Under the pieces are notes generated by a model. The model saw only the letters and a list, made by a program, of their open reading frames with translations, made no database searches and had not been told where the DNA came from. This document shows, one piece after another, positions 1-64,000 of a stretch of DNA of 64,000 nt. Made by a program: the position numbers and the translations under genes. The stretch lies in assembly GCA_000004985.1 (NCBI GenBank), contig GG738849.1; one strand, given 5' to 3'. This DNA is from Naegleria gruberi. Its lineage: Eukaryota. Position 1 is the stretch's first letter, and the number at the start of each line of letters is the position of its first letter.

Positions 1-1033
1 TCCATGAAGAGCATCTTTTGGTCGGTTACTCTATTCAGTGAAGCATTGCACAATGTCATCTCAATTCGTGTATTCGTGTGTTTAGTGTTTGTGGAGGAGG
101 TGGTTGTGTAGAGTAAATTGCTATTGTCATCAGTGGTGCAATCAGAGCAGCTCTTCTTAATCAGTCCAATCAAGGAAAACGGTTGGAGACCAACAATTGC
201 TTGTTGTCCATGGGTCGATTCAAAAATCATATTGTTCTTAGTTTCAGGTTTTTCAGTTATTCAACTTTGATATTTGTTTCACAGAGTTTTTCTGCTAGAA
301 TGTTGTGAAGACTTTTTTTTTATGAAATGTTGATTTTTAAAACACAAAATGTTCAGTTTGAAATGGGTTGAACGAGTGTATCTTCGTATGCAAACAAAAC
401 GAATGTTCGTAGGTAACAGAGCTAATTTGGTGGTCCATTAGGGTATTCAGAATAATCGATAATGAAAAACTGCTGTTTTCAAGAATCATGACACAATAGT
501 CATATGAGTAAGGCTGCAAAAGTCGTTTGGAATATGAAATGGAGTTATTATCTCATCTCTACCAATAGACATTTTACAAATAAGGAGCTTGTTAAAAACA
601 ATTATTTAGGAATATCACTTCCCATGTAAAGACTGTTTGGGAATAGTGGATGATTGTTTTTCCACCAGTGAGGAAAACAAGGCCTCTCGGCGCTTTGTGA
701 AGGCGACTATAGATCCTCTTCGTGATCAAAGGATTTAATAATCCACGAGATACAGAATTGGTCACATCCCTGTATAGAGAAATTTTTTTACAACCATTGC
801 AATAATAACTACGGTTTTTATCCTCTCCTCCACAACACATGATCGGTGCTAGAGGCAGATCTTTCATTTGATTGAAGGTTTTCAAATCTTAATTTGCTTA
901 TTACAAGTTGTTGAATAGGAAGGAGGAATTGGTGCAACAAGTGAACACTAAAATTTAAAGCCTTGCTTACTTGATAGCTTTGAGATTTTGGCGCTTAAAA
1001 AAAAATAGCTTTAGACACTGTACTTTGAGTAAA

Positions 1034-4000
1034 ATGATCGAGGAAGACATTTTTGAGGAAATTTCCTTGGTCAATTTGTTGAATGATATTGAGAAGACAA
1101 GGCCTTTGAAGAGGAGTGATCGAATTGGTGCAAATGGACAACAATTAGTAGCTACCACATCTAGATCAAGTTTGCTTATGGAGAAGGAGATAATTCCCCC
1201 TGATATTGTGCCTTCAATGAAGAAGATTCCTGCCGAAAAGCCCTCAAAGGTTGTGAATCCTCTCAAAATCCAAAAGCCTAAAAAGACAAAAATTGTATCT
1301 GGCAGGCAGCAAAACCATCACCAAAAGAACTCTCTTCAACAACAAGGAAAGAAGAATCAAGGCTTGAAAGAAAAAAATGTTAATCTGAAACGAAACTCTT
1401 CAAATGATGATAACAACGGTTGGAAAGGTCAATACGAGAACAATAATAATCATGATGAAAGCTCTCCCACCATTATGGAAGAACAAAATCTTGAAGGAAG
1501 GTTATCTGTATCATTGGTTCATCATCGTTTCAAAAACGTTTTCGGATTTGGTCACTTTAACAAGCTACAGTCAGCCTGTTTTCACAAAATTTATGATTCC
1601 GATGATAATGTTGTAATTTCAGCTCCAACAGGATCAGGAAAGAGTTGTTGTTTGGAATTGGGAATGATTAGAGTATTGGAAAAGTATTATGGAAAAAAGC
1701 AAGAACAAGGAAAACACAAGATTATTTACATTGCGCCAGTGAAGGCTTTGGTGCAAGAGAAGTACAATGAATGGAAGCAAAAGTTTTCCTCTCTCGGGAT
1801 TAATGTTGGAGAGTTGACTGGTGACACTCATCAAGTGACAGCAGAGACTTTGGAACCATTTGATATTATATTAACAACACCAGAGGTATGTTTTCATTGT
1901 GACGATTTATTTCCTTAATTTCTTAGAAATATGATTCTTTGAGTAGAAAATGGAGAGATGACAGTTGTTTGAAATTTGTGAAGTCTACAGAGTTGATTCT
2001 TATTGATGAAGTTCACTTGTTGAATGAGGTGAGTATTTTGAAATACCTTATTGTCATAATATTTTCTATTAGGAAAGAGGAGCTGTTTTAGAGGCAATAG
2101 TATCCCGTATCAAGAGCATTTCCTCAATTCAAAATCATAGCTCACGAATTATTGCTCTATCAGCTACAATTCCAAACATTGAGGATGTAGCCACTTGGTT
2201 GGATGTCTCACAATCAAATGTATTGGTATTTGGTGATGAGTATAGACCATCCAAACTTGAATTAAGGTCCATTGGATTTACAAATGATAAGAAGAATTAC
2301 TTTGCCTTTGAGAAAATGTTAGATAAGAAATTATTTGATATTATCAAATCTGAGAGTCACGAGAAACCGACTCTTGTTTTTTGTAGTAGCAGAAATTCCA
2401 CAATGAAGAGTGCTCAACAAATTGTCAACGATTCAAATTCTTGCAAAACCAATTACTTTATCACATCCAATGAACAGAAAGAGAGACTCACTGCAAAGTC
2501 CAAAAATGTTGAAGATCAACAACTCAGAGAAATGATTGTATTTGGAGTTGCCTTTCACTCAGCACAGCTTTCCTCTAACGACCGTAATATTGTAGAGTCA
2601 TTGTTTTCAAATAGGGAGTTGAGTGTAATTTGTACCACCTCCACCCTTAGTCAAGGTCTCAACACCCCAGCATATTTGGTCATTATCAAGGGAACCAAAA
2701 TCTATCAATCTGGAACCGGATATAAGGAATATCCCAGTATGAATGTTCTTCAAATGATTGGTAGAGCAGGAAGAGCTGGTTTTGAGGAGGCTGGTCTTGC
2801 TTTGATTTTAACTGAATCTAATATGGCCGAAACCTATCAGAACCTTGCAAATAACAATTATGTCATTGAGTCTACTCTTCACAAATACATATTCGAACAT
2901 TTAAATGCTGAAATATGCCTACAAAGTGTAAGAGATCTAACCGAATCTACCTATTGGCTTAAATCAACATTTCTCTATGCGAGGTAAGTAATTTCAATTT
3001 TGAGTACATTCCAACTTTTTGATAAGATTGCAGAAAAACCCAGAATATTACGGGCTCACAACTTCAGAAGACCTTGAGAAGAAAGTGGAAGAAATTCTCG
3101 AGAAGAGAATCACAGAGCTTGGTGATAATCAAATAATTAACATTGATGGAACCCTAATCAAACCAACTCCTCTTGGTCAAGTAATGTCAAGACTGTACAT
3201 TCAATACAAAACCATGTTGCTCTTACTGAGCTCTATTGGAAGTAAGATGAATGAAAAGAAAATTCTCCAACTTGCTTGCACTGCTGAGGAATTTGCAGAA
3301 TATGCCATTCGGCAAGGTGAAAAAGGAGTACTCATATCATTGAATCAAAATGAAAAGATCAAATATCCATTGAAGAAAAAGATAGAAATGGCAAGAGAGA
3401 AGGTTTTTGTCCTTGTTCAGAGCGTTCTTGGATCAATTACAATAGAGTCTGTCAGTTTGAGACAACAATCTGTCACCCTTAGATCACCTCTTTCGAGAAT
3501 ATTATCTTGCCTCTTTGAAATTGCAAAGAATTTGGGCTTTGGTGTGACCTGCAGAAATGCATTCAAAATGGCCAGAAAAGTGCAAGTTGGATCTTGGAAT
3601 TCAGGATCTACTCTTCCAACCATTCACTCCAGCCAGTACAAGAATGGTATTTCAGTTCAAATAGATATTGGATCTGTTCATAATGCACTTAATAAGTTTT
3701 CCTTGGTAACTATTGAAACTAAGGAGGGTAAAATTCTGGCCCACAGAAAGGTGTGTGAAAGTGGGAAGACATTTTTCAAGATTGACCCAAAGTCACTCCA
3801 CGGCGATTTCTGTTGTTTTATTTGTAACAGTTATGGTGATGAAAGTCAAACTCAAATTACTATTACTGAAAAACCAACCAATTTTAAACGAAAGTACGAA
3901 GATAATAAGGAAAATGAAATTCCCATCTCCAATCCTCCTAAAAAGAAGAATGCATTTACCAACAATCTTAATGAACTAAAACCCAATGTTGTCAATAAGA

Positions 4001-4320
4001 ATGATTCCAGGACAAAGAATGCTGACAAGAAGATAGAAAAGAAGCAAAGCAATCTGGAATTCACTCCACCAAAGAGAAAACCCCAACAACAACGTAGAGA
4101 AATGTCACCTGAAAAATTCGTGTCACCTATACTTGAGAAGGATCCAGAACAATTCTTTGCTCCTCCAAAATCTTTCCAAAAACCAATGTTGAATGATATT
4201 GATATTACCTTAACACCAATCAAGAAGAATTTTGGAGTTAAAAACAATTTGATCGAATCCATTATGAGATATCAACAAAATTCTGGTGATTACATAAGAT
4301 TTGGAAATATGTTTGAATAA
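1034..4320 (+). CDS. HFM1: Ski2-like DEAD/DEAH helicase with one helicase cassette plus a C-terminal Sec63 domain (Mer3/HFM1-type). Proposed exons 1034..1885, 1927..2028, 2073..2983, 3027..4320.
   Basis: Walker A ISAPTGSGKS, DEVH box (LILIDEVHLLNE), SAT (ALSATIPN), motif VI MIGRAGRAGFEEAGLALILTE, then a Sec63-like WH/HhH region. Introns start gtatgt, gtgagt and gtaagt, end in AG, and preserve frame. Only one cassette before the stop, which distinguishes it from Brr2/ASCC3. Confidence 0.7.
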
Positions 4321-4321
4321 T

Positions 4322-4997
4322 TTAAAACTTTTTACTCTTTCTCGATGAACCAACTCCTTGTTGTTGATTATAGTTTTGGACTAAATTACGTACAGATACA
4401 GCAAAATTCAGAGAATCAATTTTCTCTCCAAATGTATAAAAAGGATTACAAATACAATCAATATATAAAGAATGAAGTTGTTGGAATAATGATTTGATTT
4501 CCGAATCTCTGTCCGATTGTTGATATTCGTCTCCTGCAATTATTAATAATAATTTAACATCACTGTTCGTTATATATCCATAAACTTTGTAAATTTCAGT
4601 TGGGAAAAGAAGACCCAAATACATGTCATTTTGACTAACATTTGTTGTTGTTTTACGATTGCTGATCTTTTCTTCAACAATATCCAAAGCTGTGTGAGCA
4701 ATGTAGTGATACTTGAGAGGTTCTTCAGCCTCTGCTGTTTTATAAACTTTAAGAAATAGTGGATTATTCTATTATTATTATTAATTATTAATTATTTAAA
4801 TAGATAAATATTAATTTCATAATTTTCCAACGTTGATGATTGTTAATATTATCAATGATGATGGTGTAAAATTCCGCACAAGTTGTGAATCACATTAAAT
4901 ATATTGATCAACATTTAAGTTTGATCACACTCATAAAATCATAATTTCTTCCACATACCTTCTTGCCAATGATTGACAAACAACAAATACAAGACAT
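4322..4997 (-). CDS. TRAPPC2L: Trafficking protein particle complex subunit 2-like (sedlin family). Exons 4959..4997 and 4322..4768, about 200-nt intron.
   Basis: Exon 1 MSCICCLSIIGKK followed by a gtatgt donor. Exon 2 ...NPLFLKVYKTAEAEEPLKYHYIAHTALDIVEEKI...YKVYGYITNSDVKLLLII...CNPFYTFGEKIDS is colinear with human TRAPPC2L. Confidence 0.8.
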
Positions 4998-5036
4998 TTT
5001 ATAATTTATTAAAAATAATATTAATATCGTTGGAAA
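4998..5036. promoter_or_regulatory. 39-bp A/T-rich bidirectional promoter interval between divergent start codons of TRAPPC2L (-) and PCBD (+).
   Basis: ATG of the minus gene at 4997 and ATG of the plus gene at 5037; intervening sequence tttataatttattaaaaataatattaatatcgttggaaa. Confidence 0.5.
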
Positions 5037-5513
5037 ATGCTCAAAAATCTAATTGTTCGTTCTTCATCATCAAAGCCATCATCAATACTCTGTAAATATC
5101 ATCTCTCCAACTCTTTCCTCCAAATCAATAATAGCAAATCAATTCAAATGAGAAAAATACATAAATACACTGATGAAGAATTGAAGGTAGAATTGGCCAA
5201 AATACCATCATGGGAACTTCATCAAGAGACTAATAGAAATGTGATCCGAAAGAATTTCGTTTTTAAAGATTTTAAACAAGCTTGGGCTTTTATGAATAAA
5301 GTAGCCGAGAAGGCTGATCAGGTAAGTAATAATATCCTAACAAGAATGAATTCTAATTCTTCTTCATAATAGGCCGATCATCACCCAGAGTGGTTCAATG
5401 TTTATAACAAAGTCAATATTGTCCTTTCTACTCACGATTGTGGAGGCTTATCACAACGAGATGTTGATCTTGCCTTGTTTATTGATTCTGTAGCCACCAA
5501 CTCTAAACAATAA
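5037..5513 (+). CDS. PCBD: Pterin-4a-carbinolamine dehydratase (PCD/DCoH) with an N-terminal presequence-like extension. Exons 5037..5321 and 5373..5513.
   Basis: PCD signature ...[39 protein letters not shown] (HHP-x-W ... HD). gtaagt donor at 5322, AG acceptor at 5371-5372, frame preserved. Confidence 0.75.
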
Positions 5514-5654
5514 ATTCCTTCCTCCAATTCCTCTTATACTTGTCTCACCTTGTTATTGTGTTCTCGTCTTTATCAAACATCACCTCTCTTGCATCACAAC
5601 CAAAACAATTTAATAAATAAATTTTCATCACCATTAGAATTAAAAAATCAAAAA

Positions 5655-8600
5655 ATGAAGTTGGAAGCACTGCTGAGTGTGGATTTACCATCAGACAAAC
5701 AAATCAGCAAACTCAGATCGGTTAGTTTCCATCCAACACAAAACAAAATTGCTATTGGATTTAGAAAGGAAATTTATGGTATGTAATTTGTGGATGTGAG
5801 GATGAAGAATGTGATTTCAATATTAATTGTCTATGTTGTTGTTGAAAAAAGAGTATGATCTTGGAACAGGGTCTAGGACTGCTCACTTTAAAACAGAGAG
5901 TGAGGTAACACATATTGCTCACTCTAATACTCATCCGGCAATTGTTTCTGCATTACAAAATGGATGTTTTAGTGTTCTTGATCTAAATACAAATACACTG
6001 ACTGCTTTCCATATTCCTGTCCGAAGAGAGGAAGCAAGAAGTGCATCATTCTTTGCCCTGTCCAATAAGAGACCAATGATTTTCTATGCAAGAACTCCTT
6101 CAAAATTATCACGTGAAAGAACCAATATTGTTTTTGGTATTGAAATGTTTTCCGATTCAAAACATAGAGTTGAGTATAGTCATAAGAAACAAATCACAGC
6201 AATTACTACACATCCTTGTAAATCTTTGATGGCATCAGCAAGTCAAGATGGTGTTATTAAAGTATGGGAGACTGAACAACATAATTTATTATTTCAAATT
6301 GATGGTAAGTTTTTATTATTGATGATTTTAGGATTGAATTTGTGATAATATAGAATTTGAAGCAAACAAAAAGGAAAGAGAAGCTGTTACTAGCTTGTGT
6401 TTTTATAATAGTGGAAGAATAGTGATTATGACATTTTAATTTCTGGAACAAGAGAAGGATCAATCAAAGTATGGTATTTACCAAGTACAACATCACCTCA
6501 ACAACCACGTGTTGTTGGTTATGTCACTACTGATGAATGGATCACATCAATTTTAATCCATCCAAATTTACCATGTCTTTTCTATTTGAACGCTAAAGGA
6601 TGTTTAAATTCTATTGACATTGGATCAATTATTTATTCAACAACTGGTGGACCAAAGATGAAGACATTATTGACAGAATTTGAAATGTTAGATCCATACT
6701 ATGTTGCTTTGCACAGAACAAAGGATACCAAAAAGAGATTAATTCCTATCATTAATGCTACAATCCATCCAAAGACTGGTAATATTGCATTTTACGTAAG
6801 TTTCTTTTTTAAACATTTGTTGTTTATTATTATATTCATAACAAATCAAATAGGGCAAAAATTTCCAAATTTCTGAACTAAATGCAAGAGTCATCAAAGG
6901 AACTATTGTTGCTGATAGATTCCCAATATTTTCTGCTTTTGATTTTGGAAATCCTGGAAGCATGTTACCACATCCTTCTGTTATTAATTCCAATCTCGAA
7001 ATGTTATTGTCCTCTAAAAAACAACAAACCTCTAACGAACTTGTTGCCAATGTGGACTCTTTGGATTATCAAATACCCTTCAATACTATTCCTTATGTTG
7101 ACAGTAGATCTAGACCTCCTCACAATACAGTTTTGTCTTTTGATTTGAAGAAGGAAGTTGCTCAAGTACTTGTTGGATCTTTGAGAGCTACACAAGATTT
7201 GTATCCCTTTTATAGATGCACCAAATCTAATTTCAGTCCTAATAGAAAATCAGTATTGATGTTCTATGAAAAATTACTCAACTCTTCAAATACTTATGAG
7301 AGTGATAACTCTAAATTTTTCTTCTCCAAAGTAGATGATATTTACTCGGGAGGCAAGGATAAAGTCGTATTGCAACTTCAAAAGGGTATTGATGGAGGAT
7401 TTTTGGGAGATTCTAACAAGGATTATGTTGTCCTTTCAGAAGGAGGTGATGTTCTCAAGGTTTACACAAACAATGAGCTTCAAAGTGATATCAAATTGAA
7501 CCGTAAAGTCAAGTCATTATCAACTTGTCCATTCGATAGATCAATTATTTACTGTACAGCCAATAACGAATTAAGTTTAGCCACCTCTATTGAAGACAAG
7601 ACAGAAAACAGACTCCAAATTGACAATAACAAAATTTTCCACCTCAGAGGAAACGAAACACTTATTGATATTCAATGGCAAAGAGAACCATTGTGTAATG
7701 AGGCCTGTTTAGTTGGTGTAATTACTTCTAGAAGAGTTATCATCCTTTCCAAAAATATGGATATGCTTTCATCTGTTGAAGCTTCCAGCCAAATTTCATT
7801 CCAATTCCAATCTATTCTCTGGGTAGGAACAGTACTCCTCTACAATTCTAAAAACTTTATTCACTGTCTTCATCCATATGGATCTACCAATAATTCTAGT
7901 GCCTACATTGGTACATTGGATCATTCTGAATCAGTGTTGTGCGCCACTTTATGTGACAGAGTTTACTTTGTCTCACACAAAGATAGAACCCCAACAATTT
8001 CCTATCGTTATTTGAACATTGTAGAACCTTTGCTTTTGGGTATTTTATCAATTCCAAAAGAAAAGCTTTCTGATGAACAAAGAGGCGATCTTTTAAGAAA
8101 GGTTACCGAAAGATTTGATTGTAGAAATGTTTCTGAAAAAACCTTGTACTTTTTGGAGAGACAAGGTTTCCCTCACTTAGCATCCGAGCTTGTTACAAAC
8201 AGTTTGTTTAACTTTTCATGGGAGTTGAGATTAAGATTGGCTAAGAGTTCAATGAACTTTTCTTATGCCTTGAAGGTTTTGGTTTCTCAATATGAAGAAG
8301 AGTCTCATGATCGTACTGGATTTATTTCTAAGAATTCAAAGTTCTACACACATTTTGTAGATCTTGCCAAATCTTCTTTAGAATATGGTCAATTTTCTGT
8401 TGCTCTCAAATGTTTTGATATGATCAATGATGTTTGGGGATTATTTAATTTATTCACAACTACAAATAATGCCAATGGCTTGAAGCTATTAGCACTTAGA
8501 TGTAGAGATTCACCTGATTTTTATTCAATTTATACAGCTTGTGCTCTATTGATTGGACCTGAAGTGATTGAAGATTTCATAAGAAGTTATGATATCACCA

Positions 8601-10054
8601 TTAATTCTATGGATGTAAATGTTGATGATTGGCCATTTAAGGTTACAGATGTTAAGGAATACGAAGTTAGTACTGAAATTAAGGGAAGAATGCTCGTTGG
8701 TGAAAGAAAGGTTACTGATCAACTCAACTCTGGTAGAGATGCAAGTCTTACTACTCCACCATCTCTGGGAGGTATGCCATCTTCTGAAGAGGAAATTTCC
8801 AAGATGGACATGACTGATTTCCTTAAATGGTTGGGTTATGGAACCATGTCAGTTGGAAAGGAAAATCTTGAAGAGGTTGGTTTCAAGGATGACTTTGGTG
8901 GTCAAGGAGGATCAGCATCAATTGAAGAAGATGAGCCAGCAGGTAAATCAACAAGTAAATTGCCACCACTACCACACAAGTTGCAAGCTCCACCTTCCTT
9001 GGATGTACCAAACGGTTCAACTACATCAGCTACAGAAGCATCAGAGAAGGATGATGATGAAACTAGTGAAATGACATCCACAAAAGATCAAAAATCAAAG
9101 AGAAAGGGTGACAGTGATTCTGATGATAGCGATTCTGATGATGAGGAAGAAGATAAAAGGACCAAGGCATTCCAAGGTCTTAAGATTAAGGAAGAAGTTA
9201 TCTACAAGGATGCTTCAGCCACCGATATTAGAGATTCCATGTCAGGACTTGGTGGATTGGGAGGAGCCAGTAGTAGTCGTAATAGAAGAAGAAGAGGTGT
9301 CACTACAATCAACAACAAGCAAGAGTCAGCCAATGATTCTACCCAAGAATCACCAACACCTTCTACACCATCCAGTCAAAGCAATGAAGACGACGGACCT
9401 AAGCTTGTTAATATTAATCCAACTCAATGCTTGAAGGATGGTATGACAGCTATGGAAAAAGGTGACTTTAAGGAAGCAAGAAATCAAATTGTTTCTGCTA
9501 TTTCAGCTCTAGTTAAGGATAGTACTCAAATCCTTAAGAAGAATAGTATTATTCTTTGTGTAAATTACAAATTATTGATTCACTTGTTAGCCAGAATAAG
9601 AACAGTAGAAAATCAAGCCGATGCCAAAGAACTCGCCAGATTGGCAACATTTATTTGTCAAATCAATGTAATTAATAAGCATAAGATTGTCTGTTACAAT
9701 ATGGGTATCAAGAGAAATATGAATGCTGCCAACTATGGTATCACTAGCTCGATTATCAAGCAATTTATTCCACTCACCGAAAGTATTCCAAAAGTGAAGG
9801 AAGAACTTCAAAAGAGATATCAAGAATGTTCTGAAAAGGGATTCTCTAATGCTGATGCACAATTGGCACAACTTTTCTCAGAGGCAACAGAAGAAAAACC
9901 ATTGAAATTCTGTTGGAAGACTTATCAAGTTATTTCATCACGACACTTGAAGTGTTCATATTGCTCAAGTTTAGGATGTATTTCTGATACTTGTGCAGAA
10001 GATAGTGTTTGTTCATATTGTACATATGGTAATATGGAGCTTGTAGAAGAATAA
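5655..10054 (+). CDS. Large WD40 beta-propeller + alpha-solenoid protein (about 1350 aa) with a Cys-rich C-terminal tail: vesicle-coat/tether-like (protocoatomer) architecture. Exons approximately 5655..5778, 5852..6304, 6354..6795 (frame problem near 6420) and 6854..10054.
   Basis: WD repeats (SVSFHPTQNKIAIG, ASASQDGVIKVWE, GTREGSIKVW), a long helical region, an acidic Ser/Asp-rich insertion (SDSDDSDSDDEEED, about 8880..9400) and a C-terminal CSYCSSLGCISDTCAEDSVCSYCTYG motif. Family assignment (HOPS/CORVET, TSET/TTRAY, SEA/GATOR-like) not resolved. Confidence 0.6.
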
Positions 10055-10072
10055 TTTATAAATTATAACGTT

Positions 10073-11911
10073 TTATACATTGCTATCTCTTATCAAACTC
10101 ATTTTCTTCAATAGTTCACACTCAAACCAATACCTTGTTCTAAGGTAGAACATGTATCGGATATCTAACCATTTCCAATCACAATATCTGTGAATGATTA
10201 CTACATTGTCAGAATATCTTTGATCATTTTTTGCATACTTTTTAAATTGAGAGTATGACAAATTAACAAATGGTGAAAGATTGTGCTCAAGATCCATGGC
10301 ATGTTGGAACATTTCATCCACTCGATCAATTTCCATAGTTTCTTCCAATCTTTCTCTAATTTCATCCTCAGAGGTTGCAGGTGGTCTGTTGATAGTTTTG
10401 GATTCGAAAAAATTGGCTATCCATCCAATAGTTCTAATTGACATTTCCACCTCAAAATCTCTTTTTGGTATAATTAATGCATTTCTCTGACTGTTCAATA
10501 AATATTCAGCACGAGCTTGGTCGCTCACAATAATTTCATTAAATGCCACTCTTACTCTTGCAAAGCAATATCCAATAATTATGCAAATGAAAACCAATGC
10601 AAAAATAGTTAGCTCAGAATAAAATCCATTATTATATTCAATGGATGGAATAAATGCTTTCAAAACTGCTAGCATGGATGTTATGGACAAAATAAATAAA
10701 GAACTGAATATCATTATACAGGCAACAATATTCATAGCCGTCTTGTACCACGAGACAAAAAGTATGCTCACCGACAATACTATCAAGACAAGGAAAAAGT
10801 CCACAAACATTGCAATGACAATCATAATAGGGTGAGTAAACATGCTATGAACAAAGCATGAAACAAAACATGAAAAGTATAAAATCATATCCAATCTCGA
10901 GTTACTCTTTGCACACATGTTTCCCAGATCAAATCTCCACTCGTAACAATGTATCAGATAAACATATGAAACAATCATGAATGGAAAGACCAATAATAAG
11001 CTTGGAATTAATATAAATACATTTAGAGATTGGATTGAATTGAAAAATCCAAGACTCACTGGAATAACCATTGCAGGTAATAATTCCACTAAATTAAATA
11101 ATAACCAAAAAGCCACAACTCTCTTCCTTTCATTTCTTTGTTTGAATATAATCATCTGAGGATGATCTTGAATATTTTCATAAGAATCCACTTCTCTGGT
11201 TCCTTTCAAAAATTGATATGATTTCCAAGATTTGTAAAAGCAAAAACCAGTCAAAATTAACAGTGTCAGAGTAACAAATGTTGCAAATAGGAATGGTACT
11301 AAAAGTGTTCCCACAAAATCCGAGTCATCATCCCACAAATAAGAAATCTTTAAATTTCCAATCACTGACAGGTATTTGAAATATTTTACATTTGATCGAT
11401 GCCATGGCAGATGAAAATCCGTGAACAATGTAATCCACTGAGCCAGTAATATAAAATGGCACACCAATGACACCATTCCCTTATTTGAATGTTTGAAAAT
11501 CTTGCCAAATAATCGTTCTTTCAAAGAAGACACGTTTCGTTTCGAGTGTGTTGATGGAGTTGGCATCTTTTCCAAATCATCATCATTTCCAAAATACAAA
11601 TACAATTCATAAAAGAAGTAATACAATCCCTTTTCTCTATCCTTCAAAGATAATTGTGGATATAATTTCTCATAACAAACATCATGATCAGACAATACAC
11701 TTGCCGATGATACAATATTAGGAATTATTCTCGTGGTTGTTGTTGTTGTTGTAGATATTTGTTGTTGTTGCTGCTGATGATTATCTCCTCCTCCATTGGA
11801 TACGATCAAACGAGTAGCCATCTGTTGTTGCTGTTGTGTGTTACTATTGCTATTCATCATCTGGGTCGCAGATAAATATTGTTGCTCCTCCTGTGGATGA
11901 TTCGTAGACAT
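10073..11911 (-). CDS. Polytopic membrane protein (at least 8 predicted TM helices) with a Gln/Thr-rich N-terminus; family unknown.
   Basis: 612-aa ORF; multiple hydrophobic 20-25 aa segments; poly-Q and poly-T N-terminal tract. Confidence 0.5.
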   Translation of the reverse strand: MSTNHPQEEQQYLSATQMMNSNSNTQQQQQMATRLIVSNGGGDNHQQQQQQISTTTTTTTRIIPNIVSSASVLSDHDVCYEKLYPQLSLKDREKGLYYFFYELYLYFGNDDDLEKMPTPSTHSKRNVSSLKERLFGKIFKHSNKGMVSLVCHFILLAQWITLFTDFHLPWHRSNVKYFKYLSVIGNLKISYLWDDDSDFVGTLLVPFLFATFVTLTLLILTGFCFYKSWKSYQFLKGTREVDSYENIQDHPQMIIFKQRNERKRVVAFWLLFNLVELLPAMVIPVSLGFFNSIQSLNVFILIPSLLLVFPFMIVSYVYLIHCYEWRFDLGNMCAKSNSRLDMILYFSCFVSCFVHSMFTHPIMIVIAMFVDFFLVLIVLSVSILFVSWYKTAMNIVACIMIFSSLFILSITSMLAVLKAFIPSIEYNNGFYSELTIFALVFICIIIGYCFARVRVAFNEIIVSDQARAEYLLNSQRNALIIPKRDFEVEMSIRTIGWIANFFESKTINRPPATSEDEIRERLEETMEIDRVDEMFQHAMDLEHNLSPFVNLSYSQFKKYAKNDQRYSDNVVIIHRYCDWKWLDIRYMFYLRTRYWFECELLKKMSLIRDSNV

Positions 11912-12075
11912 TTTTTCTTGGAGAGTTTTTGGAAAGGCGCCACATTACAATTCAATAAACAAATAAATTGGTTGTGAATATTGGAATATTGATAAATGTA
12001 GGCAAGAAAGACTGTAATGAAGGGAACATTTGAGGTAATAATCAGCAATAGAGTCATGACGATGAGAGAGTGAAT

Positions 12076-13878
12076 TTATTGTTGATCGACTTGGTCATAG
12101 AGAAGAGAGTGAATGAGGGAAGGAATGGAAGTTTTTGATTCTTGAGCTTGGAGGGAAAGGAGATTGGCCAGCTCTGGATCTTTTTGGAGGTGAGTGAACA
12201 TGCTGGTGGCTCTAATGTTTTCCAATTGAATGTTGTAATAGATGTGGATGTATTCAGTGTTGAAAGAGGAGAGGATGAGGACCAGTTCATTATTGTGTCG
12301 GGGAGTGAGCGAAAATTTTCCACAATAACAATTGGCTAGTTGGTTTTTGAAATTGTAGGTCACGATATTCTTCTCGTGGTCGAGAATGTAAATGATACCA
12401 TCCCATGATGTTATCAGTAATTGAGAATTTTGAGAGGATGTAATGAAATTGTGCGCACTGAGGGAGAGAATTTCATGTTCAATATTGACAAAATAGTCGT
12501 AATATTGATGATAGTTTTGCTTAGTGATGGTATAGTTGGGTGCGTGAACGATGGTGCCTTTCGTGGAGAGGATCTCTTCTGTAATGTTGAATTGTTTGAA
12601 TGGATCGATTACTATGACTTCTCCGCTCAATCCTGAGAGGGCTACACATTGATTTTCTCCAAATTTCACATTACCAACCACTGTGAGAGGTTCATTCTTG
12701 AAATTAATATGTTTTGGTTCAATAATTATTACAGTATCTATTGATGAAATAATTCCAAAACCTCCTGATACAAATCCTAATATTATCGAATCATTGTGAA
12801 TGGAAATACTATTAACTTGATTATCCTTCGTGTAAATTTCCTTCAAAAAAACAAAATCGACTCCATTTTGCTTTTCCATAAATTTGTAAACAAAGAGGTT
12901 TCTATTATTTCCTCCAAAAATGATTTCCTCAACTCCATCCTTATCAATATCAAAACTAATTGCACAATTAATATTACATGGAATCCTCGAAGTTAAAAAT
13001 GGAAGAATTGCCTCACTTCTATTTCTTGAATTAATGTGAACTGTTGGTTGATGGAATTGTGCAGTCGGTGGAGATGGACTTCTTGAAGGTGGCACAAAAT
13101 TGCCCTGTTCAGTTGGTGTTATAGGTGTAGTATCAAGTGATGTCTTACTCGAATATGAAGAAGGTATATGCAATGGTGTTGGTATATCTTGTCCAGTTCC
13201 CAATGATGACAACATATCATGAAAAGGATTCGATTGACTATCAGCAGTCATGGAACTATCATAACTATTCACACTGATATTATCATTTTCCATAGTGTAG
13301 GGATGATTCGTATTAAAGGTAGTTTGACTTTCCACACTTTGTGCATCATCAAAACAATTACTAAGAGTTGTCGATGGACGTTCTGTGAATTTGAAAAAGT
13401 GTACTTCTCCCTCAGCACAAATAACAATTAAAATTGGCATTGCCTCCCAACATCCACACGATGAAGCAGGTAATTTTCCATAAATTATTGCTGAAATCTA
13501 AATTCATTCCGAAATTAATCATATTCAACAATTAATCCAAAATAAATAAATTATTCATAATCATAATAAATTAAAGTCAATATTCATAATAATAATAATT
13601 ATAAATAATAAATTATATTACCAATATATATCCAAATCAATTCAAATAAAACCCACCGTTCCTAAATTAACACAAACATATTTCGGATACTTGTATTGAA
13701 TAAATTGATAAATACACAATGTTCCGTTAATATTTCCAATCACCAATTCTCTCAAACCATCTCCATCAACGTCTTCCAAGAGAATGGCATTCTGAGCAAG
13801 GCTTGTTTTTTGATCAAAGTACAAATCATGCGAATCGACAAAGGAAACTTGTCTCAGCGTCGGATGTTGTTGAATCAT
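12076..13878 (-). CDS. ITFG2: ITFG2-like FG-GAP/beta-propeller protein (KICSTOR subunit ortholog). Exons 13657..13878 and 12076..13497.
   Basis: N-terminus ...NAILLEDVDGDGLRELVIGNINGTLCIY matches the ITFG2 motif [26 protein letters not shown]. ...ITSWDGIIYILDHEKNIVTYNF matches [20 protein letters not shown]. C-terminal ...SLLYDQ tail. Donor gtgggt, acceptor AG, phase 0. Confidence 0.6.
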
Positions 13879-14247
13879 TTTTTTTTAATTCCAATTTTTT
13901 TAATATTAAATATTTTTGTAACATTGTATAAAAGTATTTAAATATTTAATATTTTAAATAGTGCAAGATAGAAGGAATTCAAAATGATGAAAAAGTGGTG
14001 ATTTCAAATAAACTTTTGAAAATTCAATTTCATCTTGCTGCCTTCTTGGATGATCTAATTTTGGCGCCATATTCGGAATTTGAAAAGAACTTCATCTTCA
14101 ACAAAAAAAATATTCAAAAAAAAAGTTCAAGAACGAAACTCTCTCTCGGAATTTAAAATTTGAGAGTTTTTTTGATCATCAAACTAGACAATCGGGCACA
14201 CATAAAGGAATCTTTTTTGAATTCAAAGAGCTTATGGAAGAGGACTC

Positions 14248-16818
14248 ATGAGTATTAATTTAACAAGCAACAGGATGACTTTTTATGATAATCATCATGG
14301 TGTGCAAAATGAGAGTGTCGTGAATGGTAGTGGTGGTAGTGTTGGTGGACCTCATGAAGTGGAGGCTTTGAAACAACAATTGGAAAAGGAAAAACAAATG
14401 AATAAGAAATTAATGTCGAATATCAAGAAAATTAAAAAGAAAATGATTGATGTTTCGGCTTTAATTGAATTGCATGATGGATTGAAAAAGAGAATAGAGG
14501 AACAAAATGGTGAGCTTCAAAAATTCTATCAACAAAATCAAATACTTTTGACTGAAAATGCTAATTTGAAGAAGAATGCTCCACCACCACCAAAACAATC
14601 AAATGATTCATCTGAGCAGTTGGCTCAATTACAAAAATTACGATTTGAAAAAATAGAGTTGGAAAATAAGGTGAAAACCCTTAAAGAAAAAATTGAAAGA
14701 GTGAATTCTGAAAAGGACACGATGAAAAAACAATTTGAAACTGAGGAAAAGAAATGGAAGAAACAAGAGGCTACTCAGCAACAAGTGGAAGAACTAAGAT
14801 CCAAGTTTGCATTAGCTCAGAAAGAATTAACCGAATTGAGAAGTAAGAAGGGATTCATGTCATATGCTGATTTTGCAATTGTCAAACCAACTGTTTCTGA
14901 AGAAAAGGAAAAGAAGATATGCAAATCTGTGGCTGTTAATACAGAGGCATCATTGTTGGAAAGGTACATTGCTCAAAAGTATCCTAGTAGAGCTGTCTCT
15001 ACACCAATTAGCAAACCAAAAGAAGTTGTCATTCCTGCTAGTAGCCAAAATGACGATGATGATGAATTTGAACCACTTGGATCTATGGATACATCGATTG
15101 ATATAATTACTCCTCCTCAATTGCCATCAAAGCCATTGTTACTACCTAAACCAACTCTACCTTTACAACCAGTTACCGTTACCACCACAACTACAACCCT
15201 TAAGAGAAAGAATGAAGAAAAGGAGAAGGAGAAACAACTCGAGAGGAAATTGAAAAAGATGAAAAAGCCAACTTCTGAAGAATTTGAAGAAGTTTTGCCA
15301 TCTTCCAAACCTGTTTCTACACCCTCAATAATTCAAATGCCATCCCCATCTCACATTTCAATAGTTGAAAAGAGAATTAATAAGGATGCAGTGGAAAAAT
15401 CAAGGGAAGAAATGCCACCACCTAAAACAGTTCCAACTACAGTGGCTAGTTCAAATAATGAACTGTCAACACCACAATTACCACCAATATTCTTTGAAAA
15501 ATTGGAGAATCAAACTGTGGAGATTTATATCGAGAATATCTTTATCAACTTTATTTGTAAATTTGAGCCATTCTTTAGTGAGACCAAGCATCAATCATCT
15601 CTACTAGGAGATGTCAATAGAGCTTGTAAAAAAATTTGGACAAATTACCCTAAGCAAACGAATGAAATAGCCAATGGTATTTTAACAATTATTGCCAAGT
15701 TGATCGCAAGTAAGGCATCATGTGAAAAGTGGGGATTATGTATAATTTTATTAGATCACATGGATATTTATAGTTTTTCCAACCAACTATTGGAAACCAT
15801 TTTTGCTAATTTGTATATTACAATCACTTCATTTATTACCGGTATTGAGAGTAGTGACCAATCATTCAAAAAGTTGATGGCTCTTTTGGCTGGTATTAGT
15901 ACAATTAGTAATGCTAAATTTGCCAGACCTGACTTTTGCATGTTTTCCAGGGTAAAGGAGATATTTTACTACATATTACAATATAGCTTACAAAATACGA
16001 GAAACCAATTTGGAATGATTAAGTATTCTAATTTCCAACTTTTACTTGCCATGCTAACTTCAAACAGGAGGTTAATTACAAATGGATTTGACACCTACTC
16101 TCCTCTAGATTTGGCAATTTATTTTACATTCTGTAGTATGCAAAGCAAACTTAGTTCGAGTCAAAACTTATTAGATGCCGAGAATACCAAGGCTATTGGA
16201 GATATTGAAAAACTCAAGGATCTTTACAAGTTAAAGGATCAAACAAATCTCACACCACCTTCCCTCTCGCAGACCATTATTGAGAGTATTCATACAGGTA
16301 CAGATGAAAAATCCATAGCACAAGCATCGAATGCATTGGGCTTGCTCACTTGTTTAGTAGATGATTGGAACTTTACATTTAATACTGTGATTTTGAATGG
16401 ATTATGGTCTCTCGTACTCAAATATCTGAATGATGGAAATTCTAAACTGATAGCAGTCTTGTCCATCATTTCAAAGCTCGCCATTTACAGATCACAACAA
16501 ATACCACTGGAAAACAAATCCAACCAAAATGAATGGGATAGTTTGGAAATTTATCATGATGGCCTTGGAGATTTATTGGAAAAGTTCAACTCCATTCTCT
16601 TACTGGAAAATGTTTTCTCAATGGAAGCGTCGAAACTTGTTGCAGATACTATGATTGAAATTGTTGTTAACAAATTAGCCCTTTCCAAATTACTTCCTTA
16701 TCAAGAAAAGCAAGAATATTTCATTCAAACACTCAAAGTCCATCTAGACACGGCAAAAGATTGGATTCAAAAACATATGGTAGAATCAGACCTATTCAAA
16801 ATAATTAATGTTGTTTAA
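14248..16818 (+). CDS. Coiled-coil N-terminal region plus a C-terminal alpha-helical domain; function unknown.
   Basis: 856-aa single ORF. Heptad-rich region (LKQQLEKEKQMNKKL...ELTELRSKK), a Pro/Thr linker, and a leucine-rich helical C-terminus. Confidence 0.5.
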   Translation: MSINLTSNRMTFYDNHHGVQNESVVNGSGGSVGGPHEVEALKQQLEKEKQMNKKLMSNIKKIKKKMIDVSALIELHDGLKKRIEEQNGELQKFYQQNQILLTENANLKKNAPPPPKQSNDSSEQLAQLQKLRFEKIELENKVKTLKEKIERVNSEKDTMKKQFETEEKKWKKQEATQQQVEELRSKFALAQKELTELRSKKGFMSYADFAIVKPTVSEEKEKKICKSVAVNTEASLLERYIAQKYPSRAVSTPISKPKEVVIPASSQNDDDDEFEPLGSMDTSIDIITPPQLPSKPLLLPKPTLPLQPVTVTTTTTTLKRKNEEKEKEKQLERKLKKMKKPTSEEFEEVLPSSKPVSTPSIIQMPSPSHISIVEKRINKDAVEKSREEMPPPKTVPTTVASSNNELSTPQLPPIFFEKLENQTVEIYIENIFINFICKFEPFFSETKHQSSLLGDVNRACKKIWTNYPKQTNEIANGILTIIAKLIASKASCEKWGLCIILLDHMDIYSFSNQLLETIFANLYITITSFITGIESSDQSFKKLMALLAGISTISNAKFARPDFCMFSRVKEIFYYILQYSLQNTRNQFGMIKYSNFQLLLAMLTSNRRLITNGFDTYSPLDLAIYFTFCSMQSKLSSSQNLLDAENTKAIGDIEKLKDLYKLKDQTNLTPPSLSQTIIESIHTGTDEKSIAQASNALGLLTCLVDDWNFTFNTVILNGLWSLVLKYLNDGNSKLIAVLSIISKLAIYRSQQIPLENKSNQNEWDSLEIYHDGLGDLLEKFNSILLLENVFSMEASKLVADTMIEIVVNKLALSKLLPYQEKQEYFIQTLKVHLDTAKDWIQKHMVESDLFKIINVV

Positions 16819-16824
16819 TTGAGA

Positions 16825-18534
16825 TTAATTGAGGACTGGTACTTTTTCCTGTTGTTTATCTTCTACTTCAGTTAAAGATTCAATTTCTGTAAGTAACAGT
16901 GATAAATAAACATCAATCTTTTTGCATCCAACACTATCACCCTTCTTTTTCAACTCTTGTTGTTGCTTTTCATATTGTAATATCTTTTGTTGCAGTTTTG
17001 GTACCACCTCTAAAGGTTTGAATTTGTTCATCTTTTTCTTGAGATTGAGCATTTTAAGTTTCAATGTACAAAACTCCTTAATTTCTTCATTGTTGGAGTT
17101 GTCTCGTTCATATTCCAAAATGGAAAAGCTGTCTGTTGGTAGATCATCCGTAGTTGGGAAGGATGAAATTGGTTCTTCTGGCTTGTTGCTTTCCGATGTT
17201 TTGGAGCCTTCCTTTTGAGGTGTTGTAGGTTGTTTTTCAGTGGATGTTGGCTCCAAATTTCCCATTTCTAATCTTTCCAATTCTTTACTCAGCTCTTCTT
17301 CATTAAATTCCAAACCTTGAGCCTTGTTCATTTCTTCCATTCCAGAATCGATTATATTTTTGATTTCCTTATAGTCAGAGAGTGCCTCTGCAATATTTTC
17401 AAGAGACTCGTCTTGAATGGTATTCAGTTCTGTATTGAATTGTTTTAAAGTTCCTGCTCCTACTGAAAGACTCTTAATAACTTCAATATCAGTAGTGGCA
17501 TTTTCAATACTGCTCAATAATTCAAAAACATTATGAAGAGCTGCATTTCTCTTCTCTAAAATATTGCTAACAAGCTTTTTCTTCTTTAAAATCCATTTGG
17601 CTTCATCCCTCTTACCCTTGGTAATGTATTCTTTTGCTTGGTGGATGAGACTTTCCATCTTTAATTCCAAACTTTTGACTTCCTTTTTGAGTAAACTCAT
17701 ACTTTCTTTCAAGTGAATAATACCAGCAGCTTTCTGTGAAGACATTTCTCCTTGCTTTAAAAATGTCTTTTTGATTGCTGCTTCCTCAAAGCAGACAACA
17801 CCCTTTTTGGAATTTGAAATTTCAATCACATAGGCTGCCTCTTCACAATGCATATATCTCAATAGCAAATCCAATTGACTGAAATCATAATTCGGAAAGT
17901 GAATTTCTCTCAATTCACTTGGACAAAAGTACAAGTCAACATTTGTTACATGATTTTTCACTGCATTTCTAATAAAATTATAAGTTATTTCCTTGAGAGG
18001 TTTCATGACAATATATTGATTATCTTCATGGATCTTGGTATTATTTACAGCAACATCTGATCCAGTATTGGTCAAGGAACTTTGTCTTCCAAAGAACCAT
18101 GTTGTGGCCACATCCACCAACCAACTAGTTATTCCCTGATTATTACTAATATCATACACTTTTTTAAATTCATTAATTGAAATCAAATCTCCATCATGAA
18201 TCATTTGTTGCTGTATAAATTCAATCATTCTATCAAGTTTATAAAATTCAAAACTTACAATGATAGTTTGCCATCCCAATGTAGTTTCCACAATACCTTC
18301 ATCACTCTTCTTACGTCTACTCATGAAAGTTTTCATTTGGCCAATCGTAACAATCAAGATTGAATTTTTATAAAATTCCGAAATGATCGATAAGAGAACA
18401 TTCCTCCAAAACTTTAATCTAGTATCCCAATCATTGATATTAATTTGTCTAGACTTTTTAAAATTGCTCATGTAAAAGAGCATTGATTTATCGTCCTTCC
18501 ATTCTGGAAATTTTCTCTCAACAAATTCATTCAA
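16825..18534 (-). CDS. CHMP7: Charged multivesicular body protein 7 (ESCRT-III-like; N-terminal winged-helix plus C-terminal Snf7 domain).
   Basis: N-terminus ...PEWKDDKSMLFYMSNFKKSRQININDWDTRLKFW matches human CHMP7 [36 protein letters not shown]. C-terminal Snf7-like coiled coils and an acidic tail. Confidence 0.8.
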   Translation of the reverse strand: MNEFVERKFPEWKDDKSMLFYMSNFKKSRQININDWDTRLKFWRNVLLSIISEFYKNSILIVTIGQMKTFMSRRKKSDEGIVETTLGWQTIIVSFEFYKLDRMIEFIQQQMIHDGDLISINEFKKVYDISNNQGITSWLVDVATTWFFGRQSSLTNTGSDVAVNNTKIHEDNQYIVMKPLKEITYNFIRNAVKNHVTNVDLYFCPSELREIHFPNYDFSQLDLLLRYMHCEEAAYVIEISNSKKGVVCFEEAAIKKTFLKQGEMSSQKAAGIIHLKESMSLLKKEVKSLELKMESLIHQAKEYITKGKRDEAKWILKKKKLVSNILEKRNAALHNVFELLSSIENATTDIEVIKSLSVGAGTLKQFNTELNTIQDESLENIAEALSDYKEIKNIIDSGMEEMNKAQGLEFNEEELSKELERLEMGNLEPTSTEKQPTTPQKEGSKTSESNKPEEPISSFPTTDDLPTDSFSILEYERDNSNNEEIKEFCTLKLKMLNLKKKMNKFKPLEVVPKLQQKILQYEKQQQELKKKGDSVGCKKIDVYLSLLLTEIESLTEVEDKQQEKVPVLN

Positions 18535-19249
18535 TCGTTTTTCTAATTAATTATAAATTTATATTATTAATTATTAATATTATCAAGAATAATTGTAAAG
18601 TATTAATCAGAGGAGGTTATGAAGAAGATTAAATTGATCACAGATCGGAAGAGTTTCATTATATTAATAAATTGATCGGTTAAAACAAACCTTCATCGGA
18701 GAGGTGATCAATAATTGCATTGCTACCATTATTATTATTAGTTGTTGTTGTTATTGGTAATTTTCCTTCATCTTCTTCGTCCACTACTATTGGATGATCT
18801 TTTGAATTGCCTTGATTACTTTGCTGTGGCATCATTTTTTTTTTAAATACTTTAATTATTTAACAATTATTTAACCATTTTACAAAAACAACAAATAACT
18901 CTCATTTCTTCAAAAGTGATTTAGAGAGAAAAATACAATCCGATTACTTCCACGTCCTCTCTGATTTATCCTATAGAATCCTCATCATGATGAACATTGT
19001 CAAAATACTGTTCAATTTTGCTTGTTCATCGTGTTTCCATTATTGTGGTAATACCATGGTATGAGAGATAATAAAAACCATTGCCTTAACACTCCATGGT
19101 GGAGATACGGTTTTTTCATCTCCCTTAGAAAAGGAAATTCAAGGAAAATTGACTCTTTGCAAGTAAAACTTATTCACTCTTTTTGCTTTGAGAATAAAGT
19201 TGAACATTGAATCGACAGTTTATAATTCCTTCAATAAGAATGAGTTTAA

Positions 19250-20131
19250 TTAATGGCTTGATTTAAATTCATGGTCTTCATTGAGGAGTTCATTGAAGGA
19301 AATGGAAACTCGTTTGATTTTTCTTCCACATGATGCATTCTCTGACATTTTGGAAGGTTTTGAAATGGTTTGTTTAGAGTATTGAGGAGGAGGATGTGGA
19401 GAGTGCTCCTGAGCTGATTTTGCTTGTAGAGCTAGAGAGCTTGGAGCATGGTGTTGATGAGGAGGATTCATGGTTGATGGAGCATGAGGGCGTTCATAGG
19501 ACACTACTCTCTCATACGATACTGTACATGCTGGTTTTGGTGGAGTATTTACAGGGAGGTGATGGTAATTTTGAGGTGCTTGATATTTGATTGTATTCGG
19601 AATAAGCATGGGATGGTGATTGTGTGGAATTTGCAAATTGGTTTGGTGCTGGTAAATTATTGGTATAGCAAGAGTTGCAGTAGCTTGTTCGTAATGAACT
19701 GTATTCACAGGAGAATGGAGAATAACATGAGTATGTTGGGAAGGAATTGTTTGAGGAGGTGGAACTGTCCTCCTACTCACAATGGATTGATTTAGAAGAG
19801 ATTGAGCCACCTTCGTCGTGGAACTATTCAATTCAGGTGATTTCCTTGATTGACTCGAAGAGTTTGATTGAGCCAACCGTTGTTGAATAATTGATAATTG
19901 AATCTGTTTCAAATCATCTAACTTTTTCAATGGCTCCAGAATTTCAGTTCTTCGAGTCATTACAAGTTTTTGATTTGGTGGTGATTTTCTCCCACCAGAG
20001 AATGAAGCATTATTAGAGGAGAAGGAGTGGTGTTTCAGCGAATTTTGTTGAGAGAATGATAAAACATTGTCTGAAGAGTTGTGGGTGGTATTGGCAGAAG
20101 AAGGTTTCTCAAAGTGCACAATGCTGAATTT
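19250..20131 (-). CDS. Ser/Pro/Gln/His-rich low-complexity protein; function unknown.
   Basis: Long minus-strand ORF. The first ATG is MKFSIVHF...; the ORF-track start is a GTG. Compositionally biased. Confidence 0.35.
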   Translation of the reverse strand, partial: KFSIVHFEKPSSANTTHNSSDNVLSFSQQNSLKHHSFSSNNASFSGGRKSPPNQKLVMTRRTEILEPLKKLDDLKQIQLSIIQQRLAQSNSSSQSRKSPELNSSTTKVAQSLLNQSIVSRRTVPPPQTIPSQHTHVILHSPVNTVHYEQATATLAIPIIYQHQTNLQIPHNHHPMLIPNTIKYQAPQNYHHLPVNTPPKPACTVSYERVVSYERPHAPSTMNPPHQHHAPSSLALQAKSAQEHSPHPPPQYSKQTISKPSKMSENASCGRKIKRVSISFNELLNEDHEFKSSH

Positions 20132-20457
20132 CATCTCTTTTTTTTGAAATGAAAAGAGCACAGAAAATAGTAAACAGGGTGCTTTATTCTTCTCTCGCTG
20201 TTACGGCTTGTACAGGAATGTTACGATCGTTATCATCTCCAAACAGGAGGCTTGTAATGCAAGTTGTTCCGTTGGAACAATATCTTCCTTAATAGGCGTT
20301 TCTTCATTTGTCCTTTAAATATTCCATGGCCAATTCAGTGTAATGCAAGGTCTGTGTGTTTTAATGAGAATTTACAAGAGTTAGGGTGATAAAACTAATC
20401 ACCACTTGATTTCTCAAATGTGAGCTTTCTCAATTGTGGATCCTTATTGGATGGTCT

Positions 20458-21057
20458 CTATTCCGATTCTGGTTCCTCTTTTACTGTTTGTGATGACGGT
20501 GACTTTATAGTTTCTGTGGACAAGGCACAACTAGTGGAAGGAACTGCATTGGATTGCTCCCAAGTTGTTAATGGTTCACTTGTGGCAGGGGTGTAAATTT
20601 CAAGGGATGGTGTTTCACCACAAGAAATTTCCTCTTGCTCCTCTTCCTTAACTCCATCATGGTTAGCGAATTGATTTGGTTGGGGTGTATTGTTTGGAAT
20701 ATTGAGATGGGTTGTGGTGGATTGGTGTGTTGCACCACCATCCGACGAAGCAGTTGGCAAATAACCTTCACAATTAAGTGTCTCTTGAATTACCATGGCA
20801 AATAGAATTTGTAATATTTCGCCCATCTTTCCCTTAATTGGATTCTTTGATAAATCAATATCTGGAAAATCATTAGTCAATTCTTCCAAAACTTGTTTCG
20901 AAGGCAATTTACTATAAGGATGATATCTCACTTGATGAGAATGCTCTTGACAATCTGATTTGTTTTCTTTCATTCTTTCCGATGCAATGATAATAATAAT
21001 TATAAAATTTGATTCGATCAATAAACGTTGTGTCACAACTGGGCAGTTACTGTTCAA
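20458..21057 (-). CDS. Hypothetical protein; true start probably an internal Met (MKENKSDCQ...).
   Basis: 199-aa ORF; C-terminal Ser/Thr/Glu-rich region; no recognisable domain. Confidence 0.3.
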   Translation of the reverse strand: MNSNCPVVTQRLLIESNFIIIIIIASERMKENKSDCQEHSHQVRYHPYSKLPSKQVLEELTNDFPDIDLSKNPIKGKMGEILQILFAMVIQETLNCEGYLPTASSDGGATHQSTTTHLNIPNNTPQPNQFANHDGVKEEEQEEISCGETPSLEIYTPATSEPLTTWEQSNAVPSTSCALSTETIKSPSSQTVKEEPESE

Positions 21058-21749
21058 AGTAAAATTGTAGTAGAATCTTGTTTGTTTTTTTAGATTTGGT
21101 TTTTCTCTCAGAACGCAATCATCTCTCCAACTATTTATTCAAACCAGCACTCTCAGGAGTAGCACAAAATCAGCACATCGTACAGCAGATCATGATGCGT
21201 CCTGTTGCCAATTATTCGTTGATTGCATCCCGATATTACCAATGTGCAGAATTCATATAAACGTGATGGTATTATCCTCGAAAAAACCAAAAGAATTTTG
21301 CTTGACTGAAGATCGAGATGCAACAGCTTCAGTTTTGGCGAGATTCGAAAAACGAGAATCTATGCATTTTTTTGGGTTTTTACTTTGTTAGAAATTTGGC
21401 GCCAATTGATTGGTTGTTTGTGGCTACTATTTGGACAAGGAGAATAGTTGGTGGTTCTTTCAACAGTCAAAATGTCAAAAAATGTGTTTGTGTCCAAAAT
21501 AGAGAATTACTAAATGTTGTTCATTTGGATTTATTGAACTTGGTTGAGTTGCATTACAATGATTATTGAGTATTATTGGGAATTAATATTGTTGAGCAAG
21601 AGTTTATTTATATGATTAGTTTGGATTATTGATGCATTTATTCGAATCAAACATTCCAACAGCATACAACACGGATTTCCATTGCATGACAAGTTTTCAA
21701 TACAATATCAAATAAAACACTCAACGTTTACAATTTCATAATTGCAATT

Positions 21750-23129
21750 TTATTTTCTCTCTAATAGAGATGCAATACTAGGTAGGAAACGAATCGAATT
21801 CTCTCCCTCACTTTCATCCTCCGACAAATGTTGCGCATCGTAACCTCTAGTTCTGAAACTCTTTTCTGTATTGGCCATTATTGAAAACCCTGCCCTCTGC
21901 TCTAAACCAAATGGTTGGTCATTGCCACTATTTGGAAACAGATAACAATTTGAAGAAGGACCACTATTTCCATAATTGAATGGTTGGTGTTTTGATTGGT
22001 TTGGATTCAGGTCGTCATGCATTACACAAATATCGCCAGTCAATGACATGGATGGTAGTGAGTGTTTTGGTGAGGGAAATGATGGTGATTGTGAAACTGT
22101 AGTTGAGGGAGTTTGGATGGATTTTCTATTGTAATGTTGGTGCTCTGAATCTTGGTGTTGACTGGATGGATTGCAACAACAGGACTGCTGTTTGGTTAGA
22201 TTGGTAAGAGATTCTTCATTGATTCGCTCATGATCTCTTTTACCAGTGACTAGATACAGAATTGAGGAGGAAATATCCTCGAAAAAGGAAGAAGATAATC
22301 CACTACTGCAATTGCTTCCATTGTTTAAATGTGGAGAAATTAACGAATCGTGATTATTTTGTGTGTTTGAATCTGTGTTACCCATTGTGGTTATTGAAAG
22401 TAAGAGTGGAATCTGATTGGTTTGATTTCGGTTTGTGAGTTGTTGTGGAATCTTGAACGAATTGGTCGACGAATTGGATAGAACTGGAGAGGAAGTGAAT
22501 GGAGATGGAGTGGACAATGGTTGTTGTTCACTTGTAACCATCATTCGATTAGGATTCATTATTGAATGTTGATTATTTAGAGTTGGAGAATTGCCACTTA
22601 ATGGTAGTTGTTCCCTGTTTTGATTTGAATGAGGAGGTGGTAATGAATCAGTCGAATGCTTTCGTTTCTTCTTCTTACTTTCGAATGAGTTATGAGTCAA
22701 TGGTGAGTGTGAAGAATAATCACTCTGTAAAAGTAAGTTGGAAATATCACACGAGCCATCGAATGGATTTTCTCTCTTCTTATTTGTTTTCTTATTCGAT
22801 TCAAAGACTAAAAGTGAGCAGTGTGGAATTTGTTGTTGCTTGTTTTCCACAACAACCAACTGCTTTTGATTGCAATTAGATCTTGTTTGTTTCTTCTTCA
22901 TGCTGTTATCTGGCATTGGTTTAATTGTATTTCTTTTTTGTTGAAGATTAAAGCAAAGTTGCTTTGAGTGGTACAATTTCAACCAAATAACTTGGCGTAC
23001 ATAACAATTCTGGTGTGCACGATATTGGTTATGTTTCCTTTCAACGATCAATTGGACATTCGTACTGTATGGTTTTATATTACGATACGATAGTTCATTC
23101 ACTTTATGGATTATACACGTATTGTCCAA
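21750..23129 (-). CDS. Asn/Gln/Ser-rich low-complexity nuclear-type protein; function unknown; 5' boundary uncertain.
   Basis: 459-aa ORF with KKKRK-like basic patches and Q/N/S/T homopolymer-rich tracts. Confidence 0.35.
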   Translation of the reverse strand: MDNTCIIHKVNELSYRNIKPYSTNVQLIVERKHNQYRAHQNCYVRQVIWLKLYHSKQLCFNLQQKRNTIKPMPDNSMKKKQTRSNCNQKQLVVVENKQQQIPHCSLLVFESNKKTNKKRENPFDGSCDISNLLLQSDYSSHSPLTHNSFESKKKKRKHSTDSLPPPHSNQNREQLPLSGNSPTLNNQHSIMNPNRMMVTSEQQPLSTPSPFTSSPVLSNSSTNSFKIPQQLTNRNQTNQIPLLLSITTMGNTDSNTQNNHDSLISPHLNNGSNCSSGLSSSFFEDISSSILYLVTGKRDHERINEESLTNLTKQQSCCCNPSSQHQDSEHQHYNRKSIQTPSTTVSQSPSFPSPKHSLPSMSLTGDICVMHDDLNPNQSKHQPFNYGNSGPSSNCYLFPNSGNDQPFGLEQRAGFSIMANTEKSFRTRGYDAQHLSEDESEGENSIRFLPSIASLLERK

Positions 23130-24024
23130 AGTCTATGGCAAGATTGTACGATCGTTATGGCGAAAGGATTTCTTTGCCAAAATGTGTTTGGTTCTTGTTT
23201 TTTGATATTGTGGCTCTTTTAGGGATTGGACACAATAGAAATTATTCATCCAACAATGATCCCTTAGTATTATTGTGAGAGAGGATTCTTTGTCTACTCG
23301 TTTACCATTGCAATTTATGTTATTTTTCCAAAGTGACATTTAAACTATTTCATACTTGTCTGAGGTTAGTACGAAGTATTGCTCTTTGACTATTCAAAAG
23401 ATCACAATTTGGGTAAGCTAACAGATAATGGGTTAAATAGATCATTGTTCACATCTGAAAGGTTGAGTGTTCGACTTGAATCAATCCAGATTTATTTTAA
23501 AGTGTCCAGAAAAGTGTATTACCAAATCAAATTGTATCCACCTCCTCTCTCTCATAGTATCTTCTTATACAATAGTATTAAATCAAAGATGAATTCTCTA
23601 TTGATCGACCGTAGTTGACTACAGTTCTCAATCATTATCGATTGTATAAAAAATTGAGATTGTTGATAAGCCTTCCCGCACAGCAACATCAACAACAACC
23701 CTTCTAAATGTTACCCCATTCATGCAACAACAATGCAGCCTAAGCTGCCCACAAATAATAGATAGAGAACAAAATTGCAATACAGCAAGCATTTGGTCCC
23801 CACCAAGTAAGGTCCAAATATGTTGATAAGGTTGCTGGTTATTTTTTTTTGGAGGTCCTTAATGAGGTAATTTATAGCAAATATTCCTAGTGTGTTTGCC
23901 TCTATATTTATGTATTACTTCCGTTAAAGCAAATGATGCTCTTCTTCTTAATATCAAATCAAACTCTAAATCATCATCATTCGGTAAATAAATTAAAAAT
24001 TGAAAAAGATGATGAATAAAAAAA

Positions 24025-24991
24025 ATGAAAAGAGAAGGAGAAACAGCAATGGCCGATGATGGAGAGTTAGATTATTCTGAACTTGTTGATGAGATTGGAA
24101 TTTCCTCCGATTATGATGAAAATTATAAATCATTGAAGGATTTTTGGGATGTTGCAGAGAAGGATTTTTATCAAAAATCAACAGATTATTGGAAGGAAAA
24201 GGTTACGAATGATATGAATGGAATGTTGGGAGGTTTTACTCATGTTCACGATAGGGATATTAAAGAGAGTTCGCTTTTATTGAGTAAAGTTTTGGAGGAT
24301 GTTACACCAGGTAGAGAAGGAGAAAAGTCTTTCATGTATTGTTTAGAATGCGGAAGGTATGTTTTATTTGTATTTGATTAGAAAAATAATTGTTAATGAT
24401 GATGACGATATTATTATTACTTTGGATGTAACAAAATAATATTGTTAATTAATATTTAATAATGTTAAAATAGTGGAAATGGACGTGTTACTAAAAATTT
24501 ACTGTCTAAACATTTCGATTATATTGATTGTGAGGATGTTAATGAGGAATTTTTGATTAAAGCCAAGGAAGAATGCAACAAGATCAAGGAGACTTATGCT
24601 TGTGCATTGCATGAATTGTCAAGGGTCATTCCAGAAGAATGTAAAGGAAAATATCATGTAGGTTTATTCATTTTGAAAATTTATTGACATTGTACAGTGT
24701 ATTTGGGTTCAATGGTGTGCCTGTTTCTTGACTGATAGAGATTTTGTCAAATTTTTGGAATATTGTTATGAATTACTAGTTGATGGAGGAGTTTTGTGCT
24801 TCAAGGAGAATATTTCAGGAAAGGGTTTTGTTGTTGATTCAGATGATGGCTCAATAACTCGTAGTAATAATCACTATTTGTTTTTATTTTCACAAGTTCA
24901 ATCCAAATTTGAAGTTATTGAAAATACCAAACAGAAAAATTGGGAAAAGGGTTTATTTGCTCTCAGAATGTACTGTTTAAAGAAGAAGTAA
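24025..24991 (+). CDS. NTMT1: Alpha N-terminal protein methyltransferase 1 (NTMT1/METTL11A-like). Exons 24025..24356, 24474..24657 and 24698..24991.
   Basis: ...DGMLGGFTHVHDRDIKESSLLLSKV matches the NTMT1 motif DGMLGGYGHISSIDINSSRKFL. SAM-binding ...YCLECG/SGNGRVTK. ...YHCIWVQW matches DVIWIQW. Donors at AG/gtatgt and CAT/gtaggt, AG acceptors, frame preserved. Confidence 0.75.
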
Positions 24992-24992
24992 A

Positions 24993-26437
24993 CTAAACCA
25001 AATGGACCAATAAAACATCACCATGCTCAAATTGTAATTGAGGTGTTGTGTATGGGTCAATTGGTGTCAATACTCCATTTCTCTTCAACTTGATCTGCGT
25101 TATGGATTTTAACATGTTATTATTCCACAACTTTTTCTCATTGACCATCTTTTCACTCAATTGTTCACACAAGAATGAGAATGTGCAACATTTGTGAATT
25201 GAAAACTTGGAAGTCATGAGTGAATTTTCATAATGTGAATAATCTGCCACTGTTAAAATCTTCGTCTCATCAAAGAAAATGACAAACATGGCAGCTTGAG
25301 CAGTTCCATTTGGTGAAAATTGAGGAGTCACTACTGGATATTGTTGATGTGAATTGGATGATGGTAAGGAGAAGAGTTGAGAAAGGAATGGAGCTGAGGA
25401 TGGAGACGTGTTATAGAATTGAGCAGCAGCTGCACTTGTTGATAAATTGGATGTCATGATATTTGGAGTTGTGGTGTTATTATTACTAGTAATATTACTA
25501 GTAATATTGGAATTGGAATTATTGGATTGATCTAGAATACAAAATGGCTGAACCATTTCATTGTTACTATTCGAAGCAGATGCTAACTGTACATTTGGAA
25601 TGCCCATCAATGGATGGTGATCTTGTTGTTGATTGTGTCCATTACTGGTTGTGGCTTTCATTCTCTTCATGGCCAATTCATTAATATCCAAAGAATTTAA
25701 CATTTTGGTGGTTGTGTCTTGTCCTAAAACCATATCCACAAATGATTTGGAAGGAGAGGATGCTGTAGAACTCACTGTTGCTGTATTTAAATTATTCGTA
25801 TTGTTATTATTAAATTGATTGTAAAGTATCATGTTGGAATATTGAGGAGTTGAAGAATTGTGGATATTATTATTATTTGGAATGGTATTGGCCATTTCAT
25901 TCAGTAATGATTGAAGAGAGTAAGCAGTTGTTGGTTGGTGTGGAATTTGTGGAAGAAGGGTTTCGACTTGATTATTCGATTTCACATAATTATTATCCGT
26001 GGGAATGCTTTCCAATAAATTCAAGAATTCATCATCTTGATTTGAAAGTGCATTCCAGGGAGTCAACAAATCATTTTGTGAATTCTGTAATTGATCAACT
26101 GGATTATTTTGGTCAACTGTGGTAGTTGTGTTTGTGGTCGTCACCAACGAAGTCAATGAACGTTTTCTCTTCTTTGATGATGAAACCTCTTGATCAGAAG
26201 AGGAACAGTTAGATGATCTTTTCAGAGAATTATTAGATGAAGTTTCCTCTTCATCAATTCGAAGGGTTTCGTCCTCCTCTTTCGAAGAAGATGCAGATGA
26301 TGAAGAAGCAAGGGATAATTTCCTTGAATTTCGTTTTCTCTTTGGTTTTACCTCTGAATTTTCCGTTTGATTATTTTCATTATCACCACCACATCCATTT
26401 GAATGGTGACTATTACCATTTTGATTCTTATTAAATC
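24993..26437 (-). CDS. Asn/Thr/Gln/Ser-rich low-complexity protein with a conserved-looking C-terminal domain. The ORF continues upstream of the track start to an acceptor near 26437. Possible further 5' exons at 26823..26888 and about 27016..27120 (Cys-rich).
   Basis: In-frame extension ...SNGCGGDNENNQTENSEVKPKRKRNS...SSSKKRKRSLTSLVTTTNTT... precedes the track Met. Candidate upstream exons end in gtaagt donors and encode CVCCKRYNLHY and GVCCNSCYNKQ motifs, but no start codon was found. Confidence 0.4.
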
Positions 26438-26902
26438 GATACTATATATACATGTGTTGGTAGATGATAATGATTATCCAAGTAGTGGCCACCACATACA
26501 CATCATGGTAATCAACATGTGTGTTGTTGATGATAAAGACATTGAGGGTTCAACACAGCATGTTGTGTGTCGAAACGCAAATGCAGCATGGAAGATAGCA
26601 CACATTGTAGGCCATGATTGAGAATGATTTTTCGCGCGCAAATGGAAAGAAGGACAATTTACAATTCCGAATCCAATATTGTTATTAATGGTAATGAGGC
26701 AATCGTTCAGCACACACATTCACAATATAACAACAACAGCAGCAGGAGGCAAAATGTTGTTGATGATAATGTTTCATCAATATATTCATTAAAATCTATC
26801 GAGAGAGAATATTCTTACTTACCTGCTTGTTATAACAAGAGTTGCAACAGACGCCAATTGGCACCTCAAAGTTGAAGGCTGCTACATACTGCATTCATAC
26901 AC

Positions 26903-26950
26903 ATGTGATGATGATGATGATGAATATTAATGATGAAGATGATGATGAAG
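26903..26950. repeat. Simple-sequence (GAT/GAA)n tract.
   Basis: gatgatgatgatgatgaatattaatgatgaagatgatgatgaagaagat, read directly from the sequence. Confidence 0.7.
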
Positions 26951-29224
26951 AAGATTGTGTGAAAATGGAAAGAAGAAGGGTTTAGGATAATTCAAAGGTA
27001 GGTGAAAATACTTACAGCATCTCTGTTGCTTGCATTGATATTATACTTTTTAGAGTAGTGGAGGTTGTATCGCTTACAACATACACAAAGATTGCTTCCA
27101 TCCTCGTTGGGAATATTCTTGTGTTTGGTCTTGTCGCCAATGATTGCCATAGAGTCCATTAGTTTGTTTAGAATAAAGTTATTCTATGTTGAAGAGAGAG
27201 GGTTGGTGGTAGATGAACAAAGATTAATTGTGTGTCTTTGTGTAAAGTTGTTGTATATTGATCTGGAATGATCGCAAAGAGTAACGACTTGGTTGACCAG
27301 CAACAAATTAGACGAAATGCTGGTTGTGTCAATAAATATTTGCGTGATGCAAAGATTCTCGGTAGAAGTAGGTTAAATAGAATTTGATTGGTTTTTTTTT
27401 GAGCAAATTGTTTCGAATAGTTTGGGGAAATAAACCTGTTGCGAAACACAAAATTGGTATTTGGCACTAGTGGAGCGAGGAGTGTGGTTTTGGTTGGGTA
27501 TAACCTTTCTTACAAACCAAACACTTATTCTTTTTTTTTGATGTTGGCTTGGAAGAAATCAGACGAAAGCCTTGTGAAATATGTTTCGAATAGAGGGATG
27601 CATAGACTCCTTGTGTGGCCTTTCAAAAATTCCCATTCAGGTATGTCAATACTTTTGGAAGATAGCAGAAGAAGTCACCACCATGAATGGTGAACAATAC
27701 ACAAACTAAATTTTGCACAACAATTATTCGAAACAAGCAAAGAAACATAACCTTGTGATTTCTACCACACCTTCCAGCCAACATTAACTGTGCGTGGTGA
27801 AAAGATTTCTTCATCTTCTACCTCCACTTTTAGAATCCAGCCCTCCGACTATTGACATAAATTTTTATCGGAAAACCCACCGATTGTTTTTGGGAATGAT
27901 TTTTCAGGGGATTTTCAAATGATTCCGAAAACAGGTTTTTTGTTTGAGTTGAACAAAGTTTTCTTCAGCAGCAGAATTTGAGTTTACAAATGAATATGAG
28001 ATATGGAATTTTGCAATTTTACAAGTTTATGAGGTGTAGTATGGATGGTGGAAAGTGTGTTGTGAAAATTGCTGTATTTACAGTTGTAAATGGGTAGAGT
28101 TTCGAATTGAAAATTGGTTTCGTTTTGGTGTTTGTAATAATGGGTCTTTCTGTGAGGAGTTGCAACAGGAGAATAGAATTATGCGGTGCCAATCACGATT
28201 TGTCTCTCGATTATTTAGAATGTAGTTGCAATTCATTCACAGTTTCGAATTGAAAGCATGCAACAGATAACACAATTTGTAGACAATACCATTTAAGAAA
28301 CAAATGATTATTCCTCTTGAAACCTTCTCTGAAATTTTCAACTAACGCGTAAAAACATTTCCCCAAAGTTTGTGAACGTCATATGCCAAGGTCACATCAC
28401 AATTTTCCTTCACTACCATTTTGGTATTTTTGCAACTATCAATTTTCTTTGGATGATCGAATCCCTGCCATACACAGCAAATTGGAGAAAATTCATTTTC
28501 GCTGGAATAACTTGTGCAAATTTAGTATCAGATAGAGTTAGTTAACCTTGAGTCAATTAGGGCACTTTCTAATAAAATTAGAGGAAACCTATATTATAGT
28601 AGATGAGGAGAATAAAACATTTACTTTTGGGTGAATTGATATTAAAAACTATCAACTGGCTTGTTAAGGGGTTTATCCACTACTCATCACTCGAGAGAGA
28701 TTTTGAATTTAGTGTACACGAACCATATGTTTGTTATGAACAAGGAAATGATTTTCATTTATCACAGCACTGTAGTTTTACTGTAGTGGAGAGAGTTGTT
28801 GGGTGAGGTTGGTATTAGAGTTGTTGGGTTTTTGGTTGATAGGATTGGTTGACCAATCTGTATTGTGTTGGAAATTGTGAAAAAAAATGATGAGAATGAA
28901 GGGGAAGAAATGAATCGAGTTTGAAGAAGGACATGTTGGCTTGCTAATCGGAAGAGTTTAGGTAAGATGTCTTGATGAGAATTTATTAGAAAGTTCAACC
29001 TAATGATGATTACCATTTTTATTGGATATTTCCATCATTAATTTTCATAATGAAAATTTAAATGATTCGATCATCGGATTTTGGAACATGTACTCGGTTC
29101 TTGTGTATTAAAAAGTACAGCTCAAATATTTCTCATAGCTCTAGATTCGTATTGAATTTTTGAATCTCACAAATATGAGGAAGGACAATTATTCGAAAGA
29201 AAACTATTCAGAAATAAGAAACTT

Positions 29225-30552
29225 TCAAACTTGTTGCTCATCTTCCACAACAATTTCAACACATGTGTATGATTCATCCACATTTGACTTATCCTTCGCC
29301 TTGAAATCTCTCATTTCTGAAATCATTTCATTAATGGATCGATTGACTGGAGCTCCAGTTTCTAATTCTTGACTTATTGGACCACTTTCGACACTAACAG
29401 CAGCTCTTGGAGATTCCTTTTTCTGAGACGAAACACTCATCCTTCTAAACATAGTTTGAACTTGATAAAGTGGCGAATAAATTGCTAATAGAAAGCAAAC
29501 TAAACAAACATATCCAATATTATAAAACCCATGAAAAATCACCGTGCAGTAGGGCCACAACAATGAAAATGGAATGAACACAAACCCACAAAACTGAATA
29601 ATCATTGAAATTGTAATTCCATATTGTAAAAGAGTTGCATTTCGAAGTGCCTTCTTTTTCATTTGTAAACTCGATTCCAAACTCTTATCAGTTGCATTCT
29701 GATTGTTGAGAGTTTTTCTGAGGGAGTCTACTCGATCTCTGGCGATTTTGAGATTTTTCCTTAATAATCGTCCGGAATAGTTTAGGATAATGGAAAAGAT
29801 GGTTATGGAAATGAGGAAAAGGAGTGAGGCGAAGACCATGAGGCCTATTAAGAGATTGGATAGAAGGGATTCGTCCACTAGTTTGAAAGCTGAGGCGAAA
29901 CCGAATAAGAGACATAAACTAGCTGAAAGAAATACAAAGAGGGAAATGGCTATAAGAAATATAATGACCGTGATTCTAATTCTTTTGAAAGTCTTTTTTG
30001 TAACATTTCCTGTTGATTCGGAAGTTTTAAAACTGTTTCGAATAAATTGTTTATTGTAAAATTACAATTCATTGACTGAAAAACTTACAAAACCATTGAA
30101 ATATGCGCCATTATCAGAATAGACAGTAAAACTCCCAAATTATTACAAACTCTACCAATTCCCTTCATTATCGAAGAAGAAACCAACACGGCATTCGAAT
30201 CACTTATCAAATACAATAATTCATTTGCCTCCCTCACCCACATGTTCAAATTTACAATCGCCAATAAGACAATCAATAATCCGAATAGTATATGTTGATT
30301 CCTCGCCAAATATTTATATTGAATTGCATAATTTATCACAACAATTAAGAAGAGGAAAGCAAACACCAATACGAACGGTGCACTCATTCCGAGGGTGATT
30401 TGTCTGAAGAGTGAGAATTGTCCAATATTACTAGCAGCACCTGCTGATGAAGTTACATTACTGTTGGTTGTGTTGCTAAGTAAAGATGTCGTTATGTGTT
30501 GCAGGAGAAGCAAGTTTCGCGTTGTTGATAAGAGATGAAGTTGTTGTTCCAT
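29225..30552 (-). CDS. Seven-transmembrane (GPCR-like topology) membrane protein. Exons 30089..30552 and 29225..30032, with a 56-nt intron at 30033..30088.
   Basis: The two track ORFs (29225..29878 and 30085..30810) join through a gtaagt...aacag intron in phase 2 to give one protein of about 420 aa with seven hydrophobic helices and a cytoplasmic C-tail. Start taken as MEQQLHLL (ATG 30552). The 5' part of the 30085..30810 track ORF is an artefact that overlaps the tRNA. Confidence 0.55.
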
Positions 30553-30715
30553 TGTTTTACAGATAAAAGCGAAATGAGTTATCTCAACCAAAAAGCAGAA
30601 CTTTCTATCATGGGTGAGTTTCATATGAATGTTGTTAGCATCGTATCTCTCCCGAAATGATATTATACGAATGAGTAGAATGGGTGGCAAGATTTCGAAT
30701 CTGTGGCTTAACAGC

Positions 30716-30723
30716 CAAAAGAT
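30716..30723 (-). terminator. Pol III terminator T-run immediately 3' of tRNA-Thr.
   Basis: Minus-strand ATCTTTTGG directly after the tRNA 3' end. Confidence 0.55.
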
Positions 30724-30797
30724 TGCCTCCCTTGGGAATCGAACCCAAGACCTCTGTCTTACTAGGACAGCGCTACTGCCAACTGAGCTAGGAAGGC
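30724..30797 (-). tRNA. tRNA-Thr, anticodon AGT (AGU); no encoded CCA.
   Basis: Minus-strand GCCTTCCTAGCTCAGTTGGCAGTAGCGCTGTCCTAGTAAGACAGAGGTCTTGGGTTCGATTCCCAAGGGAGGCA. 7-bp acceptor stem, anticodon stem CTGTC/GACAG with loop CTAGTAA, T-arm GGTTCGATTCC, and A/B box-like elements. Confidence 0.85.
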
Positions 30798-30890
30798 TTA
30801 CGGTAAGCATATAAAACGCCTTAATATCAATCTAATAAGAGCTATTGTTCTAATAATAGTCTGTGGTTTACAGATAACACAAAAGAAAAA

Positions 30891-31919
30891 ATGTCTTCAT
30901 TTGTTCCATCAACCAAGTTGGCAAGAGAAAGAGCTTTGGATAAATCAACATTGCCTCCGAAGAAAATTAAGATTTATTATGATGAGGATGCATTCGTTCC
31001 ATTAGGAAAACAAAAGAAAGGATCATGGTTAGTTGAACATAAGGAAGTCGGGCAAACCTTTCCATCCTATGAAAGAGGTTCATTCAATAGGATCAAGTAG
31101 GTAGAATATTGATAATCTCAATTTATTAACTTTAATCTATTTTGAATCAATTATTATGAAATATTTCTATTGATTCATTTAAATCATTTAATTTCAATAT
31201 TCAATTATTCCTGCAGAGGATCAAAACAAAATGTAATTTATATTTGCTGTTTGGAGGAATTTCCAGAAGATCAACCTACCAGATATCCATCCATGACCAT
31301 TCTAGTTGAATTTCTTAAGAAATTCTATTGGGGAGTTGAAGTTAAGCTATTCAAAGATCCAACAGGTTACAAAACATTTCCAACCCGACTTAATGACGGA
31401 GTTGAACAATACAAAGCCCCTGACATTCTCAAATATCTCAAAAAGGTCATTCCCAAGGATGCTTACTGTATCATTGCAGTAACAATGGTAGATCTGTATC
31501 CAAGGGATGAGTGGAATTTTGTCTTTGGTTTTGCCTCTTTAGAGGAGAGAGTAGGAGTTTTTTCATTTGCAAGATATCATCCGGATTTCTATGGTGAGGA
31601 CCATTCACAATCTCCCTCAGACATTGAGAGAAATATATTGAGGAGGAGTTGCAAAGTGGCTTCTCATGAGATTGGACACATGTTTGGCTTTAAGCACTGC
31701 ATCTATTACAAGTGCGCAATGAATGGCTCAAATCACATGGAAGAGAGTGATGAACGTCCATTAGAGTTGTGTCCAGTAGAATTGAGGAAATTGCAACACT
31801 GTATTGGTTTTGATGAGAAGGAAAGATATCAGCAATTGTTAACTTTCTTCAAAAACCATCCTCAAATGTTCTCTTCAGAAATTCAATGGTTCACGGAGCG
31901 ATTGGAGTACATTAACTAA
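30891..31919 (+). CDS. AMZ: Archaemetzincin (zinc metallopeptidase, AMZ family). Exons 30891..31096 and 31217..31919.
   Basis: HEIGHMFGFKHC ...C...C motif (HEXXHXXGX3C plus CxxC-like Cys residues: CIYYKCAMNGSNHMEESDERPLELCPVELRKL). Donor gtaggt, acceptor ctgcag, frame preserved. Confidence 0.75.
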
Positions 31920-32058
31920 CCATTTTGAAACCTTACAAGCACTCCTATTTTATTTTGAATAGGAGTTCAAATTCCGTTAACGGAGTAAAAAAAAAGTCCA
32001 GTTCCCTTTAAATAACCCAATCACCAATTTTCACAAACACATCAAATACACAAAAAAA

Positions 32059-33841
32059 ATGGTCAAATCCCTTCTGATAGCACTCACACTCTGTGTTATC
32101 TTCTCCCTTGCCAATGCACAACTTTCCGAAAAGTTGTTAAATTCCCAATACGTCCAATTACATAGTGCTCCTCTTGTTCCTCAAGGATGGACTCGTTTCT
32201 TTGACCATGCCAACATTTCTCCAAACATCGTTGGTGAAGTTTTGAATAATCAACGTACCAAGATTACCTTTGCTTTGCATTCCCAAAATCTCGAAGTTTT
32301 GAACTCTAAATTTGAAGCCATCACTGATCCAGAATCACCACTGTTCAGAAAGTACATGACAATGGATGAAGTTGCCAAATTGACCTCTCCTCACTCCTCC
32401 CACAAGTCCATGGTTATGGAATATATTAAATCCATTCCAGAAGCCAAGATTGTCCAAGTTTCTGCTCATGAAAACTTTGTTACTGTCGATATGCCATTAA
32501 AGTCCATCGATCGTTACTTTAAAACTAAGATGACTCCATTCATTCATAAGGAATCTGGTAAGATTATCTATCGTTCTGAACAAGGTTTCGCTCTCCCACA
32601 ACCATTGTCCTATGCTGTCAAGACTTTGATTGGTGTTCACAATTTCCCAGTTTTCCAACATAAGGCCAAGCAAACTCGTGTCATGGCCAGTGATTCCCTC
32701 ACTACTCCACAAGAACTCTGGAGAAGATATAACATTTCTCTTCCAACAAGCACTTCACCAAAGAGCTCACAAGCTGTTGGTTCATTCTTAGGTCAATATG
32801 TTTCAGTTGAAGATTTGCTCCAATTCCAACAAACTTACAATTTGCCAATTACCAAGCCAACCATTATTGGTCCAAATGTTGATTCTGAACCAGGTGTTGA
32901 AGCTGCTCTCGATATTCAATATATTATCTCAACTGGTTATTTGATTAATACCACAATTAACTCCACTCCAAAGAAGTACGATGATGAAGATCCATTCATG
33001 TATTGGGCCATTGCTCAACAAAAGATGGGTGACAAGAGTGCTTGGGTTCATAGTATTTCATATGGAGGTGTTGAAAAGTACATGCCAAAGGATTACTTGA
33101 CTAGTCTCGATTTGGAATTCCAAAAGTTGACCATTACTGGTAGATCAATTTTGATTGCTTCTGGTGACAATGGTGCTCGTTGTTCTGATTCTGGTGATTC
33201 TTTCGAACCAGAATGGCCAACTTCCTCTCCATTTATTACTTCAGTTGGTGCTACTCGCCCAGATTCCAGATATGTTGAAAGATCTGTCAGTTGGGGTGGT
33301 GGTGGTTTCTCTGCATTGTAAGTTTTTCAAAGTACTAATTTGTTGAATCTAATAATTTTAGCTATCCACGTCCAAAGTATCAAGCTGATGCTGTCACTGC
33401 TTATTTGTCTCAAAATGCTGTTCCACCAACCACTTATTTCAATGTTAATGGTAGAATGTACCCAGATATTGCTGCTCTCGGTGTTGAGTATGTATTTCTA
33501 TAATTTTTGAAATTTTAACACTTTATAGTTATCAAGTTGTTGTCAATGGACAAATCCAATCTGTTGCTGGAACTTCTGCTTCCACTCCTGCAGTTGCTGG
33601 TATTATCTCCTTATTGAATGATTTGAGATTCAAGGCTGGTAAGGGTCCTTTGGGTTTCTTGAATCCATGGTTGTACAAGGTTGTTTTGAATACTAAGGGT
33701 GCTACTTTCGATATTGTTCAAGGTAACAATGCTGTTTCTCCTTGCCCTGGTTTCCCAGCAACACAAGGTGCCGATGCCATCTCTGGTGTTGGTGTTCCAA
33801 ACTTTGCTGTTTTGGCTAAACTTGCTGTCCAAAGTGCTTAA
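32059..33841 (+). CDS. TPP1: Sedolisin / tripeptidyl-peptidase I-like serine protease (S53) with signal peptide and pro-kumamolisin activation domain. Exons 32059..33317, 33362..33487 and 33529..33841.
   Basis: Signal peptide MVKSLLIALTLCVIFSLANA, a pro-domain, catalytic region with SGDNGA and the Ser motif GTSASTPAVAG. Two short gtaagt/gtatgt introns keep the frame. Confidence 0.8.
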
Positions 33842-33970
33842 ATAAAAAAAGATTTTATATTAGAAATAGTATTCATTATTTCTAATGAATTGATTCATCA
33901 TTTGATTTATGTGTTTATTATTCAATATTTGGAAAAGTATTAAGGATGTATTTGAAACAAAATTTTTATA

Positions 33971-35599
33971 TTACAGCTTGGAAGTTTTGAATGGAGCATT
34001 TGGAGTTTCTATTACTTTGAAAACACCCTTATCCTCATTCAAGCATTCCATTTCAGTATCCCTAATTTGGTTGGACCAAATCATTGGTTTACCGGTGCAA
34101 TCTCTTACATCCAAAAACAAGTTATGTTCCTCTTCATCTGGATTTGAGGATGGTTGAGGCGGAAGGAGAAGGAATCTTGCAACTGGATCAGTTTCTGGAT
34201 TCACCTTCTTGATGAATTTCATATTATCTTGAAGTGTATAATACAAGGAAGCATATGAAATGCTATCCAAATCAGAGTATCTCTTTAAGAGATATTTATA
34301 CATTGATCCACCGTGAGTAGCAAAGACCAAATTGACTAATTTGGTATCCACATTGCCACACATTTGTGGTAAGATCTTTTGAGTGAGTGAATTAATGATA
34401 GATTCACACTGAGATTCTGTTAGTTTCTTGTTACAGTTAGTTGTATGACTGGTATTGTATACAACAAATGCAGGCATTTGAGCCTTTGTCTTTTGGTCGA
34501 CTGAATATTTAGCTCTCCAAAGTTGGAAAGTGACTTGATTTTGAGGATCTACAAAACAACCAGCAAAATTTGGATGGTAGTACAATTTTTCGAGTTGAGT
34601 AATCAAAAAGTTTGCCTTCCCATACACTCTTTCCATCAAAGTCTTGTACTCTTCCAAAGAAACTAATTGAGCAGATTGATCAGAAGCAGCATTTGATTCT
34701 TCAACTTCGTTAATTTGCTTTTGTGTGCGAATCAATTCCTTATTTCTGACCTCATCCTTTCCACTAATATTTGTATTGAACCCAAGGAACTTTAACCTGA
34801 ATCGAGATGGAACCATTCCACTCTTTGAAATATAAGACAAACTCTTTGCGTTGTCAGCAAAAACATGAGCATAACAATATCTGATACCAAGTTGGTACAT
34901 TAACAGAATTTTCATGTACCAAGCAGAGAATTTCACATCAGCACCATGATCTCTGTACTTTTTGTTACACCACCCAGAACCAGCCAAACCAACTTTGTAT
35001 TCCTTACCATCAATGTATTGAGTTTTGACAGAGAAGGCTATTGTTCCTCCTGGAATGTAACGTGGTGGTTTTGTTGGATGTTCCTTGGCATAATCTTCGT
35101 CGAGTACTTTTACATTGAGGACAAAGTGAGAACGATCTTTGTTTTGAGATGTGATGGTTGGTTTTTGTGGTTGTTCTGGGTTTTCAATGAAAGAGAATTG
35201 ACTCCATCTTTCGTATATATTTTCATGGACTTTGAGCATGCTGATAGTATCATGTTGTTTGAAATAGGAAAAGTATTCTTCAAGATCTTCCTTGTTACTA
35301 TCTAGATCTGAGAGTTCTCTCTTGAACCAATCGTCTAGATTCGAATAAATGTCGTCCCTTTCGTTGAGAAGCGATTTAGTGGTTTCAACGTATGACTTAT
35401 CTAATTCATCTTGTGTGAGAATTCTATTCTGATATTTGGCAGCCAAATAATTATCAGGATTCATCAAGGTAAATAAGAAAGCAGCTGGTTGACCATTTGA
35501 ATGTGAAAGAACATTCCACTCCTTGTCTGTTCTTAACACCTGATCTCTCAAGAGCATGGCTGCATGCTTTGGAAATAGCTTGGCTCTCAGAATATCCAT
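33971..35599 (-). CDS. Conserved-looking 542-aa soluble protein of unknown function.
   Basis: Single uninterrupted ORF with normal composition (not low-complexity). I could not assign a family from memory. Confidence 0.5.
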   Translation of the reverse strand: MDILRAKLFPKHAAMLLRDQVLRTDKEWNVLSHSNGQPAAFLFTLMNPDNYLAAKYQNRILTQDELDKSYVETTKSLLNERDDIYSNLDDWFKRELSDLDSNKEDLEEYFSYFKQHDTISMLKVHENIYERWSQFSFIENPEQPQKPTITSQNKDRSHFVLNVKVLDEDYAKEHPTKPPRYIPGGTIAFSVKTQYIDGKEYKVGLAGSGWCNKKYRDHGADVKFSAWYMKILLMYQLGIRYCYAHVFADNAKSLSYISKSGMVPSRFRLKFLGFNTNISGKDEVRNKELIRTQKQINEVEESNAASDQSAQLVSLEEYKTLMERVYGKANFLITQLEKLYYHPNFAGCFVDPQNQVTFQLWRAKYSVDQKTKAQMPAFVVYNTSHTTNCNKKLTESQCESIINSLTQKILPQMCGNVDTKLVNLVFATHGGSMYKYLLKRYSDLDSISYASLYYTLQDNMKFIKKVNPETDPVARFLLLPPQPSSNPDEEEHNLFLDVRDCTGKPMIWSNQIRDTEMECLNEDKGVFKVIETPNAPFKTSKL

Positions 35600-36475
35600 T
35601 GTCTATTGTGTAATGTTGTTTTTTTAAATTATTGTTCGAAATCTAGAGTGTTTTTCATGCTTGTTTTGGAACATCTTCCTTGAGTTAAAAACTGACAAGT
35701 AAATCAAACTCAACTTCTAGTACGTGTGATGGAGAGGGTAAGATCTCTCTACTGTCATCACTTAGATTAACAATAAAGTTAAATATCATTTACATGATCC
35801 GCTACTAGAATATCAGAACTCTAAACTTCTTGATTGTAATCGATTGTATAATACTCAATATTACAACGCATTGAGGTAAACACGAAATCATTCCATTACG
35901 TACATTCCAAGTAGAAGAATACAAGTAAGATTTACATTGAGTCTTCCAGTTCTCGGAATTATTATGCTGTAAGAGACTACTTGACCAATTAGACAAGTAA
36001 TGAATTAAACTTCCCTTCTTGACCAATTTCCATCTCAATCTCCTCTAATTAACCCAGCTGTAATACTCTGCTGGTGGAACATTTTCCATCATCACTTTCA
36101 AATAAAATACATATGAGCCCTTCATTCATTATCTTATTCTCTGGAAATTCAAAGCCTTACGAAAAAGCTATCGAGCAGCTGAACAGCAACAGTATCGGAG
36201 TGGTTTTTTTTTAAAGCAAACCGAGGGTTGGATTTTCGAAGCTTTTTGATGAGCATCACATATTCCTTGCTAGCAAAAACTTTAAAAAAAACTCCGTGTG
36301 TGGATCATTCATTATCATCGTTTGATTTTAAAATTATTGTTGTTGTTAGATAATAAAATCAATAGACGATATTAATTTGTTATTATTTAAAAACTCAGAA
36401 GATTTATAACACACAACGACGACTACTATTAAATCTATTTAAAAAGTTTTTTAAGTTTAGGAAGAAGAAGAAAAA

Positions 36476-37353
36476 TTGGAAACTATGAACAACAAAAAGT
36501 CTTTTAAAATTGTCCTTTTGGGAGAAGGAAGAGTAGGAAAAACATCACTCACTCTCCGTTTTATTAAAGATGTTTTTGATGATAACCAACAATCGACCAT
36601 ACAAGCAACCTATCTTCAAAAAGACATTATTGTTGGAAATCAACAAGTAACTTTATCCGTTTGGGATACAGCCGGTCAAGAGGTAAGAGGAAAAATTGAA
36701 TTTTAAACTGATTTTAATAATTTAATAATAATAATATATTATTATAATAATAATTTTAATAACTGAAAATATGAACAAAATTTAATATTAACAGAGATTC
36801 CATGCTCTTGGACCAATTTATTACAGAAATGCCGATGGTGCCTTGTTGGTATATGATATTACTGACCAAGATACATTTGATAGAGCTAAAACTTGGGTGA
36901 TGGAATTGAGAAAAGTTCTCGGGGATGATATTGTTATTACAATTGTTGGTAACAAATGTGATATGATTAAACACAGACAAGTATCGGAAGAACAGGCTTT
37001 GGAATATGCCCAATCAGTGGGAGCAAATCACTTACTAGTCAGTGCTAAAGCAAACAAAAATGTTGCAGAATCTTTCTTGGATCTGACGAAACGAATTCTT
37101 GAAAAGAAGGCAAATACTCCTATGGGAGGATCTCCACAAGCTCATAGAGCTTCTGTCAGAATGTCCACAAGAGGTGTCAGTGGATTAACTATTCAAGAAA
37201 ATCCGTAAGTTTTTACATTAGTTGTCTAAATTACTAAATTTTAAAATTAGTAATCAAAAACCAGTTAATAACAGAATTAGTTCTCGAGTTAGTGGACTTA
37301 CAATCACAGATGAAGAACCTAAAAAAACAGATAATGGTACCTGTTGTAAATAA
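36476..37353 (+). CDS. RAB21: Rab21 small GTPase. Exons 36476..36682, 36795..37204 and 37251..37353.
   Basis: GEGRVGKTS P-loop. WDTAGQE/RFHALGPIYYRNADGALLVYDITD matches the Rab21 motif WDTAGQERFHALGPIYYRDS. GNKCD. C-terminal ...GTCCK prenylation motif. Confidence 0.85.
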
Positions 37354-37651
37354 TGAGATTATCATGTTCCGAGTTTAATTTTTGATATTCTAACTTGTAC
37401 ATTTTAAGAGTTATTGGTTAAATATCAATAGTAAAATATTGATATTTAATAAATAACAATGGAGATATTTATTAAAATTATCATCAACCTTTAATAATTT
37501 CATTAAGGAATTTTATTTCTGAATAATCATTGGATCACATACCTAAAATGAAAATCCAATTTGCTACAGACTTAATTTGAAAATTTAATAAGGATTATCG
37601 ATTATAATGGACTGTTGACACGTTGATTTCTCAATCATTCCACATTAAAAA

Positions 37652-40123
37652 ATGCGTCAACATCTCACACGAAAGAATATCGCTTTTGCTGTGATGGGTT
37701 TTCTCATCCTCATTACTCTATTCCAATTCTTTATTGGCAAACATATTGGAAATACGAAACATGACATGAGTATGAAAATTCAACATGTTGCCACAATTCC
37801 CGATCAAAACATACAAAATGAAGTGGTAGTACCACTCAAACAACCAGAAGATGTGGAGGTAGCAGCAGATCATGTGGAAAAGGAGGCAGAAATAGAAACA
37901 AAACCAACAACAGTCGGAGTGGTGGAAAAGAAGGAGGAACAGAAAGTGCAGAAGGTGGTGGAAAAGAAGACGGGACAGAAGAAGGAGGAAAGGAATAGTT
38001 TACTTTCGTCAACCAAAACAACAGCTTCAACCAATGTTGCCTCCACATCATCACAGAAAAAGAAAAAGAATTCTAAACTGAAAAAACAAAAGAAGGAAAA
38101 TACTAAACCTGTAGAAGAAACAAGAAAATCTACAAAACTTCCACCAGTCTACTTTTTATTTATCTGCACTCTCGATAAGGAACAATGTGAAAAACCAAAA
38201 CAACAAAGTTGGAAAGATTCACTCATCAAGTCTTACAATCAAATCTCTTCAACTGCAAAGGATAATGTTGAATCAATTAATTTTGTGATTTTTGGTGGTG
38301 ATTCTAATATTCCATCACTTTTTACACGTGTGGAAACTTCACAAAAGGGCATAGTTCAAAGTGTGAGTGATTTTATTGCCAATTCTATCAAGGACGATAA
38401 TGCAATGATTATTTTCATAACTGATTTGTCCATTCCAGTTTCACATTCCTTCACTGATACGTACTACATGTTGCAAGATTCAATTCTTGTTGGAAGTATT
38501 GTAATTAATGAAAAGAGCGGAAAGATTCTGAACTCGGGTTGGGATTTGAAATTGAGAAGTTGTAAGGGACAAACTACTCATTCAATTGCCTTTACTCCTC
38601 ACATGTATGGCAAAGAGCTTTCTGCATTATTGGAATCCAATGATAGTGATGAGGAAGAAATGGTTGTTTTCATTCCTTCCTTTAATGGAGCATCGATTCT
38701 CAAGCAAACTTGGAAATATTTTGGTGGATTCCAAATGGACTACCGAAAGGATTATATCTTTGATTTCTTGTTAAGAATTCAAGAACACAATCAAGTAGCT
38801 CCAATTATTCCTGAAAATATCGTGAAATCATATGGAAGTGAAAATTATGAAGAATATATCATTTCAGATACTGAACCATGTAGTTTGGATGAGAAAATTT
38901 CCTTCAGAAATGCAGAATCTGAAATCTCCAAACAATACTATGAAAGTACCATGAACTCATTCTTTAACAGATTGGAAGTTAAGAATATTAATCTAATCTA
39001 TACCATTCCAGCTGATTTACCATCACAATCACTTCAACAAATTTCAAATGCAATCAATATTGAGGGTAAAATTATTCTCAAACTCAACACAACTCTGAGC
39101 GGAATTCACGTGAGTGAGAGTGATAGAATTGCATTCAATAGAATGAAGAATATTGTTCACTCTGATGCGAACATTCCTCTCGTTAATATTGTTCCATTTG
39201 ATCCTAATTGGAATTGTCCTAGAAAACAATACTGCATTGGACTGTTTATGAGTGATATTAAACAGATTAAACAAGAAGATGTCAACAAGATGAAGCAACA
39301 ATATGATGAAATATGGGTCTCTGAGCAACGACATGCCAAGTTATTGAAACGAATGGGGATTAAGAAGAGCAAAACTCAATTCATTCCAAATGGAGTTGAT
39401 ACTTTGGCATTCAAACAGGATGAAAACAAGAATGCTCCAACCAATTACTTGTCCGTGTTTTCAGATTGGGAAAAGGAAAGGTAATTAGTTTAATTATTTT
39501 ATTTAATTCTTATTTCAATAATAGAAACCAAATCAAATTATTGGTAGAATCATTTGCCACAAGTTTTGATCAAGTATCCAATGTCAAGTTGACCATTTTT
39601 ATTCAAGATTTTACATCTGCTTCCAATGATAAGACCTCTCAGGAAATTATCAAGCAATTGGGAATTGAAACTGTCTTTACCAAACCACCATCAATTGAAA
39701 TATTACCTTTAGATGCAAGAAAAGTAGAGCTTCCATCATTCTATCGTGATTATCATGTATTACTTGTAAGTTTTTCACAAAACAATCTCAAATTTTAATA
39801 TCAAATTGCAGATATTAACTGAAAATCAAAGTGCAAGACTCGTCATGCAAGCCATGTCATCAGGCCTCTTAATTGTTTCTCCAGGAGGAGAATTATTCGA
39901 ATTCCTCAATAAGGATAATAGCTTAATTATCAAGCAAGCCAAATCAGTGGAATCATGGATTGAAACACTCAAATATATTCATTCAGAGGGTAATCTTTCA
40001 CTCATACATGAATTATGTAAAGTAGCTCGTCTCGACATGGTCGAATATTATGATAATACTGTAATTGCCAAGGATATTTTATCTAGATTAGGAGATATTG
40101 AGGAATTTATGAATGCTCATTAA
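37652..40123 (+). CDS. Type II membrane glycosyltransferase with a large lumenal N-terminal region and a C-terminal GT4 (glycosyl transferase group 1) domain. Exons 37652..39480, 39525..39765 and 39812..40123.
   Basis: N-terminal TM (AFAVMGFLILITLFQFFIG), a K/E-rich stalk, and a C-terminal ...ARLVMQAMSSGLLIVSPGGELFEFL resembling the GT4 EGFG...EAMA.G.PVI motif. gtaatt/gtaagt donors, AG acceptors. Confidence 0.55.
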
Positions 40124-40256
40124 TTTATGTTTTACACTCTATATTTTGTATTATTAAGATCAATGATAATCGAGTTGATTAAAATTCGAAAGAAGAAATT
40201 TTATTAAGAAATTATAAAAATTAATTGGCGCCAAAATATTTATAACTACAAAAAAA

Positions 40257-41102
40257 ATGACTGATTTATTATCAACCCTCAATTCCGACACTGTTCTCTA
40301 CAAGACCATGAAGACAACAACAACAACAACAAACAATATGGATGAGACAATTTTGGAGGAGAAGGAAAGAGTGTATGGATATTTGAAGGGAACCAATGAT
40401 GCTCATTATGTTTTGGAGAAGAAAAAGATAGTGATTGGAAAAGATCCCGATAAATGTGATATTGTATTACATAATGGAAAGACTATATCGCCTGAACATG
40501 CCAGGATTGAATTTAGAAAGACTGCAACTTCATACACTTGTATGATTACTGATTTACAGTCACAGAATGGTACATTGGTGAATGATAAACGATTGTTTTT
40601 GGATAGTGTCACAAAACAGTTACATCATGGAGATAGAATTCGATTTGGATTTGATCAGACATTTTATACGATTGAGTTTCTTTATGAGGAGGAACAACCA
40701 AACAAAAATTCAACAGATGAGAGAGGATTTGTTGGAATACTCAATCCAAATTTCAAACCAGGAAAATCTAGGAGAAGTAAATCAGCTGAAAAGTCTCTAT
40801 CAAGGCCTAAAGCTGAACCTTCTAAAGAATACAAAGAAAAATTGGAAAAGCAACAACAGGAATTCAAAAGCTTACTTGAAAAGAGGAGGAGCGAAAAAAA
40901 GAGGGCGGAAAAAGATCCAAAAGATCCTTCCACAATAACCTTTCAAACAGCAACAGGATCAAAAACTGTCTCTCTAAATGATCTTCAGGAAAGTGATGAG
41001 GAAGGTATTGAGGATGATTTTATTCCACAAGAAACAATTAAGGAAACCATATCAATAGCAAAACCAACTGTGGACTCCAAGACAAACTCTCCCAAATTAT
41101 GA
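40257..41102 (+). CDS. FHA-domain protein (forkhead-associated phosphopeptide-binding domain) with a basic/acidic K/E-rich tail.
   Basis: ...IVIGKDPDKCDIVLHNGKTISPEHARIEF...SQNGTLVNDKRL...HGDRIRFG is a canonical FHA core (GR...H, SxNGT, N..r). Confidence 0.6.
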   Translation: MTDLLSTLNSDTVLYKTMKTTTTTTNNMDETILEEKERVYGYLKGTNDAHYVLEKKKIVIGKDPDKCDIVLHNGKTISPEHARIEFRKTATSYTCMITDLQSQNGTLVNDKRLFLDSVTKQLHHGDRIRFGFDQTFYTIEFLYEEEQPNKNSTDERGFVGILNPNFKPGKSRRSKSAEKSLSRPKAEPSKEYKEKLEKQQQEFKSLLEKRRSEKKRAEKDPKDPSTITFQTATGSKTVSLNDLQESDEEGIEDDFIPQETIKETISIAKPTVDSKTNSPKL

Positions 41103-41235
41103 TATTCTTTCATCTCGAATTGAGAATATTGAAAAAACTATTTATACAGAACAAAAGAATGAGGAACAGGAATTTTATCATTTAAATCTATTGGTAAACA
41201 GCGTACATTTATTGTCTTACAAGTTGTTAAACGAG

Positions 41236-42549
41236 ATGGGACATCAGGATAAAACTAGTAGCGACGCCCATGACGAAGATGACACTCTAGGCCAAAGCAA
41301 AACAGTGAGGGAAATAATGACTGAAAAATTGAAGGATGTGAAAGGAATTCTGACAGCTTGTATTGGGAGAGTGAATGTTGTCGATAGAGAAAAGGAACGA
41401 ACAATGAAAGAAAAGGAAAATTTAAGAAGCCAAGCTTTGGAAAGATACGCAACAGAATTACAAGTAGAGCTGGATACAATACGATTCGAGTTTGAGAGAA
41501 AGAATATGTTGGTGGAAGAGTTAAAACGACAATCCCTCGACAGGAAAAAGGATCAAGATACGATCAAGACTCTTAGGGAGTGTTTAGAATTCAAAGATGC
41601 TGAAATGAGAGAATTGCAAAGTCAACTAGCTTCTAATTCCTTGATTGGATATAACAGTGAGGCTGCTAAATCGAGAATGCAAAATTTGATAGCTACATTA
41701 ATGAAAGACACGGAAGAATGCAAGAGAAGAAATATGGAATCACAACATAGGCTCGAAAAGAGACTGCTCGAATGGCAACAAGTGAAGGAAGAAAACAAAA
41801 AGCTAAGATTTAGAGTTTCTGACCTTCAAGAAACAATTCACAGACAAATGAACGATCTTCACATCTCTTTAATGCATAAAGAGCAAAAATTGAATGCTTG
41901 GAAGTCTAAAGTCGCAGAGTTGGCTTCTGATAATAACGAAATGCGATATAGAGCTGCGGGCTTTTTACTTTCTCTAGTGAGTGAACAAGATAATAGAGAT
42001 ACAGAACTATTATTGAAATATGAGGAAACTAAGAGAAATCTACACTTTTCTCAAATGGAAAATAACGAGCTTCGATTGGAAATTCAAAATTTGAAAGATG
42101 TCCTCCAATACACAGATGTACATACAACCAAACAAACAATGGACATGTTAAGAGATAAGATACACCAAATGGAAATTGAATGCTCAGTAGATAGAGTTCT
42201 GGAATACCAGAACACCATAACCAATCTAAGTTCCAAAGTTTCAGAATACGAGAGAATGCAAGGTCTCTATATCCAAGAATTTAGTAGATTGAAAAAGTTG
42301 AATACTAAATTCAATGAGGGAGCATGTATTGGAACATTGGAACGTAAAATTCAACTCTACGAAAAGAAGATTGAGAGTTTGGAAAAACACATTGACCAAG
42401 CTTTTGTGGAAAGAGAGTCTGCCATTTCACCAATTCTGCCCTCCTCACAGATGCAATTGTTGAACCCTTCAAATCCATTAAGTGCTATTCAACGAGTTGA
42501 GCTGAAAGAAACTACTCCAAATATCATACCAAAACCTCTTTCTTCCTAG
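41236..42549 (+). CDS. Coiled-coil protein; may be the C-terminal part of the upstream FHA gene (SLMAP/FHAD1-like FHA+coiled-coil architecture), see findings.
   Basis: Continuous heptad-rich ORF. This frame is already open from 41059, overlapping the end of the FHA ORF. The first ATG is MGHQDK at 41236. Confidence 0.45.
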   Translation: MGHQDKTSSDAHDEDDTLGQSKTVREIMTEKLKDVKGILTACIGRVNVVDREKERTMKEKENLRSQALERYATELQVELDTIRFEFERKNMLVEELKRQSLDRKKDQDTIKTLRECLEFKDAEMRELQSQLASNSLIGYNSEAAKSRMQNLIATLMKDTEECKRRNMESQHRLEKRLLEWQQVKEENKKLRFRVSDLQETIHRQMNDLHISLMHKEQKLNAWKSKVAELASDNNEMRYRAAGFLLSLVSEQDNRDTELLLKYEETKRNLHFSQMENNELRLEIQNLKDVLQYTDVHTTKQTMDMLRDKIHQMEIECSVDRVLEYQNTITNLSSKVSEYERMQGLYIQEFSRLKKLNTKFNEGACIGTLERKIQLYEKKIESLEKHIDQAFVERESAISPILPSSQMQLLNPSNPLSAIQRVELKETTPNIIPKPLSS

Positions 42550-42728
42550 AAGGTCATCAAAAGGTGACTTGAGAGCTGTCATTGAACAAACCCAACAGAG
42601 TGAAATAGCTCAACAAGAAACAAAAGAAACATTACCAGTATTGGAAAAGAAACCATCCAAAACGAATATAATTCCAGTTGAGGAAGTAAATAATAGTATA
42701 ATTACAGATCAATAAATAAAATATTTAA

Positions 42729-43712
42729 TTACATCTTTTTTCTAGCAAGAATACCTTGTTTTATCCTCTTGATATGATTTTTCTCTTCGATATTATATTG
42801 TGACAAAGTGGCATCGTCCAATTGTAAAATTTGTAATCTTTGATCCTCACTCATATTATCTATAATATTAATGATATCATTATCAATGTATGCATTTTGA
42901 TTTTGTGGTTGTCTTTGAGCCATCCTAGGATCTCTTGGATCACTTCTAGGATCAACTCTTGAATCTCTAGGATCACTTCTAGGATCACCTCTTGGATCAC
43001 TAAATGGTTGATTATGTTGTGGTGGTGGAGGTTGATTCATAGGTTGTCTCATCATATTTTGTGGTGGTGGTTGATTGAAAGGTTGATCTACCATTCCTAG
43101 GATGTATTGGATGTGTAATAATACTACAGAAAGGGTTGGGTTTTGTGCCAAAATATTCTTTGCTAATTCCGGATTTGTTTGAACCAAATCTCTCATTTCC
43201 ACAAGACAATCATATAATTGTTGTTTTGAAATTTGGTTTAAAGCTTCCATTACTGGATCTTGATTAGAATCTGTCATTTGATCATAATTTTGCATTCCAA
43301 CATTTTGATTCATCATTGGATTATTAGAATAAGAATTTAATCTAGGATCACTTCTTGATGATGATGATGATGGCATTGGTGGAGGAGGTTGATTCATAGG
43401 CATTGAATTTCCCATCGATTCTCCTTCCCCAGGCATATTAATTTTGTTATTATCAGCAAAATCAACACGAAGTTTTCTTCCGTTAAAATCCCTTCCATCC
43501 AATGTTTTCATAGCATTACTAGCACTACCTTCATCAATAAATTCACAAAAAGCATATCCCTTAGGTTTGTTAGTTTCCCTATCGAAAACCATACGAAAAT
43601 TAACAACTTGTCCAGCCTCGTTAAATATTTGTTTTAATTTATCGGTAGAGGCATCATAGGCAATATTACCAATGAATACACAACGTGATGGTGTTCGGTT
43701 GGTTTTGCTCAT
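42729..43712 (-). CDS. CSTF2: Cleavage stimulation factor subunit 2 (CstF-64): N-terminal RRM, hinge domain, degenerate repeat region, conserved C-terminal domain.
   Basis: RRM RCVFIGNIAYDASTDKLKQIF...KGYAFCEF. Hinge ...ALNQISKQQLYDCLVEMRDLVQTNPELAKNILAQNPTLSVVLLHIQYILGMV. DPRSDPR-type repeats. C-terminus ...EDQRLQILQLDDATLSQ... Confidence 0.75.
   Translation of the reverse strand: MSKTNRTPSRCVFIGNIAYDASTDKLKQIFNEAGQVVNFRMVFDRETNKPKGYAFCEFIDEGSASNAMKTLDGRDFNGRKLRVDFADNNKINMPGEGESMGNSMPMNQPPPPMPSSSSSRSDPRLNSYSNNPMMNQNVGMQNYDQMTDSNQDPVMEALNQISKQQLYDCLVEMRDLVQTNPELAKNILAQNPTLSVVLLHIQYILGMVDQPFNQPPPQNMMRQPMNQPPPPQHNQPFSDPRGDPRSDPRDSRVDPRSDPRDPRMAQRQPQNQNAYIDNDIINIIDNMSEDQRLQILQLDDATLSQYNIEEKNHIKRIKQGILARKKM
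42886..43010 (-). repeat. Coding pentapeptide-like repeats (DPRSDPRDSRVDPRSDPRDPR) inside CstF-64.
   Basis: Tandem gatcc(a/t)agaagtgatcc units read directly on the minus strand. Confidence 0.6.
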
Positions 43713-43944
43713 TTTTTTTATGATTTTGGATTTAATTTTTTTGCTTTTTTATTGAATGAGAAGTGAGTGGAGTAAGAATTATTGAAATTCAGGACAAAGT
43801 TGAAGGTAAACCATTGAAAAATTATCAATAAATCACTGATAGAAAGTCTATTTAAATAAGAAATGAGGTGGAAATTGAAAATGATGATTAATTCCACGCA
43901 GAATCATGTGAGCTCTTCAAGTTATCAATGATAATGTCATATAA

Positions 43945-45339
43945 TTACTTGCTGAAATAGTTGAGTAGGGCTTTCTTTGCCTTCCTAAATAATTGAATTG
44001 ACCAATCTTTGATAAATGTAAAATTCATTCCCAATATTTGAAACTTCCCTAATGCGTGCAATAAACAAAACATTTGAGTGAGTTCAATTGGTGCCAAGTA
44101 GTACTTCCTTTCAATATCGACATTAAGTGTGTAATTCTTCAAATACAACAAAACATTTAAAAGGAAATAAAGTGCATACAATAACAACTCAACATCTCCC
44201 AGTACTATCATTACAATACCAATTGGCAAATACATTACATAGGCAACAATCAAATAATAGGCAACAAATGGAAAAAATTTAAAAAAGCCCGTAAGTGAAA
44301 ATCCAATTCTTTCTTCCAACACAGATATGGAATTGAAAAAATAGGTAAATCCAAAAACCTTAGTATTACAATAGAGCAAAACCAACAATGACAAAATAAC
44401 TGCCACACATTCCATTACAACTTTCAAAATAGCTGGTGAAATGAGTACGTTCATTGGACTTTCATAGCTAATTGAGAGTTGTGATGTTAGTTTTGAAATA
44501 TGAACTGTAGTGGGATATTGTCGAAAGAGTCGTTGTTGGTTAAATCTGTTAAATCTATTTCCAAACAAGTGGCAAACATTTTCCATTCTCAATTTAATGT
44601 TCCTTCTTGGAAGTTCCAAACATTGTTTTGCAATCAAATTGGTAACAAAATTTTGTTCCTGATATTTCCTATGATGCAGAGTTGATACAATAAATTTGTA
44701 TAAAATCTCTGGATTTGAGAGCTGAGCGTAAATAGAATTTGCTTGTGTGTTCCAGCAAGAGTTACTAAAATTGAGTTTTTGAGGTGGTTTTTCATCTTCC
44801 TTTTTAAATTCTGATATATGGAAATTCTTATTTCGTCTGTATCCTTTGAATATTAGAATATCCTCCTTCTTAATTTCATTGATTATTTGAGGTATTTGGC
44901 TATTGATATGAGTAATCAATTTTGTATAGCATTTAAATTCAGGATCTGAAACTTCCTTGAGATTATTTCCATCAATTCGAATAATAAAATCCCAATCATG
45001 ACTATTCTTATTGAGAAGTAAATAATTAAACTTCAGATACAGAGCCAAACATTCCTTCAACTCTTTTCTATTGCAAATTTCCTTTCGTTTCATCTTTTCG
45101 ACCAATTCCTCCTCTCTGATGGTATAAATTACATTCTTTACAACATTTTCCAAGTGATCCACAATTTTCTCTTGAATTGTATTGATGGTCCAATGGAAAT
45201 ATGGATGATCATTATCTAGAATTCGGAAGGGGAAAAATTCATTAAACATTCTGTTGTTGGTTTGAGAGAGGCTGAACATATCGCATGGAGTCGAATATTT
45301 GCAAATCTCAAGTAATTCATCAGAGGAGAGGGAAATCAT
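43945..45339 (-). CDS. F-box-like N-terminal region plus a C-terminal polytopic membrane domain (about 5-6 TM helices); family unknown.
   Basis: N-terminus SSDELLEICKYSTPCDMFSLSQTNNRMF (F-box-like LP/W-less variant), then a soluble region, then multiple hydrophobic helices (ECVAVILSLLVLLYC..., LIVAYVMYLPIGIVMIVLG..., LLYALYFLLNVLLYL...). Confidence 0.45.
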   Translation of the reverse strand: MISLSSDELLEICKYSTPCDMFSLSQTNNRMFNEFFPFRILDNDHPYFHWTINTIQEKIVDHLENVVKNVIYTIREEELVEKMKRKEICNRKELKECLALYLKFNYLLLNKNSHDWDFIIRIDGNNLKEVSDPEFKCYTKLITHINSQIPQIINEIKKEDILIFKGYRRNKNFHISEFKKEDEKPPQKLNFSNSCWNTQANSIYAQLSNPEILYKFIVSTLHHRKYQEQNFVTNLIAKQCLELPRRNIKLRMENVCHLFGNRFNRFNQQRLFRQYPTTVHISKLTSQLSISYESPMNVLISPAILKVVMECVAVILSLLVLLYCNTKVFGFTYFFNSISVLEERIGFSLTGFFKFFPFVAYYLIVAYVMYLPIGIVMIVLGDVELLLYALYFLLNVLLYLKNYTLNVDIERKYYLAPIELTQMFCLLHALGKFQILGMNFTFIKDWSIQLFRKAKKALLNYFSK

Positions 45340-45399
45340 TTTTTTGAGTTATAATGTTCGTTTTTGAAATTGAAAATTACAAAGAAATCAATGGAATAT

Positions 45400-46925
45400 T
45401 TAATTAACATATTTAGATCTTAAAGAGTCAATCTTTTGTGTTTCAATTCCATTGAATTGATAAAAGAGTTCAAAGATTGCCTTGACAAGTTGCATTTCTA
45501 AACTCTCCAAGAACATGACAGTCATGTCGAATCTATTCACATCTGCAATCTTTTGCATTAATTCAAAAGCATTCTCCACGTCTTCCTTATTGAATGGTTT
45601 GGCTAAAAAGTATTTATGTATGGATGAAAGAATGGTGACTAAAACTTCTGGTGACAAAGAATCATGCAAAACTGAATGTAATCGGGTTGGTGGTATGATC
45701 TATATTGTTAATAAATTTAGTGATTATTAAGCCATTTCCAATTTAAAAAAACTTACTCTGAGATAATTAGCAAAGTCTTCACCTCTTAATTCCTTATATT
45801 GCTTTTCAAATTCATAGAATGATTTTGGAGCTGATTGAGGGAATGTTGGTTTGATTGTTACCTTGACAGTCTCAACAACTGGTTCCTTATTTGTGACTGG
45901 TTCAACAACAATTGGTTTTTGTTCTGGTTTCTTGACAGGTTCACTTCTTGGTAATTCTTCCTTCTTTGGTTCAGGAGTTGGTTCAACTTTAGGTTGGGTC
46001 TTAGCTGGTTGTTCTTTCTTTGGTTCAGGAGTTGGTTGTTTGGTCATTTCCTTAATGTTCTTAGATGCTCCTGTTGTAATTAAATCCTCAATTTCCTCTT
46101 CCACAACAGGTTTTTTAACGTCAGCAATTATTGTTGTTTTGGTGACTGCTGGCGATTGTTCTTTTGGTTTTTCTACTACTGGTGGTTGAGTTGTTTGTTT
46201 TGGAGTTGGCTTTGTTTCTTCCTCTTCATCGTCATCCTCTTGAATGACAACCTTTTTTGCCTTTCCTTCCTCACTCTTCTTTAATAATTCGATAGCTTTC
46301 AATAATTCTCTTTCAGTTTCCACATGATTAGGATTTAATTTTCTAGCATATTCAAAATCTTCCTTAGATTCCTTATATTTCTTCAATTCTCTTCTTGCCA
46401 TACCTCTTCTCATGTAACTCTTGACATAACTACTATTCAATGAGAGTGATCGAGTGGCATCCAATTCCGATTCAATAAAATTAGATAATTTGAAATGTGC
46501 TTGACTTCTATTACTGTACACAACTGCATCTTGCTTGAATTGTAAGCTCTTTGTATAAAATTCAATAGCCTTATTTAAATCTCCTTTCTTAAAATATTCA
46601 TTACCAGTTTCTTTGGCTTTTTCTGCTTGTTCATCGGGATCCAGTTGTGTTGGTTGAGCCTTTGCACTGGTTGGCTGTGTTGTTGCCGATGTAGTTGTTG
46701 GGTCACTTCCTCTAACAGGTGGATAACTCTAAAATATTGTTAGATTATTCAAAAGGTATTAATTTTAATTACCTTCTTCTTTTCTCCTTCTTGCAACTTT
46801 TTATCCTTTTCAGAAATTTCCTTTGTCCACTTTTGCAAATCATTTACAAACTCATTGTATTCTTGTGCATTATTTCTGATCTGGTGTTGCATTCTAATCA
46901 GATTTGATTGATAGTCCTTGCTCAT
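45400..46925 (-). CDS. TPR-repeat protein with RPAP3-like C-terminal domain (R2TP/Tah1-like co-chaperone candidate). Exons 46773..46925, 45757..46728 and 45400..45699.
   Basis: TPR repeats (...AIEFYTKSLQFKQDAVVYSNRSQAHFKLSNFIESELDATRSLSLNSSYVKSYMRRGMARRELKKYKESKEDFEYARKLNPNH). A long Pro/Lys/Glu linker. C-terminal helical domain ...LSPEVLVTILSSIHKYFL... Three exons joined by gtaatt/gtaagt donors in phase 0. Confidence 0.5.
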
Positions 46926-47402
46926 TTCCGAGAGAGTTCCGAAGTTTTTTGTATTTTACTAGTACTTTTTTGCTCTATCCAACAGGGTAAAGACGAGTTT
47001 GCTTTTTTTTGTTGTATTTTAATTGCTCAAAAGTTGTATTTGGCCTAAAATTAGATGTTATTTAAGAAAAGAGTTGTAAAGCAAAGTAAGCGATTAATTT
47101 AATTGTATTAATTGTTTTAAGAAGGGAGATATTAAAATAATTAAGGTTGTTTTTCCTGAGTTCAAATTCAACAGTTTTTTAAGGATATTAATAACACTTA
47201 ATTGATTTTATTGTACACTATGCAAGTCAATTCAACCCTCGAAAGATACTTCAATTCTTGTCTTGAACGAACAATTTACAACAAGGTTCAACTTTTGCGT
47301 TTCGACACAAGTATGATGTTCATTCTCATCACCCAGCTAAGAGAATTAAAGCAAATAAAAAAGGCTTGAAGGGAATACGAGCCAAAAATAAAATACAAAA
47401 AA

Positions 47403-50400
47403 ATGTTGTCAACACCAAGTAGCCAAGACAAGATGGTCGATGAAGTTGCAGCTGATCAACAACCAGAAGTCGATGAAAAGTTATACAGCAGACAATTATA
47501 CGTGTTGGGTATTGATGCCATGAAGAGAATGCAACAATCGAATGTTTTGATTTGCGGACTCGGAGGTTTGGGTGTAGAAGTTGCCAAGAATGTTATTCTT
47601 ACAGGTGTTAAGAGTGTTACTTTGCACGATACAAAGAATATTACATTGGAAGATCTCTCTGCTCAATTCTATGCATCTGAAAAGGATGTTGGTCTCAACA
47701 GAGCAGAAGTTTCCCTCTCACAACTTAAAGAATTGAATCCATACGTTCCTGTAAAGATTCATCAAGGAGAATTGAACGAAGAGTTTATTACACAATTCTC
47801 TGTTGTTGTTTTCACAGATTCTCACATTCCACAACTCTCAGAGTTGAGTGATGTCTGCCACAAGCATAATATTAAATTTATTGCTTCCGAGAGTAGAGGT
47901 TTGATGGGATCAATCTTTTGCGATTTTGGAACAGATTTTACAGTCTATGATAATGATGGTGAAAATCCAGTATCAAACATTGTTACAGATATTACAAACG
48001 GAAATCCAGCCACAGTTACAGTCTATGATGATAAACCAAGCCACCAATTGTATGATGATGATTATGTTCAATTCGAAGGTATTGAAGGAATGACAGAAAT
48101 TAACAATACTGAACCAGTCAAGGTTCAAGTTTCTGGTAAACATACTTTCAAGATTCATCTCGATACCACTAAATTCAGTGAATACAAGTCTGGATCTGGT
48201 GGTTATGTGAGACAAGTTAAGGTTCCAACAAAGCATTCTTATCAACCATTGAAAGATCAATTGGTTAACCCAACTTGTATTGATTTTGATTATGCCAAGC
48301 TTGGTAGACCTCAAAGCATTCACGTTGCCATGATAGCTCTCAGCGAATTTGAAAAGAGAAATCAACATCTTCCAAAGCCATACAACAAGGCTGATGCTGA
48401 AAGATTATTGGAAATTGCTAAAGAAATTGTTCCAGAAGCTCTCAAGACATCTTTGGATGAAAATGTTGTCAAGATGTTGTCTTACACTTGTAGAGGTAAT
48501 TTGAATCCAATGGCAGCATTTTTGGGAGGTATTGTTGCTCAAGAAGTCCAAAAGGCTTGCAGTGGTAAATTCACACCATTGAACCAATATTTACATTTTG
48601 ATTCTTTGGAAAGTTTGGGAGAAGATGAAAGCAAATATCCAACTGAAGAAGATTGTCAATTCACTTCAACCAGATACGATGGTCAAATTGTTGTTTTCGG
48701 TAAACAATTCCAAGAAAAATTGTCAAATGTTAAGGAATTCATTGTTGGTGCTGGTGCCCTTGGTTGCGAATATCTTAAGAACTATGCCATGATGGGTGTT
48801 GGTTGTGGAAATAACGGAAAGATGTTTGTTACTGACATGGACAGTATTGAAGTTTCCAATTTGAATAGACAATTCTTGTTCAGAAGAAAGCATGTTGGTT
48901 CACAAAAGTCTACAACAGCTGCTGAAGTTGTCAAGGGAATGAATCCTGCATTCAACATTGTTGCTTTGCAAGATAAGGTTGCTCCTGAAACTGAACAAAC
49001 ATTCGATGATGAATTCTGGGAACAATTAACAGGTGTCACTAATGCTTTGGACAATGTTCAAGCAAGACTCTATGTAGATTCTAGATGTGTATATTATTCT
49101 AAGCCTTTGATTGAATCTGGTACTTTGGGTGCTAAGGGTAACACTCAAATTGTTGTTCCAAAGTTGACTGAATCATATGGTTCAACTAGAGATCCACCAG
49201 AAAAGGAAATCCCAATCTGTACTCTTAAGAACTTCCCTAATGCCATTGAACACACCATCCAATGGGCCAGAGATTCATTCGAAGGTTTGTTCAACAAGGT
49301 TCCAAATGAAGTTAACACTTACCTCTCAAAGACTGACTATTTGAAGGAACTTGATAGTGAAAATTCAAGGAAGATGATTTTGGAAAATATTTTCGAATCA
49401 CTCGTCAGCAACAAGCCAATCACTTTTGAAAATTGTGTTGAATGGGCTAGAATCAAGTTTGAACAATTGTTCAACAATAATATTCAACAATTGTTGTACA
49501 ATTTCCCAATTGGTATGATCACTTCATCTGGTACCGAATTCTGGGGAGGTGCTAAACGTCCACCAACTCCATTGACTTTCGATCCTAAGGATCAAGCTCA
49601 TTTGGACTTTGTCATTGCTGCCTCTAACCTCAGAGCTTTCATGTATGGATTGAAGGGATTCACCAAGGAAGAATACGATTTTGCCTCAGTTGTTTCAAAG
49701 ATTGTTGTTCCTGAATTTTCTCCAAAGAGTGGTGTCAAGATTCAAAGTGACGAAAAGGAAAATAAGGAACCAGAACAAGAATTAACTGAATCAGACGAAC
49801 AAGAAATTAAAGTTTTGACCTCCAAGATTCCAAAGCCTTCAGAATTAGCTGGATTCCGTTTGAATGTTAGTGACTTTGAAAAGGATGATGATTCTAACTA
49901 TCACATTGATTTCATTACTGCTACCAGTAACTTGCGTGCCAGAAACTATAAGATTCCAGAAGCTGATAGACACAAGACTAAGGGTATTGCCGGTAAGATT
50001 ATTCCTGCCATGGTTACTACTACTGCTCTCGTTACTGGTCTTGCTTGTTTGGAATTCTACAAGGTATGTTTACTTTTGAAATTTTACATTTTTTTACCCT
50101 TTAATTACACACCTATACTTTTTGTTGGTGTTGCTCTTGTTTGAGTCACCGGGCTATCAGAACAGCTTGATAATAGAGAATATAATTGTCAATGCTCACT
50201 CATATAGCCTATATTAACCAATGGTGACAATATAACAGAGCGCATCAATGAAAGTACTGGACCATTTATGTGCTTACATATATTGTTAAATTTCAAATTT
50301 TGATTTAAACATACAATAGCTCATGCAAGGTGCTGAAAAGATTGCCACTTACAAGAATGGTTTCGTCAATATTGCTTTGCCTTTCATGACCTTGTCTGAA

Positions 50401-50760
50401 CCAGCTGAACCACCAAAACAAACCTACTTGGGAGACAAGACATGGACTTTGTGGGATAGATTCGAAGTTGATGAAGGTAGAGATATCACCCTCAAGGAAT
50501 TGATGGATATCTTCAAGGAAAGACACAAATTGGAAATTACCATGATGTCTGCTGGTAAATCTTTAATCTATTCATTCTTTGGTAACAAGAAATCCAACGA
50601 AGAAAAGATGAAGACACCAATCAGTAAGATTATTGAAAATACTTCTGGTCCTTTCTTGCCAAAGGAAAAGTATGTCAACTTGGAAGTTTGTGTTCAAGAT
50701 TTGGATAATGGTGATGATCAAGAAGTCCCATACATTAGATACAAGTTCAGAGGTTTTTAA
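47403..50760 (+). CDS. UBA1: Ubiquitin-activating enzyme E1. Exons 47403..50063 and 50320..50760.
   Basis: ...LYSRQLYVLGIDAMKRMQQSNVLICGLGGLGVEVAKNVILTGVKSVTLHD. Active-site region ...KEIPICTLKNFPN. The second adenylation domain. C-terminal UFD ...YKNGFVNIALPF... Intron gtatgt...caatag keeps LEFYK/LMQGAEK in frame. Confidence 0.9.
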
Positions 50761-50835
50761 ATGTAGATAAAAATTAATTTATATTCATATAATATTCTTT
50801 GATTTGAGGTTTAATAATTGAGAGCTTACATATCA

Positions 50836-51936
50836 TTAAAACCAACAAGAACAAAGGGTCTTGCCAAGTACAACACAACAAAGCACAAATATCACGGAAT
50901 TATCGAGAGCTAAATTCTTATTGTTACTCGTATTATTATTACTCAGATTAAGAAATGTCAAGTGGCTCATTAAATTGCTCTCATTAATATAGTTTACACC
51001 ATCATCATCCAGCTGATTAGATGACAGATCCAGTGTGTGCAAATTACTCAAATATTGACTATCTGAAAGGTATTTTGCTCCTGCATTTCCAATAAAGTTT
51101 GTTGTCAAGAATAATTTTCCAAGTTTCGACATGAACTGACTCTCTGCAATATATTTGATTCCCTCATCTCCAATTTCATTCGATTTTAAGGTTAATTCTT
51201 CCAAATTAGACATGTACTGACTCTCTGCAATATACTTCAATCCCAAATTACGAATAGTATTATCTGACAAACTTAACACTCTCAAATTTGACATGGATTG
51301 AGATGAGGTAATATATTCAAGTCCTTCATTTCCAATCTTATTTCTATCCAAATCGAGTATCTGCAAATTGGTCAAGTAAGGACTCTCCACAATACATTTC
51401 ACACCTTCAGCTCCATAAAACGTTGCACTCAAAATCAACTTTCTCAAATTGGACATGAATGGACTTTGTGTTAAATATTTCACACCATCGAGCCGAAACT
51501 CGTTAAAATACAGATCCAGAGTTTGCAAATTTTTCAAATATTCACTTTCTGCCAAGTATTTAACACCCTCATCTCCAATCTTGTTACTTCCCAAGTACAA
51601 TGCTTTCAAGTTGACCATGAATTCACTTTCAGCAATACATTTCACACCTCTATCCTTTATTTCAGCTCCATTCAAATCCAAACTACTCAAATTTAAAGCC
51701 AATTTTTGATCAGTAGAAACCACCCTCACCAAATCACTATAATTAATCCGAAAATATTTAACATGAAGTGGAACAGATTTAGTCAACTGATGCCACTTCT
51801 TACAAGTTAACGAGCAAGATCCAATACAATATTTCGCCTCCAGAAATTGAAAGATCAGACAGAGAACATCATCTGACAGCACGGAGACACTCTCTATCAA
51901 AGTAATCATCAAAGAGGAAGGCACAGCTTGACTCAT
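50836..51936 (-). CDS. F-box / leucine-rich-repeat (RNI-like LRR) protein.
   Basis: N-terminus LSDDVLCLIFQFL...CKKWHQL (F-box), followed by about 10 tandem 24-28 aa LRRs (L..L.L..N.IGDEG.KYI..S). Start taken at the internal MSQAVP Met. Confidence 0.6.
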   Translation of the reverse strand: MSQAVPSSLMITLIESVSVLSDDVLCLIFQFLEAKYCIGSCSLTCKKWHQLTKSVPLHVKYFRINYSDLVRVVSTDQKLALNLSSLDLNGAEIKDRGVKCIAESEFMVNLKALYLGSNKIGDEGVKYLAESEYLKNLQTLDLYFNEFRLDGVKYLTQSPFMSNLRKLILSATFYGAEGVKCIVESPYLTNLQILDLDRNKIGNEGLEYITSSQSMSNLRVLSLSDNTIRNLGLKYIAESQYMSNLEELTLKSNEIGDEGIKYIAESQFMSKLGKLFLTTNFIGNAGAKYLSDSQYLSNLHTLDLSSNQLDDDGVNYINESNLMSHLTFLNLSNNNTSNNKNLALDNSVIFVLCCVVLGKTLCSCWF

Positions 51937-52201
51937 ATTTTTTTTCGTTTGATTTTTTTGCATCATGCGCTTGAAATTTACTTTTCAGGCAATTAAAATT
52001 TTCATGTTCATCAACAGTTCTCTATGAAACTCTTCATTATTATAATATTTTTTCAACGAATTCTTATCTCTCACTATTATTTGCTCAAAAATAATCTAAT
52101 TAAATACTTTACAATAATATTCAATTATTTTACAATAATATTTATTAATTTACAATTTCAATAATAATAATAATAATAAAAATACACAACCATCATCACT
52201 A

Positions 52202-52651
52202 TTATTGTTTAGAACATAAACGTGAAGCAAATTCACGATAATCAAAAGTTCCTTCACCATCAATATTTGCCTCCTTCATTAATTCTTCCCAATCTTCATC
52301 CGAAAGACCAGTTGCTTGTTGAATTTGATCTTTAAATTCCTTAGCTTCAATTCTAAAAACATTCTTTGTATCAAAAACTCTCATTGCTTCAATAATATCC
52401 TCTGATTTACTGTCATCTCTAATTAATTTATTGACAACTGACATGAATCCTTGCAATTCAATACCATCCTTTCCAGATAAATTTGATTTTTTGGCATCAG
52501 AAATTGATGATTTAATCATTGATTCCTTCAATCCCATACTTTTCAATAATCCTTCCATTTCCTTTTCGGAAACAAGACCATCACCATTTATATCTAGGAG
52601 AGAGAAGGCTTCTTTTAATTCTTTTTCATCTTGTTGTGAAATGAGGGCCAT
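52202..52651 (-). CDS. EF-hand calcium-binding protein (calmodulin/myosin-light-chain-like).
   Basis: DINGDGLVSEKE and NIDGEGTFDYREF EF-hand loops; about 150 aa. Confidence 0.6.
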   Translation of the reverse strand: MALISQQDEKELKEAFSLLDINGDGLVSEKEMEGLLKSMGLKESMIKSSISDAKKSNLSGKDGIELQGFMSVVNKLIRDDSKSEDIIEAMRVFDTKNVFRIEAKEFKDQIQQATGLSDEDWEELMKEANIDGEGTFDYREFASRLCSKQ

Positions 52652-53008
52652 TTTGATGATCAAGTGATGTTGAGGTTATTGTTTTGTTGGTAACGGAAAG
52701 TTTTTTTTAAAATATTTTTTTTTTATGAATAATTTTTTAATATTTTGATGATCGAATGTCAGACTTTTTGGATGTCTCTTGTCAAATCATTAGCCAAACA
52801 CGGGCCATTTTGCTTCAGAATCACAATGTTGAATAAAACATTGAGATTTATCAATACATTGCTGTTGATACAAGTTATTGGAATAATTGAAAGTTTCTTC
52901 ATATTTACCTATTTACAAATTCAAAATAGACGAATGTCAAATCTAATATTCTTCTCTGATTACAATTTTTCAATCATGACAATAATATTTAAATATCCAA
53001 TTAAAAAA

Positions 53009-56000
53009 ATGTCTCAAAAACATCAACAGCATCAACAACCTCTCGCTCAAATTTCCATTCCCAGCAAATCGACACTCTACGCAACAGCCATCAAACAAAA
53101 TTCATCATCATCAAGAAATCCGAATATTGGCCAAAATGTTGCTGCTTCTTCTTCTTCATCATCAATTGTTGTAACACCTTCCACTCCATCAACTCCTTCA
53201 GCAAGTCCGAATTCATCAGCATCATCACTTGTTTTATCGGTGAGACCACTCTCTATTAATCAATGTGAATTGTCTAGTAGTAGTAGCTGTGGTAGTATTG
53301 GAGGAGTAGTTGGAGGAGGAGTTGGAGATTGTTTAAAAGAATTAATTAAACAATCGTCAATGAAATCAAATTCTTCGGTTTATGAAAATAATTACAAAAA
53401 GTTGGAAAATGATTTAAATGATATTTCATTTCTTGATTTGATTGAATGTAAATTGAATTGGTTGAAGGAAAAGAAGTTTTTTGATCATTATAATATATGT
53501 CAGGTTGTGGATTTAGTGTCAATGCCTCATTTGGATTCACATTTCAAGTACAAGACAAAGATTAGATTTTCCAGTGATGAATCGTCGAGTAATGTAGTGT
53601 TTGATCCATTTACTTGCTTTTTTGTGAGTTTGGAGAATAGAACTACACTTAGGAATGAAGTGGATTTTTGTAAAAAAGAAGGAAAGAGAGTGAGTGATGA
53701 TAGAGTTTACAAAATTGCTTCTCAATTGATGAGTACTGTACATTTTATGCACATGTTTGGGATTTTTCACACCATGTTATGTCCTGAATTGATTTGTATA
53801 GCTGATAATGTAGGTTTTTTATTGGAATAATTGATCATTTAATTCGAATTATAGGGTGATATCAAAGTGAAAGATGCCTTTTATTATCATATGGTTGTTT
53901 GGATTAATTCATCCCTTCAGACTCCCAATGTCTTCTTGAAGGAAGCTCGAGATTTTGAATTGTTTGTTCCATATTTGGCTCCTGAATTGTTTTCTTTGGC
54001 TTGCTATGAGGAGAATTATTTTCAAGATGTAAATAACAAGTGCGATATCTGGTCAATTGGTGTAATTTTATTGGAATTTATTTTAGGTAATAGAATACCA
54101 TTTCCTACACGTTTAGATACTAAGGATAAAACAAAAGAGGAATGGATTGAGTCGGCAATGAATATTTATTTGGATATTTTTGATTTTGTAGATTATTGTA
54201 AATATAGGGAGAATGTAGAAGAAACTGAAACTGAAACTCCAGACGATGCCAAATATAAGAATGCATGGAAGAGAATTCAAAGATTGGACAAATCACTCAG
54301 AGATTTATTATTCCACTGTTTGGCATTCAGACCAAGTGAAAGACCTGATATGGATTGGCTCATTGAGCAACCTTATTTCCAAACCATTTCAAAGGAACGA
54401 TTGGCTCACTACTCGTATAGAATTGCCAAATATCCACACCTGAAGAGTTTGGATGAAAAACCTCTAATTACCAATAAGAAGGAAGTTTCCATCACCTCTG
54501 GTACTCTCTCACCACTCCAGGAAAGACAAAACATGTTCAAGCAAAAGTACTTTGATTGGAAAAAGCTCTACGATGGAAAAATTAGTATATTCGATTTGTT
54601 TTACAGGAGAATATTTGACATGTCCATTGTACCTCACTTTTTCAGATATAATAAGAATTGTCCAGGTGATAAACTTCACATGAGCTATGCCAGCATCTCA
54701 CAAGCTCATGTCGATAGTTACCTATTGATTCCAATGAGCTACCTCGAGGAAGCTCTCACTCACATCAAACTCTACAATAATGATGCTCTGGGAATTAGAT
54801 CTGATACACCCGAAACACCAATCGACTCTCCAACAACAGTGGATGATCGATTGTATCCCTCACTCGTTCACGTCTCTGGTGATATTGGAAAGAAGAGAAG
54901 TCTCTACAATAAGGAAAACATTATGAATGGAAATACCAATACTTGGAATAGATTTTCTGCACTCATCACTGAGAAGGATATGAACTTTGCCTATCAGCAA
55001 AAGAGAGTTCACACCTTTAGAAAATTACTTCTCAGTTATCCATCGAGTAGGGAGGAGATTATCAGAGAGGCCAAGATTGATATTCCCTCAATTCTTAGAG
55101 GAGAAGTTTGGGCTGCCATCTTGGGAGTTGAAGAAGATTTGAAAGCTGAGGATATTTATACTAAAATTCTATTCGAATTACAAAAGCAACCACTCTCAAA
55201 TGTTACAAAACGACAAATTGGAGTAGATGTGCCCAGATGTCACCAATATAATCCACTTCTCCATTCCAAGATTGGTCATGAAAAATTGAGGAAAGTTCTC
55301 GAAGCATGGGTCTATTATCATAAGAATGAAGGACTCGTTTATTGGCAAGGTCTGGATTCATTGTGTGCTCCTCTCCTTGTGTTGAATTTTGACTTTGAAG
55401 CAAAGGCATTCTGTTGCCTTAAAGCCCTCGTCAATAAGTATACTCACGATTTTTTCACATCGAGAGCCAACTCAACTGCCATGGAAGAGAGATTGTCAGT
55501 ATTTAAAAAGTTGCACATGTATCATGATCCAGAGGTTGCCTCTCATTTGCATCACATTTCATTCCTTCCAGAATTGTATGCTATCAGTTGGTTCCTCACA
55601 CTCTTTGCTCACTCATTGCCAATTGAAAAATTATTCAAATTGTGGGATGCTCTCATTCTTGGAACACCTGAATTACCTGTTTTCATTGCAGTTGCCATTC
55701 TCAAACAAATGAGAAATAAGATTCTCGAATCGGATTTCAACAGTGCCATGTATCTATTCCAGAATATTCAAGGTGTTGACATTATTCAAGTATTGGACGA
55801 TACGAGAAGAATTCAAGAAAAGTCTCCAAGTGGTCTCACCAATCCAAAATTCTTCCAATCCAATCATTCTTTCCGTATCTCAATTGATGATTACAATAGA
55901 GAGTGTTTCTATCCGAGAATTACATTGGAAGATTTTGAAAATTCAACACTTTCGTCCATTTCTTTCATTGTGGACATTCGACCAATTGAGGATTACAAAC

Positions 56001-56347
56001 TAGATCACTATCCTTCAGCCAACCACATTTCCACTTTTATTTCCAACGATGAAGAATCACTCAATCTCTCTGCAAACAACCTATTCCAACACAATCTCAC
56101 TCAACTCACAACTGAACTCAACTTTAAGAAAGGTCTTGCCATCGTTGTAATGGCCCATTTGAATCAAACAGATCAATTACTCCAATTAGAACATGCCTTA
56201 ATGTTAGAATCGATACCATACGTTTCTATAGTCCTATTACATCCTCCAGAAAGTAGCGAATCATTGTCAACAGAGTACTCTGATCCAATCAGAGAACAAA
56301 CTCAAAATTCTGAACAAATTGCAATTGTTCAAGAAATTGGAAATTAA
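53009..56347 (+). CDS. TBCK: TBC domain-containing kinase-like protein: pseudokinase-like N-terminal region, Rab-GAP TBC domain, C-terminal rhodanese-like domain. Exons about 53009..53809 and 53855..56347.
   Basis: Kinase-like region (HTMLCPELI..., APELFSLACYEE..., DIWSIGVILLEFILG). TBC motifs IGVDVPRCH (IxxDxxR) and YWQGLDSLCAPLL (YxQ). Rhodanese-like IVDIRPIEDYKLDHYPSANHI. gtaggt...atag intron in phase 0. Confidence 0.7.
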
Positions 56348-56361
56348 ATTTACAAAAAAAA

Positions 56362-57555
56362 ATGAAACGATTTCAAGCTAGAAAGTTGGGCGCAATTTTT
56401 CCATTTTCTGCTTCTTCTTCTTCCAATAAATTGATAATGAAGAAGGAAATGATGAATAAATTAAATTCAAGTGAGAATTGTGTGATGGCTGCTGTTCCGA
56501 AATTAAATAATAATAGTAGTAATTATCATTATCATTATCATCAGCAGTTGCATTGGATGTTTTGGGAATTAAATAGTGTGCAGGGAAGTGTTAGGAATTA
56601 TGCAAAGAGTTTGAAGAAGAAATCAACAAGTAAAATAATAGTGAATAATCAAAAGTTGATGGAGAAGGAGAGAATAATTGAGGATTCAGTGAATGAGGAG
56701 GAAGAATCAGAGGAGGCCAATGTTGCACCATCAGTGATAATGGATGAAAAGACAATGGATGAAGAAGTGGAAAGGAATTCAAAATTGCAAACTCCACCTG
56801 GTTTGTATATTATTGCCACTCCGATTGGTAATTTGAATGATATTTCAGAGAGGGCTAAATTTGTGTTATCTCAATCGAATATGATTGCTTGTGAAGATAC
56901 GAGAACGACAAGGAAATTACTTCATTTTCATTCGTTGATTTCGGATCCTCCTCAGCAATTGATTAGTTTTGTGGAAAATAAGAATGCATCTGAGGTTTAT
57001 AGTCAATCTAAAAAGCATTTGAGCTTAATTTTGAATCGATTGACTAGCTCAAGTGATGTAGTATCGGTGGTTAGTGAATGTGGAAGTCCTTGTATTTCAG
57101 ATCCTGGTTGGATTCTAGTTAAGAATTGGTATGTGAAATATTTGAAAATTATATTAATTTTAAATAGTCATGAATTAGGAGTTCCTGTTTATTCAGTACC
57201 TGGTCCTAGCTCTATAATTGCAGCATTATCAATTAGTGGTTTCAATAGTAATAGATTTATTTTTGACGGCTTCTTACCAGCCATTCCAAAGAAGAGAAGG
57301 AAGTTGTTACAAGAACTTAGGGAAATACAAGGAAATCGTTGTGTTGTATTCTTTGAAAATCCAAACAGAATTAAGCAAACTTTAGCAGATTGTGTTGAAA
57401 TTTTTGGAGGTGATACACAAATTGCTCTTTGTTTTGAATTAACCAAACTCTTTGAGAGAATTCAAAAGGGAAAACTTTCAACAATTGAACGAGTAATGCG
57501 AAATGAAGATATTAAGGGTGAATGTACGATCATTATTGGCAACAATTCAGAATAG
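56362..57555 (+). CDS. RsmI-type (tetrapyrrole-methylase fold) rRNA 2'-O-methyltransferase with a roughly 150-aa N-terminal extension, probably organellar. Exons 56362..57128 and 57168..57555, with a 39-nt intron.
   Basis: GLYIIATPIGNLNDISERAKFVLSQSNMIACEDTRTTRKLL is the RsmI N-terminal motif. After removing gtatgt...aaatag, the spacing ISDPG-x20-VPGP matches bacterial RsmI. The start codon lies 14 nt after the TBCK stop. Confidence 0.7.
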   Translation: MKRFQARKLGAIFPFSASSSSNKLIMKKEMMNKLNSSENCVMAAVPKLNNNSSNYHYHYHQQLHWMFWELNSVQGSVRNYAKSLKKKSTSKIIVNNQKLMEKERIIEDSVNEEEESEEANVAPSVIMDEKTMDEEVERNSKLQTPPGLYIIATPIGNLNDISERAKFVLSQSNMIACEDTRTTRKLLHFHSLISDPPQQLISFVENKNASEVYSQSKKHLSLILNRLTSSSDVVSVVSECGSPCISDPGWILVKNWYVKYLKIILILNSHELGVPVYSVPGPSSIIAALSISGFNSNRFIFDGFLPAIPKKRRKLLQELREIQGNRCVVFFENPNRIKQTLADCVEIFGGDTQIALCFELTKLFERIQKGKLSTIERVMRNEDIKGECTIIIGNNSE

Positions 57556-57610
57556 TAAACTCTTTATTTACAACAAAAGTCACAATATTTTGAGATTATT
57601 CCACACAAGC

Positions 57611-59694
57611 TCAAGAAATCCAAAGTTTGTACATGGCAGAAACAATATAGAATCCAATACATAAAATTGTTGGGGTTGGAATCAATGGCAAAGTGAATAG
57701 TCTATAATTTACACCCATCATTACTTCCAGACCTAACGAACAAATGAAGAGAAAGACTACATTAATCATCAAGGCAATACCAAGCTTTTTCATTTTAGGT
57801 CTTTTAGCAGGAGGAGTAAACATGGTACAGAATCGTTTCAGAATAAATCCAAACATTAAACATGTTGCAACGTGCATGATGGCAATTAAAACATGCATAC
57901 CAATAACAATATATGAAATTGTAGCTGCCAATCCATCCTCATCATCAGGTGAAGCATCTGCTTTTTGGCTGTAGTGAAGTAAAACAAAAGCTCCTCCAAT
58001 CAGTAAACAGAAAAATAAGTGAAGAGCCGTATTGATAATATTTCTAATAATTAATTGTCTTCTATTTCCTCCCAATGCTGCAGTTAATGTTATTGTTTGA
58101 GAAATCCAAGAGACAACCTATTGAAAAAATTAAGCTTGAATATTAAATAATATCAACTTACTGTAATTAGAATGAAAGCAATTAGGAAAGGTGACATTAT
58201 AAAGGAATAGTTATTTACAATTCTCTTAAAAGCATAGAATTTGATATTCTCAATGCCAGGAGTATCATCCATCAAATATTTGGCAGATAATGGGAATATA
58301 CAGGAAAGATTAACCATAAAGAAGAATCCAGTCAAGCCAAATATGAAAATTAATCCAATAAGGATGACCAATACTCCTTGAACAGTTTGTCTTGATTTGA
58401 GTTTAAATCTCAAATAGGCCTTTGTAAATTGTTGAAATAATACAATAATACCACAAAACAGTGGTGGATATAAAAATGCAAAAGGTAATATCCAGTATCC
58501 ATCGATTGCGTTAGGATCGTCCATTGATACGGAAAACATGTCGAAATTCATTTTGATTAGTTGTAATATGAGACAGAGAGTGGCAGAGGCTGTGGAAATT
58601 GGCACTCCCAAAAAGAATGTGAAATAATATTGAGTATTGTGACACATTTCATACATGTTTTCCAATTTTTCTCTTCCCTTGTTATGAGTTTCTAATTGTT
58701 TGGTTGCTGTTGAAACAAAATTGTTCAATTTTTGGAAGCAAAGCTTGTAGAATGAGCAAATATATGGTGCATGTAAAAGAGTGTAAAACTCTCTTTCATA
58801 TCTATTAATTTCACTTGTACCAATACTACTAACTGCCTTATCTCCCAAAATATTCCTCAAATTATAGTGATTTTGTTTGAATTTATCCTCCAACTCTTCC
58901 TCAATTTCTCCCTCGATTCTAATTTTAATTTCCTTTCTCTTTTCATCCTCAACCTCACCCTCAAATCTTGTACTATCATTATTATTAGGATTTGGATCAA
59001 AGAGTGGAATGTAAAATCTACTCTGAAGGGATTCTAATAAATTCTCCTTTTTATCAATCTCTGGTAAGTATTTCGAACCTTGGAATGAGGAAAAGATGAA
59101 TTTGGAATGTTTTGATGGAAACAATTGTTTAAGAAAGAATTTCTCCCACAAAATATTCTGTTGAGAGAGGAATAGCCACTCCTTTGAGACTTGAGAAATG
59201 GACATGATCAGAGATTCATAAGGCAAGAATGAAAATACAATAAGGAGAACATCTCTAGGTATTTGCTCCCATTGAGAAGGTACACTATATTCAGAAGTTC
59301 TATCAGGATTTACATTGAATCCATAAATTGAGTACAAGACATGATGATTGAAAACACCAATAGCTCTCGAAGAAGAAACTTGTGTTGCCTCATCATCATT
59401 TGTTTCCAATAATTCATCCATTTCATCACTTGATAATTGTTCATCAAAGGCATTACCACGAGGAGAAGTCATCATTCTCTTTCCCGATATCAATTCAATC
59501 AAACCGTTAAATACATTTCCCAAACTAAATTCTCCATTGTTATTAGCAATACTACGATTGTTGTTATGATTACTACTGTGGTGACGAGTGTTGCTTCTAT
59601 GTACAATTAGATTTGTCGTTCCGTCATCGTTTAATTGTTCCTCTTCTTCGGCATGGTGGTGCTGATCATCATTGCCCAAAGAACGTAAAGACAT
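57611..59694 (-). CDS. F-box-like N-terminal region plus a polytopic membrane domain (at least 8 TM helices). Exons 58162..59694 and 57611..58117.
   Basis: ...IPRDVLLIVFSFLPYESLIMSISQVSKEWLFLSQQNILW (F-box-like), then multiple hydrophobic helices. gtaagt...caatag intron in phase 0 joins ...FILIT/VVSWISQ... Confidence 0.5.
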
Positions 59695-59865
59695 TTTTTG
59701 ATTTTTAATAAATTGTAAGGTTTTCGTTTTGTTCTGTTATTGTGTTCCTTCTAAAATAGAGTTCTAATTCTTGTTTTTTATTGTTGTTCTAATAAGCAAT
59801 CTTAATTTTAATAGTTTAAATAACAAATATTTGTAACAAGTTAAAAAAACAGATATCTTTAGAAC

Positions 59866-60273
59866 ATGACTGATTCTCTTCCTCCAATTCCTTCCTTGAA
59901 TTTTGTTTATCATCTCGTATCGGAGAGTGCCTATTTGAAAGATGTACAAGAACACAACGGTCAATATTTCAATGGTGATAAGAGGGATGGCTTTCTTCAC
60001 ATGTCCATTGCTTCCGAAGTTGAAAAGAGTTGCAAATTGTATATGCACTCTGTAAAGGATTTGATAATATTAAAGATTGATATCAAGAGTTTGGAAGCTA
60101 GAGTTTCAAGTTCAACTGTTGTTGAGAAGATTGCCTACGATTGGGTTCCTGCAAGAAGTAATTATTTTCCTCATCTCTATGGATTATTACCAGTCGAGTG
60201 TATTGTAGATAGAATTTCCGTGCCAGTCGTTCAAGATGAACACTCTTTTGATGGTATTCACTTGGATAATTAA
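59866..60273 (+). CDS. DUF952-family small protein.
   Basis: ...RDGFLHMSIASEV...LIILKID...YDWVPARSNYFPHLYGLLPVECIV matches the DUF952 consensus DGFIHFST..Q......LL.VD....L.WE.SRGG.LFPHLYG.LPL.AV. Confidence 0.55.
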   Translation: MTDSLPPIPSLNFVYHLVSESAYLKDVQEHNGQYFNGDKRDGFLHMSIASEVEKSCKLYMHSVKDLIILKIDIKSLEARVSSSTVVEKIAYDWVPARSNYFPHLYGLLPVECIVDRISVPVVQDEHSFDGIHLDN

Positions 60274-60578
60274 ACTCTTCTATTGTTCAAAAAGCTTTTG
60301 AAAAATTCTTTCGTCAGGAGTATTTAATTCTACCATCAAAATATTGTCGGCAAAATTTCATATTAATAATATTCCATCTTTAAATCTTCATCTTTTAGTT
60401 AATATTTTCTACATATTCTTATTGTTGTTGTGTGTTTTGTTTTATTGGAGAGTGAATTCTATCATCTTTATTCAACTTAGAAAGGCGCCTTTTATGTGCT
60501 TTGTAACAGTGGTGGTTGACTCTGCCCATATTTGCCTATTTTTGGGGCCATACAATTTTGTTTTAATTAAATAAAAAA

Positions 60579-60941
60579 ATGTTGAACAGATTCGCTAAGA
60601 AGACTGCCCAAAGCGTTATTCAAACTTCTTCTAACACTTCTAGATCCCTCCACACAAATCCAGTCTATGACTACAAGGGTGCTTGGAAGACATACAAGGG
60701 TGCTAAGATGCAAGCTTTCGCTTTAGGTCTTGTTGCTTGTGTTCTTGGTCCTCTCTGGGTCTGGAAGGCTGAACACGACGATATTAGAACCGTCTACGTT
60801 TTCGATGGTAAACCAGTTTTCGCCAAGTTGAGACCAAAGTTGTACGCTTGGAAGAGTGATTGTCTCGATTGTGGTCTCTTCGATAAGGACTGTGCTGCTA
60901 TGTGTAAGCAAATTCAAGATGCCAAGAAGAAGGGTCTCTAA
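60579..60941 (+). CDS. Small (120 aa) protein with a presequence-like N-terminus, one TM helix and a C-terminal Cys cluster; probably a mitochondrial membrane protein; family unknown.
   Basis: MLNRFAKKTAQSVIQTSSNTSRSLHT (basic/hydroxylated, no acidic residues), TM FALGLVACVLGPLWVW, and CLDCGLFDKDCAAMC. Codon usage typical of expressed genes (GGT, CCA, AAG). Confidence 0.5.
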   Translation: MLNRFAKKTAQSVIQTSSNTSRSLHTNPVYDYKGAWKTYKGAKMQAFALGLVACVLGPLWVWKAEHDDIRTVYVFDGKPVFAKLRPKLYAWKSDCLDCGLFDKDCAAMCKQIQDAKKKGL

Positions 60942-61054
60942 ATTAAAATATTATCATCATCATCCGAATGAAATAACATTTTTTAAAATTGTAACTTTAA
61001 ATTAGGGATTTTTAAATTAAAGGCGCCACTATTAGGTTTTTTGAAAAGACAATT

Positions 61055-63664
61055 TTATTGTAAATTTAAAACCATTCTCTTCTTATCTGCCTTCTTTCTT
61101 CTATCGTGATTAGCACTTTTGGCCTTGTTTTCTCCTTTTTGTTTGAAGTTATTGTTGTTTCCGCCACGTTGTTGTTCATTTGGTGAGGAAGTAGTATCAC
61201 TGTTGTTATCTTGACTAGTTGTAGCACTGTTGGTAACAACCTTGTTAGTGGCAGTAGCAGTTGGTTGTTTGCTTACTTGCTTCGAGGCATCATTTGAACC
61301 TTGGTTGGATGTATCTGCAGATTGTTGTTTGGATTGTTGATGAGTGCTCACTTGATGATAGCCTCCACCTCTCTTTCCTCTATTAGCTGTTGATCCTCCT
61401 CTGTTGTTATTGTTGTTTTGATTTCTTTGAGGTTTGGAATTGGATTCGATACCAGCAGCGTTAGCATTATTTGAGGAGGATTGAGAAGTATTTGGAGTTG
61501 AGGCAGATTGATTATTGTTGTTTGATTGTTGTTGGTGATGTTTGTTTCTATTTGGATTACCTTGTTGCTTATTGCCTTGTTGCTGCTTATTCTCTTGTTG
61601 TTGCTGTTGTTGTTGAGGAGGCTTATTCTCTATTGTTTGTGGCTTTTCTTCACCATGGTGGTGTTGATGATTTGGATTACTATTGTAAGCCTTTGGAACC
61701 TTAATCTTGTTAAAGTTTTCGTCTTCATGTTCACCTTCAGTTGTGACAGCCATCACACTATCATATGAATCATCATATTCATCATCGTAGGCATATTCGA
61801 GGAGAATACGTTGCTTGATAGTTTCGTCTGTTTCATTAAAGTTGGTTCTATTGTCCTTCTTTTTACCAATTCTGACCGATGCGAAAAAGTCAGTATCCAT
61901 CCAGACAGTTGGTGAAACAATTGGTGAGGCAGGTTCGTAAGAGGATGATGATGATCCACTTGTTGAGCCAGTATTGAGAAGAGATGAAGGTGGCTTACTT
62001 CCAGTATTTGTTGGAGCCTTATAGGATTTGAGTGACAATTTGTTGTCCATCTTCTTCAAGTGCAATGGCAATTGATTATCCATGAGGGCATTTGTAGTGT
62101 TGGTAATATCATTATTGAAATGATCGAGACATGCTTGTAAGAATCCATTTCCATAATCTGGGAAGAATGATTTGAGTTGTTTGAGCATTTCTGTTAGAGC
62201 TGGTTCATCTTCACTGTTGGTTGATCCCTCTGTTTGAGCATTTTCAGATAATTTAGTGAAAATAGTTGTTGAAATATTATAGACAGAAGAGACACTACTC
62301 AGTAAAGCATTTCCCAAAATAACTTGTTCTAACCACTTTCCTAAACCATATAACTTGTCATATTGATAGATTACATAGTTGAATTTAGTTTGATCCTTAG
62401 CTTGGAATTTGAAAAATCCTTGTAAAATGTCCAATAATTCCAAAACAATTCCTGTTGCTTGTCTTGTAAGTTGCTTGTCAAGAGTAAATTTACACAAGAG
62501 TTCGAGTTTAGATTTTGGAATTTGTTCCTTCTTGAATGATGATTCAAAATATCTAGTGTACAATGTTTCCATATGACTTGTTGTTGATCTATTTGAATGA
62601 GTTTCTCCAGTAATTAAATCTTCAATATTTCTCATATAGTATTCTCTAAACAAAACATGAAGAATAGAAACAATATTAAGTTTGACTTGTCTGCATACAA
62701 ATCTATAATCAGGGTCATCACCAATAATACTCAAAAGTTGGGGTATAATCTTATCGTGACATTCCATCAAAAGATTAGGGAATTGATAATTGACAGGAGT
62801 TTTGGTTTCTCTAGTGTCAACCATGAAAGCATAGGACGCCAGTGGGAAAACATCAAGGAGGGATCTTATGGTAAATGTAGAATCGTATAAATAGTAAATT
62901 AACTTTCTAATTTGATGACAATCAGATTTTGAGTTTGAAGTCACCTTGTTTGAGGCATCAAACAAATCTCTCCACGTAACACAAATACTATTCAAAACAT
63001 GTTCATTGAGTTCGTGCATATAATTTGGTGAAGAGAGGAAAATTCTGGAAAGTAACTCGGTGGTAAGCATTGAATTAGGATATCCATAAAGTGAAGAGAG
63101 ATCAAATATTTTACCAACATCTAGTAAATGCTTTTCACAAATGACAAACCCAGCATCTAACCATTCTTCACGATTTACATTATTCAAGTCTGTTGGATGT
63201 GAAATGTCAATATTTCCCTTTCCATGTAAATTAAAGTTCATAAATAATCTATAGTAAATCATGAAGAGACGTCTATATATTTTGATTTCCTCACGTTGTT
63301 CATTCCTTGGACAATTTTCATTGATTTGATTAAATCCAATATCAAAAGGTCTCGGAAACAATCTAAATACACTTTCTAAGCTTCTCTTGAGAGAGGTATC
63401 ATTCAACATGAGCACCCAAAAATCATGATCATTACAAGTTAACAATTTATGATAATCTCTATTCAAAATTTTTAAACATTCAATTCTAGTTATTCTCTTA
63501 TCAGATGCCAACAATGGATTTAAACGATCCATGAACGGAATCATTTCCAATCCTTGTCCCTTTCCTAAAGAATAATAATTCTCTAGCCTAGTATGTAATT
63601 GAGTAAAGGATTGAACATCAATGGGAGTATTGTTCATTTTGTGTGTGATGATGAATTTTTTCAA
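61055..63664 (-). CDS. ASCC2: Activating signal cointegrator 1 complex subunit 2-like protein (CUE-domain) with a long Gln/Asn/Ser-rich C-terminal tail.
   Basis: CUE region ...LKSFFPDYGNGFLQACLDHFNNDITNTTNALMDNQLP matches the human ASCC2 motif DLLPDLGEGFILACLEYYHYDPEQVINNILE. Large helical N-terminal domain. Probable real start MNNTPIDV (about 63637). Confidence 0.65.
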   Translation of the reverse strand: MKKFIITHKMNNTPIDVQSFTQLHTRLENYYSLGKGQGLEMIPFMDRLNPLLASDKRITRIECLKILNRDYHKLLTCNDHDFWVLMLNDTSLKRSLESVFRLFPRPFDIGFNQINENCPRNEQREEIKIYRRLFMIYYRLFMNFNLHGKGNIDISHPTDLNNVNREEWLDAGFVICEKHLLDVGKIFDLSSLYGYPNSMLTTELLSRIFLSSPNYMHELNEHVLNSICVTWRDLFDASNKVTSNSKSDCHQIRKLIYYLYDSTFTIRSLLDVFPLASYAFMVDTRETKTPVNYQFPNLLMECHDKIIPQLLSIIGDDPDYRFVCRQVKLNIVSILHVLFREYYMRNIEDLITGETHSNRSTTSHMETLYTRYFESSFKKEQIPKSKLELLCKFTLDKQLTRQATGIVLELLDILQGFFKFQAKDQTKFNYVIYQYDKLYGLGKWLEQVILGNALLSSVSSVYNISTTIFTKLSENAQTEGSTNSEDEPALTEMLKQLKSFFPDYGNGFLQACLDHFNNDITNTTNALMDNQLPLHLKKMDNKLSLKSYKAPTNTGSKPPSSLLNTGSTSGSSSSSYEPASPIVSPTVWMDTDFFASVRIGKKKDNRTNFNETDETIKQRILLEYAYDDEYDDSYDSVMAVTTEGEHEDENFNKIKVPKAYNSNPNHQHHHGEEKPQTIENKPPQQQQQQQENKQQQGNKQQGNPNRNKHHQQQSNNNNQSASTPNTSQSSSNNANAAGIESNSKPQRNQNNNNNRGGSTANRGKRGGGYHQVSTHQQSKQQSADTSNQGSNDASKQVSKQPTATATNKVVTNSATTSQDNNSDTTSSPNEQQRGGNNNNFKQKGENKAKSANHDRRKKADKKRMVLNLQ

Positions 63665-64000
63665 ATTTTTTGTTTTATTTTTAAAAATATTAAATAATCA
63701 AATTGCTGATGGTGATGAGCAAAAACTTCAAGGCAACAATTTCGGGAATGAACTCAAGTACGATATTGAACAGAATAATTGTTTCCTTGATGGTGTGAAG
63801 AAAAAGATAATGTTTAATTTGAGACTAATTTTGAAATGTTTAGCAACCTACAATATAATCCTAAATTCTATTTAATAATCTGTAGTGAGAGAACAATTGT
63901 AAAGATTGAGTTTCCATGGAAACAAATTTCAAGAACAATCATCAGCTGATGAATGAGATTGGAATTTCTCCTCATATACGGAAACAAAAAGGAAAACTTT

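Follow-up and report, generated by a model that had tools for sequence, protein, structure and literature searches.

Overlapping transcription units or a dicistron? A 14-nt junction between a TBCK-like and an RsmI-like gene in Naegleria gruberi

How are two protein-coding genes expressed when the stop codon of the first is separated by only 14 nt from the first ATG of the second? This question is raised by a locus of Naegleria gruberi, at which a TBCK-like gene is followed on the same strand by a gene for an RsmI-like methyltransferase. A sequence-only reading of the region had offered two answers: either the promoter of the RsmI-like gene lies inside the TBCK coding sequence, or both genes are co-transcribed as a dicistronic RNA. 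The junction was analyzed within a window of 64 kb (64,000 nt of contig GG738849.1); all coordinates are positions in this window, and all features described lie on the plus strand.

Results

Layout of the junction

Direct reading of the sequence confirmed that the two open reading frames lie 14 nt apart on one strand, as had been claimed. The upstream open frame (53867..56347, 826 codons) ends with the TAA at 56345-56347, which is followed by the spacer ATTTACAAAAAAAA (56348..56361) and the ATG at 56362-56364. The A8 run in the spacer (56354-61) represents the canonical Naegleria start context. From this first ATG the RsmI-like frame stays open for 397 codons, up to the TAG at 57553-57555. 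It differs from the reading frame of TBCK, and the upstream in-frame stop lies just before 56314.

The other clear same-strand pairs in the window have gaps of 139-387 nt, and annotated tandem pairs at three related loci have gaps of 37-341 nt, including gaps of 37-98 nt. A distance of 14 nt is the extreme end of this compact spacing distribution. The coding sequences of convergent pairs in the window are separated by only 6 and 18 nt, and together with the 37-98 nt tandem gaps in relatives this suggests that transcript overlap is normal in the N. gruberi genome. The coding strand flips every 1-4 genes across the window, and long same-strand clusters are absent. Whether the true spacing at the junction is 14 nt or 137 nt depends on which start codon of the RsmI-like gene works, ATG 56362 or ATG 56485.

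Identity and structure of the two genes

Exon 1 of the TBCK-like gene (53009..53809) begins with ATG 53009 in the context ccaattaaaaaaATG, an A6ATG motif, and exon 2 (53855..56347) includes the stop codon. The 45-nt intron between them (53810..53854, GTAGGT...TATAG) contains stop codons, the alignment to the orthologues is continuous across it, and its excision yields an uninterrupted coding sequence of 1,097 codons. In tblastn searches with the TBCK-like proteins of N. lovaniensis and N. fowleri, the alignments run from 53342/53351 onward; identity to these proteins is 62% over ~985 residues, up to 56236. A kinase-like domain in the N-terminal part is followed by a RabGAP-TBC domain, which is the domain order of TBCK. 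In the Pfam search, the PF00069 match was partial (C-lobe, in exon 2), and PF00566, also in exon 2, was matched with an E value of 6e-41. Animal and fungal homologues named TBCK matched the protein with E values of about 1e-80. The proposed identity of the upstream gene thus holds, on the basis of the two domains and the identity to the Naegleria orthologues. The rhodanese-like C-terminal domain (PF00581), which is precomputed for most animal and fungal TBCK matches, was found neither in the window ORF by the Pfam search nor among the precomputed domains of Naegleria proteins, and a divergent remnant may exist. The protein database searched had no TBCK entry for N. gruberi, whatever the source, and the 1,097-codon gene appears to be missing from the public N. 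gruberi annotation.

The alignment to the orthologues stops at 56236, and the last 36 codons (56237..56344) form a non-conserved C-terminal tail. The orthologues terminate 5-13 codons past the conserved PYVS motif. The tail is the putative site of the promoter and the transcription start site (TSS) of the RsmI-like gene.

The RsmI-like gene consists of exon 1 (56362..57128, counted from M1 at ATG 56362) and exon 2 (57168..57555, including the stop codon TAG 57553-55), which continues the spliced frame. They are separated by an intron of 39 nt (57129..57167, GTATGT...TAG) that is in frame and free of stop codons. Its removal restores LVKNCHELGVPVY, which matches LVKSCHEYGVPVY of N. lovaniensis and LVKHCHEIGIPVF of Willaertia, and the N. 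fowleri gene has an intron at the equivalent position. The public model P0001 (XP_002681610, NAEGRDRAFT_46122; 356 aa) starts at M42 (ATG 56485) and translates, as 13 residues, what this comparison identifies as an intron. As it reads through the intron, the model is not cDNA-verified.

The assignment of the downstream gene to the RsmI type was likewise upheld. The intron-spliced protein of 384 aa scored 192.9 bits with TIGR00096, the RsmI equivalog model, which has a curated cut-off of 167.9; the match covers residues 148-382 and profile positions 2-222 of 275. PF00590 (TP_methylase) was matched from about residue 148 with an E value of 1.6e-18. In the region of the N-terminal RsmI motifs (G-x-Y-x-V-x-TPIGN and ACEDTR), PGLY..TPIGN and IACEDTR are invariant in comparison with bacterial RsmI. 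Solved chains were matched at E values of 7e-36 to 1e-35, namely 9pzg_V and 5hw4_A, both named RsmI, and 3kwp_A, named 'predicted methyltransferase'. The C-terminal RsmI domain PF23016 is absent from the Naegleria and Willaertia proteins, which have PF00590 only; it is present in many bacterial RsmI matches and missing from many others, and therefore it is not strictly defining. The product is predicted to be a bacterial-type 16S/12S rRNA 2'-O-methyltransferase (cytidine-1402 in RsmI).

TBCK is followed by the RsmI-like gene also in N. lovaniensis (48 nt), in the environmental Naegleria-like contig L003 (43 nt), and in N. fowleri (142 nt), while the adjacency is absent in Willaertia. The junction belongs to a syntenic block with the order E1 enzyme, EF-hand, TBCK, RsmI. 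Two scans of metagenomes, with a single sequence and with an alignment, revealed no further Naegleria TBCK junctions.

The start codon of the RsmI-like gene

Downstream of ATG 56362, in-frame ATGs occur at 56437, 56449, 56452, and 56485 (M42, the public start). All five share one frame, and there is no out-of-frame ATG between the first and the last. Start contexts were compared for 23 starts in the window and 32 annotated starts of relatives; in both groups A dominates positions -1 to -5. The context tttACAAAAAAAA-ATG at 56362 is the canonical Naegleria start context, whereas that of ATG 56485 (ttgtgtgATG) lacks A from -8 to -1 and lies outside the range of Naegleria start contexts. The A6ATG motif occurs only 15 times on both strands of the window, and in nine cases, including the start of TBCK, an ORF with 90 codons or more has its first ATG in the motif; the background is 12% of all window ATGs opening such an ORF.

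No stop interrupts the 41 codons between M1 and M42, and the other two frames have 8 and 4 stops. If M42 were the start, an in-frame A8-ATG that is the first ATG and is followed by 41 open codons would be a coincidence with a probability of roughly 1e-3 to 1e-2, as estimated from the frequency of the A6ATG motif and the stop-free rate. The codon-usage LLR of codons 1-41 is 3.1, which is typical of N-terminal coding windows, yet it is reached by 20% of stop-free non-coding windows and thus does not discriminate.

The first 30 residues from M1 have a net charge of +6 and include two Arg, whereas acidic residues are absent up to position 28; the N-termini of the RsmI-like orthologues have net charges of +3 to +6. 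The N-terminus from M42, in contrast, has a net charge of 0 and lacks Arg, unlike the orthologues or a mitochondrial presequence. Local alignments with shuffles of the N-termini from M1, M26, and M42 against those of four orthologues revealed no significant similarity (p 0.37-0.99). A likeness seen by eye between MKRFQARKL and LKHKTARFL was therefore not taken as evidence. Judged from the sequence, translation most likely starts at ATG 56362, and the start of the public model is probably wrong. The basic N-terminus, as the one indication, suggests that the protein is targeted to mitochondria.

Poly(A) signals and promoter motifs

TBCK TAA occupies positions 3-5 of an ATTAAA hexamer (56343..56348), which starts 19 nt before ATG 56362 and is a candidate dual-use stop/poly(A) signal. 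The identical register is found in contig L003 (ATTAAA at 3467-72 over TAA at 3469-71). Dual-use sites have been described for N. gruberi and Giardia (PMC11529991, Genome Res 2024): in N. gruberi, AAUAAA has this dual use at 11-13% of the stop codons, with a median 3'UTR of 22 nt there. In the window, AATAAA dual-use stops were found in 3 of 29 cases. The TBCK stop has the same position within the hexamer as in the published AAUAAA sites, but the hexamer is AUUAAA, which is weaker and common in coding sequence (PMC11529991), and the stronger AAUAAA sits 78 and 108 nt downstream.

These two AATAAA (56425-30 and 56455-60, 64 and 94 nt past ATG 56362) form a cluster with an ATTAAA at 56460-65 (56425..56465), which is followed by the GU-rich TTGTGTG at 56478-84. 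The coding sequence of the window (40.6 kb) contains AATAAA just twice, versus about 62 expected, a depletion of about 30-fold. The pyrimidine-rich tract TTTTTCCATTTTCTGCTTCTTCTTCTTCC in the 5' part of the RsmI-like ORF (56396..56424) may serve as the downstream element of the ATTAAA at 56343; a U-rich element of this kind has been reported for N. gruberi (PMC11529991). A UGUA upstream element was not present near any of the candidate hexamers at the junction. In N. fowleri, the TBCK stop is followed by AATAAA at +103 and ATG at +143, so that the hexamer starts 40 nt before the RsmI-like ATG. In N. lovaniensis, an AATAAA lies 3 nt before the ATG; its status as a poly(A) signal is unclear, because AATAAA at -8/-9 recurs in the A-rich start motif far from upstream stops.

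Candidate 3'-end signals of the upstream gene are therefore situated at and inside the 5' region of the downstream gene, as expected for overlapping units. The median 3'UTR of N. gruberi is 39 nt, and AAUAAA lies 15-20 nt before the cleavage site (PMC11529991). With these values, the 3' end of the TBCK mRNA most likely falls at or within the RsmI-like ORF, so that the transcripts would overlap even without a dicistron. As overlap and co-transcription would both give a positive result, RT-PCR across the junction cannot discriminate between them.

When k-mers were searched in the sequences preceding 22 starts of the window and 29 annotated starts, neither a definable positional promoter motif nor a TATA box was found. 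TTAAA is diffusely enriched upstream of the N. gruberi starts, but not of the relatives' starts. GGCGCC was discarded as a promoter motif of the junction; it is an E2F-like site unrelated to it. The collections searched contained no transcript-derived N. gruberi contig or protein for either gene, and no contig encoding the 397-aa ORF or the 356-aa model.

Discussion

We consider the chance somewhat better than even that TBCK and the RsmI-like gene are expressed independently of each other, from overlapping same-strand transcription units. We infer that both the start motif at ATG 56362 and the AATAAA signals inside the ORF are real. The promoter and TSS of the RsmI-like gene would be very compact and would lie in the rapidly evolving end (~100 nt) of the TBCK coding sequence, together with the A-rich 14-nt spacer. 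Translation would start at ATG 56362 and yield a mitochondrion-targeted 16S/12S rRNA 2'-O-methyltransferase. The TBCK mRNA would be cleaved and polyadenylated separately, via the stop-containing ATTAAA with a predicted 3' end at about 56358-56375, and/or via the AATAAA at +78 and +108 with a predicted 3' end at about 56445-56480. In both cases it would end in the RsmI-like ORF, within its first ~10-130 nt, and each protein would be made from its own capped mRNA. Of the two answers given by the sequence-only reading, a promoter inside the TBCK coding sequence is thus favored, in accordance with the non-conserved tail at 56237-56344. The choice itself was incomplete, as it left out the doubt over the start codon (the public model uses ATG 56485, and two AATAAA separate the two ATGs) and the placement of TBCK 3'-end formation.

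The overlap has a cost. An RsmI-like mRNA that begins before 56362 has two AATAAA and one ATTAAA in its first ~100 nt, and since AATAAA is purged from coding sequence, such 5' hexamers are hard to reconcile with an mRNA encoding M1, unless promoter-proximal signals are ignored. Initiation at ATG 56485, or possibly at one of the ATGs at 56437-56452, would avoid this problem. The gap of 14 nt would then be an artefact of ORF extension, and 137 nt would separate the genes, a spacing that is ordinary for Naegleria and agrees with the other tandem pairs (125-390 nt). These 137 nt would be the TBCK 3'UTR and contain its AATAAA signals, with the RsmI-like TSS no more than ~25 nt upstream of ATG 56485. 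The two AATAAA, the ATTAAA, and the GU-rich stretch at 56425-56484 would be expected in a 3'UTR, whereas AATAAA is nearly absent from coding sequence; the N. fowleri layout is almost as predicted for this start; and the stretch between AATAAA and the first conserved RsmI anchor (Y[AS]KS), computed by hand, has a similar length in three species (144-187 nt). The public model XP_002681610 uses this start, but the same model also translates the 39-nt intron. The start context, the uncharged N-terminus, and the coincidence that would be required at ATG 56362 all argue against M42. Furthermore, the predicted TBCK cleavage sites would still be 5-25 nt from ATG 56485, so that the units would abut or overlap anyway. 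We therefore regard initiation at M42 as possible, but doubtful.

A rather improbable compromise is that both starts are used. Alternative TSSs would produce a long, mitochondrial isoform from M1 and a shorter one from M42 or M26-31, and the choices of the TBCK poly(A) site and of the RsmI-like start would affect each other by transcriptional interference or attenuation. This would account for poly(A) hexamers and a start motif that both look real, and for five in-frame ATGs (56362-56485) without an out-of-frame one. It is reasoned purely by inference, and no Naegleria precedent was found in the literature searched.

A functional dicistron is unlikely. A genuine dicistronic mRNA would arise at the TBCK promoter, and translation of the RsmI-like ORF from the shared RNA would proceed by termination-reinitiation over the 14-nt spacer, by internal entry on the A-rich leader, or after trans-splicing of an undescribed kind. 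The short spacing speaks for it, as do the adjacency kept in four genomes of the Naegleria clade (spacers of 14-142 nt) and the position of Naegleria in Discoba, which includes the polycistronic Euglenozoa. As the pair lies within a larger Naegleria syntenic block, though, conserved adjacency needs no operon, and the adjacency is absent in Willaertia. Reinitiation is very inefficient after long ORFs such as one of 1,097 codons, and leaky scanning past a coding sequence of this length with 64 ATG triplets and a strong A6ATG start context is excluded. Poly(A) hexamers are present at the junction in every species compared, and the four species do not share a consistent polypyrimidine-AG acceptor upstream of the ATG. 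In Heterolobosea, a directon contains about 2 genes, spacers are equal within and between directons, and expression is regarded as monocistronic (bioRxiv 10.64898/2026.07.29.740908), in line with the earlier remark that this lineage is one in which a dicistron would be unusual. In N. fowleri, expression of two ORFs from a single transcript required a T2A peptide (PMC12845041). In view of these points, we judge translation from a shared mRNA to be very improbable. A fusion of TBCK and RsmI by readthrough or frameshift was also rejected, because the two ORFs are in different frames in N. gruberi, the N. lovaniensis sequence has in-frame stops between them, and the annotation lists the orthologues as separate genes. 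The searches made retrieved no direct data on Naegleria polycistrons, dicistrons, overlapping transcripts, TSSs, or UTRs.

The junction can be compared with several known systems. In the compact genomes of microsporidia (e.g. Encephalitozoon), nucleomorphs, Giardia, and Entamoeba, coding sequences are likewise separated by a few to tens of nt, UTRs are ultrashort, and the 3'-end signals of one gene lie in or beside its neighbor, as at TBCK-RsmI; translation is still presumed to be monocistronic. Naegleria, in contrast to the compact parasites, is a free-living amoeba that is not reduced, with a genome reportedly of 41 Mb, and the TBCK-RsmI-like pair is an outlier in it, not the rule. Descriptions of transcript overlap in Naegleria were not found in the literature searched. 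Euglenozoa, the polycistronic sister lineage of Heterolobosea within Discoba, share with Naegleria same-strand neighbors and short spacers, but their polycistrons are trans-spliced with a spliced leader (SL); long directional clusters are missing from the window, the RsmI-like ATG is not preceded by a conserved acceptor-like motif, and Heterolobosea are not known to have a spliced leader. In the bicistronic loci of green algae, the upstream ORFs are short and AUG-poor, whereas the TBCK ORF is long and rich in ATG triplets and poly(A) signals are found at the junction. Two reports on these nuclear loci (PMC7896298, PMC11892635) describe translation by leaky scanning, and, as at the Naegleria junction, same-strand ORFs with a very short spacer and an adjacency conserved between species.

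Tentatively, and with less confidence than we place in the overlap itself, it can be proposed that in the N. gruberi lineage the RsmI-like start codon moved 123 nt upstream into the TBCK 3'UTR. One stretch of RNA would then be both the TBCK polyadenylation region and the code for a mitochondrial presequence, and TBCK 3'-end processing would be coupled to RsmI-like expression, as a full-length RsmI-like mRNA would have to pass the AAUAAA signals of TBCK in its first 100 nt.

For the public N. gruberi annotation, the results mean that a TBCK-like gene is apparently absent, that the RsmI-like model probably starts at the wrong codon, and that this model includes a 39-nt intron in its translation. 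Genome-wide calling of starts and 3' ends could be improved by two simple rules, the A-run start motif and the scarcity of AATAAA in coding sequence. If the overlap is real, the junction would be a natural test case for the minimal size of a promoter and 5'UTR in a free-living discoban, for whether promoter-proximal AAUAAA signals are ignored, and for the limit of gene packing without polycistrons in a lineage that is sister to the polycistronic Euglenozoa.

Structure of the TBCK-RsmI junction

The window is gene-dense nuclear DNA with a G+C content of about 34%. Direct reading of the bases confirmed the 14 nt between the TBCK stop and ATG 56362 that had been noticed in the sequence-only reading. 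An open frame of 826 codons ends with a TAA at 56345-56347, which is followed by the spacer ATTTACAAAAAAAA and, on the same strand and in a different reading frame, by a frame of 397 codons opening with ATG 56362.

The upstream TBCK-like gene was modeled on the plus strand from ATG 53009 to the stop codon at 56345-56347, with a 45-nt intron (53810-53854) and 1,097 codons. The protein combines a protein-kinase domain, of which the C-lobe is present, with a RabGAP-TBC domain, and shares 62% identity with its TBCK-like counterparts in N. lovaniensis and N. fowleri across about 985 residues. Conservation stops at 56236, and the final 36 codons form a lineage-specific tail; the orthologues end 5–13 codons past the conserved PYVS motif. 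No identical protein was found in a collection of 5.8 billion sequences, and therefore, the public N. gruberi annotation seems to lack this gene, although its orthologues in N. lovaniensis, N. fowleri, and Willaertia are all annotated.

The downstream ORF matches the predicted N. gruberi protein XP_002681610 (NAEGRDRAFT_46122) at 100% identity and carries PF00590. The public model translates a 39-nt intron (57129-57167, plus strand, GTATGT...TAG, in frame and stop-free), resulting in 13 additional residues (NWYVKYLKIILIL-) that are missing from all homologues. Excision restores the conserved K-x-C-H-E motif (LVKNCHELG), and in the N. fowleri gene, too, an intron occupies this position. The spliced protein of 384 aa scored 192.9 bits, above the RsmI equivalog cut-off of 167.9, and matched solved RsmI structures with E ~1e-35. 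The nearest relatives outside Heterolobosea are alphaproteobacterial RsmI proteins (~42% identity). About 145 residues stand before the catalytic domain, and the heterolobosean proteins (window 56362-57555; P0002 and P0003) share a long, basic N-terminal extension and lack the bacterial C-terminal PF23016 domain. Heterolobosea retain a bacterial-type RsmI, which presumably acts as a mitochondrial small-subunit rRNA 2'-O-methyltransferase.

The start codon of the RsmI-like gene

The public model starts at ATG 56485, an alternative that the sequence-only reading had missed and that would widen the gap to 137 nt. Naegleria start codons are typically preceded by an A-run (...ACAAAAAAA-ATG), with A dominant at −1 to −5 in 23 starts of the window and 32 annotated starts of relatives. 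The context is strong throughout the window and in N. lovaniensis, Willaertia magna, and N. fowleri: C or T, then A, then five to eight A, then ATG. A6ATG is found just 15 times in the window, counting both strands, and is a highly specific gene-start marker; in nine cases, the TBCK start and 56362 among them, it is the first ATG in an ORF of 90 codons or more. An A6–A8 run precedes the RsmI-like ATG in every genome with an adjacent TBCK.

ATG 56362 fits this motif perfectly, whereas ATG 56485 (ttgtgtgATG) does not. The 41 codons between the two contain no stop, and the other two frames contain 8 and 4. From ATG 56362, the first 30 residues have a net charge of +6, with two Arg, and acidic residues appear no earlier than position 29; the orthologues range from +3 to +6, and a start at ATG 56485 would yield a net charge of 0, so that only the longer N-terminus is basic. 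Neither the N-terminal alignment to the orthologues (p 0.4–0.9) nor the codon-usage likelihood discriminated between the starts. On the side of ATG 56485, the intervening stretch contains AATAAA at 56425 and 56455, although this hexamer is nearly absent from coding sequence in the window, together with ATTAAA at 56460 and a GU-rich stretch. The corresponding layout in N. fowleri likewise has AATAAA at +103 and an ATG at +143. In rough likelihood ratios, ATG 56362 was provisionally favored, by a factor of about two to three.

Only six GGCGCC motifs (11936, 14063, 21398, 40227, 60484, and 61022) were found in the 64-kb window, all outside long ORFs; they may be promoter elements of cell-cycle genes. 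In five, the flanking bases are E2F-like and rich in T and/or A (TTTGGCGCC, GGCGCCAAA; 11936 less clearly). Two precede start codons by exactly 30 nt (ATG 11911, minus strand; ATG 40257, plus strand), and one precedes the A6ATG at 21367 (minus strand) by about 36 nt.

Poly(A) signals and gene order

The poly(A) signal of N. gruberi is AAUAAA, which is shunned in coding sequence and lies 15–20 nt ahead of cleavage; the median 3'-UTR is 39 nt, and about 11–13% of the stop codons lie within the hexamer (PMC11529991). The window matched these genome-wide figures: in the sense strand of its long ORFs (40.6 kb), AATAAA was found twice versus about 62 expected from composition, a depletion of about 30-fold (ATTAAA only about 2.6-fold, 20 observed), and 3 of 29 stops were dual-use AATAAA stops. 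The TBCK TAA forms positions 3–5 of an ATTAAA (56343-56348), an arrangement with an identical register in the environmental Naegleria-like contig, and a pyrimidine-rich tract (56396-56424) lies downstream of the predicted cleavage zone. AATAAA at −8/−9 of an ATG recurs as part of the start motif (window 60579; N. lovaniensis contig L001, 10001 and 18555; N. fowleri contig L004, 22336), and thus, a hexamer at this position is not necessarily a poly(A) signal.

Compared with 14 nt in N. gruberi, the distance from the TBCK stop to the RsmI-like ATG is 43 nt in the environmental contig, 48 nt in N. lovaniensis, with an in-frame TAA right before the ATG, and 142 nt in N. fowleri. In Willaertia magna, the genes are not adjacent; the RsmI-like gene is in another location, and the TBCK orthologue (P0123) is on a different contig. 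The 3.4 kb 5' of the Willaertia RsmI-like gene (L002, 6600-10000) contain no called gene and one 106-codon ORF, which is unusual for such compact genomes. In Naegleria, gene order is conserved beyond the pair itself (E1 enzyme, EF-hand, TBCK, RsmI-like), and therefore, the conserved adjacency needs no operon.

Dicistronic RNA or overlapping transcription units

The sequence-only reading had proposed either a promoter within TBCK coding sequence or a dicistronic RNA. The former is likely, and a functional dicistron is very improbable. The upstream coding sequence of 1,097 codons contains 64 ATG triplets, which excludes leaky scanning, and reinitiation after such a long coding sequence is implausible. 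Moreover, poly(A) hexamers are present at the junction in all species, and no acceptor-like motif common to the species was found before the downstream ATG. The pair did not pass the tests for a trans-spliced operon or for a leaky-scanning bicistron. Heterolobosea have been described as monocistronic, with about two genes per directon (bioRxiv 10.64898/2026.07.29.740908), and for Naegleria, a literature search retrieved no description of transcripts that are polycistronic or overlap; in N. fowleri, a T2A peptide was used to express two ORFs from a single transcript (PMC12845041).

Both sets of signals at the junction, those of the start context and those for poly(A), appear functional, and an overlap of the two transcription units would reconcile them. 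The ATTAAA at 56343-56348 is predicted to direct TBCK cleavage at about 56358-56375, at the RsmI-like ATG, and the AATAAA copies at about 56445-56480. With either choice, the TBCK mRNA would end at or within the RsmI-like ORF, and thus, RsmI-like transcription would have to start in the TBCK tail or the spacer. Because every model predicts overlapping or read-through RNA at the junction, RT-PCR across it would not discriminate between the models.

Overlapping units fit a genome in which convergent long ORFs have stops only 6 nt (16818/16825) or 18 nt (10054/10073) apart, so that 3'-UTRs of median length run antisense into the neighbor's coding sequence, and in relatives, annotated tandem gaps can be as small as 37–98 nt. 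It is possible, if doubtful, that the RsmI-like start codon migrated into the TBCK 3'-UTR, so that a single RNA segment would serve TBCK as its polyadenylation region and at the same time encode a mitochondrial presequence. In this reading, the arrangement resembles that of other compact protist genomes, whose transcription units overlap or abut, and the TBCK stop relates it to the dual-use stop/poly(A) signals known from N. gruberi. In a lineage without documented transcript overlap, the TBCK-RsmI pair is a fresh example of this known packing.
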